Below are positions 1-52,828 of a stretch of 52,828 nucleotides of DNA, piece by piece. Source of the stretch: a virus (lineage: Duplodnaviria; Caudoviricetes); IMG/VR virus record IMGVR_UViG_3300046718_001019, positions 1-52,828 of that record. One strand, given 5' to 3'. The notes below the pieces were generated by a model. That model did no database searches. It saw only the letters and a program-made list of their open reading frames with translations, and was not told where the DNA came from. The position numbers and the translations under genes were made by a program. Each line of letters begins with the position of its first letter. The stretch's first letter is position 1.

Positions 1-195
1 CCGATCGGTATCCGATCGGTAGCTTTTGGGCCTACCGATCGGCGCCAACTTCTTGGTCTCTCTCACCTTTTCTCTCTTCCGATCGATCCGATCAGAAGAA
101 AGAGGAAAAAAACCTCCAGAGAGGTCCGGCAGAGCAAGAAAGCGCGCGCGGGAGACTTTATGGAAATGACCGATCGGACCGATCGGACCGATCGG
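1..195. repeat. Cluster of CCGATCGG palindromic repeats, origin/iteron-like
   Basis: Exact CCGATCGG at 1, 12, 35, 170, 179, 188; variants at 79 and 88; pyrimidine and purine tracts between them. Confidence 0.6.
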
Positions 196-231
196 CGCCC
201 GGACAAGTAGCTGTCTCGACTGGGGGCGCCC

Positions 232-516
232 ATGCGTAAGGTCGCCAACGTCGACGGCAATCAGCCCGCCATCGTCGAGGCCCTGCGCAAGGTAGGTGCG
301 CTCGTTCAACACCTCCACCAGGTCGGCGGCGGCTGTCCGGACCTGCTCGTCGGCTTCCGTCGCCGCATCTTCGTGCTCGAGGTGAAGAACGGCGCCGGCG
401 AGCTCACCGACGAGCAGGTTGAGTGGCACCGCCTCTGGAACACCCTCCCGGTCGCCATCGTCCGCACCCCGCTCGAGGCCCTCCAGGCCATCGGCGCAAT
501 CAGGAGAACCGCATGA
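232..516 (+). CDS. VRR-NUC / Holliday-junction-resolvase-like endonuclease
   Basis: DGNQPAIVEALR...GCPDLLVGF...LEVK...LTDEQVEW, a PD-(D/E)xK pattern. Confidence 0.8.
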   Translation: MRKVANVDGNQPAIVEALRKVGALVQHLHQVGGGCPDLLVGFRRRIFVLEVKNGAGELTDEQVEWHRLWNTLPVAIVRTPLEALQAIGAIRRTA

Positions 517-710
517 GCGACTTCGCCGTCAGCAGCTTCTGGAACTACGTCCGGCCGGGCGACTGGCGCACCTGCGACGAGTGCGGCGTCACCCAGCGGA
601 CCGCGGCGCTCGAGCGCGTGTTGCTCCACGCGAAGAAGCTCGACCGCTGCAAGGACAAGGTGAACTGCGCCCGCTGGAAGGCGCAGCTTGCGAAGGAGCG
701 CTCGAAGTGA
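513..710 (+). CDS. Small hypothetical protein with CxxC
   Basis: GGAG RBS, ATGA overlap with the upstream gene, CDEC motif. Confidence 0.6.
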   Translation: MSDFAVSSFWNYVRPGDWRTCDECGVTQRTAALERVLLHAKKLDRCKDKVNCARWKAQLAKERSK

Positions 711-1492
711 ACCCTCTCGCTGTCATCGCAGGCCACGCGCAGTGGTGCGTCGTCCAAGGCGACTCGCGCAAGATCCTGCCTCGCTTCCCCGACAAAAGCG
801 TGCAGCACGTCATCACGGACCCGCCGTACCGCCGCGCGCTCTACGAAGGCTTCCGGACGAACAGCTACATCCGCTCGAGCACCATGACCAAGACGGGCAA
901 GCGCGTGCCGTCGACGAACTACATGGCGCTGGCGAGCCAGAAGATCGGCGCCCTCGAAGACGTACTGCACCAGGTCGCGCCCGAGTGCCTCCGGCTGTCC
1001 TCGCGCTGGCTGGTCGTCTTTCACGACGCCGAGAGCGGGCACCTGTGGCGTGAGCAGCTCGGTGAGACGTACGTGCGCAGCGGTGTCTGGGTGAAGACGA
1101 ACCCGGTGCCGCAGATCAGCGGTGATCGGCCAGGCCAGGGCTTCGAGGCCATCACCATCGGACACGCCACCGGCCGAATGCGATGGAACGGCGGCGGCAA
1201 GGCGGCGGTCTGGCGGCACACCGCCGTGCAGGGCAACCGCATCGAGCGCCGCGGCAACCCTCACCCATGCCCGAAACCGGTGTCACTGATGCTCGACCTC
1301 GTCGAGCAGTTCACGGACCCCGGCGACCTGGTGCTCGACCCCTTCGCCGGCTCAGGCTCTACCGGCGTCGCGTGCGTGAAGCTCGGCCGGCGCTTCATCG
1401 GCATCGAGTTCGACCGGCAGTTCGCCAGCGTCGCGCGCCGGCGCATCCGGGACGCTTTCCGAACGTCCGGAATCCGCTGGAGGGCAGCGTGA
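707..1492 (+). CDS. N4-C/N6-A DNA methyltransferase (beta class)
   Basis: ITDPPY catalytic motif precedes HPCPKP and VLDPFAGSGSTG SAM-binding motif; GTG start overlaps the upstream stop. Confidence 0.92.
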   Translation: MNPLAVIAGHAQWCVVQGDSRKILPRFPDKSVQHVITDPPYRRALYEGFRTNSYIRSSTMTKTGKRVPSTNYMALASQKIGALEDVLHQVAPECLRLSSRWLVVFHDAESGHLWREQLGETYVRSGVWVKTNPVPQISGDRPGQGFEAITIGHATGRMRWNGGGKAAVWRHTAVQGNRIERRGNPHPCPKPVSLMLDLVEQFTDPGDLVLDPFAGSGSTGVACVKLGRRFIGIEFDRQFASVARRRIRDAFRTSGIRWRAA

Positions 1493-1662
1493 ACCACCCC
1501 GTGGACAACCGAAGGCCCTCAGAACAGGCCGCCCGCGCGCTGCTCGAGGCGGTGCGCGCCGAGCTGCTTCGCCGCTACGGCTCGCTGGACCTGTACCTGG
1601 GCGTCATCTGGGGTCGCAACGACAGCCAGATTCGCCGGGCCGACACGCGGTATCCGAACTAG
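1489..1662 (+). CDS. Small hypothetical protein
   Basis: GTGA coupling to the methyltransferase stop. Confidence 0.45.
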   Translation: MNHPVDNRRPSEQAARALLEAVRAELLRRYGSLDLYLGVIWGRNDSQIRRADTRYPN

Positions 1663-1683
1663 CATCCGAAAGTGACCATACCT

Positions 1684-2187
1684 ATGCGAAATCCGAACGA
1701 AGCCGTCGACCACCCGCCGCACTACTTCCCCGGCAAGCACGAGGTCATCGACGTCATCGAGGCGTGGGGCCTGGGCTTCAGCCTGGGCAACGCGGTGAAG
1801 TACATCGCGCGGCACGCGCTCAAGGGTGACCCGGTGGAGAACCTCCGCAAGGCGCGCTGGTACATCGACCGCCACCTCGCGAACCTGGGCGACGTCGCGC
1901 CGACGCCGGAGCGCCCGGTCGACGACGAACTGGCCCGCGCCCGGCTCGACCTGGCCGCCGCGCGTGAGCAGTACAATCACCTGCAGCAGCAGCTGACCGG
2001 ATATCCCGGCCTGGCCGGCCACGCCGCGCAGCTCGAGACCGCCCTGAAGGAAGCCCGCGCCGAGCTCGACGGCGCCACGCAGGCCCTGGCCGCGGCGAAG
2101 ACGGAGCGCGACGCCGCGCGCCGGGCGCTCGCCGAGGCACAGCACGAGGTCGAGGCGCTCAGGAAAGTCCGCGCCGTACCATTCTGA
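1684..2187 (+). CDS. DUF3310-like protein with C-terminal coiled coil
   Basis: VDHPPHY...EVIDVIE...FSLGNAVKYIAR...K...ENLRKARWY signature. Confidence 0.85.
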   Translation: MRNPNEAVDHPPHYFPGKHEVIDVIEAWGLGFSLGNAVKYIARHALKGDPVENLRKARWYIDRHLANLGDVAPTPERPVDDELARARLDLAAAREQYNHLQQQLTGYPGLAGHAAQLETALKEARAELDGATQALAAAKTERDAARRALAEAQHEVEALRKVRAVPF

Positions 2188-2201
2188 CAAGGGAGAATCC
2201 A

Positions 2202-2627
2202 ATGGGCACACCGACTGAAGCCGAGAAAAAACACCTGCTATCATACCGCCTGCACTTCCACCCAGAGGGGAAGGGGCGCCCCGAATCGCGCTGGGACAAG
2301 CTCTGCGGCTTCGCCCTGGTGACGCTGGCGCTGCGGGTGTCTGAGATGCAGCACGCCGTCGCGTCTCCCGTGGGGCCGGTGGCCGTGCCGACGCTCAACA
2401 CCGAGATGCAGGCGTTCGACGGGCGCTTCCAGCTCAACGGCGGGCCGATGCCGCTGGGCGTCGATGAGACGCTCCACGCACTGGTGTCGGGGATTCACAT
2501 CCTGGCCATGTCGCTGCCGACGACGGACCCGCGCAAGAAGTGGTGCGCCGACGTGGCCGAGATGTACGCGCTGTTCCAGGCGGCCGGGCAGAAGCAGGCG
2601 GCACCGCAGACTGCGGGGCAGGCATGA
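2202..2627 (+). CDS. Hypothetical protein
   Basis: GGGAGA RBS, GC-rich third positions. Confidence 0.65.
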   Translation: MGTPTEAEKKHLLSYRLHFHPEGKGRPESRWDKLCGFALVTLALRVSEMQHAVASPVGPVAVPTLNTEMQAFDGRFQLNGGPMPLGVDETLHALVSGIHILAMSLPTTDPRKKWCADVAEMYALFQAAGQKQAAPQTAGQA

Positions 2628-2845
2628 GCACCGACAAGAAGCCTCGTGGTGTGTCGTTCTGGGATTGCGACGCCAGCGTCATCTTGGGCGTCACGGTGTC
2701 CGACGAGCGCGAGGTGGTGATGATCACCCTGGCTGCGGAAGAGACGCAGCGCGTGGTGAACATCACGCTTGACGCAGCGCAGATCCGCCAGCTCGCCAAG
2801 GCGCTCGAGGACGCGGCCGACGACGCAGAGGGTGTGAGGCGATGA
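2624..2845 (+). CDS. Hypothetical protein
   Basis: ATGA coupling on both sides. Confidence 0.6.
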   Translation: MSTDKKPRGVSFWDCDASVILGVTVSDEREVVMITLAAEETQRVVNITLDAAQIRQLAKALEDAADDAEGVRR

Positions 2846-3045
2846 CCATCGACGAAGCTGAGGCCATCGTGGCGGCCGAGAATGAGCGCGTGGCCCGCAT
2901 CGAACAGGCTGCGGCGGTGCTCGAGTTCGAGCGACGGCGCAAGGCGTGCGGAGCGGGCAACCACTACGCCATCCACGATCCGCGCAGCGACGTGCCCTAC
3001 TGCGGCTACTGCGGCGTGCCCTTGCCAACGAGGCGCCGGCGATGA
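2842..3045 (+). CDS. Small Zn-finger-like protein
   Basis: ATGA coupling; C...H...CGYC. Confidence 0.55.
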   Translation: MTIDEAEAIVAAENERVARIEQAAAVLEFERRRKACGAGNHYAIHDPRSDVPYCGYCGVPLPTRRRR

Positions 3046-3275
3046 TCTTCCGCCCGATGTTCTCCATCGTTCAGGCAGCGGCGTTCCTGATCAGCGGATT
3101 GGCGCTGGGTTACTCCCTCGCCGTTTGGCGCGCGCCTCCGAATGATCTGCCACCCTGGCAGCGCATCACCGTCACGCAGCCGGCGTGCTGGTGCAACGAA
3201 GATGGCGGAACCGTCTCCGAGTCGTTCTTCGTGAAGTGCCACAAGGACGGCTTCGACACATGGGGCACGCTGTGA
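3042..3275 (+). CDS. Small membrane protein
   Basis: ATGA coupling; one hydrophobic segment. Confidence 0.55.
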   Translation: MIFRPMFSIVQAAAFLISGLALGYSLAVWRAPPNDLPPWQRITVTQPACWCNEDGGTVSESFFVKCHKDGFDTWGTL

Positions 3276-3538
3276 TCGACTACCTGCGCGAGGACTTTGC
3301 ATCGTCCAAGCCGAAGTTCCGCCTCAATGAAGGGCGCTGGGGCTTCGACATCTACTTCATGGAGACGTTGCGCCCCGGCGTGAGCCCGCTGCGCGTCGCC
3401 GGGCACTGGACGCCGCGGCCGAAGCCGGGCGAGGTGCTCGTCGACAAGGCCGGCAAGCGCTACGTCTTCGTCCAGGTTGAGTACTGCCAGGACCCGCGAG
3501 ACATGTTCTTCGCAACCGTCACCCCGGAGACAAAATGA
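3272..3538 (+). CDS. Hypothetical protein
   Basis: GTGA coupling in a chain of overlapping ORFs. Confidence 0.6.
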   Translation: MIDYLREDFASSKPKFRLNEGRWGFDIYFMETLRPGVSPLRVAGHWTPRPKPGEVLVDKAGKRYVFVQVEYCQDPRDMFFATVTPETK

Positions 3539-3855
3539 CGCTGCTCAGGATTCATGCGGACGTTGCGCGCATCTTGAAGCCGCCGTTCGACGATGGCCGT
3601 CTTGTCGAGGTGGAGCTGAGCAACGAGCAAGTGGCCCAACTGGCGCGAGAGGCAGCGGCACTCGTCGGCACACAGCCAGACCAGGGACACGTCCTTGAGC
3701 GCGAACGCGATCGCCTGCGCGCGTTGCTCGACAAGGTCCACGCCGAGCTGCACGACGCCCTCAACGCCACGCCTCTTGACGCGCCCGACGGCACCGCGTC
3801 AGGGTTCGAGCACGAGTTGACCCGCCGTCTTCTCCAGAGGAGCCTCAAGCCATGA
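3535..3855 (+). CDS. Hypothetical protein
   Basis: GGAG RBS and ATGA coupling. Confidence 0.6.
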   Translation: MTLLRIHADVARILKPPFDDGRLVEVELSNEQVAQLAREAAALVGTQPDQGHVLERERDRLRALLDKVHAELHDALNATPLDAPDGTASGFEHELTRRLLQRSLKP

Positions 3856-4529
3856 ACAGCCGCGACCCCATCGAGCTTGCCAAGCAGCTCGGCCTCGACT
3901 TCGACACCGCGCACACGACGGACGGCAAGTACGTGCGGTTCACCTTCCGCGTTCCGCAGAGCAACGCCGGTCGACCGTCCCCCGCGACACCCGGCGCGCC
4001 TCCGCCCGTTGAAGGCGGCGTCGGGAACGTCATCGACCGCGACCTACGCAACGCGCCGAAGCAGCCGAAGGAGTTCCACGAGCACGTGGCGCGCATCACC
4101 CAGTGGCGCGAGAAGGTGAAGCCCTGGCTGTTTGTCGGCACGGTGGACACCGTCGCGGTGAAGATGAACCTCTTCACGCGGCAGACGGTCGGCAAGTACA
4201 ACCTGCGCAACCGGCGACGCATCAAGAAGATCGCCAAGAGCGAAGAGGAGGCGCGCCGCATCGCGCAGACGCAGCCGACGCCGCACCAGGGCATCGTGGT
4301 GCTTGACTCCATCACCGAGCTGAAGGAGTTCAAGACGCGCGAGCTGCGCGACCGGCTCATCGCCCGGTGTGAGTTGCTGGGCAAGCCCTGGGACGGGAAG
4401 CCCACGCCGACCACGCCCGTCGAGGTGCCGCCGCTGTGGGCGCGCCTGGAGCGCTTCGCGCCGCACGCCGTCGCCGCGATGCTGTTGCTGACGTTGCTGG
4501 GTGTAGCTGTCTGGGCGTTTCAACCGTAG
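3852..4529 (+). CDS. Hypothetical protein with C-terminal transmembrane anchor
   Basis: ATGA coupling; ends AVAAMLLLTLLGVAVWAF. Confidence 0.65.
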   Translation: MNSRDPIELAKQLGLDFDTAHTTDGKYVRFTFRVPQSNAGRPSPATPGAPPPVEGGVGNVIDRDLRNAPKQPKEFHEHVARITQWREKVKPWLFVGTVDTVAVKMNLFTRQTVGKYNLRNRRRIKKIAKSEEEARRIAQTQPTPHQGIVVLDSITELKEFKTRELRDRLIARCELLGKPWDGKPTPTTPVEVPPLWARLERFAPHAVAAMLLLTLLGVAVWAFQP

Positions 4530-4542
4530 GAGGAGAACCGCA

Positions 4543-5127
4543 ATGGAAGACCCGCTCTACCTGCCTCAGGTGGCTGTTGATCTGCTCAGCGTCTGCGAAC
4601 GTCACGGCCTCGTGAAGGGCGAGAACCCTGTGGAGTGGCTGCGCAGGAAGTTGCTGAACCAGCGTCATGAAGAGAGCGCGGCGGCGCTTCGCAGCCGTCA
4701 AAATGAGGAGCTGGCGAACCTCTGGGGCAAACTGCAGGACATGCTCGCAGACGTCGGACGCTCTGTGATGTCGAACGACTCAGGGGCGGTGGAGATCATC
4801 CCCTGGCTGAAGGAGCGGCTGTGCGTGGCGAAGTTCCACGACATCAGTTGCTCGAAGGATCTCGGAACCTCCAAGCCGACACTCATCGGCGTGGCTGGCT
4901 GCACCTGCCGTGACTGCGAGATGGCCTCGACGCTCCTGAAGCGCCACGCTGCCGGAGAGCACGCGTCGGAGGGACTGGACGCGTACGTCACGAACCAGCG
5001 CGGGGAGTTGTTCCAGGGCAAGGCAGCGCTCGAGAGCGGGCCGGGCATCGCCAAGCTTCCGCATCAGCAGCCTGACAACTCCGTCCCGTTCCTGCTGGAG
5101 GACTTGGTCGGGGGTGACGTTCCATGA
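4543..5127 (+). CDS. Hypothetical protein
   Basis: AGGAGGAG RBS; CTCRDC motif. Confidence 0.65.
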   Translation: MEDPLYLPQVAVDLLSVCERHGLVKGENPVEWLRRKLLNQRHEESAAALRSRQNEELANLWGKLQDMLADVGRSVMSNDSGAVEIIPWLKERLCVAKFHDISCSKDLGTSKPTLIGVAGCTCRDCEMASTLLKRHAAGEHASEGLDAYVTNQRGELFQGKAALESGPGIAKLPHQQPDNSVPFLLEDLVGGDVP

Positions 5128-5131
5128 ACCA

Positions 5132-5254
5132 GTCGGCGAGAGTAGAGCGCGACAGCCCACCTTTCAGGGCGTGAACGGGACTGGGCGCGCGAGCGTCCTG
5201 CTCGGTCGCGCCGTGACCACTCGCCGACATCAAGGCCCCGGTTGGAGTGGGGCC
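5132..5254 (+). ncRNA. Candidate structured intergenic RNA
   Basis: Nested stems GTCGGCGAG/CTCGCCGAC and GCGCGAC/GTCGCGC, a GCGA-tetraloop hairpin, then a GGCCCC/GGGGCC hairpin. Confidence 0.4.
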
Positions 5255-5270
5255 GCACTTTTGGAGAACC

Positions 5271-5603
5271 ATGACGACCCCACGTGAGAAGGCCGAGACC
5301 CTGCTGAAAGACCGCGCTCTGGCGGTTGACTGGATAGCCCATCGCATGGAGCAGGAGGCGCGGCTGGAGGGAGCAAGGAAATCCACGCTGCTCGCCGAGA
5401 AACTCAAGGCCTGCGGCTACCACGTCACTCAGATTGGACAAGACCCAGCCGTCGGCGTGCCCAGGGACTTTCATGACGGTCGGCGCATGGGATGCAGTCG
5501 CGATGGCGGTTCCGTCTCGGATGCTGCCTTGGATCTGGTGAAGCGCCTGCGCGAAGCTGCCGAAGACCTGGAGTCGCTCGTCTATCAGGTGATCGACACA
5601 TGA
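5271..5603 (+). CDS. Hypothetical protein
   Basis: GGAG RBS before ATG 5271. Confidence 0.6.
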   Translation: MTTPREKAETLLKDRALAVDWIAHRMEQEARLEGARKSTLLAEKLKACGYHVTQIGQDPAVGVPRDFHDGRRMGCSRDGGSVSDAALDLVKRLREAAEDLESLVYQVIDT

Positions 5604-5767
5604 CCCGGGCACAGCTCCTGGCGATACGAAAAGACCTCGACCTCCCAGAGGGGACCGGCCCCTTGTTCGCCACGGACAAGCAGGTCCTCGCCGTGCACCG
5701 TCGGATTCAACGCATCATGCGTGAGGCTGCGGCCCGTCGCGCGCCGCCCAGGAAGAAACGCTCATGA
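5600..5767 (+). CDS. Small basic hypothetical protein
   Basis: ATGA coupling on both sides. Confidence 0.55.
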   Translation: MTRAQLLAIRKDLDLPEGTGPLFATDKQVLAVHRRIQRIMREAAARRAPPRKKRS

Positions 5768-6159
5768 CCGACGAAGAGTTGATCGCCGAGATGACCACGC
5801 GCGGGCTAACCGCACCGCCTGCGAACCTCATCGGCATCCACGACGTGACGCTGCGCGCAGAGTTCATGCGTCGCGGTCTTCTGCCTGTCGCCATCGAAGT
5901 GAAGGCAGAGGCCGAACGCCTGGGGCTGTTCAAGGACGAAGAGGAGCGCCGCAAGCGCGCGCTGGAGTGGAAGGAGCGCGAGCTGCGGCAGGCCTTCGCG
6001 GCGACGGAGCGCGAGTGGCTGCGGCAGAACGCTGAGGCGGTGCGCGACCGCGACGACTGGAAGCGGCGCTATCAGGAGTTGTCCGACCGCCGGCCGATGG
6101 GCTTCTTCGACGCTCTCCGCGCGCTGTGGGCGGCCGTGTGGCACAAGGCGGCGTCATGA
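5764..6159 (+). CDS. Coiled-coil hypothetical protein
   Basis: ATGA coupling; E/R-rich helix. Confidence 0.6.
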   Translation: MTDEELIAEMTTRGLTAPPANLIGIHDVTLRAEFMRRGLLPVAIEVKAEAERLGLFKDEEERRKRALEWKERELRQAFAATEREWLRQNAEAVRDRDDWKRRYQELSDRRPMGFFDALRALWAAVWHKAAS

Positions 6160-6398
6160 TCGTCTACGTCCGCCAGCAGTGGCCGGGCGAGGACGGCGTG
6201 CGCGAGGTCAACACCGACATGGGCGCCGTTCCGCGCGTCGGCGACCACGTAGGCACGCCCAGCGGCCATGGGCGCACGTTCGTCTCCGGCAAGGTCGCGT
6301 CGGTGGCCTGGAGCGTCTTCTCCGATCGCGGTGGCGGTTGCTACGCGGTCGTCTTCCTCGAGGACGGAGCCGTGTGGCTCCCCGGGGCGCCGTCATGA
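6156..6398 (+). CDS. Hypothetical protein
   Basis: ATGA coupling; VPRVGDHV motif. Confidence 0.55.
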   Translation: MIVYVRQQWPGEDGVREVNTDMGAVPRVGDHVGTPSGHGRTFVSGKVASVAWSVFSDRGGGCYAVVFLEDGAVWLPGAPS

Positions 6399-6562
6399 GA
6401 GACGCTCTCACGCAAGAGCAGTGGAACGCGTTTCACGCGCTGTGGTCGACGGCGGTGGGCACGCCTGGCTACGACAAGAAGAAGTGGCTCGAACTGGAGC
6501 GCGCGCTGCTGGGTGGGCGCCGCGCACCGAGCGAGCGCTTGACGACGTCGGGTACTTCGTGA
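6395..6562 (+). CDS. Small hypothetical protein
   Basis: ATGA coupling; FHALWSTAVGTPGYDKKKW. Confidence 0.55.
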   Translation: MRDALTQEQWNAFHALWSTAVGTPGYDKKKWLELERALLGGRRAPSERLTTSGTS

Positions 6563-6689
6563 AACCTTTGTAGCCGCATAACCACCGATGGATGGGCCGA
6601 GGGCGCGCCAGTACGGCGCCACCCGATGACGCGTTACCCGGAAGCGTGGGCAGCAGCACCGCCACCCCTTTCGCAGGTCACAGGTCATC

Positions 6690-8243
6690 ATGAATCCCTC
6701 GAAGCTCCACCAGATCGAGACGCGGCTGCTCAGCCGGCTCTCGGTGCTGGCCACTGCCATCGCCTTCGGCTCGATGAGCATCGTCGTTCCCCCGCAGTTC
6801 CGCATGGCGTTCGCGCTGGCGGCGTCGCTGTTGCTCACCCTCTTCGTCTTCGCGCCGTATGCCGACTCGATGCGCCTGCCGTTCGACGCGCAGTTTGGCG
6901 CCGGCACGTCGGAGAGCCTCGCGGCCATCGCGGGTGACCTGAAGACGGTCTACGGCTCGGTCCTCGTCCAGGTCCTGCCCGACGCGGCCATCCTCCAGAA
7001 GCGGTTCCCGCTGTCCGACTCCGCCGAGTACCCGCTCGTAGGCGACTACTTCTCGGCGCTCATCGGACTGCAGTACCCGTGGGGCTTCAGCTTCCTCGGG
7101 CAGGGCACGGAGAACACGGCGACGAACACCACGCTGGGCGACGCGCTCGCTGGCCAGACTCAGCCCGCGAAGATCTACGCGAACATGACCGTCCTCACGG
7201 ACAACCTCGCGTACCAGGTGCTCGACCGCGCCAACACCAGCGGTGGCAAGCAGGCGATCCTCAGCGCGCTCACCTACACGGGCAAGCAGATGGCCATCAA
7301 CATGCGGAACGTGCTCGAGCTCGAGCTTCTGCACGGCCGTGACGGCATCGGCGTTGTGACGGCGACCAGCGGCGCCGGCCCGTTCACTCTGACCCTGGAC
7401 CCGACCACGACCTCGCCCGGCATCCTCTCCATCCTCATCGGCGCCCGGCTGCAGTTCATGCAGACGAACAACACCAGCGCGCGCACCGCGAACAGCACCA
7501 CGCTGTTCGGCACGGTCACCGGCCTGGACCTGTCCGACGTGGACAACCCGAAGGTCATCGTCACGCAGACCGGCGCGGCGAACTTCTCCGCGGTGCAGAA
7601 CACCGACATCATGTTCATCGCCGGTACGCGCGGTGTCGCGGTGACGGCGTCGGACACGAACGTCCCCCAGTACGAGCAGATCGGCCTCGGCCAGCAGCTG
7701 TCGCTGACCTCCGGGACGACCGTGTTCAGCATCGACAAGGCGGCCTACCCCGGGTGGATCGCCAACCAGATGGCGTCGGTGGGCGCGTTCTCTCCGTCGG
7801 TCCTGATGACGATGATTCAGAAGGCGCTGAGCCGCGGTGGCGAGCTGGGCGACTACCTCGCGGTGATGTCGCCGCGTGCGTGGGCGGTCCTGAACTCGGC
7901 CCTCGCGACGAACGAGGTCTACAACCAGCAGGCGCCGAGCTTCGCGATGCAGAAGAAGACCGGCACCGATGAGATCGTCATCAAGCACGCTGGCGTGACC
8001 ATCGAGTGCGTGCCGCACCCGTTCCAGAAGGACGGCTCGGTCTTCACGTTCCCCGTCTCGCAGGTGCACCGCATCGGCTCGACGGACCTGACGTTCCAGG
8101 TGCCCGGCAAGCCCAGCGGCGACGAGTACATGTACCCGGTCAACGGCTCGGCGCTGATGCAGCGCCAGTGCCGTGCAGACTGGCAGACCGCCCTCTTGAA
8201 ACCGCCCAGCGGGACCATCGCCACGGGCCTCACGTACAGCTGA
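6690..8243 (+). CDS. Major capsid protein (HK97 fold, P22-coat-like), with a possible hydrophobic N-terminal leader
   Basis: LKTVY near the apparent mature N-terminus, ELLHGRDGIG, IDKAAYPGW, IECVPHPFQKDG; strongly biased codons; first gene of the structural block. Start uncertain. Confidence 0.8.
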   Translation: MNPSKLHQIETRLLSRLSVLATAIAFGSMSIVVPPQFRMAFALAASLLLTLFVFAPYADSMRLPFDAQFGAGTSESLAAIAGDLKTVYGSVLVQVLPDAAILQKRFPLSDSAEYPLVGDYFSALIGLQYPWGFSFLGQGTENTATNTTLGDALAGQTQPAKIYANMTVLTDNLAYQVLDRANTSGGKQAILSALTYTGKQMAINMRNVLELELLHGRDGIGVVTATSGAGPFTLTLDPTTTSPGILSILIGARLQFMQTNNTSARTANSTTLFGTVTGLDLSDVDNPKVIVTQTGAANFSAVQNTDIMFIAGTRGVAVTASDTNVPQYEQIGLGQQLSLTSGTTVFSIDKAAYPGWIANQMASVGAFSPSVLMTMIQKALSRGGELGDYLAVMSPRAWAVLNSALATNEVYNQQAPSFAMQKKTGTDEIVIKHAGVTIECVPHPFQKDGSVFTFPVSQVHRIGSTDLTFQVPGKPSGDEYMYPVNGSALMQRQCRADWQTALLKPPSGTIATGLTYS

Positions 8244-8362
8244 TGAGCTTCGTCACCCGTCTGCGGCAGGAGCTTCGCATCCGTGGCTTCCGCGCCGCGG
8301 ACGGGTGTTCGTTGTCCTTCGAGCAGATTCACGAAGTGGTGGGGAGGGCGTTCTCGCGATGA
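8243..8362 (+). CDS. Possible 39-aa peptide
   Basis: TGATG overlap with the capsid stop and ATGA overlap with the next gene. Confidence 0.4.
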   Translation: MSFVTRLRQELRIRGFRAADGCSLSFEQIHEVVGRAFSR

Positions 8363-8937
8363 TCAACATCCCTGTCGCGGGCGCGTCTCTCCCCTGCCCC
8401 TCCGGCGCAGCAGACACCGACTGGGCGGCGAACCTCGTTGCGCTGCTCCAGGCGCTCGGCGCGACCGTCTCGAAGGGGCCGGCAGTCCAGCGGATGTCGG
8501 TGAACGTCATGCCGGTCGGCACGGGCGCGGACACGTCAGAAGACAACCTGATGACGTACCCACTCGCGGCGGGGTTGCTCGGCGTCAACGGGCAAGGCGT
8601 GCGCATCACGGCTTGGGGCGACGGCGTCAACACGGCCAACGCCACCACGGTGCGGTGCTACTTCGGTGGGACGCTCTGCGGCACGCTGGTGCTGCAGCCC
8701 TCCCAGTCCAACACGTGGCGCGCGGTGTTCGAGGTTTTCCGCACCGGAGCGACGGCGCAGGTGGCCACGTCGCAGTTCAGCAACGGCGGGACGGTTGTCG
8801 GCGCGAGCCAGAACAACGCGACCCCGGCCGAGACTCTTTCAGGCGCCGTCACGGCGAAGTTCACAGGCCAGCGGGCCACGTCTTCAGTTTCCAACTCCAT
8901 CCGGCAGCTCGGGATGGCCGTCGAGTTCATTCCCTAA
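8359..8937 (+). CDS. Putative virion structural protein
   Basis: GGGAGG RBS; beta-rich T/A/G composition; position after the capsid gene. Confidence 0.6.
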   Translation: MINIPVAGASLPCPSGAADTDWAANLVALLQALGATVSKGPAVQRMSVNVMPVGTGADTSEDNLMTYPLAAGLLGVNGQGVRITAWGDGVNTANATTVRCYFGGTLCGTLVLQPSQSNTWRAVFEVFRTGATAQVATSQFSNGGTVVGASQNNATPAETLSGAVTAKFTGQRATSSVSNSIRQLGMAVEFIP

Positions 8938-8982
8938 CGCAGCACTCACCCACGCAGCAGCGGTACTCCGGAGGATACGGAC

Positions 8983-9864
8983 ATGGCGAACAAGCGAATC
9001 TGTGTGCAGATTGATTTCAACGGCCCCACCCCGCTGGTCATCCGCTCGAACGGCACGTTCGACAAGCGGCTCTCGCTGCTGAACATCGCGCGCCTGCTGC
9101 GCGGCATCGACAAGGGCTCCCAGTGGCGCACCGACAAGAGCACCACCGGCAAGAGCACCGTCGTGGTGCAGGACACCCTCGTCCAGGCGAGCGGCACCTT
9201 CACGGCGTCCGGCGTGGTCGCGACGGACACGGCCGTCATCGGCGGCACGACGCTCACCGCGACGCAGCTGCGCGCCTCTGACACGCTGACCGTCGCGCTC
9301 GGGAACGCGGGCGACACGTTCGTCCTCAACGGCTCCACGTTCACCGCGGTGAGCGGCGCGGCCGGTGCCCAGCAGTACGACGTCAGCTCCGGCGTCAACG
9401 CCACCATCGCGGCGAGCATCGCGAACGCCATCAACACCAGCGTGGACCCGAAGGTCGTCGGCGTCGTCGAGGCGAAGTCGGCTGCGGCGATCGTCACGGT
9501 CTACGCGAAGGCGATCGGCACCTGGGCCAACACCATCCCGCTGACCAGCACGGGCGGCGCGCGCCTCGTGGCTGCGACCGCCACCCTCCTCAACGGCGCG
9601 GCGGCGGCGAACAACCAGTACGACGCGACCGGCACGAACAACGAGACGGCGGCGGAGCTGGCGCGCGCGGTCAACGTGTCCACGTCGGCGAACGTGAAGC
9701 AGGTCGTGGCGACGGTGTCCACGAACGTGGTCACGCTCACCGCTAAGACGCCCGGTGTCGCTGGCAACGCCATCACCACGACCCAGACCGGTGGCCACTG
9801 GACCGTGTCGGCGGGCACCCTGGCGTCCGGCTCGGCCGGCGCTCCCACGCAGTGGACGTTCTGA
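8983..9864 (+). CDS. Putative virion decoration/structural protein with repeated beta domain
   Basis: GGAGG RBS; two similar modules (AASIANAIN...VTVYAKAIG and AAELARAVN...VTLTAKTPG). Confidence 0.65.
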   Translation: MANKRICVQIDFNGPTPLVIRSNGTFDKRLSLLNIARLLRGIDKGSQWRTDKSTTGKSTVVVQDTLVQASGTFTASGVVATDTAVIGGTTLTATQLRASDTLTVALGNAGDTFVLNGSTFTAVSGAAGAQQYDVSSGVNATIAASIANAINTSVDPKVVGVVEAKSAAAIVTVYAKAIGTWANTIPLTSTGGARLVAATATLLNGAAAANNQYDATGTNNETAAELARAVNVSTSANVKQVVATVSTNVVTLTAKTPGVAGNAITTTQTGGHWTVSAGTLASGSAGAPTQWTF

Positions 9865-9872
9865 GGAGAACC

Positions 9873-10133
9873 ATGTCGCCCGACCAGCTCGACGAGTACG
9901 AGGTGCAGTTCCGCCGTCACCCGACGTCTCCGAACGTCATCCCCATGGCGCTCGAGCTGGTGGCGGAGTTGCGCCAGCGCGGGCTCGCGCAGCCCGTCCT
10001 GGTGCCGGAGATCCCCGCGCCGGCCGTCACCGCGCCGGAGCCGGTGGACGCCGAGCCGGCTGCGTCGCCGGAGGTGATCGCCGAGGTCGATGCGGCCCGG
10101 AAGGACCTGCCGACCGAGGAGGTGTCGCCTTGA
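9873..10133 (+). CDS. Small acidic, Pro-rich protein
   Basis: GAGGAG RBS. Confidence 0.6.
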   Translation: MSPDQLDEYEVQFRRHPTSPNVIPMALELVAELRQRGLAQPVLVPEIPAPAVTAPEPVDAEPAASPEVIAEVDAARKDLPTEEVSP

Positions 10134-10534
10134 AGCCGCTCTGTCTGCTCGCCCTGGTGGCGCTCTCCGGCTGCATCGGCAACGCGTATGCCGGGGACTT
10201 CCTCGTGCCCAACCTGCAGGACGGCGGCTGCTACGTGGTCGGCGACGACGCCGGCACCACGGCGCTCGCGCCTGTCCCGCCGGACTCGCAGATCATGGTG
10301 ACGACCACGGCAGCGGTCACCTACCGCCAGTGCATCCCCTTCAACGGGCTCGACGGCGGGCCTCCGTGCTTCGCCACGCCGACGGACGCTCCCATCCCGG
10401 TGACGACGGCGGGCATCGACCTGTGTGTGAAGTCGGGCTACCCGCTGATGAGCTTCCTCAAGGGCTCCACCAACGCGACGGTGTGCGTCTACAAGGTGGT
10501 CCCGAAGACGGTCTGCCAGATCAACTCTCCCTGA
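10130..10534 (+). CDS. Cys-containing putative lipoprotein
   Basis: GGAGG RBS, TTG start, KPLCLLALVALSGC lipobox. Confidence 0.6.
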   Translation: MKPLCLLALVALSGCIGNAYAGDFLVPNLQDGGCYVVGDDAGTTALAPVPPDSQIMVTTTAAVTYRQCIPFNGLDGGPPCFATPTDAPIPVTTAGIDLCVKSGYPLMSFLKGSTNATVCVYKVVPKTVCQINSP

Positions 10535-12372
10535 TGCTCCTCGCCCTGCTCATCGCGGCGGCGGGCATCAACCCGGCCCCGCTTGTCGATGGAGTGGGCG
10601 GGACGCCATACCCGCTGGCGCTGCCTCGTGGCTGTCGGGACCGGCTCTGCGCGCGCGGCACCGACGACATGGTCCCTGCCTTCTTCGAGTTCGCGCCCCT
10701 CGGTGGCACGGGCATGGGGACCGCGTGCGGCGCCTGCAACAACATCATCAAGTACCCGCAGGACCTCGACCAGTCGTCCGTCTGGCTGCTCGAGAACAGC
10801 GTTGTCGCGGTGCCGACCATCACCGCGAACGCCCACACCGCACCCGATGGGACGCTGACGGCCGAGCGCGTACAGATTCCAGCGACGACGGCAGGTCAGT
10901 TCTCTGCGACGTTTCAGCAGCCCAACATCAACTTCGGCGCGACCAGCGCGAGCATCTACGTCTTCGGCAACGGCGCGAGCGACACGACGGACCTGTGCCA
11001 GTGGAACGGCTCGGGCCACACGTGCGTCGCCTGCGCGTACACGAACGGCGTTTGGAGTCTCTGTACCAACCTCAACGTGAACGGCGGCGCGGCCCCGACC
11101 TTCACGATTGGCAACGTGACCGGCCTCAACGGCGGCATCAACCGCAACGCGGCCGACATCTTCGTCTGGGGCGGGCAGTGGAACTCGGGCGCGACGGTCA
11201 ACGCGTACACGCCAGCCCCGGCCGGCCGAAAGGCTGAGGCGCTCACCTTCACCCGCGCTTCGAGCGCCACGTGTCTCAAGACGGTGGGCCTGGCGCCGCA
11301 GTTGATCGCGAACGGCGACATGGTGACGTGCTCGACCGGCCAGGTCCGGGTGATGCCGGGCACGGACGGGACCAGCTACAACGGGGTGCTCGACGAGGTA
11401 GCTCGGACGAACCTCGTGATTCAGTCACAGTCCTTCGACAACGTGGCCTGGACAAAGGGACAAGTCGGTGCCCCCGTGGCGCCTACTGTCACGGCAGATT
11501 TCGCCGTTGCGCCCGACGGAACTACGACCGCCGAGCGCGTTCAGTTCGCTGCGTGCCCGGCAGTGGATTCGTCCTCGTACATCTTTCAAATCGGCCTTGG
11601 TTCTACGGCTCAGTACGCGGGTTCGGTCTGGTGCAGGGGCAACGGGAGCAATCAGACCATCTCCGCATGCGTGCAGGGTGCTGGCGGCGGAAGCGCTTGC
11701 TCTGCCGTGACCTGCCCATCGGCGGGATGGACCGTCATCTCAAGGATTGCCAGCATCACCACGACGGGCGGACCCGTCTTTGGATGCAACAACCTGAGCG
11801 CGTATACGGGCAGTTCGAACACGGGTGCAGCTGACGTGCTTCTTTGGGGAGGTCAATTCGAGCTTGGCGCCTACCCCTCCAGCTACATCGCCACCACCAC
11901 CGCGAGCGCGGCCCGTGTCGCAGACCTCGCCGATGTGGCCATCACACTGCCCGCGCTCACGCAGCTGTGCGTCGGCGACACCATCATCACCCCGTCGGAC
12001 ATCTCCGTCTCCCAAGCGGTGCTCACTGGAACGCTCGGTGACGGCGCGCTCGGTGGCGCCGCGGGCTCGACGAACTACTTCACGAGCCAGTACAGCGGCG
12101 GCACCGCGCTGGCCGTCACGTCTGGCGCAGGCCTCCCAACGAGCGCCTCGTTCGGTTCGGCGCTGACTGGTGCGCATCGCTACACGGTGTTCCACACCGG
12201 CTCGCTCCTCAGTGGCTGCGTTGACGGCATCTGCGCGGCCGGTACGGCAGGCGTGTTCTCGAACCCGACGTTCACCCGCTTCCGCCTCGGGATGTTCGCG
12301 GTGACGTCGAACAACATGGGCGGCATCACGAAGCTGGTCACCATCGACCCGACCTTCTCGAGGTGCCGATGA
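10534..12372 (+). CDS. Spike/fibre-like protein with duplicated beta-sandwich domain
   Basis: LTFTRASSAT...GVLDEVARTNL...APDGTTTA...WGGQFELGAYPSSYIATT...RVAD, motifs typical of phage spike/fibre proteins. Confidence 0.7.
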   Translation: MLLALLIAAAGINPAPLVDGVGGTPYPLALPRGCRDRLCARGTDDMVPAFFEFAPLGGTGMGTACGACNNIIKYPQDLDQSSVWLLENSVVAVPTITANAHTAPDGTLTAERVQIPATTAGQFSATFQQPNINFGATSASIYVFGNGASDTTDLCQWNGSGHTCVACAYTNGVWSLCTNLNVNGGAAPTFTIGNVTGLNGGINRNAADIFVWGGQWNSGATVNAYTPAPAGRKAEALTFTRASSATCLKTVGLAPQLIANGDMVTCSTGQVRVMPGTDGTSYNGVLDEVARTNLVIQSQSFDNVAWTKGQVGAPVAPTVTADFAVAPDGTTTAERVQFAACPAVDSSSYIFQIGLGSTAQYAGSVWCRGNGSNQTISACVQGAGGGSACSAVTCPSAGWTVISRIASITTTGGPVFGCNNLSAYTGSSNTGAADVLLWGGQFELGAYPSSYIATTTASAARVADLADVAITLPALTQLCVGDTIITPSDISVSQAVLTGTLGDGALGGAAGSTNYFTSQYSGGTALAVTSGAGLPTSASFGSALTGAHRYTVFHTGSLLSGCVDGICAAGTAGVFSNPTFTRFRLGMFAVTSNNMGGITKLVTIDPTFSRCR

Positions 12373-12974
12373 CCCGCGCGCAGTTGATCGCCATCGCAGC
12401 GGCCGTCTCCGCACTCGGGGCCGGCGCGCTCCTCTTCGTCAACAGCGCTGGCGACTTCACCTTCGACACTGTGGCCAGTGGACTGGACCGGTTCGAGATC
12501 CTCGATCGCTCTCAGTGCACACCGGCAGCATGCAACAACGCCCAGTGCACGGCAGTGAAGAACATTCTCCAGGACGCTGGCTCACCATGCACAGTGGGCT
12601 TCGCGGACTGTTCCACGCGCGTCGGGCCGGTGCTGCGCGCTTGGGCGGCCGACGCAGGTACGCCGTTCAGTTCGCAGGTCTATCAACGCGTGCGACTCAT
12701 CGGCATGCGCTGCCCTGCGGTGGACGGCGGCTTCTCGTACGGCATCATGGTCGATGACGCAGGTTTCCCGCTGTTTCAGGTGAGCGTCACTACGCCGCTC
12801 TGTGCCCGCGCGCCGCTCGACGGTGGCGGCCAGACGTGCTTGCGAGATGACGGCACCGGACCGCGGTACTTCGGCGCCGGCAATGTATTCCCCGCCGCGC
12901 AGGCGTTCGGGACTTTCTGCGACGCCGTCGAATGCACCGTCGCGTACGGCGACGATCCAAACATCACCCTCTGA
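12369..12974 (+). CDS. Secreted or membrane-anchored Cys-rich protein
   Basis: N-terminal hydrophobic segment; many Cys; recurrent DAG/DGG. Confidence 0.65.
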   Translation: MTRAQLIAIAAAVSALGAGALLFVNSAGDFTFDTVASGLDRFEILDRSQCTPAACNNAQCTAVKNILQDAGSPCTVGFADCSTRVGPVLRAWAADAGTPFSSQVYQRVRLIGMRCPAVDGGFSYGIMVDDAGFPLFQVSVTTPLCARAPLDGGGQTCLRDDGTGPRYFGAGNVFPAAQAFGTFCDAVECTVAYGDDPNITL

Positions 12975-12984
12975 GGAGCAACGC

Positions 12985-13182
12985 ATGGGCGACAAGGCAA
13001 TGACATCGGTCCTCGAGAGCATGGGCCGCGCTGCGCGCCAGGGTCGCTCTCAGCGGTACGAGAGCAAGCTCAAAAAGAAGGACCCGACGCTGGAGATTGG
13101 CGAGGTCACGCTCGAGCCGACCGAGCCGAAGCTGTCCGAGCAGGACCTGAAGGACATCGAAGAGCTCGACGTCCAGCACTGA
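12985..13182 (+). CDS. Small protein, paralogue A
   Basis: GAGGAG RBS; aligns by eye with the next ORF. Confidence 0.65.
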   Translation: MGDKAMTSVLESMGRAARQGRSQRYESKLKKKDPTLEIGEVTLEPTEPKLSEQDLKDIEELDVQH

Positions 13183-13196
13183 AGGAGACGCACGCA

Positions 13197-13415
13197 ATGA
13201 ATCACAAACACCCGATGGCGATGGTGCTCGAGGACATGGGCAAGGCGGCGCATGCCGGCCGCTCGCGCAACCTCAAGTCGAAGTTCCACAAGATGATGAA
13301 CCCCGACCACGGCGCCGGCGAGAACGTCGACCCCGTCATGGACCAGCCGCACCTCTCCGACGAGGACCTCAAGGCGCTCGAGGGCATGGGGCCCGGCGTG
13401 AACATCGGGCACTGA
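13197..13415 (+). CDS. Small protein, paralogue B
   Basis: AAGGAG RBS; shares VLE.MG.AA..GRS and P.LS..DLK..E with the previous ORF. Confidence 0.65.
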   Translation: MNHKHPMAMVLEDMGKAAHAGRSRNLKSKFHKMMNPDHGAGENVDPVMDQPHLSDEDLKALEGMGPGVNIGH

Positions 13416-13422
13416 GGAACCG

Positions 13423-14331
13423 ATGGGCTCCGACTACACGACGAAGAAGATGATCGACCGCATCGGCCTCAAGGCGATGACGTCGACGTCGTCGGGGCTC
13501 TCGTCTCAGCAGATTCTCGACCTCGCGAACGACTCTCTCCGCTCGTACGTAGTGCCGTTCACCGCGAAGCTGCGCGAGGAGCACTGGGTCGGCAAGGCCG
13601 ACTTCGTGGTGACCACCGACAGCGAGGGTGAAATCGACGTGCCCGACACCGTGGCGCAGTCGCTCCGCACCGTGTCGTGGAGCAACGCGAACGTGCTGGT
13701 GCCGCTCACACGCGTCGAGCCGGAGAACGCGTTCGGCTATCTGCCCTTCAACTCGAACGTCCCCGTCGGTTACCAGCTGCGCGGGAACACGCTCCAGGTG
13801 CTGCCCAAGTCGCCCGGCATCCTGGTGCACATCTCCGCGATGATCCGCCCGTCACAGATGGTGCTCACCGAGAATACCGGGCTCATCGACGTCGTGGCAG
13901 GTGCCGCGCTCACCCTGGACGTCGTTCCTCTGGAATGGCAGGCCGCGGCCCCCGTTTCCGTGGACCTCATCAACAGCAACAGCCCGTTCGCGCTCAAGGG
14001 CACCTTCGCAGTGGCCTCTCTCGTCGGGAACCTGCTCACGCTCACCACCGACCCGGCCGCGAGCGTCGGGTGGTTCGTGGCTGATCCTGGCACGAGCCCC
14101 TTCGCCTCCATCCCCGTCGAACTGTACGCGCTCCTCGAGCAGGACGTGGTCGTCACGCTGCACGGGATGAACGGCGACAAGCGCCTCGCCGGAGCTGAGA
14201 AGCGCCAGACGAAGATCGAAACCGACATCAAGGCGGTGATGGCGCCGAGGACCCAGGGCAGCGCGCGCCCCATCGTGAACCCCGCCGCGCCCGGCATGCG
14301 GAACTACCAAGCCCTCTGGCCCAAGAGGTAG
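13423..14331 (+). CDS. Putative head-tail adaptor (podovirus type)
   Basis: Helical N-terminus (ILDLANDSL), IPVELYALL near the C-terminus; lies before the nozzle-sized gene. Function from synteny. Confidence 0.6.
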   Translation: MGSDYTTKKMIDRIGLKAMTSTSSGLSSQQILDLANDSLRSYVVPFTAKLREEHWVGKADFVVTTDSEGEIDVPDTVAQSLRTVSWSNANVLVPLTRVEPENAFGYLPFNSNVPVGYQLRGNTLQVLPKSPGILVHISAMIRPSQMVLTENTGLIDVVAGAALTLDVVPLEWQAAAPVSVDLINSNSPFALKGTFAVASLVGNLLTLTTDPAASVGWFVADPGTSPFASIPVELYALLEQDVVVTLHGMNGDKRLAGAEKRQTKIETDIKAVMAPRTQGSARPIVNPAAPGMRNYQALWPKR

Positions 14332-14334
14332 CCC

Positions 14335-17202
14335 GTGCCGAACCATGACACGCTCGAAGTCTCCGGCCTGCAGCTGTCGAACAACGACTTCACGGGCTCG
14401 CCGCCTGGGTCGCTGGCGAAGGCAGACAACTGCGTCATCAGCCAGAAGGGCGTCATCCAGCCGCGCAACGGCAACGCCTATCAGGTGGGCATGGCTTCGC
14501 AGTTTGACCTCGCGTTCGCTCTCGCCGAGTTCCAGGGCAACCTCATTGTGCAGTACGGGCTCTCAAAGACGGACACGTCGCAGGCGCTCGGCTACGTCGG
14601 TTTCACTGGCTCTTCGGTCAACGCGTATTCTGGTGGCCCCTTCAATCCCGTCGGGGACAACGGATCGGCCACCGACTACATGCGAATGAAATTCTGCCTC
14701 GCGTCGTTGTTCATGCATTTCTGCTGCGCGTCTCAGCCCAAGTGCCTCGAGACGTTCAACGGCACGCCTCGCATGGCTGGGCTGTCGCGGATGCCGGACC
14801 CAGGTCCCGTCAACTTCGAGGGCTTCAACGCCCCTGGGTCCGCGCTGGACTGGATGCCGTACAACACCGCAGTCGGGTACCGGACTGTTCTGCGTCGGGC
14901 GACATCCAGCGGCGTGTCACTGCTCTCGCCGCCTTCAGCGGTGGCTGTCGTCACCAATCGCTTTCTCTGCCCTATCGGCGGGCTCGTTCGGACCGGAGGG
15001 AATCTCGTCACAGCCACATTCCCGAGCCGCATCGACGTCAACGTCTTCGCTGGCTCGACCTTCACCATCTCGCCCGGCGAGGCGAACTTTGCGGCGGGCA
15101 CGTACACGGTTGGCGCCATCATCGCGAACAACGCGTTCACGTTCACCAGCGTCGGCGCCAACGTCGCCAACACCGTCGCGGAGGAGATCAACTTCGGTCC
15201 GCTTTCGACTCAGATCGTGGCGTTCCTCCCGGACACGGCGATCGCTGGAGACTTCGTCCGCCTCTACCGCAGCGTCCCCACCAGTTCGTCGAGCATCGCC
15301 CCGAGCGAGAACCTGTATCTTACGGCTGAAGTGGTCCTCACTGCAGGTCACATCGCGGCCGGAGCTGTCGCGATCTTCGACTACACGCCGGTCAGCATTC
15401 CGAATGATCCGCTCTACACGAACCCCGCCGATGGCGATGGGTCGGGGTTGGATGGCGGCAACCTCCAGCCGCCGATCTATGGAGACGTGACAAACTTCGA
15501 TTCGGCCACGTGGTACTGCAACACGCGTGGTCAGCAGTCGATGAATCTCGAGATGCTCGGTGTCGGGGCAACAGCTGGCATTCAGAACAACGACACCATC
15601 ACCATCGCGGACAGCCTTCACTCGTTCACGTTGACATTCAAAACCACCGCCGTCGGCGCGACTGATGTGCAGATCTACAGCGACGGTACTCCCAGCGAGA
15701 ACATCACCTGGACGACCAAGTCGTTGGTGTCAAAGTTCGTGCAGAACGCGCACGGGTTCGGGTGGGCGATGTACAGCAATAGCTCCGTGAACAGCTTCCC
15801 TGGGAAGGTCCAACTCGCGCGGACGGATTTCTCGACCGACCCGATTCAGGTGAAGGTGTCGCGGCCTTCATCGTGGACCCCAGCACTCGCGTCCGGCACG
15901 TTCACGAACTCCACGGGCGATGCACGCGCGAATGGCCTCTGCAACAGCAAGCTCGCGATCCCCGAGGCAGTGCCGACGAACAACTTCCGCAACGTCGGCG
16001 TGCCGAACTTCTACGCCCGGCGCATCTTCGGCCTGCGCAACGCGCTCATCATCCTGAAAGAGGGCGAAGGCATCTGGTCGCTCACCGGAACGGCGGGCGA
16101 CTACAACCTCGTGCAGATCTCCAACGCGAACATCATCGCGCCGGACTGCGCGGTGGTCTGCGCTGACGCAGTCTGGGCGTACACCGACCAGGGCATTCTG
16201 CGCATCACCGACAGCGGCGGGTGCGTGGTGGTGTCGCGCGCCATCGAGACGGAGCTGATCCGCCTTGCGACGTTGTTCCCAGCCGAGACGTACGCGTGGA
16301 GCTTCGCGGTCGCGTACGAGACCGAGCGCCGCATCATGTTCTTCGTTCCGACAGGCGCTGGCACTGGGCAGGGCGGCTCGCCGCAGCTGCAGGCATATTG
16401 CTACTCGCTCGCGGCCAACGCCTGGACCGGCCCGGTCTACGTCGAGAACACCACCGCGACTGCGGGGCTCGTCACCACGGCGAAGAAGCTCTGGCTCGGG
16501 CTCTTTGATTCAGCGCTGTCGGTCGGCCTCGTGTCGGTGGAGCGCAAGACGGACAGCTACCTCGACCTCGCCGACGGTGGCATCGTTGCGCTGCTCACCA
16601 CCACACCCGATCCGCGCGTCATTCAGCTCGTAGGGCAAGTCCCCTTCCCGATTGTCGTCGGTTCCGGCATCGAACAGAACCCCAGCGGACTGCTCGGCGG
16701 AACGGTCTACCGCACCAAGGTCTCCGCTGTGCTCGGCAACAATCTCTACCGACTCGCCGAGACGCAGCCGTTCGTGACTTCTGGAGGCGCCGTGCCGGGC
16801 GCCACCATCTACAGCCCGTACCTCGTCGAGGCGCAGTTCCTCCCCCAGGGCGATCCAGCGAGCCGCAAGGCGTTGACCCGCATCACGACGCTCTACAAGC
16901 AGGACGAGTTCGCGAACTACTTCGGCAACGTCACCGTCGAGACGGACGCAGTGCAGGATGAGTTTCAGATCCCTGCCACGTTCATGGGCTTCGGTATGAA
17001 CCCGTTCGGCGCCACGCCGTTCGGTGACCCGACGCCGCTGGTGGTGGACTCGAACCCGAACGACCCGAAGTGGGTCAATGCCGGGCAGTTCCGCGTCGGC
17101 GTCCGCCTGCACGAGGTCTGGGTTGCGATGAAGCTCCAGGGCATGAAGCTCAACCTCGAGGCCGCGACCGGGCCAGCTGGGCGCGGAGGAAAGCCGGGAT
17201 GA
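14335..17202 (+). CDS. Putative tail nozzle/hub protein (P22 gp10 / T7 gp12 position)
   Basis: 955 aa beta-rich; PPGSLAKADNCVI...GVIQPRNG at the N-terminus; LIILKEGEGIWSLTG; FGMNPFGATPFG near the C-terminus. Confidence 0.6.
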   Translation: MPNHDTLEVSGLQLSNNDFTGSPPGSLAKADNCVISQKGVIQPRNGNAYQVGMASQFDLAFALAEFQGNLIVQYGLSKTDTSQALGYVGFTGSSVNAYSGGPFNPVGDNGSATDYMRMKFCLASLFMHFCCASQPKCLETFNGTPRMAGLSRMPDPGPVNFEGFNAPGSALDWMPYNTAVGYRTVLRRATSSGVSLLSPPSAVAVVTNRFLCPIGGLVRTGGNLVTATFPSRIDVNVFAGSTFTISPGEANFAAGTYTVGAIIANNAFTFTSVGANVANTVAEEINFGPLSTQIVAFLPDTAIAGDFVRLYRSVPTSSSSIAPSENLYLTAEVVLTAGHIAAGAVAIFDYTPVSIPNDPLYTNPADGDGSGLDGGNLQPPIYGDVTNFDSATWYCNTRGQQSMNLEMLGVGATAGIQNNDTITIADSLHSFTLTFKTTAVGATDVQIYSDGTPSENITWTTKSLVSKFVQNAHGFGWAMYSNSSVNSFPGKVQLARTDFSTDPIQVKVSRPSSWTPALASGTFTNSTGDARANGLCNSKLAIPEAVPTNNFRNVGVPNFYARRIFGLRNALIILKEGEGIWSLTGTAGDYNLVQISNANIIAPDCAVVCADAVWAYTDQGILRITDSGGCVVVSRAIETELIRLATLFPAETYAWSFAVAYETERRIMFFVPTGAGTGQGGSPQLQAYCYSLAANAWTGPVYVENTTATAGLVTTAKKLWLGLFDSALSVGLVSVERKTDSYLDLADGGIVALLTTTPDPRVIQLVGQVPFPIVVGSGIEQNPSGLLGGTVYRTKVSAVLGNNLYRLAETQPFVTSGGAVPGATIYSPYLVEAQFLPQGDPASRKALTRITTLYKQDEFANYFGNVTVETDAVQDEFQIPATFMGFGMNPFGATPFGDPTPLVVDSNPNDPKWVNAGQFRVGVRLHEVWVAMKLQGMKLNLEAATGPAGRGGKPG

Positions 17203-17636
17203 GCGAGGTCGTCTCCAAGGTGGCCGCGCTGCGTCCCGACGGCATGCTCCTCATGGGGCAGCGTCGCGACAACGGGAAGTTTTCCCTGCCCGGTGGCCAC
17301 CTGGACGACGGCGAACACCCGGAGATGGCCGCGCACCGCGAGCTGGGCGAAGAGACGGGGCTCGACACCGACGTCATGCACCACCTGGGGACGAAGGACG
17401 TGAAGGACGGCGCCGTTCGCGTGCACGCCTACCAGTGCGACGTCAGCGGTGAGCCCGACGGAGACCAGGACCCGGACGGGGAGTTCCAGAAGTTCGTCTG
17501 GGTGGACCCGGAGAACATGCCGCGCGAGGTGATGAGCAACCTGCACAACAGCCCCGACGTCGTGCTCGAGCTCATCGGCGCCAACGGGAAGCCCTGGGCG
17601 TCGATGCACGCGGAGCCGGACCAGGACGACGCGTGA
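17199..17636 (+). CDS. Nudix hydrolase
   Basis: Complete Nudix box GGHLDDGEHPEMAAHRELGEETGL. Confidence 0.92.
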   Translation: MSEVVSKVAALRPDGMLLMGQRRDNGKFSLPGGHLDDGEHPEMAAHRELGEETGLDTDVMHHLGTKDVKDGAVRVHAYQCDVSGEPDGDQDPDGEFQKFVWVDPENMPREVMSNLHNSPDVVLELIGANGKPWASMHAEPDQDDA

Positions 17637-18001
17637 TCTCCCTTCCGAACTACCGCGTCACCGAAGACGACTTGCCCGACATGGACAAGAAGACAAAGCA
17701 CGCGCTCGAGCCGTTGCTCTCCGGGCTCAATCGCACGCTGACGGCGATCGTCACCGTCCTGAACAGCCTGCCGTTCCCGGAGAAGAGGATCAGCTCCATC
17801 ACCACCGACGGCACGGGTCACGCAACTGTGAGCCTGAAGCTCGACGGGTCTCCCGCCCAAGAGGTCTGGCTCAGCGCCATCGCTCCTGCGCCCGTGGCGG
17901 TGTTCTCCATGGTTCCGACTCCGATAAGGTCCGGAGCACAGCTCGACTTCTACGGCCTCGCCGCGTCCACCACCTACAAATTCACCGTCAGGTACATCTG
18001 A
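17633..18001 (+). CDS. Hypothetical protein, probably tail-associated
   Basis: GTGA coupling; position in the structural block. Confidence 0.6.
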   Translation: MISLPNYRVTEDDLPDMDKKTKHALEPLLSGLNRTLTAIVTVLNSLPFPEKRISSITTDGTGHATVSLKLDGSPAQEVWLSAIAPAPVAVFSMVPTPIRSGAQLDFYGLAASTTYKFTVRYI

Positions 18002-18002
18002 A

Positions 18003-19622
18003 ATGCCCGCCACCGTAGACGACTACGACAAGAACGATGAAGACAAGGGCGACCTCTCCGACATCGGCATGACGCCCGCGCAGTCGGAAGGTGTCGGCTC
18101 TGCGACCGGGGCGCCGAAGCAGGCCACGCCGGAGAAGCAGCAGAGCGACGGCTATGTCCCGTGGTCCTCGTTCGTCGATGCGAACAAGGACGTCAGCGAT
18201 CGCGAGGCCGGGAAGCTCGCCGGGCAGGTCCAGGGCGACGTCTCGAAGGCTCAGGGAGACCTTGCCAGCGCGCAGGCAGGGTACGACGCCGGCAACGCGG
18301 GCAACTACTCCAGCGGCAAGAAGCAGGCGCCCAACACGGTCGGCACCGCGATGTCTTCCGAGGACGCGTTCCCGACCCAGGAGCCGGCCGGCAAGACGTC
18401 TAAGCCCAGCAGCTCGGAGAATCCCCAGGCTGGCGGGTCCACCGGGTACGGGCCGAGCCCCAGCTCCACCACCGCGGCGGCACCGACCGGGCGCACTCCG
18501 ACGGCCACCTACAGCGAGCCCACCGGGCCCCGCCAGGCGCTCAACGGCGCCCTCCCGCCAAACGGCGCGGTTCCTCCCCCGCCCAACGCCGGGCCTGGGG
18601 GCCGCGCGCCGGCGCAGGGCTACACGCCCCCGTCCAATTTCACCCCTCCCCCGTCGAACACGCAGCAGACGGGCGGGGCGGCCGCTCCGTGGTCAACCCT
18701 GGGGCACCAGGCCGCGTCTCTGGCGCCCAACGCCGCGGCGGCCGGCCCGACCATGGCCGCGAAGACGACGCCGACCGCGGGTGTTCCGGGCGTGCTCGAG
18801 CAGTACGGGCGTAGTCAGGCGCTGGCCCCCGGCGCGGCGAACAAGGCCGCCAACGGCCCGAAGGACCTCGAGCAGAGTCTGGGTGAGGCGAAGTGGAACA
18901 GCCTGCTCGGCGAGACGACGAAGGCTCAGCAGGAGGCCAACGCGCTCGGCAGCGAGAGCGGCGTGCAGGGACTGCTACAGCAGGGCCAGTCGAGCCCGGA
19001 GCAGAACACCGCCTTCGACGCGGCGCTTATCAACGGCCAGGGCGGGCCGCAGTTCCGCGACCTCGCGCAGAAGTACGGCGGCAACCAGCTCGAGCAGGGT
19101 GTCGTCAATGCGGACCAGAAGGCGCAGGACGCGTGGAAGCAGCTGCAGGGCGACGTCGACGCGCGCGCGGCGTGGGATGCGTCTGCGCAGAAGGCGCCCA
19201 GCGCCGCTGGCACCGTTTCACAGCTGGCCCCCGTGGGTGCAACCATGGCTGCTGCGCCGACCGACCCGAACGCCGCTAACGACGGGTTCGACCTCGCGAC
19301 GCAGAAGTACGGCGAAGAGCGCTCGAAGAGCGGCGGAAACCCCACCTATTCCGAGGGATCGAACAACACCGGATACGGAAATACGGGGTGGGGCTTCTTC
19401 TCATCCCCCAGTGGTGGAATGGGCTCCACGGAGACGATCAACGTCGGAGGACTGCCCGGCAAAAACGGCGGCTACGATTGGAACAGCTGGTTCGGTGGCG
19501 CCGACACTGGCGGAAAGTCCCCTGAGGACATGGGGCTCACGTCGGCCGAGATCTGGAGTCTCTCACTCATGACGCCCGCCGACCGTGCTGCATGGCTCAC
19601 GAAGCACAACAAGAAAGGCTGA
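18003..19622 (+). CDS. Putative internal virion/ejection protein
   Basis: Low-complexity P/A/G/Q-rich 539 aa between tail genes and portal. Confidence 0.6.
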   Translation: MPATVDDYDKNDEDKGDLSDIGMTPAQSEGVGSATGAPKQATPEKQQSDGYVPWSSFVDANKDVSDREAGKLAGQVQGDVSKAQGDLASAQAGYDAGNAGNYSSGKKQAPNTVGTAMSSEDAFPTQEPAGKTSKPSSSENPQAGGSTGYGPSPSSTTAAAPTGRTPTATYSEPTGPRQALNGALPPNGAVPPPPNAGPGGRAPAQGYTPPSNFTPPPSNTQQTGGAAAPWSTLGHQAASLAPNAAAAGPTMAAKTTPTAGVPGVLEQYGRSQALAPGAANKAANGPKDLEQSLGEAKWNSLLGETTKAQQEANALGSESGVQGLLQQGQSSPEQNTAFDAALINGQGGPQFRDLAQKYGGNQLEQGVVNADQKAQDAWKQLQGDVDARAAWDASAQKAPSAAGTVSQLAPVGATMAAAPTDPNAANDGFDLATQKYGEERSKSGGNPTYSEGSNNTGYGNTGWGFFSSPSGGMGSTETINVGGLPGKNGGYDWNSWFGGADTGGKSPEDMGLTSAEIWSLSLMTPADRAAWLTKHNKKG

Positions 19623-19625
19623 ACC

Positions 19626-20663
19626 ATGGCCGACGAAACTGACAACCTCGACCCGCTGATCGCAGACCTCGCGAAGTACGGGATCGGCGGAGCTGGCGCC
19701 ATCGGAGCGAACGCCATCACACAGCAGGCTTACCAAGCGGCCATCAAGAACCTGCAGGACCGGTTCGGCGACTACCAGAAGGTCGGGACGCCCAGCTACA
19801 AGGACATCGCCCCCGAGCGGCTCGGCGCCTCCGCGCTGACGAAGATTGCCCCCGACGTCGGCTCTCGCGTCGACCAGCAGGCCGCGGAGGCCGCGCTGCA
19901 GAACATCACCAACAGCGGCGGGCTCAACCTCTCCGACCGGGCCGCGCTGAACGACCAGGAGAGCATCCTCTCGCGCAACAACGCCGCGCGGGAGAAGTCG
20001 CTCGCGAACCAGTACGCGGCGCGCGGTCAGCTCGGCTCAGGTGCGCAGCTCTCGATGGACCTCGCCAACCAGCAGAACGCGGCAGAGAACGCGAACAAGC
20101 ACGGCGAGTCCATCGCGGCCCAGGCGCAGCAGCGCGCGATGCAGGCCATTCTCAGCAAGGCCGGCATCGCCCGGAACATGTCGCAGGACGACTACGCGCG
20201 CGCGCGCGCGGCGGCCGAGGCCACCGACTCCATCAACCGCTACAACGCCTCGATGGGCACCGAGGCCCAGGGCGCGAACAACCGGCTCCGCGAGCAGGGG
20301 TACAACGACCAGCTGCGGAAGCTGCAGGGCGAGACGGGCCTCACCGACTCGTTGAACAACGCGCTCCTCGGCTCCGGCAAGGCAAATGCGAACACCATCG
20401 CGGGTGCATCGTACGGCGGCGCTGGTCTCACAGGCGATGTCCTCACTGCCGCGGCGAAGGTGGCCAAGAAGGCCGGAGGCAGCGGGGGAGGCGGAGACAA
20501 CAGCAACAACAACGGCTCCGACAACCAGACCACCGAGCAGACGCAGAACGACCCGGCGAACCTCACCGGGGGCCACGCCGACACCGAGGATCCGACGACT
20601 GCGGGTGGAACTGGTGTCCCGCCCGAGGAACTGGACCAGTGGAACTCGCTGTCCGGAGGGTGA
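19626..20663 (+). CDS. Putative DNA ejection (pilot) protein
   Basis: A/Q/N-rich helical; AARGQLGSG motif; Gly-rich N-terminus. Confidence 0.65.
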   Translation: MADETDNLDPLIADLAKYGIGGAGAIGANAITQQAYQAAIKNLQDRFGDYQKVGTPSYKDIAPERLGASALTKIAPDVGSRVDQQAAEAALQNITNSGGLNLSDRAALNDQESILSRNNAAREKSLANQYAARGQLGSGAQLSMDLANQQNAAENANKHGESIAAQAQQRAMQAILSKAGIARNMSQDDYARARAAAEATDSINRYNASMGTEAQGANNRLREQGYNDQLRKLQGETGLTDSLNNALLGSGKANANTIAGASYGGAGLTGDVLTAAAKVAKKAGGSGGGGDNSNNNGSDNQTTEQTQNDPANLTGGHADTEDPTTAGGTGVPPEELDQWNSLSGG

Positions 20664-20665
20664 CC

Positions 20666-22504
20666 ATGACGAACGCAGACGACGTGCTGAAGCGGTTCGA
20701 TGAAATCGCCGCCCAGTGGGAGAAGGAAGACCCCGGTGCGACGGACGTCGAGACACCGCCGACTGGGGCCGGCCTCGACCTCTCCGCCGGCGGCGCCGAC
20801 TCGCCCGAGGGGCAGCTCAAGGACGCGTTCGAGCGCGCCGGCAAGGCGCCATCGGAAGAGGCGCCCGAGCCCGTGAGCCCCGAGGGCGTGCACGGCAATG
20901 AGAACGTCGCGCCGCCGCAGGTGGAGGCCTCCGATGCTCGGAACGCGGAGCCCACCGAGCCCTGGGCGAACCTCGCACATCGTCTCAAGCAGTCCGAGAG
21001 CCCGGCGGCGCCGGCCGTCGACCCGCTGCTGGAGAAGATGCGCGCGGTGGGCTGGGCTCCGAAGGAGAAGCCGAAGGCGGACTGGGGCAAGCTCCAGGCG
21101 GACCTCGCGAACGCCGAGCATGGTGCCGACACGATGAAGAACGTCGGCGCGATGTTGCATGCGGCCGCGCCAGGCTTTGAAGCTCCGGCCGGGGCCGGCC
21201 AGGGCGCCGTCAACGCCGCGAAGGCCGCGCTCAAACTGCCGCGCGAGCAGCAGGTCGTCGAGAACTCCCAGGCAGGGGAAGCACGTGCCGAGCAGGCCTT
21301 GGCCGAGAAGGCCAAGACCGACGCCGAGCACAAGGCGAAGACCGAGGCAGACCTCACCGCGGAGAACGCCTCGCTCGAGCAGGAGCGCGCCATCGCCGCG
21401 AAGGACCCTCGCCTCATGAAGCTCGGCATCACCCCCGACGCCGTCTCCAAGCTCGACCGCAAGGGCCTGGCCGAGCTGAATACGCGCCTGTCCGCGCTGC
21501 CTGCGGCCGCGGCCCAGGCTGCGAAGGAGAAATCGGACGAGGAGAAGAAGGTCGACGCTGAGACTCTGCGCACGGTCGACACCGAGTCACTCGGCGCCGC
21601 GAAGCAGCTGTGGCTGAAGACGTCGCCATACGCGAAGGAGCACGCGCTCACCCCGGGAGACCTGGCCGACATCAAGTCGCGCAAGGACTGGGAGGACTTC
21701 CTCAAAGACATCAAGCCGTCGGGCAAGGCGAAGGCGGCCGGCGGAGGGCCCGCGAAGGAATACAAGACGCTCGACGACATCTCGGATCGGGGAATGCGCG
21801 CCATGGTGAGCTCGGCGATGGCCGGCTACCCCATCCCCAGCGGAATCGACCGCAAGACCAAGACGCGCGTTCTGGAGTTGGTGTCGCAGCTCAAGGACGA
21901 CTACGACCCGACGGCCGGCGAGCGCTACGCCAAGGTCGCGGCGGAGCTCGCAGGCGACCCGAAGATTCAGAACGCCGTCAACGGCAAGAAGCACTTCACG
22001 CGCGCGCTCGAGAACATGCCGGCGACGTTCGACCAGCAGTCCGTCAACCGCGTGGCCAACGCCATTCAGCACGGCAGCGGCGGCGCGGGGCTCTCGCAGT
22101 ACGAGTCAGACATCGCCGTCGGCGCCGGCGAGATGGCGAAGGGCCTCGCCGAGAACGACCAGCACGGCAAGGACGCGCTCAAGAAGCTGCTGGACCCGGA
22201 GCAGTCGCCCGAGCAGATGCGAAAGCACCTGCAGGAGCTCATCTTCCTTCAGGACGAGAACCTGGACACCCGCCTGGAGCAGTTCCACGCGGTCGCTCCG
22301 AAGGGCGCGAAGGTGCCAGGGCTGCTCGCCAACTTCGAGGCAGAGAAGAACGCGAAAGCGGCGGGGCCGGCGAAGCCCGCAACCAACCCGGACGAGATGG
22401 TCTCGCTGCAGTCGAGGGACGGAAAGAGAAAGAAGACGATGAAGCGGGCGGCGGCGGAGGCAATCGTTGCCGCGCCTGGCGGTGACGCCTACGAGGTGAA
22501 GTGA
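20666..22504 (+). CDS. Putative internal virion protein
   Basis: GGAGG RBS; A/E/K-rich helical. Confidence 0.6.
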   Translation: MTNADDVLKRFDEIAAQWEKEDPGATDVETPPTGAGLDLSAGGADSPEGQLKDAFERAGKAPSEEAPEPVSPEGVHGNENVAPPQVEASDARNAEPTEPWANLAHRLKQSESPAAPAVDPLLEKMRAVGWAPKEKPKADWGKLQADLANAEHGADTMKNVGAMLHAAAPGFEAPAGAGQGAVNAAKAALKLPREQQVVENSQAGEARAEQALAEKAKTDAEHKAKTEADLTAENASLEQERAIAAKDPRLMKLGITPDAVSKLDRKGLAELNTRLSALPAAAAQAAKEKSDEEKKVDAETLRTVDTESLGAAKQLWLKTSPYAKEHALTPGDLADIKSRKDWEDFLKDIKPSGKAKAAGGGPAKEYKTLDDISDRGMRAMVSSAMAGYPIPSGIDRKTKTRVLELVSQLKDDYDPTAGERYAKVAAELAGDPKIQNAVNGKKHFTRALENMPATFDQQSVNRVANAIQHGSGGAGLSQYESDIAVGAGEMAKGLAENDQHGKDALKKLLDPEQSPEQMRKHLQELIFLQDENLDTRLEQFHAVAPKGAKVPGLLANFEAEKNAKAAGPAKPATNPDEMVSLQSRDGKRKKTMKRAAAEAIVAAPGGDAYEVK

Positions 22505-22506
22505 GC

Positions 22507-24405
22507 ATGGCCAAGAGCGCAGACGAGATGTTCGACGAGGCGCCCACCGCGGACGCGCTCTTCGACAAGACCGAGGATGTCGGCCAGAAGCTCACCGATG
22601 TTGGCGGCGTGAAGCGGCTCGAGCTGCACAAGGTCGCCAAGGCCGATCCCGAGGCCATCACGCCAGAGGAGAGCACCAAGGCCGACGCGCTCGCGAAGAC
22701 GCCGGCGGCTGCATTGCCGAAGTCGGAGACGGAGATTCCTCGGACCGCGAAAGAGATGAGCGATGGCGAGTTGCTCAAGGCCATCAAGGATGCGGCGAAC
22801 CCGCACACCGCGACCGGCGCTCTGGTGCACGGTGGGGCCAAGGGCCAGTCGATGGGCTTCGCCGATGAACTCTACGGCAAGCTGGCCGGCGGGCTCGACG
22901 AGCGCGACCAGGACGCGAAGGTCGCCGAGATGACGGCCGATGCGAAGCGCCGCGGGGAGTTCGAGCCGAATCAAGCGCCAGACCTGCCGCAGTTCACCTC
23001 GTACCAGCTGAAGCGCGAAGGACAGCCCACCCAGACCGTTGTTCGGGAGATGAAGCATCCGAACGAGGCACAGGCGCTCCCGACGTCGGACGAGAGCTAT
23101 CGGGCGAACCGCGATGCGATGCGTGCGGATATGAAGACCGCGGAGAAGGAGCACCCGGGCACGTTCGCAGCCGGCGAGCTCGGCGGGTCCTTCCTGGTGC
23201 CGCTGCCGGGAACCGGCAAGGCCAAGGGGCTCGCGAAGGTCGGCAAGTACGCGCTCCAGGGCGCGGGCGTTGGCGCCGTGTCGGGGCTCGGCAACAGCGA
23301 GGCCGACGCGAGCAAGGGCGACGCGGGCGGCGCGCTGCTCGACACTGCGAAGAGCGGCCTCGGTGGCGCTGCTGTCGGCGGACTGTTGGGCTACGGCGCG
23401 TCGAAGCTCGACCCGGCTCTCGAGAAGATGGCTGCCAGGCGCGCGTTCAAGGCACTGGACCCATACATGTCGAAGCTCAAGGAGACGCTCGGGCCCGACG
23501 TGGTGGAAGGCAAGGTCCCCGTCTCGGACATGTACCGCGAGGTGGAGCGGCTGGGCGGGAAGATCCTCGACGAGAACATCATCCCCGAGGGTGTGGGCTC
23601 GCGCTGGGCGAACACCGAGAAGATCAACGAGAACGCGGTGAAGAAGCTCGAAGAGGCCGGCGTCCTCAAGGGCGCCGCGGTCGACCACGCCGCGGATGAG
23701 CTCGCGAAGCAGGGAAAGCTCACACCGGCCAGCATGGGGGCCCTGGCCACGAAGTTGGAGAACGAGGCCCATCAAGCGGGACTCGACGCCAATCAACCGC
23801 TCAAGCGGCAGCTCGAGGCTCGAGCGGCGGACATCCGCAAGACCATCGTCGACCGCGCCGAGGCGGGCTTCACGGACCCTGCCGCGATGTCACTCCAGGA
23901 GGCCGAGCGCCTCAAGACACGCCTGCAGAACCAGGTCGACTACGGCGCCCCGCTCGAGAACCGAACCGCAGACACCATCCAGGCGCGCCTTGCCAAGGAG
24001 CACCCGGAGAACATCATCGAGTCTCACCTCGGGCCCGACGAACTCGAGCACTTCAAGGCGCTGAAGGACCGCTACGGAGATCTCCGGGCCATCGCGGAGA
24101 TGTCCGGCCATGGCGCGCTCCGCAGCTTCCGAAACCAGTCCGGTAGCCTGGGCGCCAAGCACGCGGCCTCGGTGGCCGCACATGCCGCCGGTGGAGCGGC
24201 CGCGATTCCGCTCGCCGTGGCCGCGGGGGCTGGGCATGAGATCGCCAACCATCGAGGCTCAGCCGCGGTCGCCCGGACCCTTCGGAATGCTGCGCGCAAC
24301 AGCACCTTCTTGGCGCCGGCCGCGTCGGAAGGAAACCAGGAAGAGGCGGGCAAGGCGTGGCACTCGCTGACGGGCAGCAAGGACGACGAGGAGCAGCAGC
24401 CGTGA
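22507..24405 (+). CDS. Putative internal virion/ejection protein
   Basis: QSMGFADEL, EHPGTFAAGELGG and Gly/Ala membrane-like stretches typical of podovirus ejection proteins. Confidence 0.65.
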   Translation: MAKSADEMFDEAPTADALFDKTEDVGQKLTDVGGVKRLELHKVAKADPEAITPEESTKADALAKTPAAALPKSETEIPRTAKEMSDGELLKAIKDAANPHTATGALVHGGAKGQSMGFADELYGKLAGGLDERDQDAKVAEMTADAKRRGEFEPNQAPDLPQFTSYQLKREGQPTQTVVREMKHPNEAQALPTSDESYRANRDAMRADMKTAEKEHPGTFAAGELGGSFLVPLPGTGKAKGLAKVGKYALQGAGVGAVSGLGNSEADASKGDAGGALLDTAKSGLGGAAVGGLLGYGASKLDPALEKMAARRAFKALDPYMSKLKETLGPDVVEGKVPVSDMYREVERLGGKILDENIIPEGVGSRWANTEKINENAVKKLEEAGVLKGAAVDHAADELAKQGKLTPASMGALATKLENEAHQAGLDANQPLKRQLEARAADIRKTIVDRAEAGFTDPAAMSLQEAERLKTRLQNQVDYGAPLENRTADTIQARLAKEHPENIIESHLGPDELEHFKALKDRYGDLRAIAEMSGHGALRSFRNQSGSLGAKHAASVAAHAAGGAAAIPLAVAAGAGHEIANHRGSAAVARTLRNAARNSTFLAPAASEGNQEEAGKAWHSLTGSKDDEEQQP

Positions 24406-24587
24406 GCGTGATTCCCGACAAGAAGCCACGCGCTTTGAACGCCGGGGACGCGACGCCGCTCGAGAGCTTCATCTCGACGCAGGACCTCGAGCGGCAGATC
24501 CGCGAGGAGTTCGCGGCGAAGTTCGGGCCGGCGGGCGGCGCGCGATTCTCCACGGCATTCGAACAGCTTCTCAACGGAGGAAAGTGA
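24402..24587 (+). CDS. Small hypothetical protein
   Basis: GAGGAG RBS and GTGA coupling. Confidence 0.5.
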   Translation: MSVIPDKKPRALNAGDATPLESFISTQDLERQIREEFAAKFGPAGGARFSTAFEQLLNGGK

Positions 24588-24805
24588 TGCCCTGGACCGC
24601 AAAACAGAGAGGTCTCTTCCACGCTGAAGCAGCGAGGCACGTCCCCGGCATGGCGAAGCTGGCCGACGAAGCAGATCACTACGCGTCGATGGGCGAGGAG
24701 CTTCCCCCTGTCGGCGTCGGCGGAACCGCTGCGCACGAGATTCATCAGCGGCACGACGAGGAAGAAGACTCCGAGCCCTGGAGCAAGCTGTCCGGCACAG
24801 AGTAG
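24587..24805 (+). CDS. Small phage protein (MPWTAKQR...)
   Basis: GGAGG RBS; TGATG overlap. Confidence 0.6.
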   Translation: MPWTAKQRGLFHAEAARHVPGMAKLADEADHYASMGEELPPVGVGGTAAHEIHQRHDEEEDSEPWSKLSGTE

Positions 24806-24820
24806 AACGCGGCACCCGTC

Positions 24821-24868
24821 GTAGGCCCTGCGTGTACGGGCTCCCCAACCTGAGCAGCACCGAGGAGC
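24821..24868 (+). promoter_or_regulatory. Shared leader element, copy 1 (portal)
   Basis: GTAGGCCCTGCGTGTACGGGCTCCCC matches 30817-30842 at 25/26; its GGCTCC can pair with the GGAGCC RBS. Confidence 0.6.
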
Positions 24869-24871
24869 CAC

Positions 24872-27187
24872 ATGGCCGCGCCGCCGAACACCGCCAAAGA
24901 CCGCGCGTCACCGCGCGAGAACGTCTGGGCCATCAAGACGAAGGACGAGTTCGGCATCGCCATCACCGCGAAGCTGCAGGAGTGGAATTCGCCGCAGACG
25001 GGCGCGATGGCGCTGCATCAGGCGAATGTCTCGCTCGCGTATGCGCACCTCTACGGAATGGACGTTGAGGGTGTCGGCGCGAACGCGGCCGGCATCACCC
25101 GCAGCGGTGAGCAGGGCAGCATCGCCGAGATGCGAATCCCCGCGGCGGCCGGCGACCTGCGGAAAATCTGGAACATCATCGTCGGTCCCGAGCTGACGTG
25201 GAGCGCCATCGCCACCACCACCGACTACGCCTCCTCCGCGCAGGCCATCGTCGCGAAGAACGCGCTGCAGTACTACCTCGTGCAGAAGCTCGTCCTCGCG
25301 AAGGCGAAGAAGCAGGAACTGCAGTCACTCGCCTACGCCGAGGCAGCCATGCACATCCCCTGGAATGAGAACGAGGGCGAAGACGTCGGCGTCGAAGAGG
25401 TGAAGAACATCGCGACCGGCGAGCCCGTTCTCGACGACGACGGGGTTACTCCACTGCAGCACGTCGTGAAAACCGGCGACATCGACTACCGGCCTGTCTC
25501 CACGTGGGACATCATCCGAGACCCGACCGCGAAGTCCTTCGACGCATCGCGGTGGATCATCGTTCGCGAGTGGCAGGACCGCTACGACGTCGCCGCGCGC
25601 TGCAAGATGCGCGGAGACCTGGAGGGCGCAGAGGCCGCGCTCGTCGCCCCGTCACAGACGAGCGAGACGTGGCGCTCGTGGCGCCCCTTCAATCAGACAC
25701 AGCAGATGAACTCGGACTTCATCCCCGTCTACTACGGGTACCACTACCGCACGCCGGGCGTGCCCAAGGGCCTCGAGGCAGAGTTCCTCGAGTCAGGGCA
25801 CGTGATGCAGTTCGCCCCGCTGCGCAAGGCGTACCAGAAGCAGATCCCCGTGGTCCGCACTGCGCCGGACGAGTACGACGACACGCCTGTCCCGTTCTCG
25901 AAGTTCTGCTCCGTCCTCGGCATGGGTCAGGCGGCTGACGCGCTGATGCGCGACCTGCTCACCAACGCTACCGCGACAGCGGCCGGGCTCGTCAGCGTCG
26001 AGGACGACGCGAACATGGCCATCCCTCAGCTGGGTGGCGGGCCCAAGGTACTCGTGCGCCCCAAGGGCACGAAGGCGCCGGAAGCCATCAACCTTCAACA
26101 GGCGCACTCTGAGCACTTCAAGCTCGTCGGCACGTTGAGCGAGATGCGTCGCGGCATCCTCGGCCTCGACAGTGTCACCGCGGGGCAGGAGGTCCCGGCC
26201 GGGTGGTCGGGCGCGCTCGCGGCGCTGGTGACCTCGACATCAGTGCAGAACAACTCCCAGGAGCAGTCGAAGTGGTCGCAGTTCGTCCAGGCCATCGGCA
26301 ACGTCACGCTCGCGCACATCCAGAACCACATGCCCACGAAGCGGAAAATCGCTCTCGCCGGCAAGTCGCGCGCGGACCTGGTCGTCACCACCGAAATCAG
26401 CGGTCCCCAGGTCGCCGACATCGAGCGCGTGGAGTGCACGCTGGCTCCGGCCATTCAACAGACCGACGCCGGCAAGATGCAGATGGGTGAGACGGCACTG
26501 CAGCAGAAGTGGGCGAAGACGCCGCAGCAGCTCCAGGCGGTGTTCGACACCGGCCGGCTCGACGCGCTCACCGACGACATGTCGTCGGAGCTGATGCTGG
26601 TTCGCAATGAAAATGAGGCGCTCGCCAAGGGCCAGCAGGTCGCTGTCATGGCCCACGACGACCACGTGCTGCACATCCGCGACCACCGCTCCGTCGGCGC
26701 GAGCATCACCGCTCGGCAGGACAAGGGCGTGATGGATGCGCTCGCCGCGCATATGCAGGCGCATGTCGACGCGCTGAAGAACACCGACCCTCACCTACTC
26801 GAGCTCCTCGGCCAGCCGTCGTTCGCGCCGCCGCCGAACGCCGGGCCTCCGCCGCCGACCGACGCCGTGAAGCTCGGCATGGTCGACAAGGCCATGAAGC
26901 TCGGCGGAGCCCCCACTGCTCAGGCGGCCCAGCAGGTCTTCGAGGCGGGGAAGATCGACGCCGCCACAGGCATCGTCCCGCCGCGTCTGGGAGGCTTCGG
27001 GCAGCCCTCCCCGAACGCCTCGAACACCGCTCCGGTACCAGGCCAGACTGCGCCACAGCAGCAGTCCCAGGCTCAAGGCCCCCAGATGCCGACTAACCCC
27101 GCCACGGGGCAGCCTGCGGCGCCGGTGGCCGGTTCAATGCCTCCGGGTATGGCCATCAGGCCAGGTCTCGCCGCGGGGCAGAAATAG
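24872..27187 (+). CDS. Portal protein (P22-like)
   Basis: 771 aa; GDIDYRPVSTWDIIRDP, SGALAAL, AHDDHVLHIRDH, Q/P-rich tail; GAGGAG RBS. Confidence 0.8.
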   Translation: MAAPPNTAKDRASPRENVWAIKTKDEFGIAITAKLQEWNSPQTGAMALHQANVSLAYAHLYGMDVEGVGANAAGITRSGEQGSIAEMRIPAAAGDLRKIWNIIVGPELTWSAIATTTDYASSAQAIVAKNALQYYLVQKLVLAKAKKQELQSLAYAEAAMHIPWNENEGEDVGVEEVKNIATGEPVLDDDGVTPLQHVVKTGDIDYRPVSTWDIIRDPTAKSFDASRWIIVREWQDRYDVAARCKMRGDLEGAEAALVAPSQTSETWRSWRPFNQTQQMNSDFIPVYYGYHYRTPGVPKGLEAEFLESGHVMQFAPLRKAYQKQIPVVRTAPDEYDDTPVPFSKFCSVLGMGQAADALMRDLLTNATATAAGLVSVEDDANMAIPQLGGGPKVLVRPKGTKAPEAINLQQAHSEHFKLVGTLSEMRRGILGLDSVTAGQEVPAGWSGALAALVTSTSVQNNSQEQSKWSQFVQAIGNVTLAHIQNHMPTKRKIALAGKSRADLVVTTEISGPQVADIERVECTLAPAIQQTDAGKMQMGETALQQKWAKTPQQLQAVFDTGRLDALTDDMSSELMLVRNENEALAKGQQVAVMAHDDHVLHIRDHRSVGASITARQDKGVMDALAAHMQAHVDALKNTDPHLLELLGQPSFAPPPNAGPPPPTDAVKLGMVDKAMKLGGAPTAQAAQQVFEAGKIDAATGIVPPRLGGFGQPSPNASNTAPVPGQTAPQQQSQAQGPQMPTNPATGQPAAPVAGSMPPGMAIRPGLAAGQK

Positions 27188-27221
27188 ACGGCGGGCCCAC
27201 TGCTGAGCTACGAAGGATCTC

Positions 27222-27281
27222 GGCGAGCCGCAGTCGGCCTGTTCTCTTGCAAAAAGCCGGGCCGACGACTCCTTGTTCGCC
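27222..27281 (+). ncRNA. Y RNA unit 1 (minimal, 60 nt)
   Basis: GGCGAGCCG...CTTGTTCGCC bulged-C closing helix; inner 9-bp stem GTCGGCCTG/CGGGCCGAC; apical CTTGCAA. Confidence 0.75.
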
Positions 27282-27308
27282 ATTCCTCAGCGCGCTACGG
27301 TGCTTCGC

Positions 27309-27431
27309 GGCGAGCCGATGTGACTCCCTTACCATCTCAAGGAAGCGAACGCGGGTTCGACTCCCGCTCGGCGCCCCCGGTGCCGATCGTCTAACGGTAG
27401 GACAGCTATGGGATCACGCCTCTTGTTCGCC
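27309..27431 (+). ncRNA. yrlA: Y RNA unit 2, YrlA-like with permuted tRNA domain
   Basis: Closing helix plus T arm GCGGG-TTCGACT-CCCGC, loop-closed acceptor-like stem TCGGCGC/GTGCCGA, then D arm GTCTAACGGTAGGAC. Confidence 0.88.
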
Positions 27432-27458
27432 AACACTTCTTCGCTGTACGGTCTCTTC

Positions 27459-27584
27459 GTCGAGCCGCAGCGTTCTCTTCTCTTGGTGTCGTTGGTTCAA
27501 ATCCAACCCGCAGCGGAAGTCTCCTGCGGTAGCTCAGTCTGGTAGAGCGAAAGACAAAACTGGGAGCGCGTCCCCTTGTTCGAC
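27459..27584 (+). ncRNA. yrlA: Y RNA unit 3, YrlA-like with permuted tRNA domain
   Basis: Compensatory closing helix GTCGAGCCG/CTTGTTCGAC; T arm GTTGG-TTCAAAT-CCAAC; CCGCAG/CTGCGG stem; D arm TAGCTCAGTCTGGTAGAGC. Confidence 0.9.
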
Positions 27585-27611
27585 AAGTTCCCGTCGCGGT
27601 ACGTTCTCCGC

Positions 27612-27702
27612 GGCGAGCCGAATCGGTTCCGTTCTCATGCCTCGGCGTGAAGGTGGTTTGGAGTTGTTCCACTGAAACGCGGAGCCGGGTCTCTTGTTCG
27701 CC
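27612..27702 (+). ncRNA. Y RNA unit 4 (two-hairpin domain, not tRNA-like)
   Basis: Closing helix, CGGTTCCG/CGGAGCCG stem, hairpins TCATGC-CTCG-GCGTGA and GGTGG-N12-CCACT. Confidence 0.78.
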
Positions 27703-27730
27703 ATGTCCTGCCTGACATAGGGTCCGCCTC

Positions 27731-27836
27731 GGCGAGCCGACGCAGGTCCGTTCTCTCTCGCAAAGAGCCCGAAGGCCGTTCGACTCGGCCGCTGCCCTGG
27801 TGGCAGGGTTACCCGGATCCGCAAACCTTGTTCGCC
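27731..27836 (+). ncRNA. Y RNA unit 5 (anticodon-like arm plus T arm, no D arm)
   Basis: Closing helix; CTCT-CTCGCAA-AGAG; T arm GGCCG-TTCGACT-CGGCC; CTGCC/GGCAG hairpin. Confidence 0.82.
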
Positions 27837-27863
27837 ATGCTCCGCCTCGTGTAAAAACGAGAG

Positions 27864-27932
27864 CGCCGAGCCGATCGGGGTTGGGTTCTCCTGTTAAGAG
27901 AAAACCCCCAGCCTCATCTTCTTCGTTCGGCG
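27864..27932 (+). ncRNA. Y RNA unit 6 (anticodon-like stem-loop only)
   Basis: Compensatory closing helix CGCCGAGCCGA/TCGTTCGGCG; GGGGTTGGG/CCCAGCCTC stem; TTCTC-CTGTTAA-GAGAA. Confidence 0.72.
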
Positions 27933-27966
27933 TCAGTTTTCCTCGCTGCGAGAGACGAGAGAACCC

Positions 27967-29643
27967 ATGAACTACGCGAAGCATGTTTCGACCGTTGCCA
28001 CGCCGCAGTCCGAGCCGATTCCCGGCACCACGCAAATTCCCAACAGCGCCGGCGGTCACGCCTGGGATGCCGACGTCTGGCAGAAGCTCGACCGTTTCCT
28101 GGTGCTCGGCACCGAAGGCGGCAGCTACTACGCCGGCGAGCGCGAGCTCACCCAGAAGAACGCGGGCAACCTCGAGACGGCGCTGAAGCTCGACGGTCTG
28201 CGCACGGTCGCGCGCATCGCGGAGATCTCCGACGCCGGCCGCGCTCCCAAGAACGACCCCGCCATCTTCGCCCTGGCGATGGCGCTCAAGAAGGGCGACG
28301 AGAAGACGCGCAAGGCTGCGCGCGCTGCAGTTCCCAAGGTCTGCCGCATCGGGACGCACATCTTCCAGCTCGCCGAGGCTGTGAAGCACCTGGGTGGGTG
28401 GGGCCGCAGCACCAAGGGCGCGTTCGCGGACTGGTACCTGAGTCAGCCCTTCGACGCGCTGTCGATGAACGTCGTCAAGTACCAGCAGCGCGGCGGATGG
28501 TCGCACCGCGACCTGCTCCGCAAGTCTCATGCGAAGCCGAAGACGCCTGAGCAGAACCGCCTCTTCCGTTACGCCGCTGGGAAGCCCAACGAGGAGCCTG
28601 TCGGCGGCATCGTCGGGGCATTCGAGGCGGCGAAGAACATCGGCGCGGGCGTGGCCACCATGCCCGGCGCTGCTCCGACGGCGCCGATGGTCGCGGCCAT
28701 GGCTCGGCTCATCTCGGCCGAGGGCCTGCCGCGCGAGTGCGTGCCGACCGAGTTTCTCAACGCGCCCGAGGTCTGGGATGCGCTGCTGCACGCGGGCAAG
28801 TACGGCATGCCGATGACGGCCATGGTCCGCAACCTCGGCAAGATGAGCGCCATCGGCCTGCTCAAGCCGCTGTCCGACGCGACGAAGTACGTCTGCGACA
28901 AGCTGCGCAACCGTGACGCGCTGAAGGCTGCGCGCGTGCACCCGGTGCAGCTGCTGCTCGCCCAGGCGACATACCTCCAGGGTCACGGTGACAAGGGCAA
29001 GCTGAGTTGGACCGTCTCGGAGGAGATCGGCGCCGCTCTGGCCGACGCCTTCTCCCTGGCGTTCGACTTCGTGGAGCCCACCGGCAAGCGTCACCTGTTG
29101 GGGCTCGACGTCTCGGCCTCGATGGACGGCTCGACCGTGGCTGGGACCCCGCTCACCTGCCGCGCTGCGTCTGCGGCAATGGCGATGGTGACAGCGCGGA
29201 CTGAACAGCGCTGCCACGCGGTCGGATTCACGTCTGCCGGCAGCAGGGTCTACGGCGGGATGTGGGGAGGCAACAGCACCGAGCTGACGCCCATCCCCCA
29301 GCTGAACGCCAAGGCGGAGTTGCTGTCGGTCATCAACCACGTGCGGAACATGCGCATGGGTGGGACGGACTGCGCGCTGCCGATGATCTACGCCGAGAAG
29401 AACAAGCTCGAGGTCGACGCGTTCGTCATCTACACGGACAACGAGACCTGGGCGGGTAGCATCCACCCGTCGCAGGCGCTCAAGTCCTACCGGCAGCGCA
29501 TGGGCATCGACGCGAAGCTCGTGGTCGTCGGCATGGTGGCAAACGACTTCACCATCGCGGACCCGAAGGACGCGGGCATGCTCGACGTCGTCGGTTTCGA
29601 CACGGCCGTCCCGACGGTGATGTCGAACTTCATCCGGGGCTGA
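27967..29643 (+). CDS. rsr: Ro60 / TROVE-domain RNA-binding protein
   Basis: NSAGG, LDRFLVLGTEGGSYY, GRAPKNDPAIFALA, GGWGRS, KYQQRGGWSHRDLLR, RNLGKM; vWA MIDAS DVSASM, GGTDC, YTDNETW, DVVGFD. Confidence 0.97.
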   Translation: MNYAKHVSTVATPQSEPIPGTTQIPNSAGGHAWDADVWQKLDRFLVLGTEGGSYYAGERELTQKNAGNLETALKLDGLRTVARIAEISDAGRAPKNDPAIFALAMALKKGDEKTRKAARAAVPKVCRIGTHIFQLAEAVKHLGGWGRSTKGAFADWYLSQPFDALSMNVVKYQQRGGWSHRDLLRKSHAKPKTPEQNRLFRYAAGKPNEEPVGGIVGAFEAAKNIGAGVATMPGAAPTAPMVAAMARLISAEGLPRECVPTEFLNAPEVWDALLHAGKYGMPMTAMVRNLGKMSAIGLLKPLSDATKYVCDKLRNRDALKAARVHPVQLLLAQATYLQGHGDKGKLSWTVSEEIGAALADAFSLAFDFVEPTGKRHLLGLDVSASMDGSTVAGTPLTCRAASAAMAMVTARTEQRCHAVGFTSAGSRVYGGMWGGNSTELTPIPQLNAKAELLSVINHVRNMRMGGTDCALPMIYAEKNKLEVDAFVIYTDNETWAGSIHPSQALKSYRQRMGIDAKLVVVGMVANDFTIADPKDAGMLDVVGFDTAVPTVMSNFIRG

Positions 29644-29646
29644 CGC

Positions 29647-29880
29647 GTGGGAACCCACGTGCAGCCGTACCCCATCGCGCTCAACGGCAGCGCGGGCATC
29701 GACGGAGCAGTCCTCTCTCCGCTCCCTGCCCGCGCTGCCATCGCAGAGTGGTGTCGCAAGAAGGGCTGGGGCTGGTTCCACCTCTTCAAGCGCTGCGACG
29801 GCCCGTTCCGCTCCGCGCTGTGGGAGGCCCGGTGGCCGCTGATGGGCAAGCGCTTCCGGTTCACCACCCAGCCAGCATGA
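29647..29880 (+). CDS. Small basic, Trp-rich hypothetical protein
   Basis: Starts 3 nt after the Ro60 stop; ATGA overlap with the next ORF. Confidence 0.45.
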   Translation: MGTHVQPYPIALNGSAGIDGAVLSPLPARAAIAEWCRKKGWGWFHLFKRCDGPFRSALWEARWPLMGKRFRFTTQPA

Positions 29881-30797
29881 AAGACCTCGTCCTGTCGTGC
29901 GCGCCCGGCTCGGTCGTCATACGGGCGTCGCGCCATCCGATCTCGCCTGATGCGATCCTGATTTTTCAGGAAGGGAAGCCGCTCAGGATCTCGAGGCTCA
30001 TTGCCCACGGCTGTCTTGAGGCTGTCGTGGACGCCGTGAACAACGTGTTCATCAGCTGCCTACCAATGAGCAGCGAGGCGCCGAACCGAGTGGACGTTCA
30101 CCCGCACCTGTTCGAGCGGCTGTGCGACGAGGCGAACGACCTGCAGGTCAAGAGGTGGTGCCCGCGTTGCGGTGGGACCAAAGAGGACCCAGAGCACAGC
30201 GGCCCATGCGGGGAGTGCTTCGAACGACCTGCACCGCCGTCCATGCCCCGCGAGCTTCGCGAGGCCTACGGCCGCGACGCGATGCTCGTGCAGCTCGACT
30301 GGCTGCGCAGCGTCGGCGATGCGAAGGGCGAGGCCGAGGCGATGCGGCGCTTGGCGCTGTGGAACCGGCCCCAGGAGGAGTGGGAGCTCGACCGGCCAGT
30401 CCTGCTGCGCGGCGCGTACCGCACGCCCGGCGAAGCCGACATCGAGCTGAGCTGGCGCGTCTACTACGCCGGCCGACGCCTGGGTGAATCGCTCACCAAT
30501 CACCATCAGGACATCATCGATAGCGCGCTTCGGATGCTGGGCGATTCGCCACTGCGCGCCGCCGAGGTGAACCAGCTTCGCTTTCGGGCCGCGATCGAAC
30601 TTCGGCTGATCGAGGAACTATTCCGCACGCCAACGCAGATCGCCGCGCGCATGGGAACATGGATGATGCACCCTCGACGCTCTGTCCTCACGGCGCAGGC
30701 GGCGGCCGAACGCGAGGCCATCATCCGAAGAGCCGAGCAGCTCCGCGTCCCGTGGGACCATCGGATCGGCTTCACATTCCTGGGTGGTCCGCGCTAG
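29877..30797 (+). CDS. Hypothetical protein with internal CxxC...CxxC Zn ribbon
   Basis: ATGA coupling; WCPRCGG...PCGEC. Confidence 0.6.
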   Translation: MKDLVLSCAPGSVVIRASRHPISPDAILIFQEGKPLRISRLIAHGCLEAVVDAVNNVFISCLPMSSEAPNRVDVHPHLFERLCDEANDLQVKRWCPRCGGTKEDPEHSGPCGECFERPAPPSMPRELREAYGRDAMLVQLDWLRSVGDAKGEAEAMRRLALWNRPQEEWELDRPVLLRGAYRTPGEADIELSWRVYYAGRRLGESLTNHHQDIIDSALRMLGDSPLRAAEVNQLRFRAAIELRLIEELFRTPTQIAARMGTWMMHPRRSVLTAQAAAEREAIIRRAEQLRVPWDHRIGFTFLGGPR

Positions 30798-30816
30798 GGT
30801 AGACACTGCATCAGCG

Positions 30817-30859
30817 GTAGGCCCTGCGGGTACGGGCTCCCCTTCTTCTCACGGAGCCC
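30817..30859 (+). promoter_or_regulatory. Shared leader element, copy 2 (scaffold)
   Basis: GTAGGCCCTGCGGGTACGGGCTCCCC; GGGCTCC (30834-30840) is complementary to the GGAGCCC RBS (30853-30859). Confidence 0.6.
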
Positions 30860-30867
30860 CAAGACCG

Positions 30868-31833
30868 ATGCCTGCACCGATTGCGACTGCCGTCGCTGCC
30901 GTCCCTCCCGCCGCCCCTGCCTCGCCCGCCGCCTCCGCTGCACCAACCAACGGTGCCGCGAAGCCGGCCGCTGCAGCGCCGGAGACGTTCCTCGAGCTGA
31001 AGGTCAACGGGCAGGTGAAGAAGTACACACGCGCCGAGGCGGAGCGGCTCGTGTCCAAAGCCGGCGCCGCAGACGAGGTGTTTCAGAAGAGCAAGGAAGC
31101 CCTCCGCGTGGCGAACGAGGAGCGCGCGCGCGCAACCCAGTCAGCGGCAGATCGCAAGCGGTACGCGAAGGAGCGCACGGAGGATTTTCTCCGGGAGCAC
31201 GACATCGACCCGGACGAGTTCGCGCGGCTGCGTCTCGAGAAGAAGGTCGAGGACGGGAAGCTCACGCCGGACCAGAAGCGCGCGCTGCAGGCAGAGCAAG
31301 AGGCCCAGCGCCTCAAGGACGAGTTGGCCAAGCGCGATCAGGACCGCGAGGCCGAGACCGTCAAGGCGCGCACCACACAGCTCCAGCGCCACATCGAGAC
31401 CACCCTGGCGTCTGCGGCGAAGCGCGCCGGCATCGAACCCGGCGACACCAGCTTCGTGGCCATCTACGAGGCGCTGAAGGAAGCGCACGACCTCGGCCTG
31501 TTGCCCGAGAACGGCATGCTGGAGCCCCACCAGGCGGACGTCATCGTCGACGAGGCGAAGGGCCGCATCGACTCCCAGATGAGCAAGCTCGAGCAGGCCG
31601 TGCTCGGCGGGCTCACCGGAGAGGGGTTGCTCAAGCGCGTCGGCGACAAGGTCGCGCTCGCCGTCTCGCAGGCGATGGTCGCGCGTGTTCGCGGGAGCGG
31701 CTCACACGCGGCGCCGTCGCAGACGCTCGTGCCTGCCCCGCCGCCTCCCCAGGAGCCCGTGAAGCGCGGCGGGTACAAGACGGAGGCGGAGATCGACGCT
31801 GAACTCCGCAGGATGGCGGCGGTGGGCCGGTGA
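30868..31833 (+). CDS. Putative capsid scaffolding protein
   Basis: P/A-rich N-terminus, LKVNGQVKKYTRAE...ADEVFQK, coiled coil, short C-terminal helix. Confidence 0.7.
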   Translation: MPAPIATAVAAVPPAAPASPAASAAPTNGAAKPAAAAPETFLELKVNGQVKKYTRAEAERLVSKAGAADEVFQKSKEALRVANEERARATQSAADRKRYAKERTEDFLREHDIDPDEFARLRLEKKVEDGKLTPDQKRALQAEQEAQRLKDELAKRDQDREAETVKARTTQLQRHIETTLASAAKRAGIEPGDTSFVAIYEALKEAHDLGLLPENGMLEPHQADVIVDEAKGRIDSQMSKLEQAVLGGLTGEGLLKRVGDKVALAVSQAMVARVRGSGSHAAPSQTLVPAPPPPQEPVKRGGYKTEAEIDAELRRMAAVGR

Positions 31834-32174
31834 GCGCGGCGGAGAAGAAGGCTGACCCAGCGAAGGCCGAGAAGCCGAAGGCGAAGACGAAGCTCTCCGA
31901 CAGCGTGCTCGCCGGCGGGATGAAGTTCGCCGGCATGGCGAGGACCACCAACGGCTTCTGCGTCGCCGAGGTGGAGATCGGCGCCGACGGGAAGCTCGTG
32001 TCCCTGACGCTGGACGCGAGCGAGCGCTACCCTCAGTTCGTCGCCGCGCGCGCGAAGCAGCGCCAGCTCAAGCTCGCCCTCGAGGTGCAGCGCAACGCCG
32101 GCAACCCGAAGTCCGCGCTGGGCGTGCAGAAGCTCAACACCCAGGAGGGGAAGCGCAACTGGGGTGCGTTCTGA
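31830..32174 (+). CDS. Hypothetical protein
   Basis: GTGA coupling. Confidence 0.6.
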   Translation: MSAAEKKADPAKAEKPKAKTKLSDSVLAGGMKFAGMARTTNGFCVAEVEIGADGKLVSLTLDASERYPQFVAARAKQRQLKLALEVQRNAGNPKSALGVQKLNTQEGKRNWGAF

Positions 32175-32386
32175 TGGGTGCCGTAGCGATGATTACCGGC
32201 GCTGCCGTCATCATCTCGGCGCTCGTCCATCACGCGTTTCACTCGTACCTCGGACTGCGCGAGCGGGAGCGGCTCTCAACCACCGCCGAGAAGCGCATCG
32301 AGGCCGACCTCGACGAGCGGTTCCGCGCCATGGAGAAGTGGCAGAACGACGTCAAGAACACCCTGGCGAACCTCCCGCGGCGCTGA
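32174..32386 (+). CDS. Small membrane protein
   Basis: TGATG coupling; N-terminal hydrophobic helix. Confidence 0.55.
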   Translation: MGAVAMITGAAVIISALVHHAFHSYLGLRERERLSTTAEKRIEADLDERFRAMEKWQNDVKNTLANLPRR

Positions 32387-32387
32387 C

Positions 32388-32753
32388 ATGGCGAAGAACA
32401 AGACCAGCTTCGGGAGAGGCAAATCCGGCAATCCCGGTGGCCGACCGAGAAAGCGCAAGGAACTGGTCCAGCGCTGCCGCGACATCGTCGACGAGGACGG
32501 CGTCGACGCGCTGCACGACGAGGTGCGGGAGCGCGGCGAACGATGGGTCGAGTGCATGAAGCTGCTCCTCGCCTACGGCTACGGTCGACCCACCGAGCAC
32601 ATCGAGGCGACCGTGACGCATGAGGAAGCCGCGCCGAAACTGACGCTCGACGAGCTGCGCGAGGTGGCGCGCATGGGCATCCAGCAGCGCCTCGCGGCCG
32701 AGCACCAGGCCGACGATGACGACGACGACGAGCCCAGCTCCGCCCCGCATTGA
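32388..32753 (+). CDS. terS: Terminase small subunit (DUF5681-type N-terminus)
   Basis: FGRGKSGNPGGRPRK, LLAYGYGRP; directly upstream of TerL. Confidence 0.75.
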   Translation: MAKNKTSFGRGKSGNPGGRPRKRKELVQRCRDIVDEDGVDALHDEVRERGERWVECMKLLLAYGYGRPTEHIEATVTHEEAAPKLTLDELREVARMGIQQRLAAEHQADDDDDDEPSSAPH

Positions 32754-34308
32754 TGACGCGTCACTGAAGCGCGCCACCGATGCGCTCTGGCGAGCAGGCG
32801 ACCTCACCTACAAGCTCGACGAGGGGCGCCCCTCCGGCCCACAGCGGCGCTTCTACAACAAGAGTCGGAAGTGCAACTCCAAGACGTTCGTCACCGAGGA
32901 CGCGCGCCGCCTCGGCAAGACGTACGGACACGCCATCATCGGCTTCGAGCTCGCGCTCAAGAATCCCGGCCGCCGCATCAACTGGTGCCAGGACACCGCG
33001 AAGGGCGTGCGCGACATGGCGGTGCCCCTGTTCGAGAAAATAGCCAAGGACGCGCCGCCCGACTGCAAGCCGGAGTGGAAGGACAACCGCAGCGTCATGG
33101 CGTTCCCCAACGGCGCCTACATCTTCGTCTTCGGCGGCGATACCCAGGCGGACGCCGACAACGCGCGCGGTGGTGATGACCCCATCGCCAGCTTCGTCGA
33201 CGAGGGCGGCTTCATCGCGCTGCTCAAGTACATCTACCGCAGCATCTTGAAGCCGGCGCACCGACGCGTGAAGCGCAGGGGCCACTTCGGGATGATTTTC
33301 ATCGTCTCGTCCACGCCGGAGGACCTCGATCACTACTTCATCGAGTTGGCCGGCATCAACGAGGTGAAGGGCAGCTACATCCGCGAGGACATCTACGCGT
33401 CGGCGGACCCAGAGGCCTATATCGCGGAGGAAGCGCAGGACCTGGCACTCACCGTCGAGCAGTTCATGCGGACGGACGAGTTCAAGCGCGAGTTTCTCTG
33501 TCTCCGCGTCATCCGCAGCGACGTCGTCGTCTTCCCCGAGTTCACCGAGGCGAAGGACCGCAGCGAGCGCTCACTGGTTCAGGACTGGCCGCGGCCGCTG
33601 GGCTTTGAGCAGTACATCTACAAGCGAACAGGAGTGGACCCCGGCGGCATGAGAGACCCGACGGGCATCCTCTCTGGCTACGTCGACTTCACCAACGCGC
33701 GCATCGTCATCGAGGGCGAACGGCTCATGCCGCGGCCGAACACGAAAGACATCGCCGACGCCATCGTCGAGCTCGAGACGGAGCTCTGGGGGCCGCCGCC
33801 AGAGCCAACGCAGCCCGGGGAGACGCCACCGGACAGAGACCGCGTCTCGCGCCGGGTCGACGACGCCACCGGCCGCGTCACCCTGGACCTCTGGGAGATT
33901 CACAAACTCCGCTGCGAGCCGGCGGTGAAGAACGACCGCAACGCCAGCATCGGCCTCATCCGCACCTACCTGCTCAACGGAACGCTCGTCGTCCACCCGC
34001 GGTGCGTTCAACTCCTGCATCAACTGCAGTATGCGAAGAACAACGCCACGCGCACCGACTTCCTCCGCAACGACAAGGGGCACTGCGACCTCGCCGCGGC
34101 GCTGATGTACTTCGTGCGCGACTTGAACCTCATCACCAATCCCTATCCGGCGGACTTCGACCAGCTCACCGGCCGCGCGATGCCCGACAATCACGTCATC
34201 ATGATTCGCCGGGAGGAGATGGGCGTCGGTCGCGATAAACAGGGTCTCGCCGCCGCGCTGCTCAGTGGGAACAGGTTCGTCCAGGGGCAGTTGAAGCGCC
34301 ACCGCTGA
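32716..34308 (+). CDS. terL: Terminase large subunit
   Basis: Walker A RRLGKT, Walker B FVDEGGF, coupling motif SSTP, nuclease GVDPGGMRD, HCDLAAALMY. Confidence 0.92.
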   Translation: MTTTTSPAPPRIDDASLKRATDALWRAGDLTYKLDEGRPSGPQRRFYNKSRKCNSKTFVTEDARRLGKTYGHAIIGFELALKNPGRRINWCQDTAKGVRDMAVPLFEKIAKDAPPDCKPEWKDNRSVMAFPNGAYIFVFGGDTQADADNARGGDDPIASFVDEGGFIALLKYIYRSILKPAHRRVKRRGHFGMIFIVSSTPEDLDHYFIELAGINEVKGSYIREDIYASADPEAYIAEEAQDLALTVEQFMRTDEFKREFLCLRVIRSDVVVFPEFTEAKDRSERSLVQDWPRPLGFEQYIYKRTGVDPGGMRDPTGILSGYVDFTNARIVIEGERLMPRPNTKDIADAIVELETELWGPPPEPTQPGETPPDRDRVSRRVDDATGRVTLDLWEIHKLRCEPAVKNDRNASIGLIRTYLLNGTLVVHPRCVQLLHQLQYAKNNATRTDFLRNDKGHCDLAAALMYFVRDLNLITNPYPADFDQLTGRAMPDNHVIMIRREEMGVGRDKQGLAAALLSGNRFVQGQLKRHR

Positions 34309-34320
34309 CGCTGGTACGGT
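34291..34320 (+). promoter_or_regulatory. Putative promoter of the lysis cassette
   Basis: TTGAAG-N18-TACGGT; same -10 as two Y-RNA promoters. Confidence 0.5.
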
Positions 34321-34410
34321 GAAGGCACCGACGTTGCGAGACGGGCACCTACCTCGAAAGAGCCGGTGCGCTACCGAGCGCGAACGGACACCCGCCGTGA
34401 CGGAGCTTTC

Positions 34411-34650
34411 GTGTCTGACGCCGCGCCTCTCGAGTTGCTGCCCTTCAATGATCCGCCCTCCATCGAGACATCGGTCCAGGAGCACCTGAACGTGGTGCAC
34501 GAGATGCGTGAGATGCGCGAATCGCAGCGCATCTTGAACGAGAACCACCAGCGGCTCGCGGACGCCATCACCGTCGACCGGCTGTCGCTGGGCCGCATCG
34601 AGAAGCTGCTCTCCCGCGTCGCCCAACACCTGGGGGTCCGACATGGCTGA
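34411..34650 (+). CDS. Small coiled-coil protein
   Basis: GGAG RBS, GTG start. Confidence 0.55.
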   Translation: MSDAAPLELLPFNDPPSIETSVQEHLNVVHEMREMRESQRILNENHQRLADAITVDRLSLGRIEKLLSRVAQHLGVRHG

Positions 34651-35113
34651 AGAACTGCCGCTGCCGCCACTGCCGAAGGCCGGACCGAAACCGCCGCGCC
34701 CCGCCGACGGCGACACGAACCCCGGCGTCGCGTCGACCGAGTACGTGAAGCGGAAGCTGCGCAACGCGAACCTGCTCACCCGCCTGGTCGGCGCCGCGGT
34801 GGCCGCGGCCGTCACCGCGGGTCTCGGCTTTTTCTTCAGCGCCCGCCACGAAGAGGTGAAGACGCAAGCGGCCCAGGTCGACGCCACGAGCCTCGAGCGG
34901 ATGGTGAAGGTTGAGCAGCGGCTCGCAGACCACATCGACGCGGAGAACCAGCGCCACGCCGAGCTGCTCGACCGGCTCAATCACGGCGAGCGCATGCAGG
35001 CCACCATCGACGCGAAGCTCGACCTCGAGCTCGACCAGCACCACGTGCCGAAAGGCCGTCGCCCCTCGCCCGGTGACTTCGAGCCCGCGGGTCCGCCAGG
35101 AGAACGCCCTTGA
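34643..35113 (+). CDS. Single-TM protein, possible holin/antiholin
   Basis: LVGAAVAAAVTAGLGFFF plus coiled coil; directly upstream of the endolysin. Confidence 0.55.
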   Translation: MAEELPLPPLPKAGPKPPRPADGDTNPGVASTEYVKRKLRNANLLTRLVGAAVAAAVTAGLGFFFSARHEEVKTQAAQVDATSLERMVKVEQRLADHIDAENQRHAELLDRLNHGERMQATIDAKLDLELDQHHVPKGRRPSPGDFEPAGPPGERP

Positions 35114-35613
35114 GCGCGCTGCTGTTGTCCCGCGTCGACACCGCGCTGGCCTATCCGCTCTTCATGCAGCGCTTCGAGGCGATGCTCGACGACGCGATGC
35201 TGCAGGGCCGCGCCTACTGGTGCGTCGAGCTCTACCGCTCCTACGCGCGCTCCGACACCCTCTTCGCCCAGGGCCGTACCGCGCCGGGCCCCATCGTCAC
35301 CAACGCCCGCGGCGGTCAGTCAGCGCACAACTTCGGCATCGCCGGCGACCTGGTGCTCGACGGCTACCTCGACCGCGCCGGACTGCAGCCCGATTACCGG
35401 CCGGCCTCCTACGACTTGCTCGGCGTGCTCGCGACGAAGCATGGCCTCGTCTGGGGCGGCAGCTGGCACTTCAAGGACCTCCCGCACGTCCAGGTCCCCG
35501 GCTTCATCACCGCCGACGACATGGCCCCGCTCCGCCGAGCCTTCGACGCCGGCGGGCTCCAGGCCGTCTGGGCGTACCTCGATCAGCACCTCACCTTCCC
35601 CGTCGCCGCTTGA
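35110..35613 (+). CDS. Endolysin, peptidase M15 (L-Ala-D-Glu peptidase-like)
   Basis: QGRTAPGPIVTNARGGQSAHNFGIAGD...WGGSWHFKDLPHVQ, Zn ligands H/D/H. Confidence 0.92.
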   Translation: MSALLLSRVDTALAYPLFMQRFEAMLDDAMLQGRAYWCVELYRSYARSDTLFAQGRTAPGPIVTNARGGQSAHNFGIAGDLVLDGYLDRAGLQPDYRPASYDLLGVLATKHGLVWGGSWHFKDLPHVQVPGFITADDMAPLRRAFDAGGLQAVWAYLDQHLTFPVAA

Positions 35614-35624
35614 AGGAGCACCAC

Positions 35625-36107
35625 ATGCGCCTGCCCACCATCTCGTTCTACGAAACCCCGCCCAACCTCGCCGACAAGGTCTTCTGGTTCGCCTGGCGCG
35701 TCTTCATGGGCCTGTCCCTCCTCGCCATCGTGCTGATGGCCGGCCTCGCCGGCGCCCAGTCGCCCGGGGTTCAGGGGGTGCCGCAGCCGGCCTGGCTCAC
35801 CCTCGTGCTCGGGCTCGCGCCGTGGCTCATCGGCGCGGCCGTCGCGTTCCACCCGCTGCTGAAGCTCGGCGGACTGTTCCACGCACTGGCGAAGAAGCAC
35901 ACCGGCCTCGCGGCGGCGGCGCTCGAGGACCTGGGCATCGTTGCTGACGACGTCGACGCCTACGTCACCAAGAACGGCGGCTCGCTCAAGGACCTCACCG
36001 ACCCGGCCAAGCGCGCCGCGGCCGAGGAGGCGCTCGTTGCCGACGCCAAGGTCGAGGCGAAGCAGGCCGTCGACGACGCTCTCGCGAGGGCGCTTCCTCA
36101 TGGCTGA
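35625..36107 (+). CDS. Two-TM membrane protein, holin candidate
   Basis: AAGGAG RBS; two hydrophobic segments; follows the endolysin. Confidence 0.6.
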   Translation: MRLPTISFYETPPNLADKVFWFAWRVFMGLSLLAIVLMAGLAGAQSPGVQGVPQPAWLTLVLGLAPWLIGAAVAFHPLLKLGGLFHALAKKHTGLAAAALEDLGIVADDVDAYVTKNGGSLKDLTDPAKRAAAEEALVADAKVEAKQAVDDALARALPHG

Positions 36108-36348
36108 CACCGGCACCGCGGGCGATGACGTCCTGAAGCTGCTGGAAGGAGCGATCGTCGGGTTCGCCACCGGCAAGGGCGTGTCGCTCTCGCCGGATCA
36201 GATCGGCAAGCTCGTCACCGACTGCGCGGCCTGGGTCGCGAAGGCCGTCACGACGAAGGTCACCGACAAAGCGGCCGCAGACGGTCAGGCGGCGGCGGAC
36301 AAGATCACCACGCTCGAGCAGGCCGAGGCCGCTCAGGAGAAACTCTGA
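36100..36348 (+). CDS. Small lysis-region protein
   Basis: Overlapping start and stop; Ala-rich helix. Confidence 0.55.
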   Translation: MADTGTAGDDVLKLLEGAIVGFATGKGVSLSPDQIGKLVTDCAAWVAKAVTTKVTDKAAADGQAAADKITTLEQAEAAQEKL

Positions 36349-36701
36349 TGCTCACGCTCGTCATGATCGTCGCCCTCTCGCAGTCGCCCGATGCACCGCT
36401 GCGGCACCAGTGCGGCACGGTGGAGCACAAGCCTGACGGCGGCGTGGATGCGACCGTGGCAGGCTGCGCGAACATCCTCAACGTCGGCACGCCCACCCCG
36501 TACGCTGGACTGCTGCTGGATGAGCAGGAAGACGTGCACCGCACCTCACGCGAAGAGGGAAAGACGGTCGAGCTGAAGGAGCTCAAGACCGGCAACTTCA
36601 TCATGCCGCCCGGCGCCTACGTGGGCATCACGGGCGCTGCCGTCGGGGTGGCGATCGCGCTCACGCTGGCGCTGCTTGCCGGAACCGGGCACCTGAAGTA
36701 G
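36348..36701 (+). CDS. Exported protein with C-terminal TM, spanin-like topology
   Basis: Hydrophobic N-terminus and C-terminal AAVGVAIALTLALLA; last gene of the lysis cassette. Confidence 0.5.
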   Translation: MLTLVMIVALSQSPDAPLRHQCGTVEHKPDGGVDATVAGCANILNVGTPTPYAGLLLDEQEDVHRTSREEGKTVELKELKTGNFIMPPGAYVGITGAAVGVAIALTLALLAGTGHLK

Positions 36702-36709
36702 ATTCGCAT

Positions 36710-36781
36710 CGTGCCGTGGAGCAGCGGTAGCTCGCTGGGCTCATAACCCAGAGGTCGCCGGTTCGAATCCGGCCGGCGCAA
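36710..36781 (+). tRNA. tRNA-fMet (CAT), initiator type, CCA not encoded
   Basis: CGTGCCG/CGGCGCA acceptor with C1:A72 mismatch, CTGGG-CTCATAA-CCCAG with three G-C pairs, GCCGG-TTCGAAT-CCGGC. Confidence 0.95.
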
Positions 36782-36793
36782 AGGAGGCAGCAC

Positions 36794-37096
36794 ATGCACT
36801 ACAAGAACGGCCGCGAGGCGAAGAACGGCGACAAGGTGGTCTTCACCCCGATGTACACGAGCGGGGACGGCAAGATCGTCTACGGCTCTCCGATGATCGG
36901 CATCCTCTACGATGCCCAGGCCGGCAACGACCACTGCAACGGAAAGGTCGCGCCGATGAGCCCGGCCGACTCTTGCCCGAACCTGAAGGAGTGCCTGCAC
37001 CTCGAGGACGTGCTCAAGGTGATCGCCGGCGACGTGCCCGACACCTCGAAGGCGGCCGACCCGATCCCCGCGCCGGCCGCGACCGCTCCGGGCTAA
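36794..37096 (+). CDS. Hypothetical protein (MHYKNGREAKNGD...)
   Basis: AAGGAGG RBS; biased codon usage. Confidence 0.75.
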   Translation: MHYKNGREAKNGDKVVFTPMYTSGDGKIVYGSPMIGILYDAQAGNDHCNGKVAPMSPADSCPNLKECLHLEDVLKVIAGDVPDTSKAADPIPAPAATAPG

Positions 37097-38142
37097 GCCT
37101 TCTTGAAGAGCGCCTCGGCCGAGCCGACCTGCTCTTCCTTTTGCATCACCTCGCGCACGGTCCGGTCGACCTCGCGGAAGTCGATGCCGTAGGCCTTGCA
37201 GAGTGCCTTGAGCCGCACGTTCGCCTCGTCCTCGGGCGTGTCCACCCAGCGCGCCGCGGTGAGTTCCACAAGCAGTCCGCGCAGTTCGGCGCCTGACATC
37301 TTCTGCAGCCGCGCCTGGAGCTGCTTCGGTGTCTCCAGCCCGCGGCGCTCGAGCACGATGTCCGGCGCCCCGTCGGTCAGGTCCGCGCTCACCATGAAGC
37401 GCAGGTCCTCCGGCCGCAGGTCCGCCTTCGTCTGCACCACATCGACCACGCGGCCCAGGGCGAAGCTACGCACCCGGTGCACCACCTTCTCCACCTGCTT
37501 GCGCGCGAACGCCTTCAGCCCCGTCTTGCGCTCCTTGGCCGTCTCCTCATCGAGCAGCCGCCTGAGCACCTGGCGCGCCTCGCCATGCGGCACCGGGTCA
37601 CCGTACCGGTTCGGCTCGAGCCGCTGCACCGCCACCTCCTGGAGCCGCTCGCCCTTGAGCCGCGCCACGAGCAGCGCCGTCGCCGCCGTGAGGCGTCCCG
37701 CGGTGAACGCCTTGCGCGCCGCCGGCGCGAGCTCGAGCAACTTCACCCGTTCGTACACCGACGTCCGCGCCCGGCCCACCGAATCGGCCACGTCGTCGTA
37801 GGACATGCCGAGCAGGTGCAGCTGGTGAAACGCATCGGCCTCCTCGAGCGGGTGCAGGTCCTCGCGCTGCAGGTTCTCGATGAGCTGCACCTCGAGCGCT
37901 TCCTCATCGCTCAGCTCGCGCACCACCACCGGCACTTCCTTCAGGCCCGCTTTCTTCGCAGCGCGGAGGCGCCGGGCGCCGGCGACCACCTCAAAGCCCT
38001 CCTTCGTGTGTCGCACCACGAGCGGCTCGAGCACCTCGTGCTTCTTCATGCTGGCCACGAGCTCGGACAGGTCACCGAAGTGCTTGCGGGGGTTCGTCTT
38101 CGACTCGTGCAGTTCGCTCAGCGGAACGGTCTTGGTCGCCAT
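37093..38142 (-). CDS. parB: ParB/RepB/Spo0J-family protein 1
   Basis: NPRKHF, VVAGARRLRAA, QLIENLQREDLHPLEEA, HTH. Confidence 0.9.
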   Translation of the reverse strand: MATKTVPLSELHESKTNPRKHFGDLSELVASMKKHEVLEPLVVRHTKEGFEVVAGARRLRAAKKAGLKEVPVVVRELSDEEALEVQLIENLQREDLHPLEEADAFHQLHLLGMSYDDVADSVGRARTSVYERVKLLELAPAARKAFTAGRLTAATALLVARLKGERLQEVAVQRLEPNRYGDPVPHGEARQVLRRLLDEETAKERKTGLKAFARKQVEKVVHRVRSFALGRVVDVVQTKADLRPEDLRFMVSADLTDGAPDIVLERRGLETPKQLQARLQKMSGAELRGLLVELTAARWVDTPEDEANVRLKALCKAYGIDFREVDRTVREVMQKEEQVGSAEALFKKA

Positions 38143-38235
38143 GGCTGCCCTTCTAACTGCGCTCGGTGTGGGTGCGGATGTCGAACGCGTATGGTCACGT
38201 TCGAAAGTGACGTTCGATGGCTGCCTCGCCCTGGG

Positions 38236-38673
38236 CTAGCTGAGGTTCTTCACCACATCGGCGCGCTGCTGCTCGTAGTGCTTCAACTGCACGCGGAGTG
38301 CGGCCGCGTACTGTTCTCTGGTCATGTGGGGCTTGCTGACGTGACCCGCCTCGACGGCGGCGATCAGCTTCAGGTGCTTCTCGAGAATGCGGTCGAGCTC
38401 GCCGACCAGGTGCTCGCGCGCCTCGGCCAGCATCTGCTCTTCTTTTGCGGTCCGCTTCGGCCGCAGTTCAAGTTCATTCACGTGCTGCTTCTGCGCCATC
38501 GTCTTCCACCACTCATTCAGCGTGAGACCGGCCTCCTCGGCCGCGGCGCGGGCCATGTCGTCGACGCCGATGCTCACCCTGACTTTGTGCTCGCGCGCTG
38601 CATTGCGATCCTCCACCGGCAGCGGCGGCCGGCCGGGGTTCTCGTGTCGACGGTCTTTCTTCTTTCTCGCCAT
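38236..38673 (-). CDS. Putative ribbon-helix-helix DNA-binding protein
   Basis: GRPP motif, KVRVS strand followed by ARAAAEEAGLTLNEWW. Confidence 0.55.
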   Translation of the reverse strand: MARKKKDRRHENPGRPPLPVEDRNAAREHKVRVSIGVDDMARAAAEEAGLTLNEWWKTMAQKQHVNELELRPKRTAKEEQMLAEAREHLVGELDRILEKHLKLIAAVEAGHVSKPHMTREQYAAALRVQLKHYEQQRADVVKNLS

Positions 38674-38701
38674 TGCCTCTTCCATGCCGAACGCCTCCGT
38701 T

Positions 38702-38763
38702 TGGGTCAAGCGCATTGGGATTGAGCCGGCCCCTTCCGGCTCTCACCCGATGCGCTCGACTCA
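38702..38763 (-). other. Long imperfect hairpin (processing site or terminator)
   Basis: About 25 paired positions around a 6-nt loop, starting at the DUF932 stop; no U-tract. Confidence 0.55.
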
Positions 38764-39561
38764 GGCGGCCTTCATCCGGCGGAACTCCTCGGCGAGGTGC
38801 CAGAGCGCCTTGTTGAGGCGGGTGTCTTCGGTCACCGAGGCGACAGCGCGCACCCGGCGGCGCTTCCCCTCGGCCGTCGTGCCGCGCACGCCGCCGCGCA
38901 CCAGGTTCTCCTGCACCCGGTTGAAGGTGGTCCACAGGTCGCCGCCCTTATCGTCGTAGCGGCGCGCGGTGAGCAGCGAGCGGGGGTCCGCCTGGACTTC
39001 GTCGCCCCAGCGGGCCACCGCGGCCGCACCGGCGAAGGCCTCCTGCTCGCCCGCGGTGAGCTGAACGGCGCGCATGCCGTTGATGGACTCGGAGAGCTTC
39101 GGCACGTCGGCCACCACCTTGAAGCTCGCGTCGATGATCTCCGCCGGCGTCACGTGCGCGTGGCGGATGGAGATTTTCGCGAAGGTGCTGTCAGCGACCA
39201 CCATCCCGTTGCCGCAGACCAGGCGGAAGACGCCGGCGTGCAGCTGGAACGCGCTGGACGCGTCGTGCGAGTTGACCAGCACCAGCTCGGGGAAGACGTC
39301 GCCGACGTCGAGGCGCGCGTCCGAGTGGCGGAAGCGCACAACGTGGCGCTGCACACCGGCGCGGGTGATGTCCTTCGCCCTGCCCTGCGCCGCGAACATC
39401 GGCGCCCAGCCGGCGCCCTGGAGCGCGTCGACGACGCTCGAGGTGGGGACGAAGGAGTACTTCTCGGAGACGCTGGCGTGCGGCGCGGCGGCGAAGATGG
39501 CCGGGGCGGTGCGGGCGAGCTGCTCGGTGCTGAGGACGTTGCCAGAGGTACGGGTGATCAT
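38761..39561 (-). CDS. DUF932 (DUF945) family protein
   Basis: APAIFA...SEKYSFVPT, LVNSHDASSAFQLHAGVFRLVCGNGMV, DLWTTFNRVQENLVRGG. Confidence 0.9.
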   Translation of the reverse strand: MITRTSGNVLSTEQLARTAPAIFAAAPHASVSEKYSFVPTSSVVDALQGAGWAPMFAAQGRAKDITRAGVQRHVVRFRHSDARLDVGDVFPELVLVNSHDASSAFQLHAGVFRLVCGNGMVVADSTFAKISIRHAHVTPAEIIDASFKVVADVPKLSESINGMRAVQLTAGEQEAFAGAAAVARWGDEVQADPRSLLTARRYDDKGGDLWTTFNRVQENLVRGGVRGTTAEGKRRRVRAVASVTEDTRLNKALWHLAEEFRRMKAA

Positions 39562-39619
39562 CGTGCGTTCTCCCTACGTGAGCCCAGCGCCGACAATCGG
39601 CACCGGGAACAACGAGGAA

Positions 39620-39707
39620 GGTGGGTGACGGGGCTTGAACCCGTATGCTCCCGCTAGAGAGCCACCGCTTCTAAGGCGGCTGCGTCTACCAATTCCGCCA
39701 CACCCAC
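39620..39707 (-). tRNA. tRNA-Leu (TAG), atypical C73 discriminator, CCA not encoded
   Basis: GTGGGTG/CACCCAC acceptor, GCGGAATTGGTAGACGC D arm, GCCGC-CTTAGAA-GCGGT, long variable arm, ACGGG-TTCAAGC-CCCGT. Confidence 0.9.
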
Positions 39708-39736
39708 CGTTTCCTCAGAGAGTCGTTTGCGCGACC

Positions 39737-39780
39737 CTCTATATATATAGTGTACCCAGATATATTATTTGGGCATTTCG
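39737..39780 (-). promoter_or_regulatory. AT-rich leftward promoter with operator-like inverted repeat
   Basis: Minus-strand TACACT -10 at 39749-39754; inverted repeat CCCAGATATATTATTTGGG at 39755-39773; CTATATATATAG palindrome. Confidence 0.55.
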
Positions 39781-40033
39781 GCGGGCATTTCCAGGGAAAT
39801 ATTTAGTGGGGACAGTTATTTACGCGTAAGCCGGCTTGGCAGAAAAATCGACCGTTGAAATCACTGGGGGTTTTATTTCTGTGTCCCCACAAATGTTTTC
39901 GGGTAGCGGGGCCCAGAAAGCCCAACCCCCGCACCGGGCACGATGTCCGGGCGGGGGTCAGGGGTGTGGCGGTCGGCCTTTCGGCCGGCCCTCTAGCGGG
40001 AGATCTGTATGGTGCTCTTGGGACGGACTGCCG

Positions 40034-40252
40034 TCAACTCTTCCTCTCGTGGAGTGCCGCCCTCAGCTCGGGCTCTTCCTCGGGCCAGAAGTGACCGGCG
40101 TACGGAAGTTCGCCATAGCCTCGACACTCTCCGCCCGTGGTGCAGTAGCCGGTCGCAGCCTCCAGCGGAACGGAGCGCCCACGCGGGGCCTTGCGGCGGC
40201 CGCAGACGGTGCAGTCGGGCATGGCCCAGCAGGCGACGGTGTGCTGGCTCAT
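40034..40252 (-). CDS. Small Cys-rich protein
   Basis: ATGA-type coupling; CTVC. Confidence 0.55.
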   Translation of the reverse strand: MSQHTVACWAMPDCTVCGRRKAPRGRSVPLEAATGYCTTGGECRGYGELPYAGHFWPEEEPELRAALHERKS

Positions 40253-40569
40253 CGCGAGCCCCCGAGTTTCCCGTCGGCGAGCAGTCGGCTGATCGCAAAC
40301 AGCACGCACTTGCAGCACGTGACGCGAGTCGGTCCGCTGACCTTGGTGGTCGGCAGCGGGCGGCGGTTGGAGTTGTGGCCGCACATGAACATGGGCGACG
40401 CCTTCCCGTTGAACATCGCGAGGTGCGTGCGCCCCGTCTTCGTGTTCTGCCAGACGATGTTCGCGACCACGCTGTATGGGTCGGGCATGCGCACCTTCAG
40501 TTCCTCGAACATCTTCCTTGTGTCGGGCGGCCACCAGTCACCTCCCGCAAAGAGCGTCATGGTGCTCAT
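40249..40569 (-). CDS. Small Cys/His-containing protein
   Basis: Coupled ORF; THL...MCG...VTCCKC. Confidence 0.55.
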   Translation of the reverse strand: MSTMTLFAGGDWWPPDTRKMFEELKVRMPDPYSVVANIVWQNTKTGRTHLAMFNGKASPMFMCGHNSNRRPLPTTKVSGPTRVTCCKCVLFAISRLLADGKLGGSR

Positions 40570-41381
40570 CGCGGTTGTTCCTTGGTGAGGGCGCGCACGG
40601 CGGCAGCCATCTCCGCCAGAAGGCGATCGTGGTTCGCCACGCGCAGCCCGAAGCCGGGCCCGCGGTCGAGCAGTTGCGCAGCCTCTTCGAGTGCTTCCTT
40701 GCGGACCCGGGCGTCGTGCTCGGCGAGCCACGCGGACACCTCCGCGTCCGTAGCCGTGTACGCCTGTTGCGCCAACTTCCCGCTCGCGTTCAGGGCATCG
40801 TCTGCGATGTTCTTCGCCTCGCGCATCGCGAGCCCGGCCTCTTCCTTGTACCGGTCGTCGTCCCATTCGTACGCGCCGCGCCCCTCGAGGATCCATGAGC
40901 GGCTGCGGATCTCTTTGATGATGCGGCTCAGCGCGGCGGCGAGGCCCGTGCGGTCGCGGTCGATGGCGTCCTTCAGCATCGCGATACGCGCCCGCAGCGA
41001 CTCGGTCAGCGCCTTGTCGTGCTCGGCGAGGGCGGTGCCGGACTTGAAGGTGGCGAGAGCACGATGCCCCGGGCACATCTCGTCGGGAGGGTACTCGTCG
41101 CAGATCGTGCAGTTGTTCGGCTCGGCGTGGTCGAGCGCAAATCGCAGCGCTCCCGCTAACCGCTCTGCGGTGGCCTCGGCCTCCAACTGCGACAGCGCGC
41201 ATTCCCGGGCCCTCCTCTCCCAATCGGTCGCATACGCGCGGGCTTGGTCGCGCATCCCCTGCATGCCCAACGCCTCCTCCTGTGCGGCGGCGAGCTGTTC
41301 GCGGAGGCGGGCGATCTGGTCGCACTGGGCCTCGTACGCGTCTCGCAGTGACTCCGTGGTGGGTATCGGCTTGGTGCTCAT
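40566..41381 (-). CDS. Coiled-coil hypothetical protein
   Basis: GGAGG RBS; coupled ORF. Confidence 0.6.
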   Translation of the reverse strand: MSTKPIPTTESLRDAYEAQCDQIARLREQLAAAQEEALGMQGMRDQARAYATDWERRARECALSQLEAEATAERLAGALRFALDHAEPNNCTICDEYPPDEMCPGHRALATFKSGTALAEHDKALTESLRARIAMLKDAIDRDRTGLAAALSRIIKEIRSRSWILEGRGAYEWDDDRYKEEAGLAMREAKNIADDALNASGKLAQQAYTATDAEVSAWLAEHDARVRKEALEEAAQLLDRGPGFGLRVANHDRLLAEMAAAVRALTKEQPR

Positions 41382-41617
41382 GGCCGTCCTCCGTGCCACC
41401 GCCGCATGTGCAGCGCGATGTTCACGATGCGCCGGCCGCACACCTTGCACTTCGGCTTTTTCTTCCAGACGACGAACAGGCGGCACGCATCACAGCGAAG
41501 CTGCTGGTGGGTCTTGGCCATCGCCCTGAACCAGTCTTGCCGCTCGAGGTAGCCGTCGGGGATGCCGGGCTGATGATGCTGCGCCGACTTCGGGCACATC
41601 GCTCCGGGCGCGCTCAC
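41378..41617 (-). CDS. Small Zn-finger-like protein
   Basis: CDAC and CKVC...HMRRWH. Confidence 0.55.
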   Translation of the reverse strand: MSAPGAMCPKSAQHHQPGIPDGYLERQDWFRAMAKTHQQLRCDACRLFVVWKKKPKCKVCGRRIVNIALHMRRWHGGRP

Positions 41618-42015
41618 GGCTTCCACTCCGGGTGCTTCGAGGTCATGTGCCGTCGCACGTTCTCGAACGAGCGGGTGCAGTGCGGGCAGACGCCGGCGGT
41701 GGCGCGTTTCCTCGCCTTCGTCACCGCGCCCTTGAGCGCGCGAGCGCTTGCCTCGGCGGTGGCGCGGCGCGCGCGCTCGGTCTCGAGCTGCTGCGCCTTC
41801 CACCGGAGATCAGCCGCGAGCCGATCCCGCTCCTTCTCGGCGGCGCTCGGCCCGTACCACCCGCCCGGCAGCTGACACGACGGGCAGCTGAATGACCCCT
41901 TCGAGCGCTGAAGTGCCTCGACGTGACCGTCTCCAAGGCCGAACACGAGGCCGCAGTTAGGGCAGGTGACCGCGACCAGCTTGGTGGTGATGTACTTCGC
42001 TTCGACGGTCGTCAT
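41614..42015 (-). CDS. Zn-ribbon plus C2H2 Zn-finger protein
   Basis: CPNC, CPSC, coiled coil, CPHC..F....RHMTSKHP. Confidence 0.7.
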   Translation of the reverse strand: MTTVEAKYITTKLVAVTCPNCGLVFGLGDGHVEALQRSKGSFSCPSCQLPGGWYGPSAAEKERDRLAADLRWKAQQLETERARRATAEASARALKGAVTKARKRATAGVCPHCTRSFENVRRHMTSKHPEWKP

Positions 42016-42257
42016 GTCGTTCCTCCCAGTGCCTGGCGCAGCCGCTCGACCGCGCCGTTGTGGTCATCCACCTTCGGGTCCGTCAGGTACCGCAGCGCGT
42101 ACTCGGCCGCCTCGCGCAGCTGCTGCACGTGCTCGTACGGCTTCGGCTTGTCGCGCAGCTTGTCGGCGGCCCAGCGCACCACGCCCTCGGCGCGGTACGT
42201 GGTCGGGGCGCCGCTCACCGTCGCGAGCTCGTACAGGGCGTCGGCGGGTACGTTCAT
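42012..42257 (-). CDS. Hypothetical protein
   Basis: Coupled ORF. Confidence 0.55.
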   Translation of the reverse strand: MNVPADALYELATVSGAPTTYRAEGVVRWAADKLRDKPKPYEHVQQLREAAEYALRYLTDPKVDDHNGAVERLRQALGGTT

Positions 42258-43048
42258 GCCGCCCTCACGAGCTGAAACTTCGGGTATGGCAGTCCCTCGG
42301 GCATGCGGCGAGTCACCCGCCGATTCAGTCCCCAGCCGTAGCGGTGCTTGCCCGGGTGCCGTACGCGCCGCGCCACTTGCTCGAGCGCGCGATACAGCCA
42401 AGCGCCGCGATCGCCGCCGGAGTAGCGCTCCGCCCCGAACGCCTCGAGCTGGCCGCGCGCGTACACGAAGCCCCGTTCACCCTTGCGCACTTTGCCGGTG
42501 CTGCGATTCGCGAACACGGTGCCGTCCGGCAGCAGATACTCGGTCGCCCGGGATGAGAGGCCGCGATATCTCGCGTTGAACGCTTGGTAGATGTTCCCGA
42601 TGTGGCCGCCGAACACCTGGCGGCCGTCGCTGCTTTGTCGCGGGTGCGGGTCCGAGAACGAGACGACGCCGGCGACGCCCAGTGCCCGCAGCTGTTCGAA
42701 CGCCCGTGCCAGGAACCACGTCTCCCCGTTGGCCGCCACGTCGTCGAGCAGTACGAAACGCCCGAGTTCGAGCGAGTCCTTCCAGGCGTCGCCGAAAAGA
42801 GGCCGGAGTACGTGCGGCCACGTCACCGAGAAGACGGCGACGCCGACCAGGTCGCAGCGGCGGTAGAGGCCGAATCGGAACCGCGCGGCAGGGAAACTGC
42901 CCGAGTAGTGGTGCGCCTCGACGAATGCCTTCGCGGTCGTGTCGTCGCTGATCGAGCTGACGTCGAACGCTGACGTGTTGATGACCTCGCCCGCGGGTCG
43001 GTAGCTGTCGCGGCGTTCGCGCCAGCGTTGAGTGAGCGAGGAGATCAC
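42254..43048 (-). CDS. mom: Mom-family (GNAT-fold) adenine modification enzyme
   Basis: FVEAHHYSGS...LVGVAVF...LELGRFVL...NGETWFL...VVSFSDP...GHIGNIYQAFNARYRG. Confidence 0.85.
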   Translation of the reverse strand: MISSLTQRWRERRDSYRPAGEVINTSAFDVSSISDDTTAKAFVEAHHYSGSFPAARFRFGLYRRCDLVGVAVFSVTWPHVLRPLFGDAWKDSLELGRFVLLDDVAANGETWFLARAFEQLRALGVAGVVSFSDPHPRQSSDGRQVFGGHIGNIYQAFNARYRGLSSRATEYLLPDGTVFANRSTGKVRKGERGFVYARGQLEAFGAERYSGGDRGAWLYRALEQVARRVRHPGKHRYGWGLNRRVTRRMPEGLPYPKFQLVRAA

Positions 43049-43179
43049 TTTCGCCTCCTGGCCAGCTCGCCCGTCTGCACCTGGCCGCAACGGTGGCAGG
43101 CCCAATAGAGGCTCCATGCCGGGTCGACGCCGGTGGACGGCAGATGCCGGCCGAGCCAGCAGAGGAAGCGGCCGATCAC
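43045..43179 (-). CDS. Small Cys/His peptide
   Basis: LCWLGRH...CHRCG; coupled on both sides. Confidence 0.5.
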   Translation of the reverse strand: MIGRFLCWLGRHLPSTGVDPAWSLYWACHRCGQVQTGELARRRK

Positions 43180-43514
43180 GGTTCGTCTCCGACCAGCCTC
43201 GTCGCGAGCCCGTTTGCCTCCGACGTCTTGTTGAACTTCGCGACGACGGCGTCCCACAGGTCGATACCCGTCGCGTTCGCGATGAGGCTCGAGCAGATGA
43301 TGACGTCCGCCAGCTCGTCGGCCAGCTGCTCCTTCGTCGCGCGGCTGCCGCGAATCCCGAGACGCTCGCGCTCGAGCTTCTTGATGATGTTACACGCCTC
43401 GCCCGTCTCGCCGGCGAGCTCGTTCCCGCGGTAGGCCAGCGTGATGCGGTCGTCGCGGTCCCATTCCGCCTGGCGCGTCGCGTTCACCAGGGCCAGCTTC
43501 CGGAGCGCGTTCAC
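43176..43514 (-). CDS. mazG: MazG-like nucleotide pyrophosphohydrolase
   Basis: LAGETGEACNIIKKLER...LADELADVII...AKFN. Confidence 0.88.
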   Translation of the reverse strand: MNALRKLALVNATRQAEWDRDDRITLAYRGNELAGETGEACNIIKKLERERLGIRGSRATKEQLADELADVIICSSLIANATGIDLWDAVVAKFNKTSEANGLATRLVGDEP

Positions 43515-45175
43515 TTTCGGCCGCCCTTCTTCACCGGCTTCTTCGCCGCCACCTTCTTCGCCTTGGCCTTCGCGACGGCCGGCGAGTCGAGCGGGTCCTT
43601 CTTCTTCGACGTCGCCCTCTTCACGTCCGCTTCGAACTTCTTCGAGCGCTCGGCCTGCTCTGCGAGGCCGGCCGCGAGCTTCATTTCCTTCTCGAGCTTC
43701 TTGACGTCGACGCCGAACTCGCCGGCGATGTCGTCGAAGCCGTCGCCGTTCATGTACCGCGGGCCGACGAGCGCCTCGAAGAGCAGCCCGACCAGCTGCG
43801 ACGCCGACAGCGACCCGGTGGCCTTGAGCAGTTCCTTCTCGCTGAGGCGGCCGGGGCCGAGGTCCTTCCAGCCGCGGCGCTCCTGTACCTCCATCTCGTT
43901 GCCGGCGCCGAGAGCCTCGCGCACCATCAGCCGCAGCACCGCCGGCGTGGCGCCCTTCTTCTCCACCGCGGTGACCATCTTCGTCACCACAGCGCGGTCG
44001 ACGAGTTCGTCGATGCTCGGCGGCGGCCGCACGTACTCGGCGGGCTTGCTTGTCTTCACCGCCTTGGCAGCCGCCGGCGTCGTGTTCTTCCTTCGCTCCT
44101 TGAAGACGCCGCCCTTCTTCAACTCGCGCGCGAGCCCGCTGCGCTCGAGCACCTTGCGCGGCGTCGCGCTGGCGTCGACGGCGACCAGGACGAGCTTTTT
44201 GAGCTGCTCGCTCGTCAGCAGGTCCTTGTAGGGCCGGTTCTGCGCGTCGTCGTGACAGAGCTCCGTCACCTCGACGTAGCCGGAGGCCGGGTCGACAGCG
44301 CCGGCGCCGCCGTTCCAGAAGAGGCCCTCAGCGTCGGCCGGCTTCATCATTTTGAAGCCCTGGGCCTCGACAGCCTGCGCGAAGCTGTTGTGCACCTTCT
44401 GCCGGTAGTCGGGCCCGGAGAGACACGCGTCTTTGTTCTTCACGTCCTCCAGCTCGGGGTGGTTCCGGACGCAGTTGGGGCATACCGCGCAGCTCTCGGC
44501 GACACAGGCGATGCCCTTCTTGTCCACCTCGAAGGGCGCCTTGCGCAGGTCGATGAGCAGCTCGCGCTCGAGCGCCGCGCACGCCTCCTTGAAGCTCAGC
44601 CCCTCGACGATGGAGAGGGCCTGCGGTTGCAGCGACTTCGCGTAGCTCGCCACGCGCTGGGCGGTGGACACCTCGATGCGCTCCTCGCCGAGCGCCTTGC
44701 GTCCCTCGTCGCCGAGCCTCAACAGCTGCAGCATCGCGTAGACCTGCGTGCGCTTGCGGCCCGAGCGCTCGCAGAGCTGCTCCATGGTGCGGCCCAGCTC
44801 GAGCTGCCACTCATACCCGCCGGCTACCTCGAGCGGCCGCAGCTCGGCGCGCTTCAGGTTCTCCTCGAGCTGGATGTCGGCCGCCTCGAGGTCCGTCTGG
44901 TTGCGGACGATGGCGGGGATGTCCTTGTGCCCGGCCGCCTTCGCAGCGCGCCAACGCCGCTCGCCGAAGACGATTCGGTGCTTGCCGCCGGCGACGGGCC
45001 GCACCTCGATGGGCTCGCGAACGCCGTGCAGCATCACTGAGCTGATGAGCTCGTTCATCGCCTCCTTCGGGAAGTCCTTGCGGGGGTTGTGGGGGTCCGG
45101 CTCGATGGCGTTGATGTCGAGCAGCTGCGAGGCGATGAACTTCGAGGGCGCGGTGAGGGCGACGGCAGCGGACAT
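43511..45175 (-). CDS. parB: ParB/RepB/Spo0J-family protein 2, long form
   Basis: NPRKDF, IVFGERRWRAA, EENLKRAELRPLEVA, HTH, Cys-rich insert (SCAVCPNC), Lys-rich tail. Confidence 0.88.
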   Translation of the reverse strand: MSAAVALTAPSKFIASQLLDINAIEPDPHNPRKDFPKEAMNELISSVMLHGVREPIEVRPVAGGKHRIVFGERRWRAAKAAGHKDIPAIVRNQTDLEAADIQLEENLKRAELRPLEVAGGYEWQLELGRTMEQLCERSGRKRTQVYAMLQLLRLGDEGRKALGEERIEVSTAQRVASYAKSLQPQALSIVEGLSFKEACAALERELLIDLRKAPFEVDKKGIACVAESCAVCPNCVRNHPELEDVKNKDACLSGPDYRQKVHNSFAQAVEAQGFKMMKPADAEGLFWNGGAGAVDPASGYVEVTELCHDDAQNRPYKDLLTSEQLKKLVLVAVDASATPRKVLERSGLARELKKGGVFKERRKNTTPAAAKAVKTSKPAEYVRPPPSIDELVDRAVVTKMVTAVEKKGATPAVLRLMVREALGAGNEMEVQERRGWKDLGPGRLSEKELLKATGSLSASQLVGLLFEALVGPRYMNGDGFDDIAGEFGVDVKKLEKEMKLAAGLAEQAERSKKFEADVKRATSKKKDPLDSPAVAKAKAKKVAAKKPVKKGGRK

Positions 45176-45216
45176 GGGTGCTCCGGGAATGAAGAGAAAG
45201 GGGATGGGAGAAACTG

Positions 45217-45414
45217 CCCGTGCTCGCCGGCATGACCTGTACGGGAGACCTGGCCGGCGAACACGGGGGACGGGGCCCAATGCCCCGCCCCTGGAACTTC
45301 ACGACAACGAGAGGCCACCGGTTCGCGACGTCACCTGGTACTCCGAGCCTCGCGGCTCCCAGGCTTTCCCGTTCTTGCTACCCCGATGGTTACGGACGGG
45401 CTCCTCCGCCTCTC
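45217..45414 (-). ncRNA. Candidate structured intergenic RNA
   Basis: Multi-stem junction closed by GAGAGGC/GCCTCTC, GCGA-tetraloop hairpin, two further long hairpins. Confidence 0.4.
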
Positions 45415-45417
45415 TGA

Positions 45418-45969
45418 TCAAAACGGAACATCGCCGGGGTCCTTCACCGGCGCGCGCGGCGGCGAGCTGGGTGGCACGGCGCCATTCGCCTTCGGCGTGG
45501 CCGCGCTCTGGTCGAACGCGACGAGCTTCGCCCGCATCCGATCGGCGAATGCGGCTGCCTTGTCGACTGCGAGCGGCTCGCGCAGCCCGTTGCGGCCGAC
45601 CGGGTTGACCCAGCGCACGCGCGCGCGCATCACCACATTGCCCTGCGCGTCGACGACGGGCTTCCCGTCCTTCTGTTGCGCCTCGGGCTCGATGACGAGC
45701 TCGACCTCGGTGGGCGCCGACACGGCCTTCTTCCAGTCGAGCAGCTCGACGGCGTTCGTACCCTTCCATCCGCAGGCACGGAGCGCCTTGATGGTCGAGT
45801 CCACCGTGCCGTCGGTGAAGTAACCGTACCAGGTGATGCGCTCGCCCTTCAGCTCCTCGGCGAGCAGCTCGAAGGAGACGGCCACCTCTTCCTTGCCAGT
45901 GCTCGTCTCACCAAGGCCGCCGTCAATGGGCACCGCCTTGTACTTCCCTCTCAGGTTGCTCAGATCCAT
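45418..45969 (-). CDS. ssDNA-binding protein (DUF669-like)
   Basis: GKYKA...TSTGKE.V.V.F, LRACGW, acidic DVPF C-terminus; follows the Sak4-like ATPase. Confidence 0.7.
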   Translation of the reverse strand: MDLSNLRGKYKAVPIDGGLGETSTGKEEVAVSFELLAEELKGERITWYGYFTDGTVDSTIKALRACGWKGTNAVELLDWKKAVSAPTEVELVIEPEAQQKDGKPVVDAQGNVVMRARVRWVNPVGRNGLREPLAVDKAAAFADRMRAKLVAFDQSAATPKANGAVPPSSPPRAPVKDPGDVPF

Positions 45970-45972
45970 GGC

Positions 45973-46953
45973 TCAGCTCTCTTTCGACTGCGTGTTCGGG
46001 TTGGGGTTGGACTGCGCGGCGATCGCCAGCTTGGCGATGCACCAGTTGTGGAGTTCAGCGAGCTTCTGCGCGTCGCTGCTGCCGACGCGCTCGAGCGCAC
46101 CGAGGGCCTGCTTCTCGAGTTCGCTGCCGAGCTGCACGGCGCGGTGCTTGATGGCGTCGACGAACTCGTCGGGGGCCATTGGCTGGCCGAGGCGGGCGGC
46201 CTTCTCGAACTCCGTCCAGGACAGCGGGAGCTGCAGCGGCAGCCCGTAGCGGTCCTTCGCGTCGAACGCGGCCGTGCGCTGCGTGTAGAGCAGTCGCACG
46301 CCCGTCGAGACGCCGCGCACGCGCTTCGCTTTGTCGGCGACGGCGAACGTCTCGTAGTTGGCGAAGTAGACGCCCATCGCCCACTGGCGGAGCAGGCCGG
46401 CGGCCTTCTCGTTCAGTGAGAGGATGTAGCGATCGAAGTCGTCACCCTGCGGGTTCTTGAACGCCTTGATGAGGCTGTGGCCATTGAGGATGACGTGCAT
46501 CCCCTTCTCTGCCTGCAGCCGCTCGAGCGCCCGCGCGAAGACGCGCCACTCGTCGAGCGCGGCGGTGTAGCCCTTGCCGTACCCGCCGCCGACGTCTTCG
46601 ATGCTCGCCGCGTTCGCCCGGCGGCAGATTTCCCGCCAGATGAGCGGCTCCGCCTCCGTGAGCGTATCGACAATGAGCGACTCGAAGTCGTGCTTCTCCA
46701 CTGTCAGGAGCCGCACGCCGTCGAGCACCTCCGCCCAGGTCGTCGCCGCCGGAAGCCTCGAGACGTCCATCGTCTCGGTGCCCTCCTCGGTGCCGAGAAA
46801 GATGGGCTTCGGCGCGTTGGCCCCGAACGTCGACTTGCCGATGCCGTCCGGGCCGTACAGGACGATGCGGCGGGGTCGCTTGATGCGCCCCTTGATGATG
46901 GCGTCGAGAGTCATCCGACTCAGCGGCGCGGACTGCTGCACTGCTCCGTTCAT
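45973..46953 (-). CDS. Sak4-like / AAA_24 P-loop recombination ATPase
   Basis: IVLYGPDGIGKST, LIVDT, GGYGKGY, AKDRYGLP. An in-frame start at 47046 is also possible. Confidence 0.88.
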   Translation of the reverse strand: MNGAVQQSAPLSRMTLDAIIKGRIKRPRRIVLYGPDGIGKSTFGANAPKPIFLGTEEGTETMDVSRLPAATTWAEVLDGVRLLTVEKHDFESLIVDTLTEAEPLIWREICRRANAASIEDVGGGYGKGYTAALDEWRVFARALERLQAEKGMHVILNGHSLIKAFKNPQGDDFDRYILSLNEKAAGLLRQWAMGVYFANYETFAVADKAKRVRGVSTGVRLLYTQRTAAFDAKDRYGLPLQLPLSWTEFEKAARLGQPMAPDEFVDAIKHRAVQLGSELEKQALGALERVGSSDAQKLAELHNWCIAKLAIAAQSNPNPNTQSKES

Positions 46954-47042
46954 ACTGCTCCTCCTTCTGGTTGCACTGCTCTCCTCCACACAGTCATCCC
47001 GGTCGTCGGTCGCGAGGATCGCTGCCGCGATGTCGGGAAAAT

Positions 47043-48107
47043 TCACGCGGCCTTCTTCGGCTCGGCCAACTCGGGGTGAACCTCGTCGAGCTTGCGGAAG
47101 CGCGATGGGTCATCGAGCGACGCCGCCCCGGTGCACGCGTCGAAGTACGGGCACAGCTTCCCGTTGCGACGGCAGGCATCCGGGTTCCGCTGGGCGCGGC
47201 CGGCGAGCTCGTTCTCGCGCAACTCCTTCGCGGTACTCCAGATGTCGAAGCGCGCGTCCTTCAGTTCCTGCTCGAGCCGCACGACGGCCTCGCGGCCGTA
47301 GAACTTGTCGCCGTTGGTGCAGATGGCCTCGACGACGCGTGCGCGATACTCGTCGACCGTCTCGTCCCGCGTCTGGAGGACGAAGCCCTGGACCGCGTCG
47401 CTCGTCTGCCGCCACTTCCCCTGCTGCGTCTTCACGCGCTCGCCCTTGGCGTCGAGGACGATCTTGTTGCCGTGCTCGTCGAGCAGCGGCACCTGGCCGG
47501 GGCGCTGGAGCGGCTTGCCGAGCACGTCGTAGATTGCCGCATCAGCCTGCTCGCTGAGCGCCTCGCAGCCGTCGAAGTAGACGGAGACCTGCCCGTCCAT
47601 CCGCAGGCACTGCCAGTAAACGGAGCCCGGTGACAGGTCGTCGGCCGAAGTCTTGTGCTCGATGAACTTCACGAGCCCGTCGCGCCTGTCGCGGACACGC
47701 ACGTCGAGCTTCCCGCCGAGTCGCCAGGTACGGCTGGGTGCCCCGGTATCCGGATTGACGAGGTCAGTCTCGAAGCGCTCCTCGACGCCGAGCACCTCGT
47801 AGTAGGCGGCCTCCGACTCCCAGCGCGCGTGGTAGCCCATCACCATCGCTTCGGCTCGCGCGCGGTCGAATGGGTCGGCCTTCGCACCCTTCAGTGCCGC
47901 GAGCGCGTGGTTCGACCACTCCTCGGGAATGAGCCCGGCCTTCACCGCGAGCCACCACGCCTCGAGGGCCAGATGAATGAGTGTGCCGAAGAGCAGCTCC
48001 TCGGCCTCGACGGCGGGCACGTAGCCCAGCTCGTAGCGGATGCGGTGCTCGCGCTTGCAACGGCGCGCGACGCGGAGGCGCGAGGCCGTCAGGAGATTGC
48101 TTTTCAT
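47043..48107 (-). CDS. PD-(D/E)xK exonuclease (RecB/Cas4-like)
   Basis: FGTLIHLALE, GKLD...IEHKT, QVSVY, C-terminal C...CPYFDAC. Confidence 0.88.
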   Translation of the reverse strand: MKSNLLTASRLRVARRCKREHRIRYELGYVPAVEAEELLFGTLIHLALEAWWLAVKAGLIPEEWSNHALAALKGAKADPFDRARAEAMVMGYHARWESEAAYYEVLGVEERFETDLVNPDTGAPSRTWRLGGKLDVRVRDRRDGLVKFIEHKTSADDLSPGSVYWQCLRMDGQVSVYFDGCEALSEQADAAIYDVLGKPLQRPGQVPLLDEHGNKIVLDAKGERVKTQQGKWRQTSDAVQGFVLQTRDETVDEYRARVVEAICTNGDKFYGREAVVRLEQELKDARFDIWSTAKELRENELAGRAQRNPDACRRNGKLCPYFDACTGAASLDDPSRFRKLDEVHPELAEPKKAA

Positions 48108-48307
48108 CGCCAGTCCTCCGAGAGGCCGAGATCGTCTCGGTCGTAGTCGTCGACGCGGTCGGCGATCCGGCGCTCGAGCCGCTTGATGTGCTCCGCGTGC
48201 TCGGCCTCGTCCTCGGCCGGCGTCGGGATGAAATTGTGGCAGTACGCGCACTCGCCCGCCGCGATGCCGGTCGGCGTGAGCTTCTTTCCGCAGCCGACGC
48301 ACTTCAT
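48104..48307 (-). CDS. Small Zn-ribbon protein
   Basis: GAGG RBS; CVGC...CAYC. Confidence 0.6.
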   Translation of the reverse strand: MKCVGCGKKLTPTGIAAGECAYCHNFIPTPAEDEAEHAEHIKRLERRIADRVDDYDRDDLGLSEDWR

Positions 48308-48537
48308 GGTCGCACCTCGATTCCGGACGTCCGGACAGCGATTCCGGACGTCCGGAAAGGCCTGGTCAGGTGGCTGAAGCGGTGCTTCATCTCCGCATTG
48401 AGCGCGCGCAGTGCCGCGAGCCACTTGTCGCCGCGGACGTGAAGCAGCGGGTCATTCCACTCGGTGGCGCGCCACGTCTCGTAGGCGGCGAACTCGTGGG
48501 AGCGGAGGAACTCGACGACGTCGAAGTCGGGGCTCAT
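48304..48537 (-). CDS. Hypothetical protein
   Basis: Coupled ORF. Confidence 0.55.
   Translation of the reverse strand: MSPDFDVVEFLRSHEFAAYETWRATEWNDPLLHVRGDKWLAALRALNAEMKHRFSHLTRPFRTSGIAVRTSGIEVRP
48318..48357. repeat. Tandem pair of TCCGGACGTCCGGA palindromes, 21-bp period
   Basis: 48322-48335 and 48343-48356. Confidence 0.8.
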
Positions 48538-48953
48538 CAGCGCGACTCCGGGTGTGGCGAGGCCGTCCGGAAGCCGAGGCACAGCCGGCAGCGTTCGCCG
48601 TGGCTGCCCGCCTCGAAGTCGTGCGCGCGGTGCTGCATCGCCCGGCGCGCGTGGACGAGTCCTTCGACGTCGAGGGCGCAGTAGGTGTCCCAGGCGCGGG
48701 CGAGGCGAGCCTCGGCGGCGGCCCAGATTCCGCCGCGGTTCTTCGCCGCGAGCTGGTCGATGACGCCGTCGACCGCGAGCTGGAAGGAGCTGGCGAGCGT
48801 GCCGCCCGTGCTCTCCATGGCGGCCTCGAGCTGCTCGTCCGTCATCCATAGCGCGACGGCGCCAATGACGATGTGCGCCGCCTCCACGCGCTGCTCGAGG
48901 TGGAAGTCCTGCCCTTCGTCCGTTTCATCGTGCTGCTGTTCGCTGAAGCCCAT
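48537..48953 (-). CDS. Hypothetical protein, first gene of the leftward operon
   Basis: GGGAG RBS downstream of the strong leftward promoter. Confidence 0.6.
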   Translation of the reverse strand: MGFSEQQHDETDEGQDFHLEQRVEAAHIVIGAVALWMTDEQLEAAMESTGGTLASSFQLAVDGVIDQLAAKNRGGIWAAAEARLARAWDTYCALDVEGLVHARRAMQHRAHDFEAGSHGERCRLCLGFRTASPHPESR

Positions 48954-48981
48954 TCGTTCGTCTCCCGTGTTGGTCAACGAG

Positions 48982-49064
48982 AGTATCGACATGGTGATTC
49001 AACATGTCAATCACTTTTTGATTCACAATCTGATTTGACTTTTGATTCCCGCATGGGCGAGACT
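48982..49064. promoter_or_regulatory. Divergent promoter/operator region
   Basis: Minus strand TTGACA-N17-GATACT (49010 to 48982); plus strand TTGACT-N18-GAGACT; GACATG-N9-CATGTC palindrome; many TGATT/AATCA half-sites. Confidence 0.75.
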
Positions 49065-49070
49065 GCCGTC

Positions 49071-49487
49071 ATGCGAACCGCTACAGCTGTTCAGTTGTCC
49101 GGACCGACCGGGCCTGAAAGAGTCCCCTTCCGCGTGGCCGCCGGCATGGAAGAGGATGAGAATCCGACTGCGTCCGGCATTGAGCTGCTGAAGTCCGTTT
49201 CGGTTGATGTTTCGGCTGCAGATCTGAAGCTCGCCGAGCAGCTCTCCGAGTACCTCAACGCGTTGGCCGAGGAAGAGCTCGAGCTGGCCGATGAAGAGGG
49301 CGTGGAGATCGGCAAGCGACAGAGCCGGCGGAGCGTTCTCAAAGACGCACTGCACGCCGGGCTAACGAGGCGGATCAAGCTCATCACCCAGGAAGTCGGC
49401 GGCGACCCGCTTCCGGACGCGAAGGACTCGAAGGCGATGAAGGCCTACGCCAAGCGGGTTCTCGTGAAGGCCAACAAGCGCAGCTGA
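49071..49487 (+). CDS. Putative repressor (ribbon-helix-helix-like)
   Basis: Divergent from the early operon; KSVSVDVS strand, helix, acidic insert, SRRSVLKDALHAGL helix. Start uncertain. Confidence 0.5.
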   Translation: MRTATAVQLSGPTGPERVPFRVAAGMEEDENPTASGIELLKSVSVDVSAADLKLAEQLSEYLNALAEEELELADEEGVEIGKRQSRRSVLKDALHAGLTRRIKLITQEVGGDPLPDAKDSKAMKAYAKRVLVKANKRS

Positions 49488-49636
49488 AGCCGAGTTTTCG
49501 GTCTTCACGAGGATCTACGTGCGCTTGCACTACCACCCGCCGAGGGCGTCAGACCCCTCCGCTATGTCGCTGGAGTCGTCTGCTCGACGGCAGCCGCTGG
49601 GGCTTGGTGCCCTGGCGTTCCAGCAGGGGAAAAGCC

Positions 49637-49828
49637 ATGTCCGAGACGGGCACGGTACGCAGGACCGGCAAGCAGAAGCTCGCCGGGGCGAAGTCAGGAG
49701 AGCTGGTCACCGAGGCTCGAGCGGCCAAGGTGCTGGGCATCTCACGGAGGCGGTTGCTGATCGCCGTACGCACGGGGCTGGTCTTCAGCTTCTGGGCGCG
49801 AGGTCAGCGCTTCGTGATCTTGCCCTAA
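49637..49828 (+). CDS. Small HTH DNA-binding protein
   Basis: LVTEARAAKVLGISRRRLLIAVRTG. Confidence 0.6.
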   Translation: MSETGTVRRTGKQKLAGAKSGELVTEARAAKVLGISRRRLLIAVRTGLVFSFWARGQRFVILP

Positions 49829-49833
49829 TCGTC

Positions 49834-50715
49834 TCAGGGAGGGGTCCACGAGCAGGTGCTCTGATCGGCACCAGCGGGATAGCCGCCGCAGCAGCCGAAC
49901 ATGCTGTTGTAGTTACAGATCGCCAAGCAGTTGATGCCGTAGAACGGTGGCGGTCCAGCATTGTTGGAAACGGAGCATCCGGCATTGGCGTAGAGAGTGG
50001 CGATGCTCGCCGCGTGACTGACAGTGAAGTCGACCTGCGTGGTGCACGCTGGGTTCGTCTGACAGCCACTGCCGTTGAGGTAATAGGTGAAGGAAACGGT
50101 CCCGAAGGCGAGGCAGTTCGAGGCCCAGCAATGCTGGTCAGTCGCGCAGGCAGCACAAGCAACGCCACCGGCCCCGCACGCCTGATCGATTCCCGCATCG
50201 GCGCAGACTCCGTTCTGGCAACAACCGCCGCACGTGGTGTCGTCGCAAGTCAGGACGCACGCGCCGGCGGTGCACGTCTCACCAGCGCCGCATGCGACAC
50301 AGTTGTTGCCGTCGTGGCCACACACGGCATGCGCACTGCCGACCTTGCAGACGCCAGCTTCGCAACACCCAGGGCAGCCAGGACAGGGAACGGTCCCTCC
50401 GCCTCCGCCTCCGCCTCCGCCTCCGCCTCCGCCTGCGGCGGATCCACCACCCTGCGCGGTGCCATTACCTCCGGTACTTCCGCCTCCCTGCGCATTTCCT
50501 CCGCCGGGAGCTGTGATGCAGCCGCCATTGCATACTTGCCCCTGCACACAGACGTCGCAGAGATTTCCTCCGCTCCCGCATATCTGCAGTGTGTCGCCGC
50601 GCTCACAGACGCCGCTGCTGCAGCAGCCGACACAGTTGGACGGTCTGCAGTCTGGTGCCGGTGGCGGTGGCGCCGAGCAGCCCACCAGCAGCCACACCCC
50701 CAGGAGCTTTCGCAT
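49834..50715 (-). CDS. Cys-rich lipoprotein with poly-Gly linker (moron-like)
   Basis: MRKLLGVWLLVGC lipobox; three C.GCC..GVC...CG..G..C..C repeats; opposite strand to neighbours. Confidence 0.75.
   Translation of the reverse strand: MRKLLGVWLLVGCSAPPPPAPDCRPSNCVGCCSSGVCERGDTLQICGSGGNLCDVCVQGQVCNGGCITAPGGGNAQGGGSTGGNGTAQGGGSAAGGGGGGGGGGGGGTVPCPGCPGCCEAGVCKVGSAHAVCGHDGNNCVACGAGETCTAGACVLTCDDTTCGGCCQNGVCADAGIDQACGAGGVACAACATDQHCWASNCLAFGTVSFTYYLNGSGCQTNPACTTQVDFTVSHAASIATLYANAGCSVSNNAGPPPFYGINCLAICNYNSMFGCCGGYPAGADQSTCSWTPP
50396..50434. repeat. (CCTCCG)6 hexanucleotide repeat encoding poly-Gly
   Basis: Six perfect units plus a partial unit. Confidence 0.9.
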
Positions 50716-50795
50716 CCCGCGGTTTTACTTGGCCGCCATGGACCTGCGACAGAGTACGTCCGTTCAGGGGATCTCGCGCTGACGGAGGGCCGCTC

Positions 50796-51029
50796 TTGAA
50801 CGCGCTAACACCCAACATCCCCGACGCACTCTGGACCGTCGAGGACGTCGCCGCCTACCTGAAGACCTCGCGCAGCTGGGTCTACACGAAGGTCGCCGCC
50901 GGGGTGAACGCACTCCCCGCGATGCGCGTCGGCGGGCTGCTCCGCTTCAAGCCCGATGTCGTGCGCGCCTGGGCTGACGGTACGCTGCAGCCGTCGAACG
51001 TCGTGACGCTGAAGGGGCTGGTGCGCTGA
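50796..51029 (+). CDS. xis: Excisionase-like HTH protein
   Basis: LWTVEDVAAYLKTSRSWVY...LPAMRVGGLLRF; GGAGG RBS; overlaps the integrase start. Confidence 0.82.
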   Translation: MNALTPNIPDALWTVEDVAAYLKTSRSWVYTKVAAGVNALPAMRVGGLLRFKPDVVRAWADGTLQPSNVVTLKGLVR

Positions 51030-52246
51030 TGGGCGTCACGAGTCGCGGCGGCGTCTGGTACGTGAAGTGGCGGCGGGCCGACGGCAAGTGGGTCCGCAAG
51101 GCCACCACCGCGACGAAGAAGACCGAGGCGCAGGCGCTGCACGCCGAGCTCGTGCGCCAGTCGGAGCGTCAGCGCGCGGGGTTGGATCCGATGCCGCCCG
51201 AACTCGGCTACACGCTCTGGAAGCTCTGCGAGTGGTGGCTGGCGAACCACGTCTCCGCCCGCAGCCAGCGCCGCCAGCGCTCGCTGCTCGAACTCCACGT
51301 GAAGGCGCAGCCGCACGGCCAGCTCGGGCTGCGCCAGGTCGGCGCCGGCGTCCTCGACGAGTACTTCAACAAGCTCGAGCGCGACGGCTACGCGCCCCGC
51401 ACCATCAACCTGCTGCGCGCGTACCTCATCAGCACCGTCGAACGCGCGAAGAAGGCGAACCTCTGGGCCGGCGACAACCCGGCGCGCAACACGAAGCGCC
51501 GCGAGGTGATGAACATCCCGCGGCCGACGCTGACGGCCGAAGAGGTCGACATCGTCATCCGCAACGTGCACCAGAGCTGGCGCGGCTGGTTCGCGACGGC
51601 GTGCTGGCTGGGACTGCGCAAGGGCGAGCTCGCCGGCCTGCGCAAGAGCGACTTCGACAAGGTCCGCCGCACGCTGACGGTGCAGCGCAGCTACGCGAAC
51701 GAGGGCACCAAGGGGAAGCGCGTCGACGTGCTGCCGGTGTCCGACGCGCTCGCGCCGTACCTGGTCGACGCGCTGGCCTCGCCGGGGCAGTGGATGTTCC
51801 CGAACCCCGACGGGAAGATGCGCACCGAGAACTGCGGCCCCGAGGACATCTTGCGCCACGCGCTGAAGCGCGCCGGGCTCATCGAAGGCTGGCGCTACAG
51901 CTGCCGGCGCTGCCTGCATCGGAGCAAGAAGCCGGGCTCGACGGTGAAGCCGCACCAGGAGTTCCACACCGAAGAGGACACGCACCGCTGCCCGCAGTGC
52001 AGCATGCTGCTCTACCCGCACGCGGTGGTGCGCGAGATCAAGGCGCACGACATGCGGCACACCTGCGCGACGCTGCTGCTGAAGGCCGGCGTGCCCGTGC
52101 AGCACGTGCAGCGCATCATCCGGCACGCGAGCATCAAGATCACCGTCGACACCTACGGCCACCTGCTCACCGAGGACCTGCGCGCCGGGGTCGAAAAACT
52201 GGGTCCACAGCCGGTCCACACCACGAAGAAGCACCAGACCGCGTAG
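51029..52246 (+). CDS. int: Tyrosine integrase with Zn-ribbon insertion
   Basis: GLRKGEL (R), TKGK (K), HDMRH, RHASIKITVDTYGH (Y); N-terminal arm-binding strands. Confidence 0.95.
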   Translation: MGVTSRGGVWYVKWRRADGKWVRKATTATKKTEAQALHAELVRQSERQRAGLDPMPPELGYTLWKLCEWWLANHVSARSQRRQRSLLELHVKAQPHGQLGLRQVGAGVLDEYFNKLERDGYAPRTINLLRAYLISTVERAKKANLWAGDNPARNTKRREVMNIPRPTLTAEEVDIVIRNVHQSWRGWFATACWLGLRKGELAGLRKSDFDKVRRTLTVQRSYANEGTKGKRVDVLPVSDALAPYLVDALASPGQWMFPNPDGKMRTENCGPEDILRHALKRAGLIEGWRYSCRRCLHRSKKPGSTVKPHQEFHTEEDTHRCPQCSMLLYPHAVVREIKAHDMRHTCATLLLKAGVPVQHVQRIIRHASIKITVDTYGHLLTEDLRAGVEKLGPQPVHTTKKHQTA

Positions 52247-52479
52247 CGGAGGGGAAGCAAAACATGCAGACGAGACGACAACTTGGAGCGACAAAGACTC
52301 GGCCCGACGACAGGGGCCCTGCTCAGCGAATGTCGGCAGGTCCAGACGTCTGGACTTTGCCCCGGCATCCAGCGAACGCGAACCGGCGGGTTTTCCTCGG
52401 GTTGGACAACCTCCCAGCGTCCAGAACGTCACAGCCGTTCAGTGAGGGTGCGAAAAATTCCGGTCCCCAGCCGGTCCAC
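52192..52479. other. Putative attP region with arm-type direct repeats
   Basis: GGTCCACAGCCGGTCCAC (52202-52219) and GGTCCCCAGCCGGTCCAC (52462-52479), each preceded by CGAAAAA; 16-bp palindrome at 52340-52355. Confidence 0.55.
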
Positions 52480-52528
52480 GAGCGCGTCCTGCTCGCCTTT
52501 CTCTCGCCGCTGACGAGGGGCTGACCCC

Positions 52529-52765
52529 ATGGCCAAGCACGAGGGGAAGAGCCCGCTCACGGCGCGGGAGCGGCGGATCTGGCGGGCAGGACTGCTCGCA
52601 GGTTCAGCACTGACCGCCAAGGCGCTCAACACCGCCATCGACCAGCACCTCGACCGCGTGCGCTTCCGCGGCGTCGAGGCCGAGCCGCCCGCGGACTTCA
52701 GCGACGAGCACCCGCTCGAGCGCCTCGAGGTGAGGCCGCAGCTGAAACGGAGGCGCACCGGATGA
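52529..52765 (+). CDS. Small hypothetical protein
   Basis: GAGGGG RBS; ATGA overlap with a further ORF that runs off the window. Confidence 0.55.
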   Translation: MAKHEGKSPLTARERRIWRAGLLAGSALTAKALNTAIDQHLDRVRFRGVEAEPPADFSDEHPLERLEVRPQLKRRRTG

Positions 52766-52828
52766 GCGGCTACCCGCGGTGGCTGCTGCTCGAGCTCGCC
52801 GTGGAAGCCGACTCTACCCCCCCCCCTA

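Follow-up and report, generated by a model that had tools for sequence, protein, structure and literature searches.

To our knowledge, whether the Y RNAs of bacteria and their phages arise as primary transcripts or as pieces processed from longer RNAs has been largely unexamined. The closest described systems are the YrlA and YrlB RNAs (Chen et al. 2014, PMC4201824), which, in the parts of that paper available to us, are small structured RNAs encoded on the same strand as, and directly 5' of, a Ro60 orthologue, with tRNA-like T and D arms in at least one RNA and a closing helix with a bulged C and a 5' motif beginning GNCG; the locus reported here resembles them in position, in the tRNA-like arms and, as far as the GNCG of its 5' motif goes, in the closing helix. 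According to the same parts of the paper, bacterial Y RNAs known so far share an operon with rsr and Mycobacterium smegmatis YrlA is cut by RNase P in vitro, and these parts contain no promoter analysis of bacterial or mycobacteriophage Y RNAs (PMC4201824). In Listeria phage CKA15, three very highly transcribed non-coding regions were found on the same strand less than 2 kb 5' of an Rsr-like gene, each with a sigma-A-like promoter motif, and the authors suggested that they are possible Y RNAs (PMC12282133). This case differs from ours in that, as far as the available text of that paper goes, the Y-RNA identity is only suggested and no overlap of a promoter with a preceding RNA is described; moreover, the host is of low GC and the Rsr is distant. 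Animal Y RNAs provide an analogy only, each RNA being the primary transcript of its own gene as stated in the accessible part of PMC4030889, although those genes use RNA polymerase III, promoter elements of their own and oligo-U terminators.

The window, by which we mean the whole 52.8-kb stretch of DNA analysed, is the record of a soil phage and carries six Y-RNA-like units at 27222-27931, directly 5' of a Ro60/Rsr gene. The units lie 36-745 nt upstream of rsr and all on the + strand, that is, within the ~4 kb and on the strand used to place RNAs in this family (PMC4201824). The features of the locus are as follows.

24872-27187, + strand: upstream open reading frame, 771 aa, no Pfam or PHROG match.
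27222-27281, + strand: Y-RNA-like unit 1, 60 nt, a simple stem-loop.
27309-27431, + strand: Y-RNA-like unit 2, 123 nt, parts of which resemble a T arm and a D arm; 22.4 bits for a partial match to YrlA.
27459-27584, + strand: Y-RNA-like unit 3, 126 nt; full-length match to the YrlA model, 38.2 bits (E 1.4e-6), below the 69-bit gathering score.
27612-27702, + strand: Y-RNA-like unit 4, 91 nt.
27731-27836, + strand: Y-RNA-like unit 5, 106 nt, including a hairpin similar to a T arm.
27865-27931, + strand: Y-RNA-like unit 6, 67 nt, with the 3' strand TCGTTC instead of TTGTTC.
27967-29643, + strand: rsr, the phage Ro60 orthologue, with TROVE and Ro60 vWA domains.

The Rsr protein matched both the TROVE (E 1.9e-35) and the Ro60 vWA (E 9.4e-65) domains, and its nearest relatives are actinophage Ro proteins (~45%). 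Those of the integrase are from Myxococcus phages Mx9 and Mx4 (32%), and the sole match of the terminase is from a Silvanigrella phage (25%). The array sequence was identical across contigs from four soil and rhizosphere DNA runs, where the first differences from the window appeared at 27937 and in one small contig only.

A closing helix of the form GNCGAG.../...TTCGNC folds in each of the six units, and its second pair changes in a compensatory manner, being U-A in unit 3, C-G in unit 6 and G-C in the remaining four. Its 5' strand, GNCGAGCCG, has six of its 20 copies in the window within the array, and CTTGTTCGMC occurs exactly five times in the array and three times elsewhere in the window. 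For the 5' motif GNCGAAN0-1G, GNCG was present in 6/6 units and the next A in 4/6, the full motif being unmatched. In the covariance-model search with the YrlA-like family of Rfam (RF02553), no unit reached the gathering score of 69 bits and units 1, 4, 5 and 6 gave no hit; for units 2 and 3, the alignment included the positions of both the T arm and the D arm. Judged by its folding and position, the array is a set of six Y-RNA-like genes of a phage Ro60 (Rsr) locus, for which Ro60 binding is predicted.

Unlike YrlA/YrlB, the window has six units separated by gaps of fixed length, each gap with a -10-like hexamer. The six units and gap lengths of 27, 27, 27, 28 and 28 nt given in a preliminary description of this DNA were reproduced from the sequence by script; if the helix of unit 6 is extended by the 2 bp that are available (27863-27933), then the last gap becomes 26 nt. 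Such gaps beside units of 60-126 nt suggest that the gap length is under constraint. The promoter-like sites are listed below, each named after the unit that follows it.

27185-27214, + strand: weak promoter-like pair of unit 1, TAGACG (27185-27190)-N18-TACGAA (27209-27214), 7 nt 5' of the unit, the final T of the -10 missing.
27273-27301, + strand: promoter-like site of unit 2, TTGTTC (in the helix of unit 1)-N17-TACGGT, 7 nt 5' of the unit.
27423-27452, + strand: promoter-like site of unit 3, TTGTTC-N18-TACGGT, 6 nt 5' of the unit.
27576-27605, + strand: promoter-like site of unit 4, TTGTTC-N18-TACGTT, 6 nt 5' of the unit.
27694-27723, + strand: promoter-like site of unit 5, TTGTTC-N18-TAGGGT, 7 nt 5' of the unit.
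27828-27857, + strand: degenerate site of unit 6, TTGTTC-N18-TAAAAA, the final T missing.

As had been proposed, all five internal gaps have a TA at one register; in four of the five the hexamer is TAnnnT, located 17-18 nt 3' of TTGTTC and 6-7 nt 5' of the next unit, the first helix base of which is a G. The pair before unit 1 was likewise found as described, and so was the end of the array, where the last unit ends in TCGTTC and is followed by no TAnnnT before the rsr start codon. The TAG stop codon of the upstream reading frame forms the first three bases of TAGACG, and there is no terminator-like site between unit 6 and the rsr start codon. No terminators were found within the array. Before unit 6 there is a small CTCG/CGAG hairpin, the loop of which contains the TAAAAA. 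Compared with the classical consensus, which may not be the preference of the host, TTGTTC and TACGGT each match at 3/6 positions, and an E. coli-type promoter scan, subject to the same reservation about the consensus, gave no sites in the array at a threshold of at least 4/6 per hexamer.

The register of the hexamers is not a matter of chance. Of 200,000 shuffles of each gap, none placed four or more of the five hexamers in the register seen in the array, and four did so when any register shared by the gaps was allowed. The genome is TA-depleted and has few TANNNT sites (39 and 35 on the + and − strands, respectively, of the 52.8-kb window), and the combination TTGNNN-N17/18-TANNNT occurred six times on the + strand and not once on the − strand (expected ~0.5 and ~0.8 respectively), four of the six being gaps of the array. 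Outside the hexamer, pairwise identity between the gaps was 34% compared with 29% expected from composition, in keeping with the earlier remark that the gaps are otherwise unrelated. As a separate observation, TACGGT is the commonest TANNNT elsewhere in the window too.

We compared the array with those of 99 other Rsr loci; two IMG/VR searches for Rsr, with 468 loci matching, contributed their 80 best loci each. Units were called with a heuristic regular-expression finder that both misses and over-calls units; earlier finders were dropped, one because it gave an excess of chance helices and another because its RNAduplex-based boundaries were unreliable. Gap lengths were scripted for the window, L125, L158, L161 and L005 and read by eye from the sequence for all of the others. 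In most phage arrays a single promoter lies upstream and the units are 7-24 nt apart. Among them, the metagenome locus L125 (Rsr 57% identical) has six tandem units before rsr with the same type of helix, GAGCTGA with CTTGTTC, and phages Catera, Cashline and Sparky have several tandem Y units before rsr. In contrast with the window, the 7-24-nt gaps of these operon-type arrays are usually without TAnnnT, and a recognizable promoter is present only before the first unit. An IMG/VR scan for CTTGTTCG-gap-CGAGCCG returned at least 119 stretches, with a single match in each of the 80 loci listed except L006, where the two matches fall in a protein-coding repeat.

At first units elsewhere, the distance from hexamer to helix is as in the window, often with a TTGACA 16-17 bp further upstream, as in L141 (TTGACA-N17-TAAAGT-N7), L173, L227 and L155. 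In high-GC loci, the hexamer was found at 15/34 first units compared with 2/34 for the control, and at 14/54 internal units compared with 2/54 for the reverse-complement control motif (p = 0.002). The internal hexamer was no commoner than the control in a first sample (2/31 compared with 2/31), and it was absent in 15 of the 23 high-GC arrays listed. The gene-by-gene layout, as judged from these loci, is lineage-specific. A candidate promoter TAGCAT 7 nt before a tRNA in L141 was ruled out, as ARAGORN placed the start of the tRNA-His 1 nt after TAGCAT.

The geometry of the internal hexamers recurred in several independent high-GC phage arrays (L217, L221, L222, L223, L224, L229 and L250). More widely, the arrays of L217/L221, L222, L223/L224, L229, L250, L201/L202, L196 and L199 share with the window a TAnnnT or TATAAT a few nucleotides before internal units, and gaps often too short for a -35 box, with the candidate promoter overlapping the preceding RNA gene. 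Thus in L217/L221, L223/L224, L222 and L250, which have the hexamer before most units and gaps from 14 to ~190 nt, where a gap is only 14-20 nt long, the -35 region has to extend into the gene before it. In L217, unit 1 of the Y array has its -35 region within a tRNA-Ser gene, in the T-loop. Between related arrays the T, the A and the final T of the hexamer are conserved and the inner bases differ (TAGCTT compared with TAGACT, and TATCAT compared with TATAGT). In L201/L202 (41% GC), a 3' helix strand starting with TTGCTC is followed by N18, TATAGT, N6 and the next unit. These arrays, which are unannotated metagenomic records, differ from the window in that the helix TTG is at 18 bp only in L201/L202 and in that none has five equal gaps.

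The reading that we prefer, to which we give about an even chance, is that of a gene-by-gene array in which units 2-5 would each have a housekeeping-sigma-type promoter nested over the preceding RNA gene. Each of these units would have its -10 element (TAnnnT) in the 27-28-nt gap before it, with initiation 6-7 nt past the hexamer at a G, the base with which pairing in the Ro-binding helix begins. Since the gap is too short for a whole promoter, the -35 region would reach into the 3' helix strand of the RNA gene before it, where TTGTTC may supply the TTG of a -35 box at the canonical 17-18 bp. With their degenerate hexamers, units 1 and 6 would probably be more dependent on upstream read-through. 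In the absence of terminators between the units, every start would read through the later units into rsr, and so the 3' ends would have to come from cleavage and trimming to the protein-bound helix. The preliminary description had assigned every RNA its own 5' end; the first units of related loci and the internal units of independent high-GC arrays lend this comparative support, and the sigma-A-like motif before each of the three Listeria phage regions speaks for it as well. The poor hexamers of units 1 and 6, the weak match to the classical consensus and the high-GC arrays that have no internal hexamer count against it.

A first alternative is that each unit has a promoter consisting of the -10 element only, that TTGTTC is not read by sigma and that the 17-18 bp are a by-product of a gap length fixed in another way, by the RNA polymerase footprint or by 3' processing. 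In actinobacteria TAnnnT alone can suffice as a promoter, and -10-only promoters occur in many high-GC bacteria. The alternative gains from L217, L221, L222, L223, L224 and L250, which with gaps of 14 to ~190 nt have no TTG at 17-18 bp, and from the helices of promoter-free arrays, in which the TTG occurs nonetheless: the helix TTG is also present in L125, L154 and L210, which have 7-17-nt gaps and no hexamer. It fits less well with the narrow range of the five gaps (27-28 nt) next to that of the units (60-126 nt), with a spacing that is exactly canonical and with the repetition of the TTG-N18-TAnnnT layout in L201/L202. Clear TTGAC -35 boxes at several first-unit promoters of related loci also speak against it, as the hosts of those loci appear to read a -35 box. 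We consider it unlikely that the -10 element acts alone.

The same evidence bears on the earlier proposal that the 3' strand of each helix doubles as the -35 box of the next unit. This dual use is plausible in view of the fixed gap length, the 17-18 bp and L201/L202, but the TTG is a general structural feature of the Ro-binding helix and TTGTTC would thus be there anyway; except in L201/L202, a TTG at the right distance is lacking in the other gene-by-gene arrays. The case for a -35 role of TTGTTC is weaker than that for one promoter per unit. In its full form, the proposal is that of a dual-coded Ro-binding helix, the 3' strand of which would be both half of the stem and the -35 box of the next gene. 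The helix plus the 27-nt gap would then be a self-sufficient cassette: each duplication would add another Y RNA that is expressed and begins, with a 5' triphosphate, exactly at the helix base. The window would belong to a wider class of phages that assemble small-RNA arrays gene by gene, each promoter overlapping the RNA gene before it, and that do not depend on host 5' processing. We regard this full form as tentative and, on balance, doubtful.

A second alternative is that the array is one transcription unit, starting from the upstream gene or the weak site of unit 1 and cut by host RNases, with the hexamers serving as RNA-level or other signals. One promoter and 7-24-nt gaps are indeed seen in L125, L002/L158, L154, L161, L173, L210, L220, Cashline, Catera and Sparky, and in the window, where the array is without terminators, one transcript from upstream might in principle be enough for all six. 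The operons of known bacterial Y RNAs and the RNase P cleavage of M. smegmatis YrlA point the same way (PMC4201824). However, a processed operon of this kind would be expected to have promoter-free gaps such as those of L125, L154, L161, L173, L210 and L220, and the window has a positioned TAnnnT in four of its five gaps. As operon-type arrays do without the hexamer, it is not needed for processing; furthermore, it is located 6-7 nt upstream of the mature end rather than at the end, the same hexamer and distance are found at first units, where a promoter is expected, and the excess over the reverse-complement control points to a signal in the DNA that is specific to one strand. A single processed transcript thus seems improbable to us. 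That the hexamers are relics of duplicated cassettes, or sites for another DNA-binding protein, with no role in initiation is very improbable, since, although the similar inner bases (TACGGT twice, TACGTT and TAGGGT) could mean common descent and TACGGT prevails among the TANNNT of the rest of the window as well, the remainder of the gaps has drifted to background identity (34% against 29%), the units are very different in length and sequence, a register to both flanks would not persist, and independent arrays show the pattern with other hexamers.

Returning to the preferred reading of nested promoters, the preliminary description knew of no account of such an arrangement, and we also found none in the literature, the Listeria phage paper coming close (PMC12282133). 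The compact layout with the promoter in the preceding RNA gene thus seems to be undescribed, its parts themselves being known. If the gaps are promoters, then each Y RNA would begin with a triphosphate right where the Ro-binding helix starts, with no need for processing by the host, and the dose of Y RNA and Rsr would be set by a ladder of tandem promoters. For practical use, the geometry may offer a rule by which small-RNA ends could be located in phages of high GC, along with several candidate promoters of very small size. If dual use of the helix is true as well, then the array would be a clean natural case of one stretch of DNA acting as both an RNA structural element and a promoter element, and the evolution of an RNA-protein contact would be tied to that of transcription.

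The stretch from the upstream ORF's stop codon (27187) to rsr, the gene for the Ro60 orthologue, contains six units, all of which begin with GNCGAGCCG. Units 1–5 end with (C)TTGTTCGNC and unit 6, as the preliminary description had it, with the different 3' strand TTCGTTCGGC. The 5' and 3' ends of each unit were predicted to pair around a bulged C, and the second pair of this helix is compensatory, being G–C in four units, U–A in unit 3 and C–G in unit 6. In an Rfam model search of the window no unit reached the gathering score of the YrlA model (69), the sub-threshold matches of unit 3 (38.2 bits) and unit 2 (22.4 bits) running through T- and D-arm-like parts. On the helix, these partial matches and their position and strand relative to rsr, the last being the criterion for Y RNAs stated in the text of Chen et al. 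2014 (PMC4201824), the units are best called Y-RNA-like.

Y-RNA-like units and rsr
27222-27281, + strand, unit 1, Y-RNA-like, closing helix
27309-27431, + strand, unit 2, Y-RNA-like, closing helix
27459-27584, + strand, unit 3, Y-RNA-like, closing helix
27612-27702, + strand, unit 4, Y-RNA-like, closing helix
27731-27836, + strand, unit 5, Y-RNA-like, closing helix
27865-27931, + strand, unit 6, Y-RNA-like, closing helix
27967-29643, + strand, rsr (Ro60/Rsr orthologue), TROVE and Ro60 vWA domains

The window, a whole IMG/VR virus record (52,828 bases, estimated 53% complete, about 67% G+C), also encodes a large terminase subunit, two ParB-like proteins, a Sak4-like annealing protein, an exonuclease, an integrase and two tRNAs, and among named proteins its Rsr is closest to Ro-like proteins from phages of Gordonia, Mycobacterium and Streptomyces (35–45% identity). 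The six-unit array was identical in four soil/rhizosphere DNA runs, and this invariance yields no population signal; just before and at the rsr start (27937-27984), a small contig from one of the four runs had eight differing positions and two insertions. A terminator scan gave no terminator-like site between the units or before rsr, its single match lying at the 5' end of unit 1.

The unit coordinates bear out inter-unit gaps of 27, 27, 27, 28 and 28 nt. The TA-initiated hexamer proposed to lie 17–18 nt after TTGTTC of the 3' helix strand and 6–7 nt before the next RNA was found as TANNNT in four gaps and as TAAAAA in the fifth, and the site claimed before unit 1 is likewise present.

Promoter-like sites of the array
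before unit 1, + strand, TAGACG-N18-TACGAA-N7, poor hexamer
gap 1, + strand, TTGTTC-N17-TACGGT, hexamer ending 7 nt before unit 2
gap 2, + strand, TTGTTC-N18-TACGGT, hexamer ending 6 nt before unit 3
gap 3, + strand, TTGTTC-N18-TACGTT, hexamer ending 6 nt before unit 4
gap 4, + strand, TTGTTC-N18-TAGGGT, hexamer ending 7 nt before unit 5
gap 5, + strand, TAAAAA at the corresponding place before unit 6, poor hexamer

Once the hexamer is set aside, the gaps resemble one another no more than their composition would predict (34% identity compared with 29%), in agreement with the preliminary description. TTGNNN-N17/18-TANNNT occurs six times on the + strand of the window and never on the − strand (~0.5 and ~0.8 expected respectively), and four of these six full sites are array gaps. 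When each gap was shuffled 200,000 times, the observed arrangement never appeared and a shared register of any kind appeared four times. The gap arrangement is thus beyond chance and strongly non-random. The sites match the classical consensus weakly, and a promoter scan with a consensus of the E. coli type returned no site.

TA is strongly depleted across the window (~1% of positions), and TANNNT was counted 39 times on the + and 35 times on the − strand, where base composition would give about 220 on each. Only two other full sites were present, near 36676-36782 and 34291-34411. The first, TTGCCG...TAGATT, ends at 36704, 4–5 nt before tRNA-Met (36709/36710-36782), and its TAG also ends the upstream ORF; the site may be fortuitous, or a promoter whose start falls at the beginning of the tRNA or slightly within it. 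The second, TTGAAG-N17-TACGGT, follows the stop of a terminase-like ORF (32716-34308) and precedes about 90 nt with no obvious start codon; it might represent a promoter, a 5' leader or a small RNA. On the − strand, a very AT-rich island (39709-39820) containing TATATATATAG and several TAnnnT words that overlap is found directly upstream of tRNA-Leu (39619-39708), near a switch of gene orientation and AT skew. Also on the − strand, TTGACA-N19-TACTCT (48960-48990) is close to where the ORF at 48537-48998 begins and is a candidate promoter for the genes of the leftward block.

Comparison of Rsr loci from IMG/VR, metagenomes and named phages revealed two array layouts. In the commoner, operon-type layout, one recognizable promoter precedes the first unit and the gaps are short: 11, 7 and 16 nt in L002/L158, which have a TTGACT-N17-TATAAT promoter, 10 nt in L161, 20 and 23 nt in Catera, and, judged by eye, ~8–17 nt in L154, L173, L210, L220, Cashline and Sparky. 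L125, with the closest Rsr among the matches listed (57%), has six units with the CTTGTTC helix strand of the window, and T-rich gaps of 9, 9, 8, 9 and 7 nt. Each of its units (1540-2093) is followed by such a gap, closing helix and U run together recalling a terminator or the oligo-U tail that animal Y RNAs carry.

In the gene-by-gene layout, four Y units of L217 (67% GC) are each preceded by TAnnnT at a distance of exactly 7 nt from the helix, and a fifth is separated from a more distant upstream hexamer by a small hairpin; the −35 region of the first Y unit of L217 falls within the T-loop of a tRNA-Ser gene. In its relative L221 (73% GC; Rsr 71% identical) the hexamer positions are kept and the inner bases and flanks differ. 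A hexamer also precedes some or most units of L222, L223/L224, L229, L231 and L250, where gaps of only 14–20 nt (a few bases, the hexamer and 4–7 more) place the −35 region inside the preceding RNA gene. Among low-GC loci, L196 has TATAAT inside a 12-nt gap, L199 has TGcTATAAT inside a 17-nt gap, and L201/L202 have a 3' strand TTGCTC..., N18, TATAGT, N6 and then the next unit, the only case besides the window among the collected arrays of a helix TTG at the canonical distance. A small hairpin (GTCTCTCGGCAGAGAC or similar) recurs between TAnnnT and one Y unit in L217 (2227-2270), L221 (819-860) and L222 (2279-2320); as it is conserved across these related high-GC arrays, the RNA in question may be extended at its 5' end. 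In L135, a contig labelled as a Candidatus Bathyarchaeota MAG, which may be viral or bacterial and misbinned, the 1 kb upstream of the Rsr homologue (48% identical) contains five Y-like 5' modules.

We counted TANNNT ending 8–20 nt before the unit core in 99 non-redundant loci out of 153, with the reverse-complement word as a control; the unit finder, a heuristic 5' module (GYCG and, after it, a GGTTAYC-like word), both misses and over-calls units, and found two of six in L125.

TANNNT before Y units
high GC (≥58%), first units: 15/34, control 2/34, Fisher p 0.0005
high GC (≥58%), internal units: 14/54, control 2/54, Fisher p 0.002
low GC, first units: 15/58, control 15/58
low GC, internal units: 15/78, control 13/78, Fisher p 0.84

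The low-GC loci were uninformative. The internal hexamers were concentrated in eight of the 23 high-GC arrays listed, with none in the other 15, and in an earlier, smaller sample, taken from the loci closest to the Rsr of the window, hexamer and control were equally frequent (2/31, control 2/31). Thus the gene-by-gene hexamer layout is lineage-specific.

In form and distance to the helix, the hexamers of the window and of internal units in gene-by-gene arrays are the same as those of first units, where a promoter must exist and where a canonical TTGACA often lies 16–17 bp upstream. A processing signal is ruled against, since short-gap arrays do without the hexamer. From this geometry we reasoned that units 2–5 are each likely to have their own promoter, with a start at the first helix base. 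The proposal of one promoter per RNA gains partial support; units 1 and 6 have poor hexamers.

The further proposal, that the 3' helix strand doubles as the −35 box, is weaker, as TTGTTC is present for structural reasons anyway. TTG is a property of the Ro-binding helix and not promoter-created, given that operon-type arrays share the strand (CTTGTTC in L125) and that L210 has a perfect −35-like word, CACTTGACC, with no hexamer downstream; other gene-by-gene arrays also manage without a TTG at that distance. On the other side, the spacing, a gap length that stays constant while the units vary widely, and the L201/L202 arrays make dual use of TTGTTC as a −35 plausible. Transcripts would read through into rsr, and the Y RNAs would be trimmed at their 3' ends.

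A full-text literature search turned up no account of promoters that lie between Y RNA genes or are nested within them, consistent with the earlier statement that the arrangement is undescribed. Chen et al. 2014 listed 254 bacterial species and 22 phages with Y RNAs close to rsr, and in the text their promoters were not analysed (PMC4201824). Thermus phage phiLo has two Y-like RNAs upstream of Ro60, and the word 'promoter' is absent from the main text of that report (PMC12135203). In the text on Listeria phage CKA15, an Rsr-like gene is preceded by three non-coding regions with very high transcription, every one of them with a sigma-A-like promoter motif, and Y RNAs are proposed as one possibility (PMC12282133); as described there, these regions are the nearest precedent for the array of the window, which is made from known parts.
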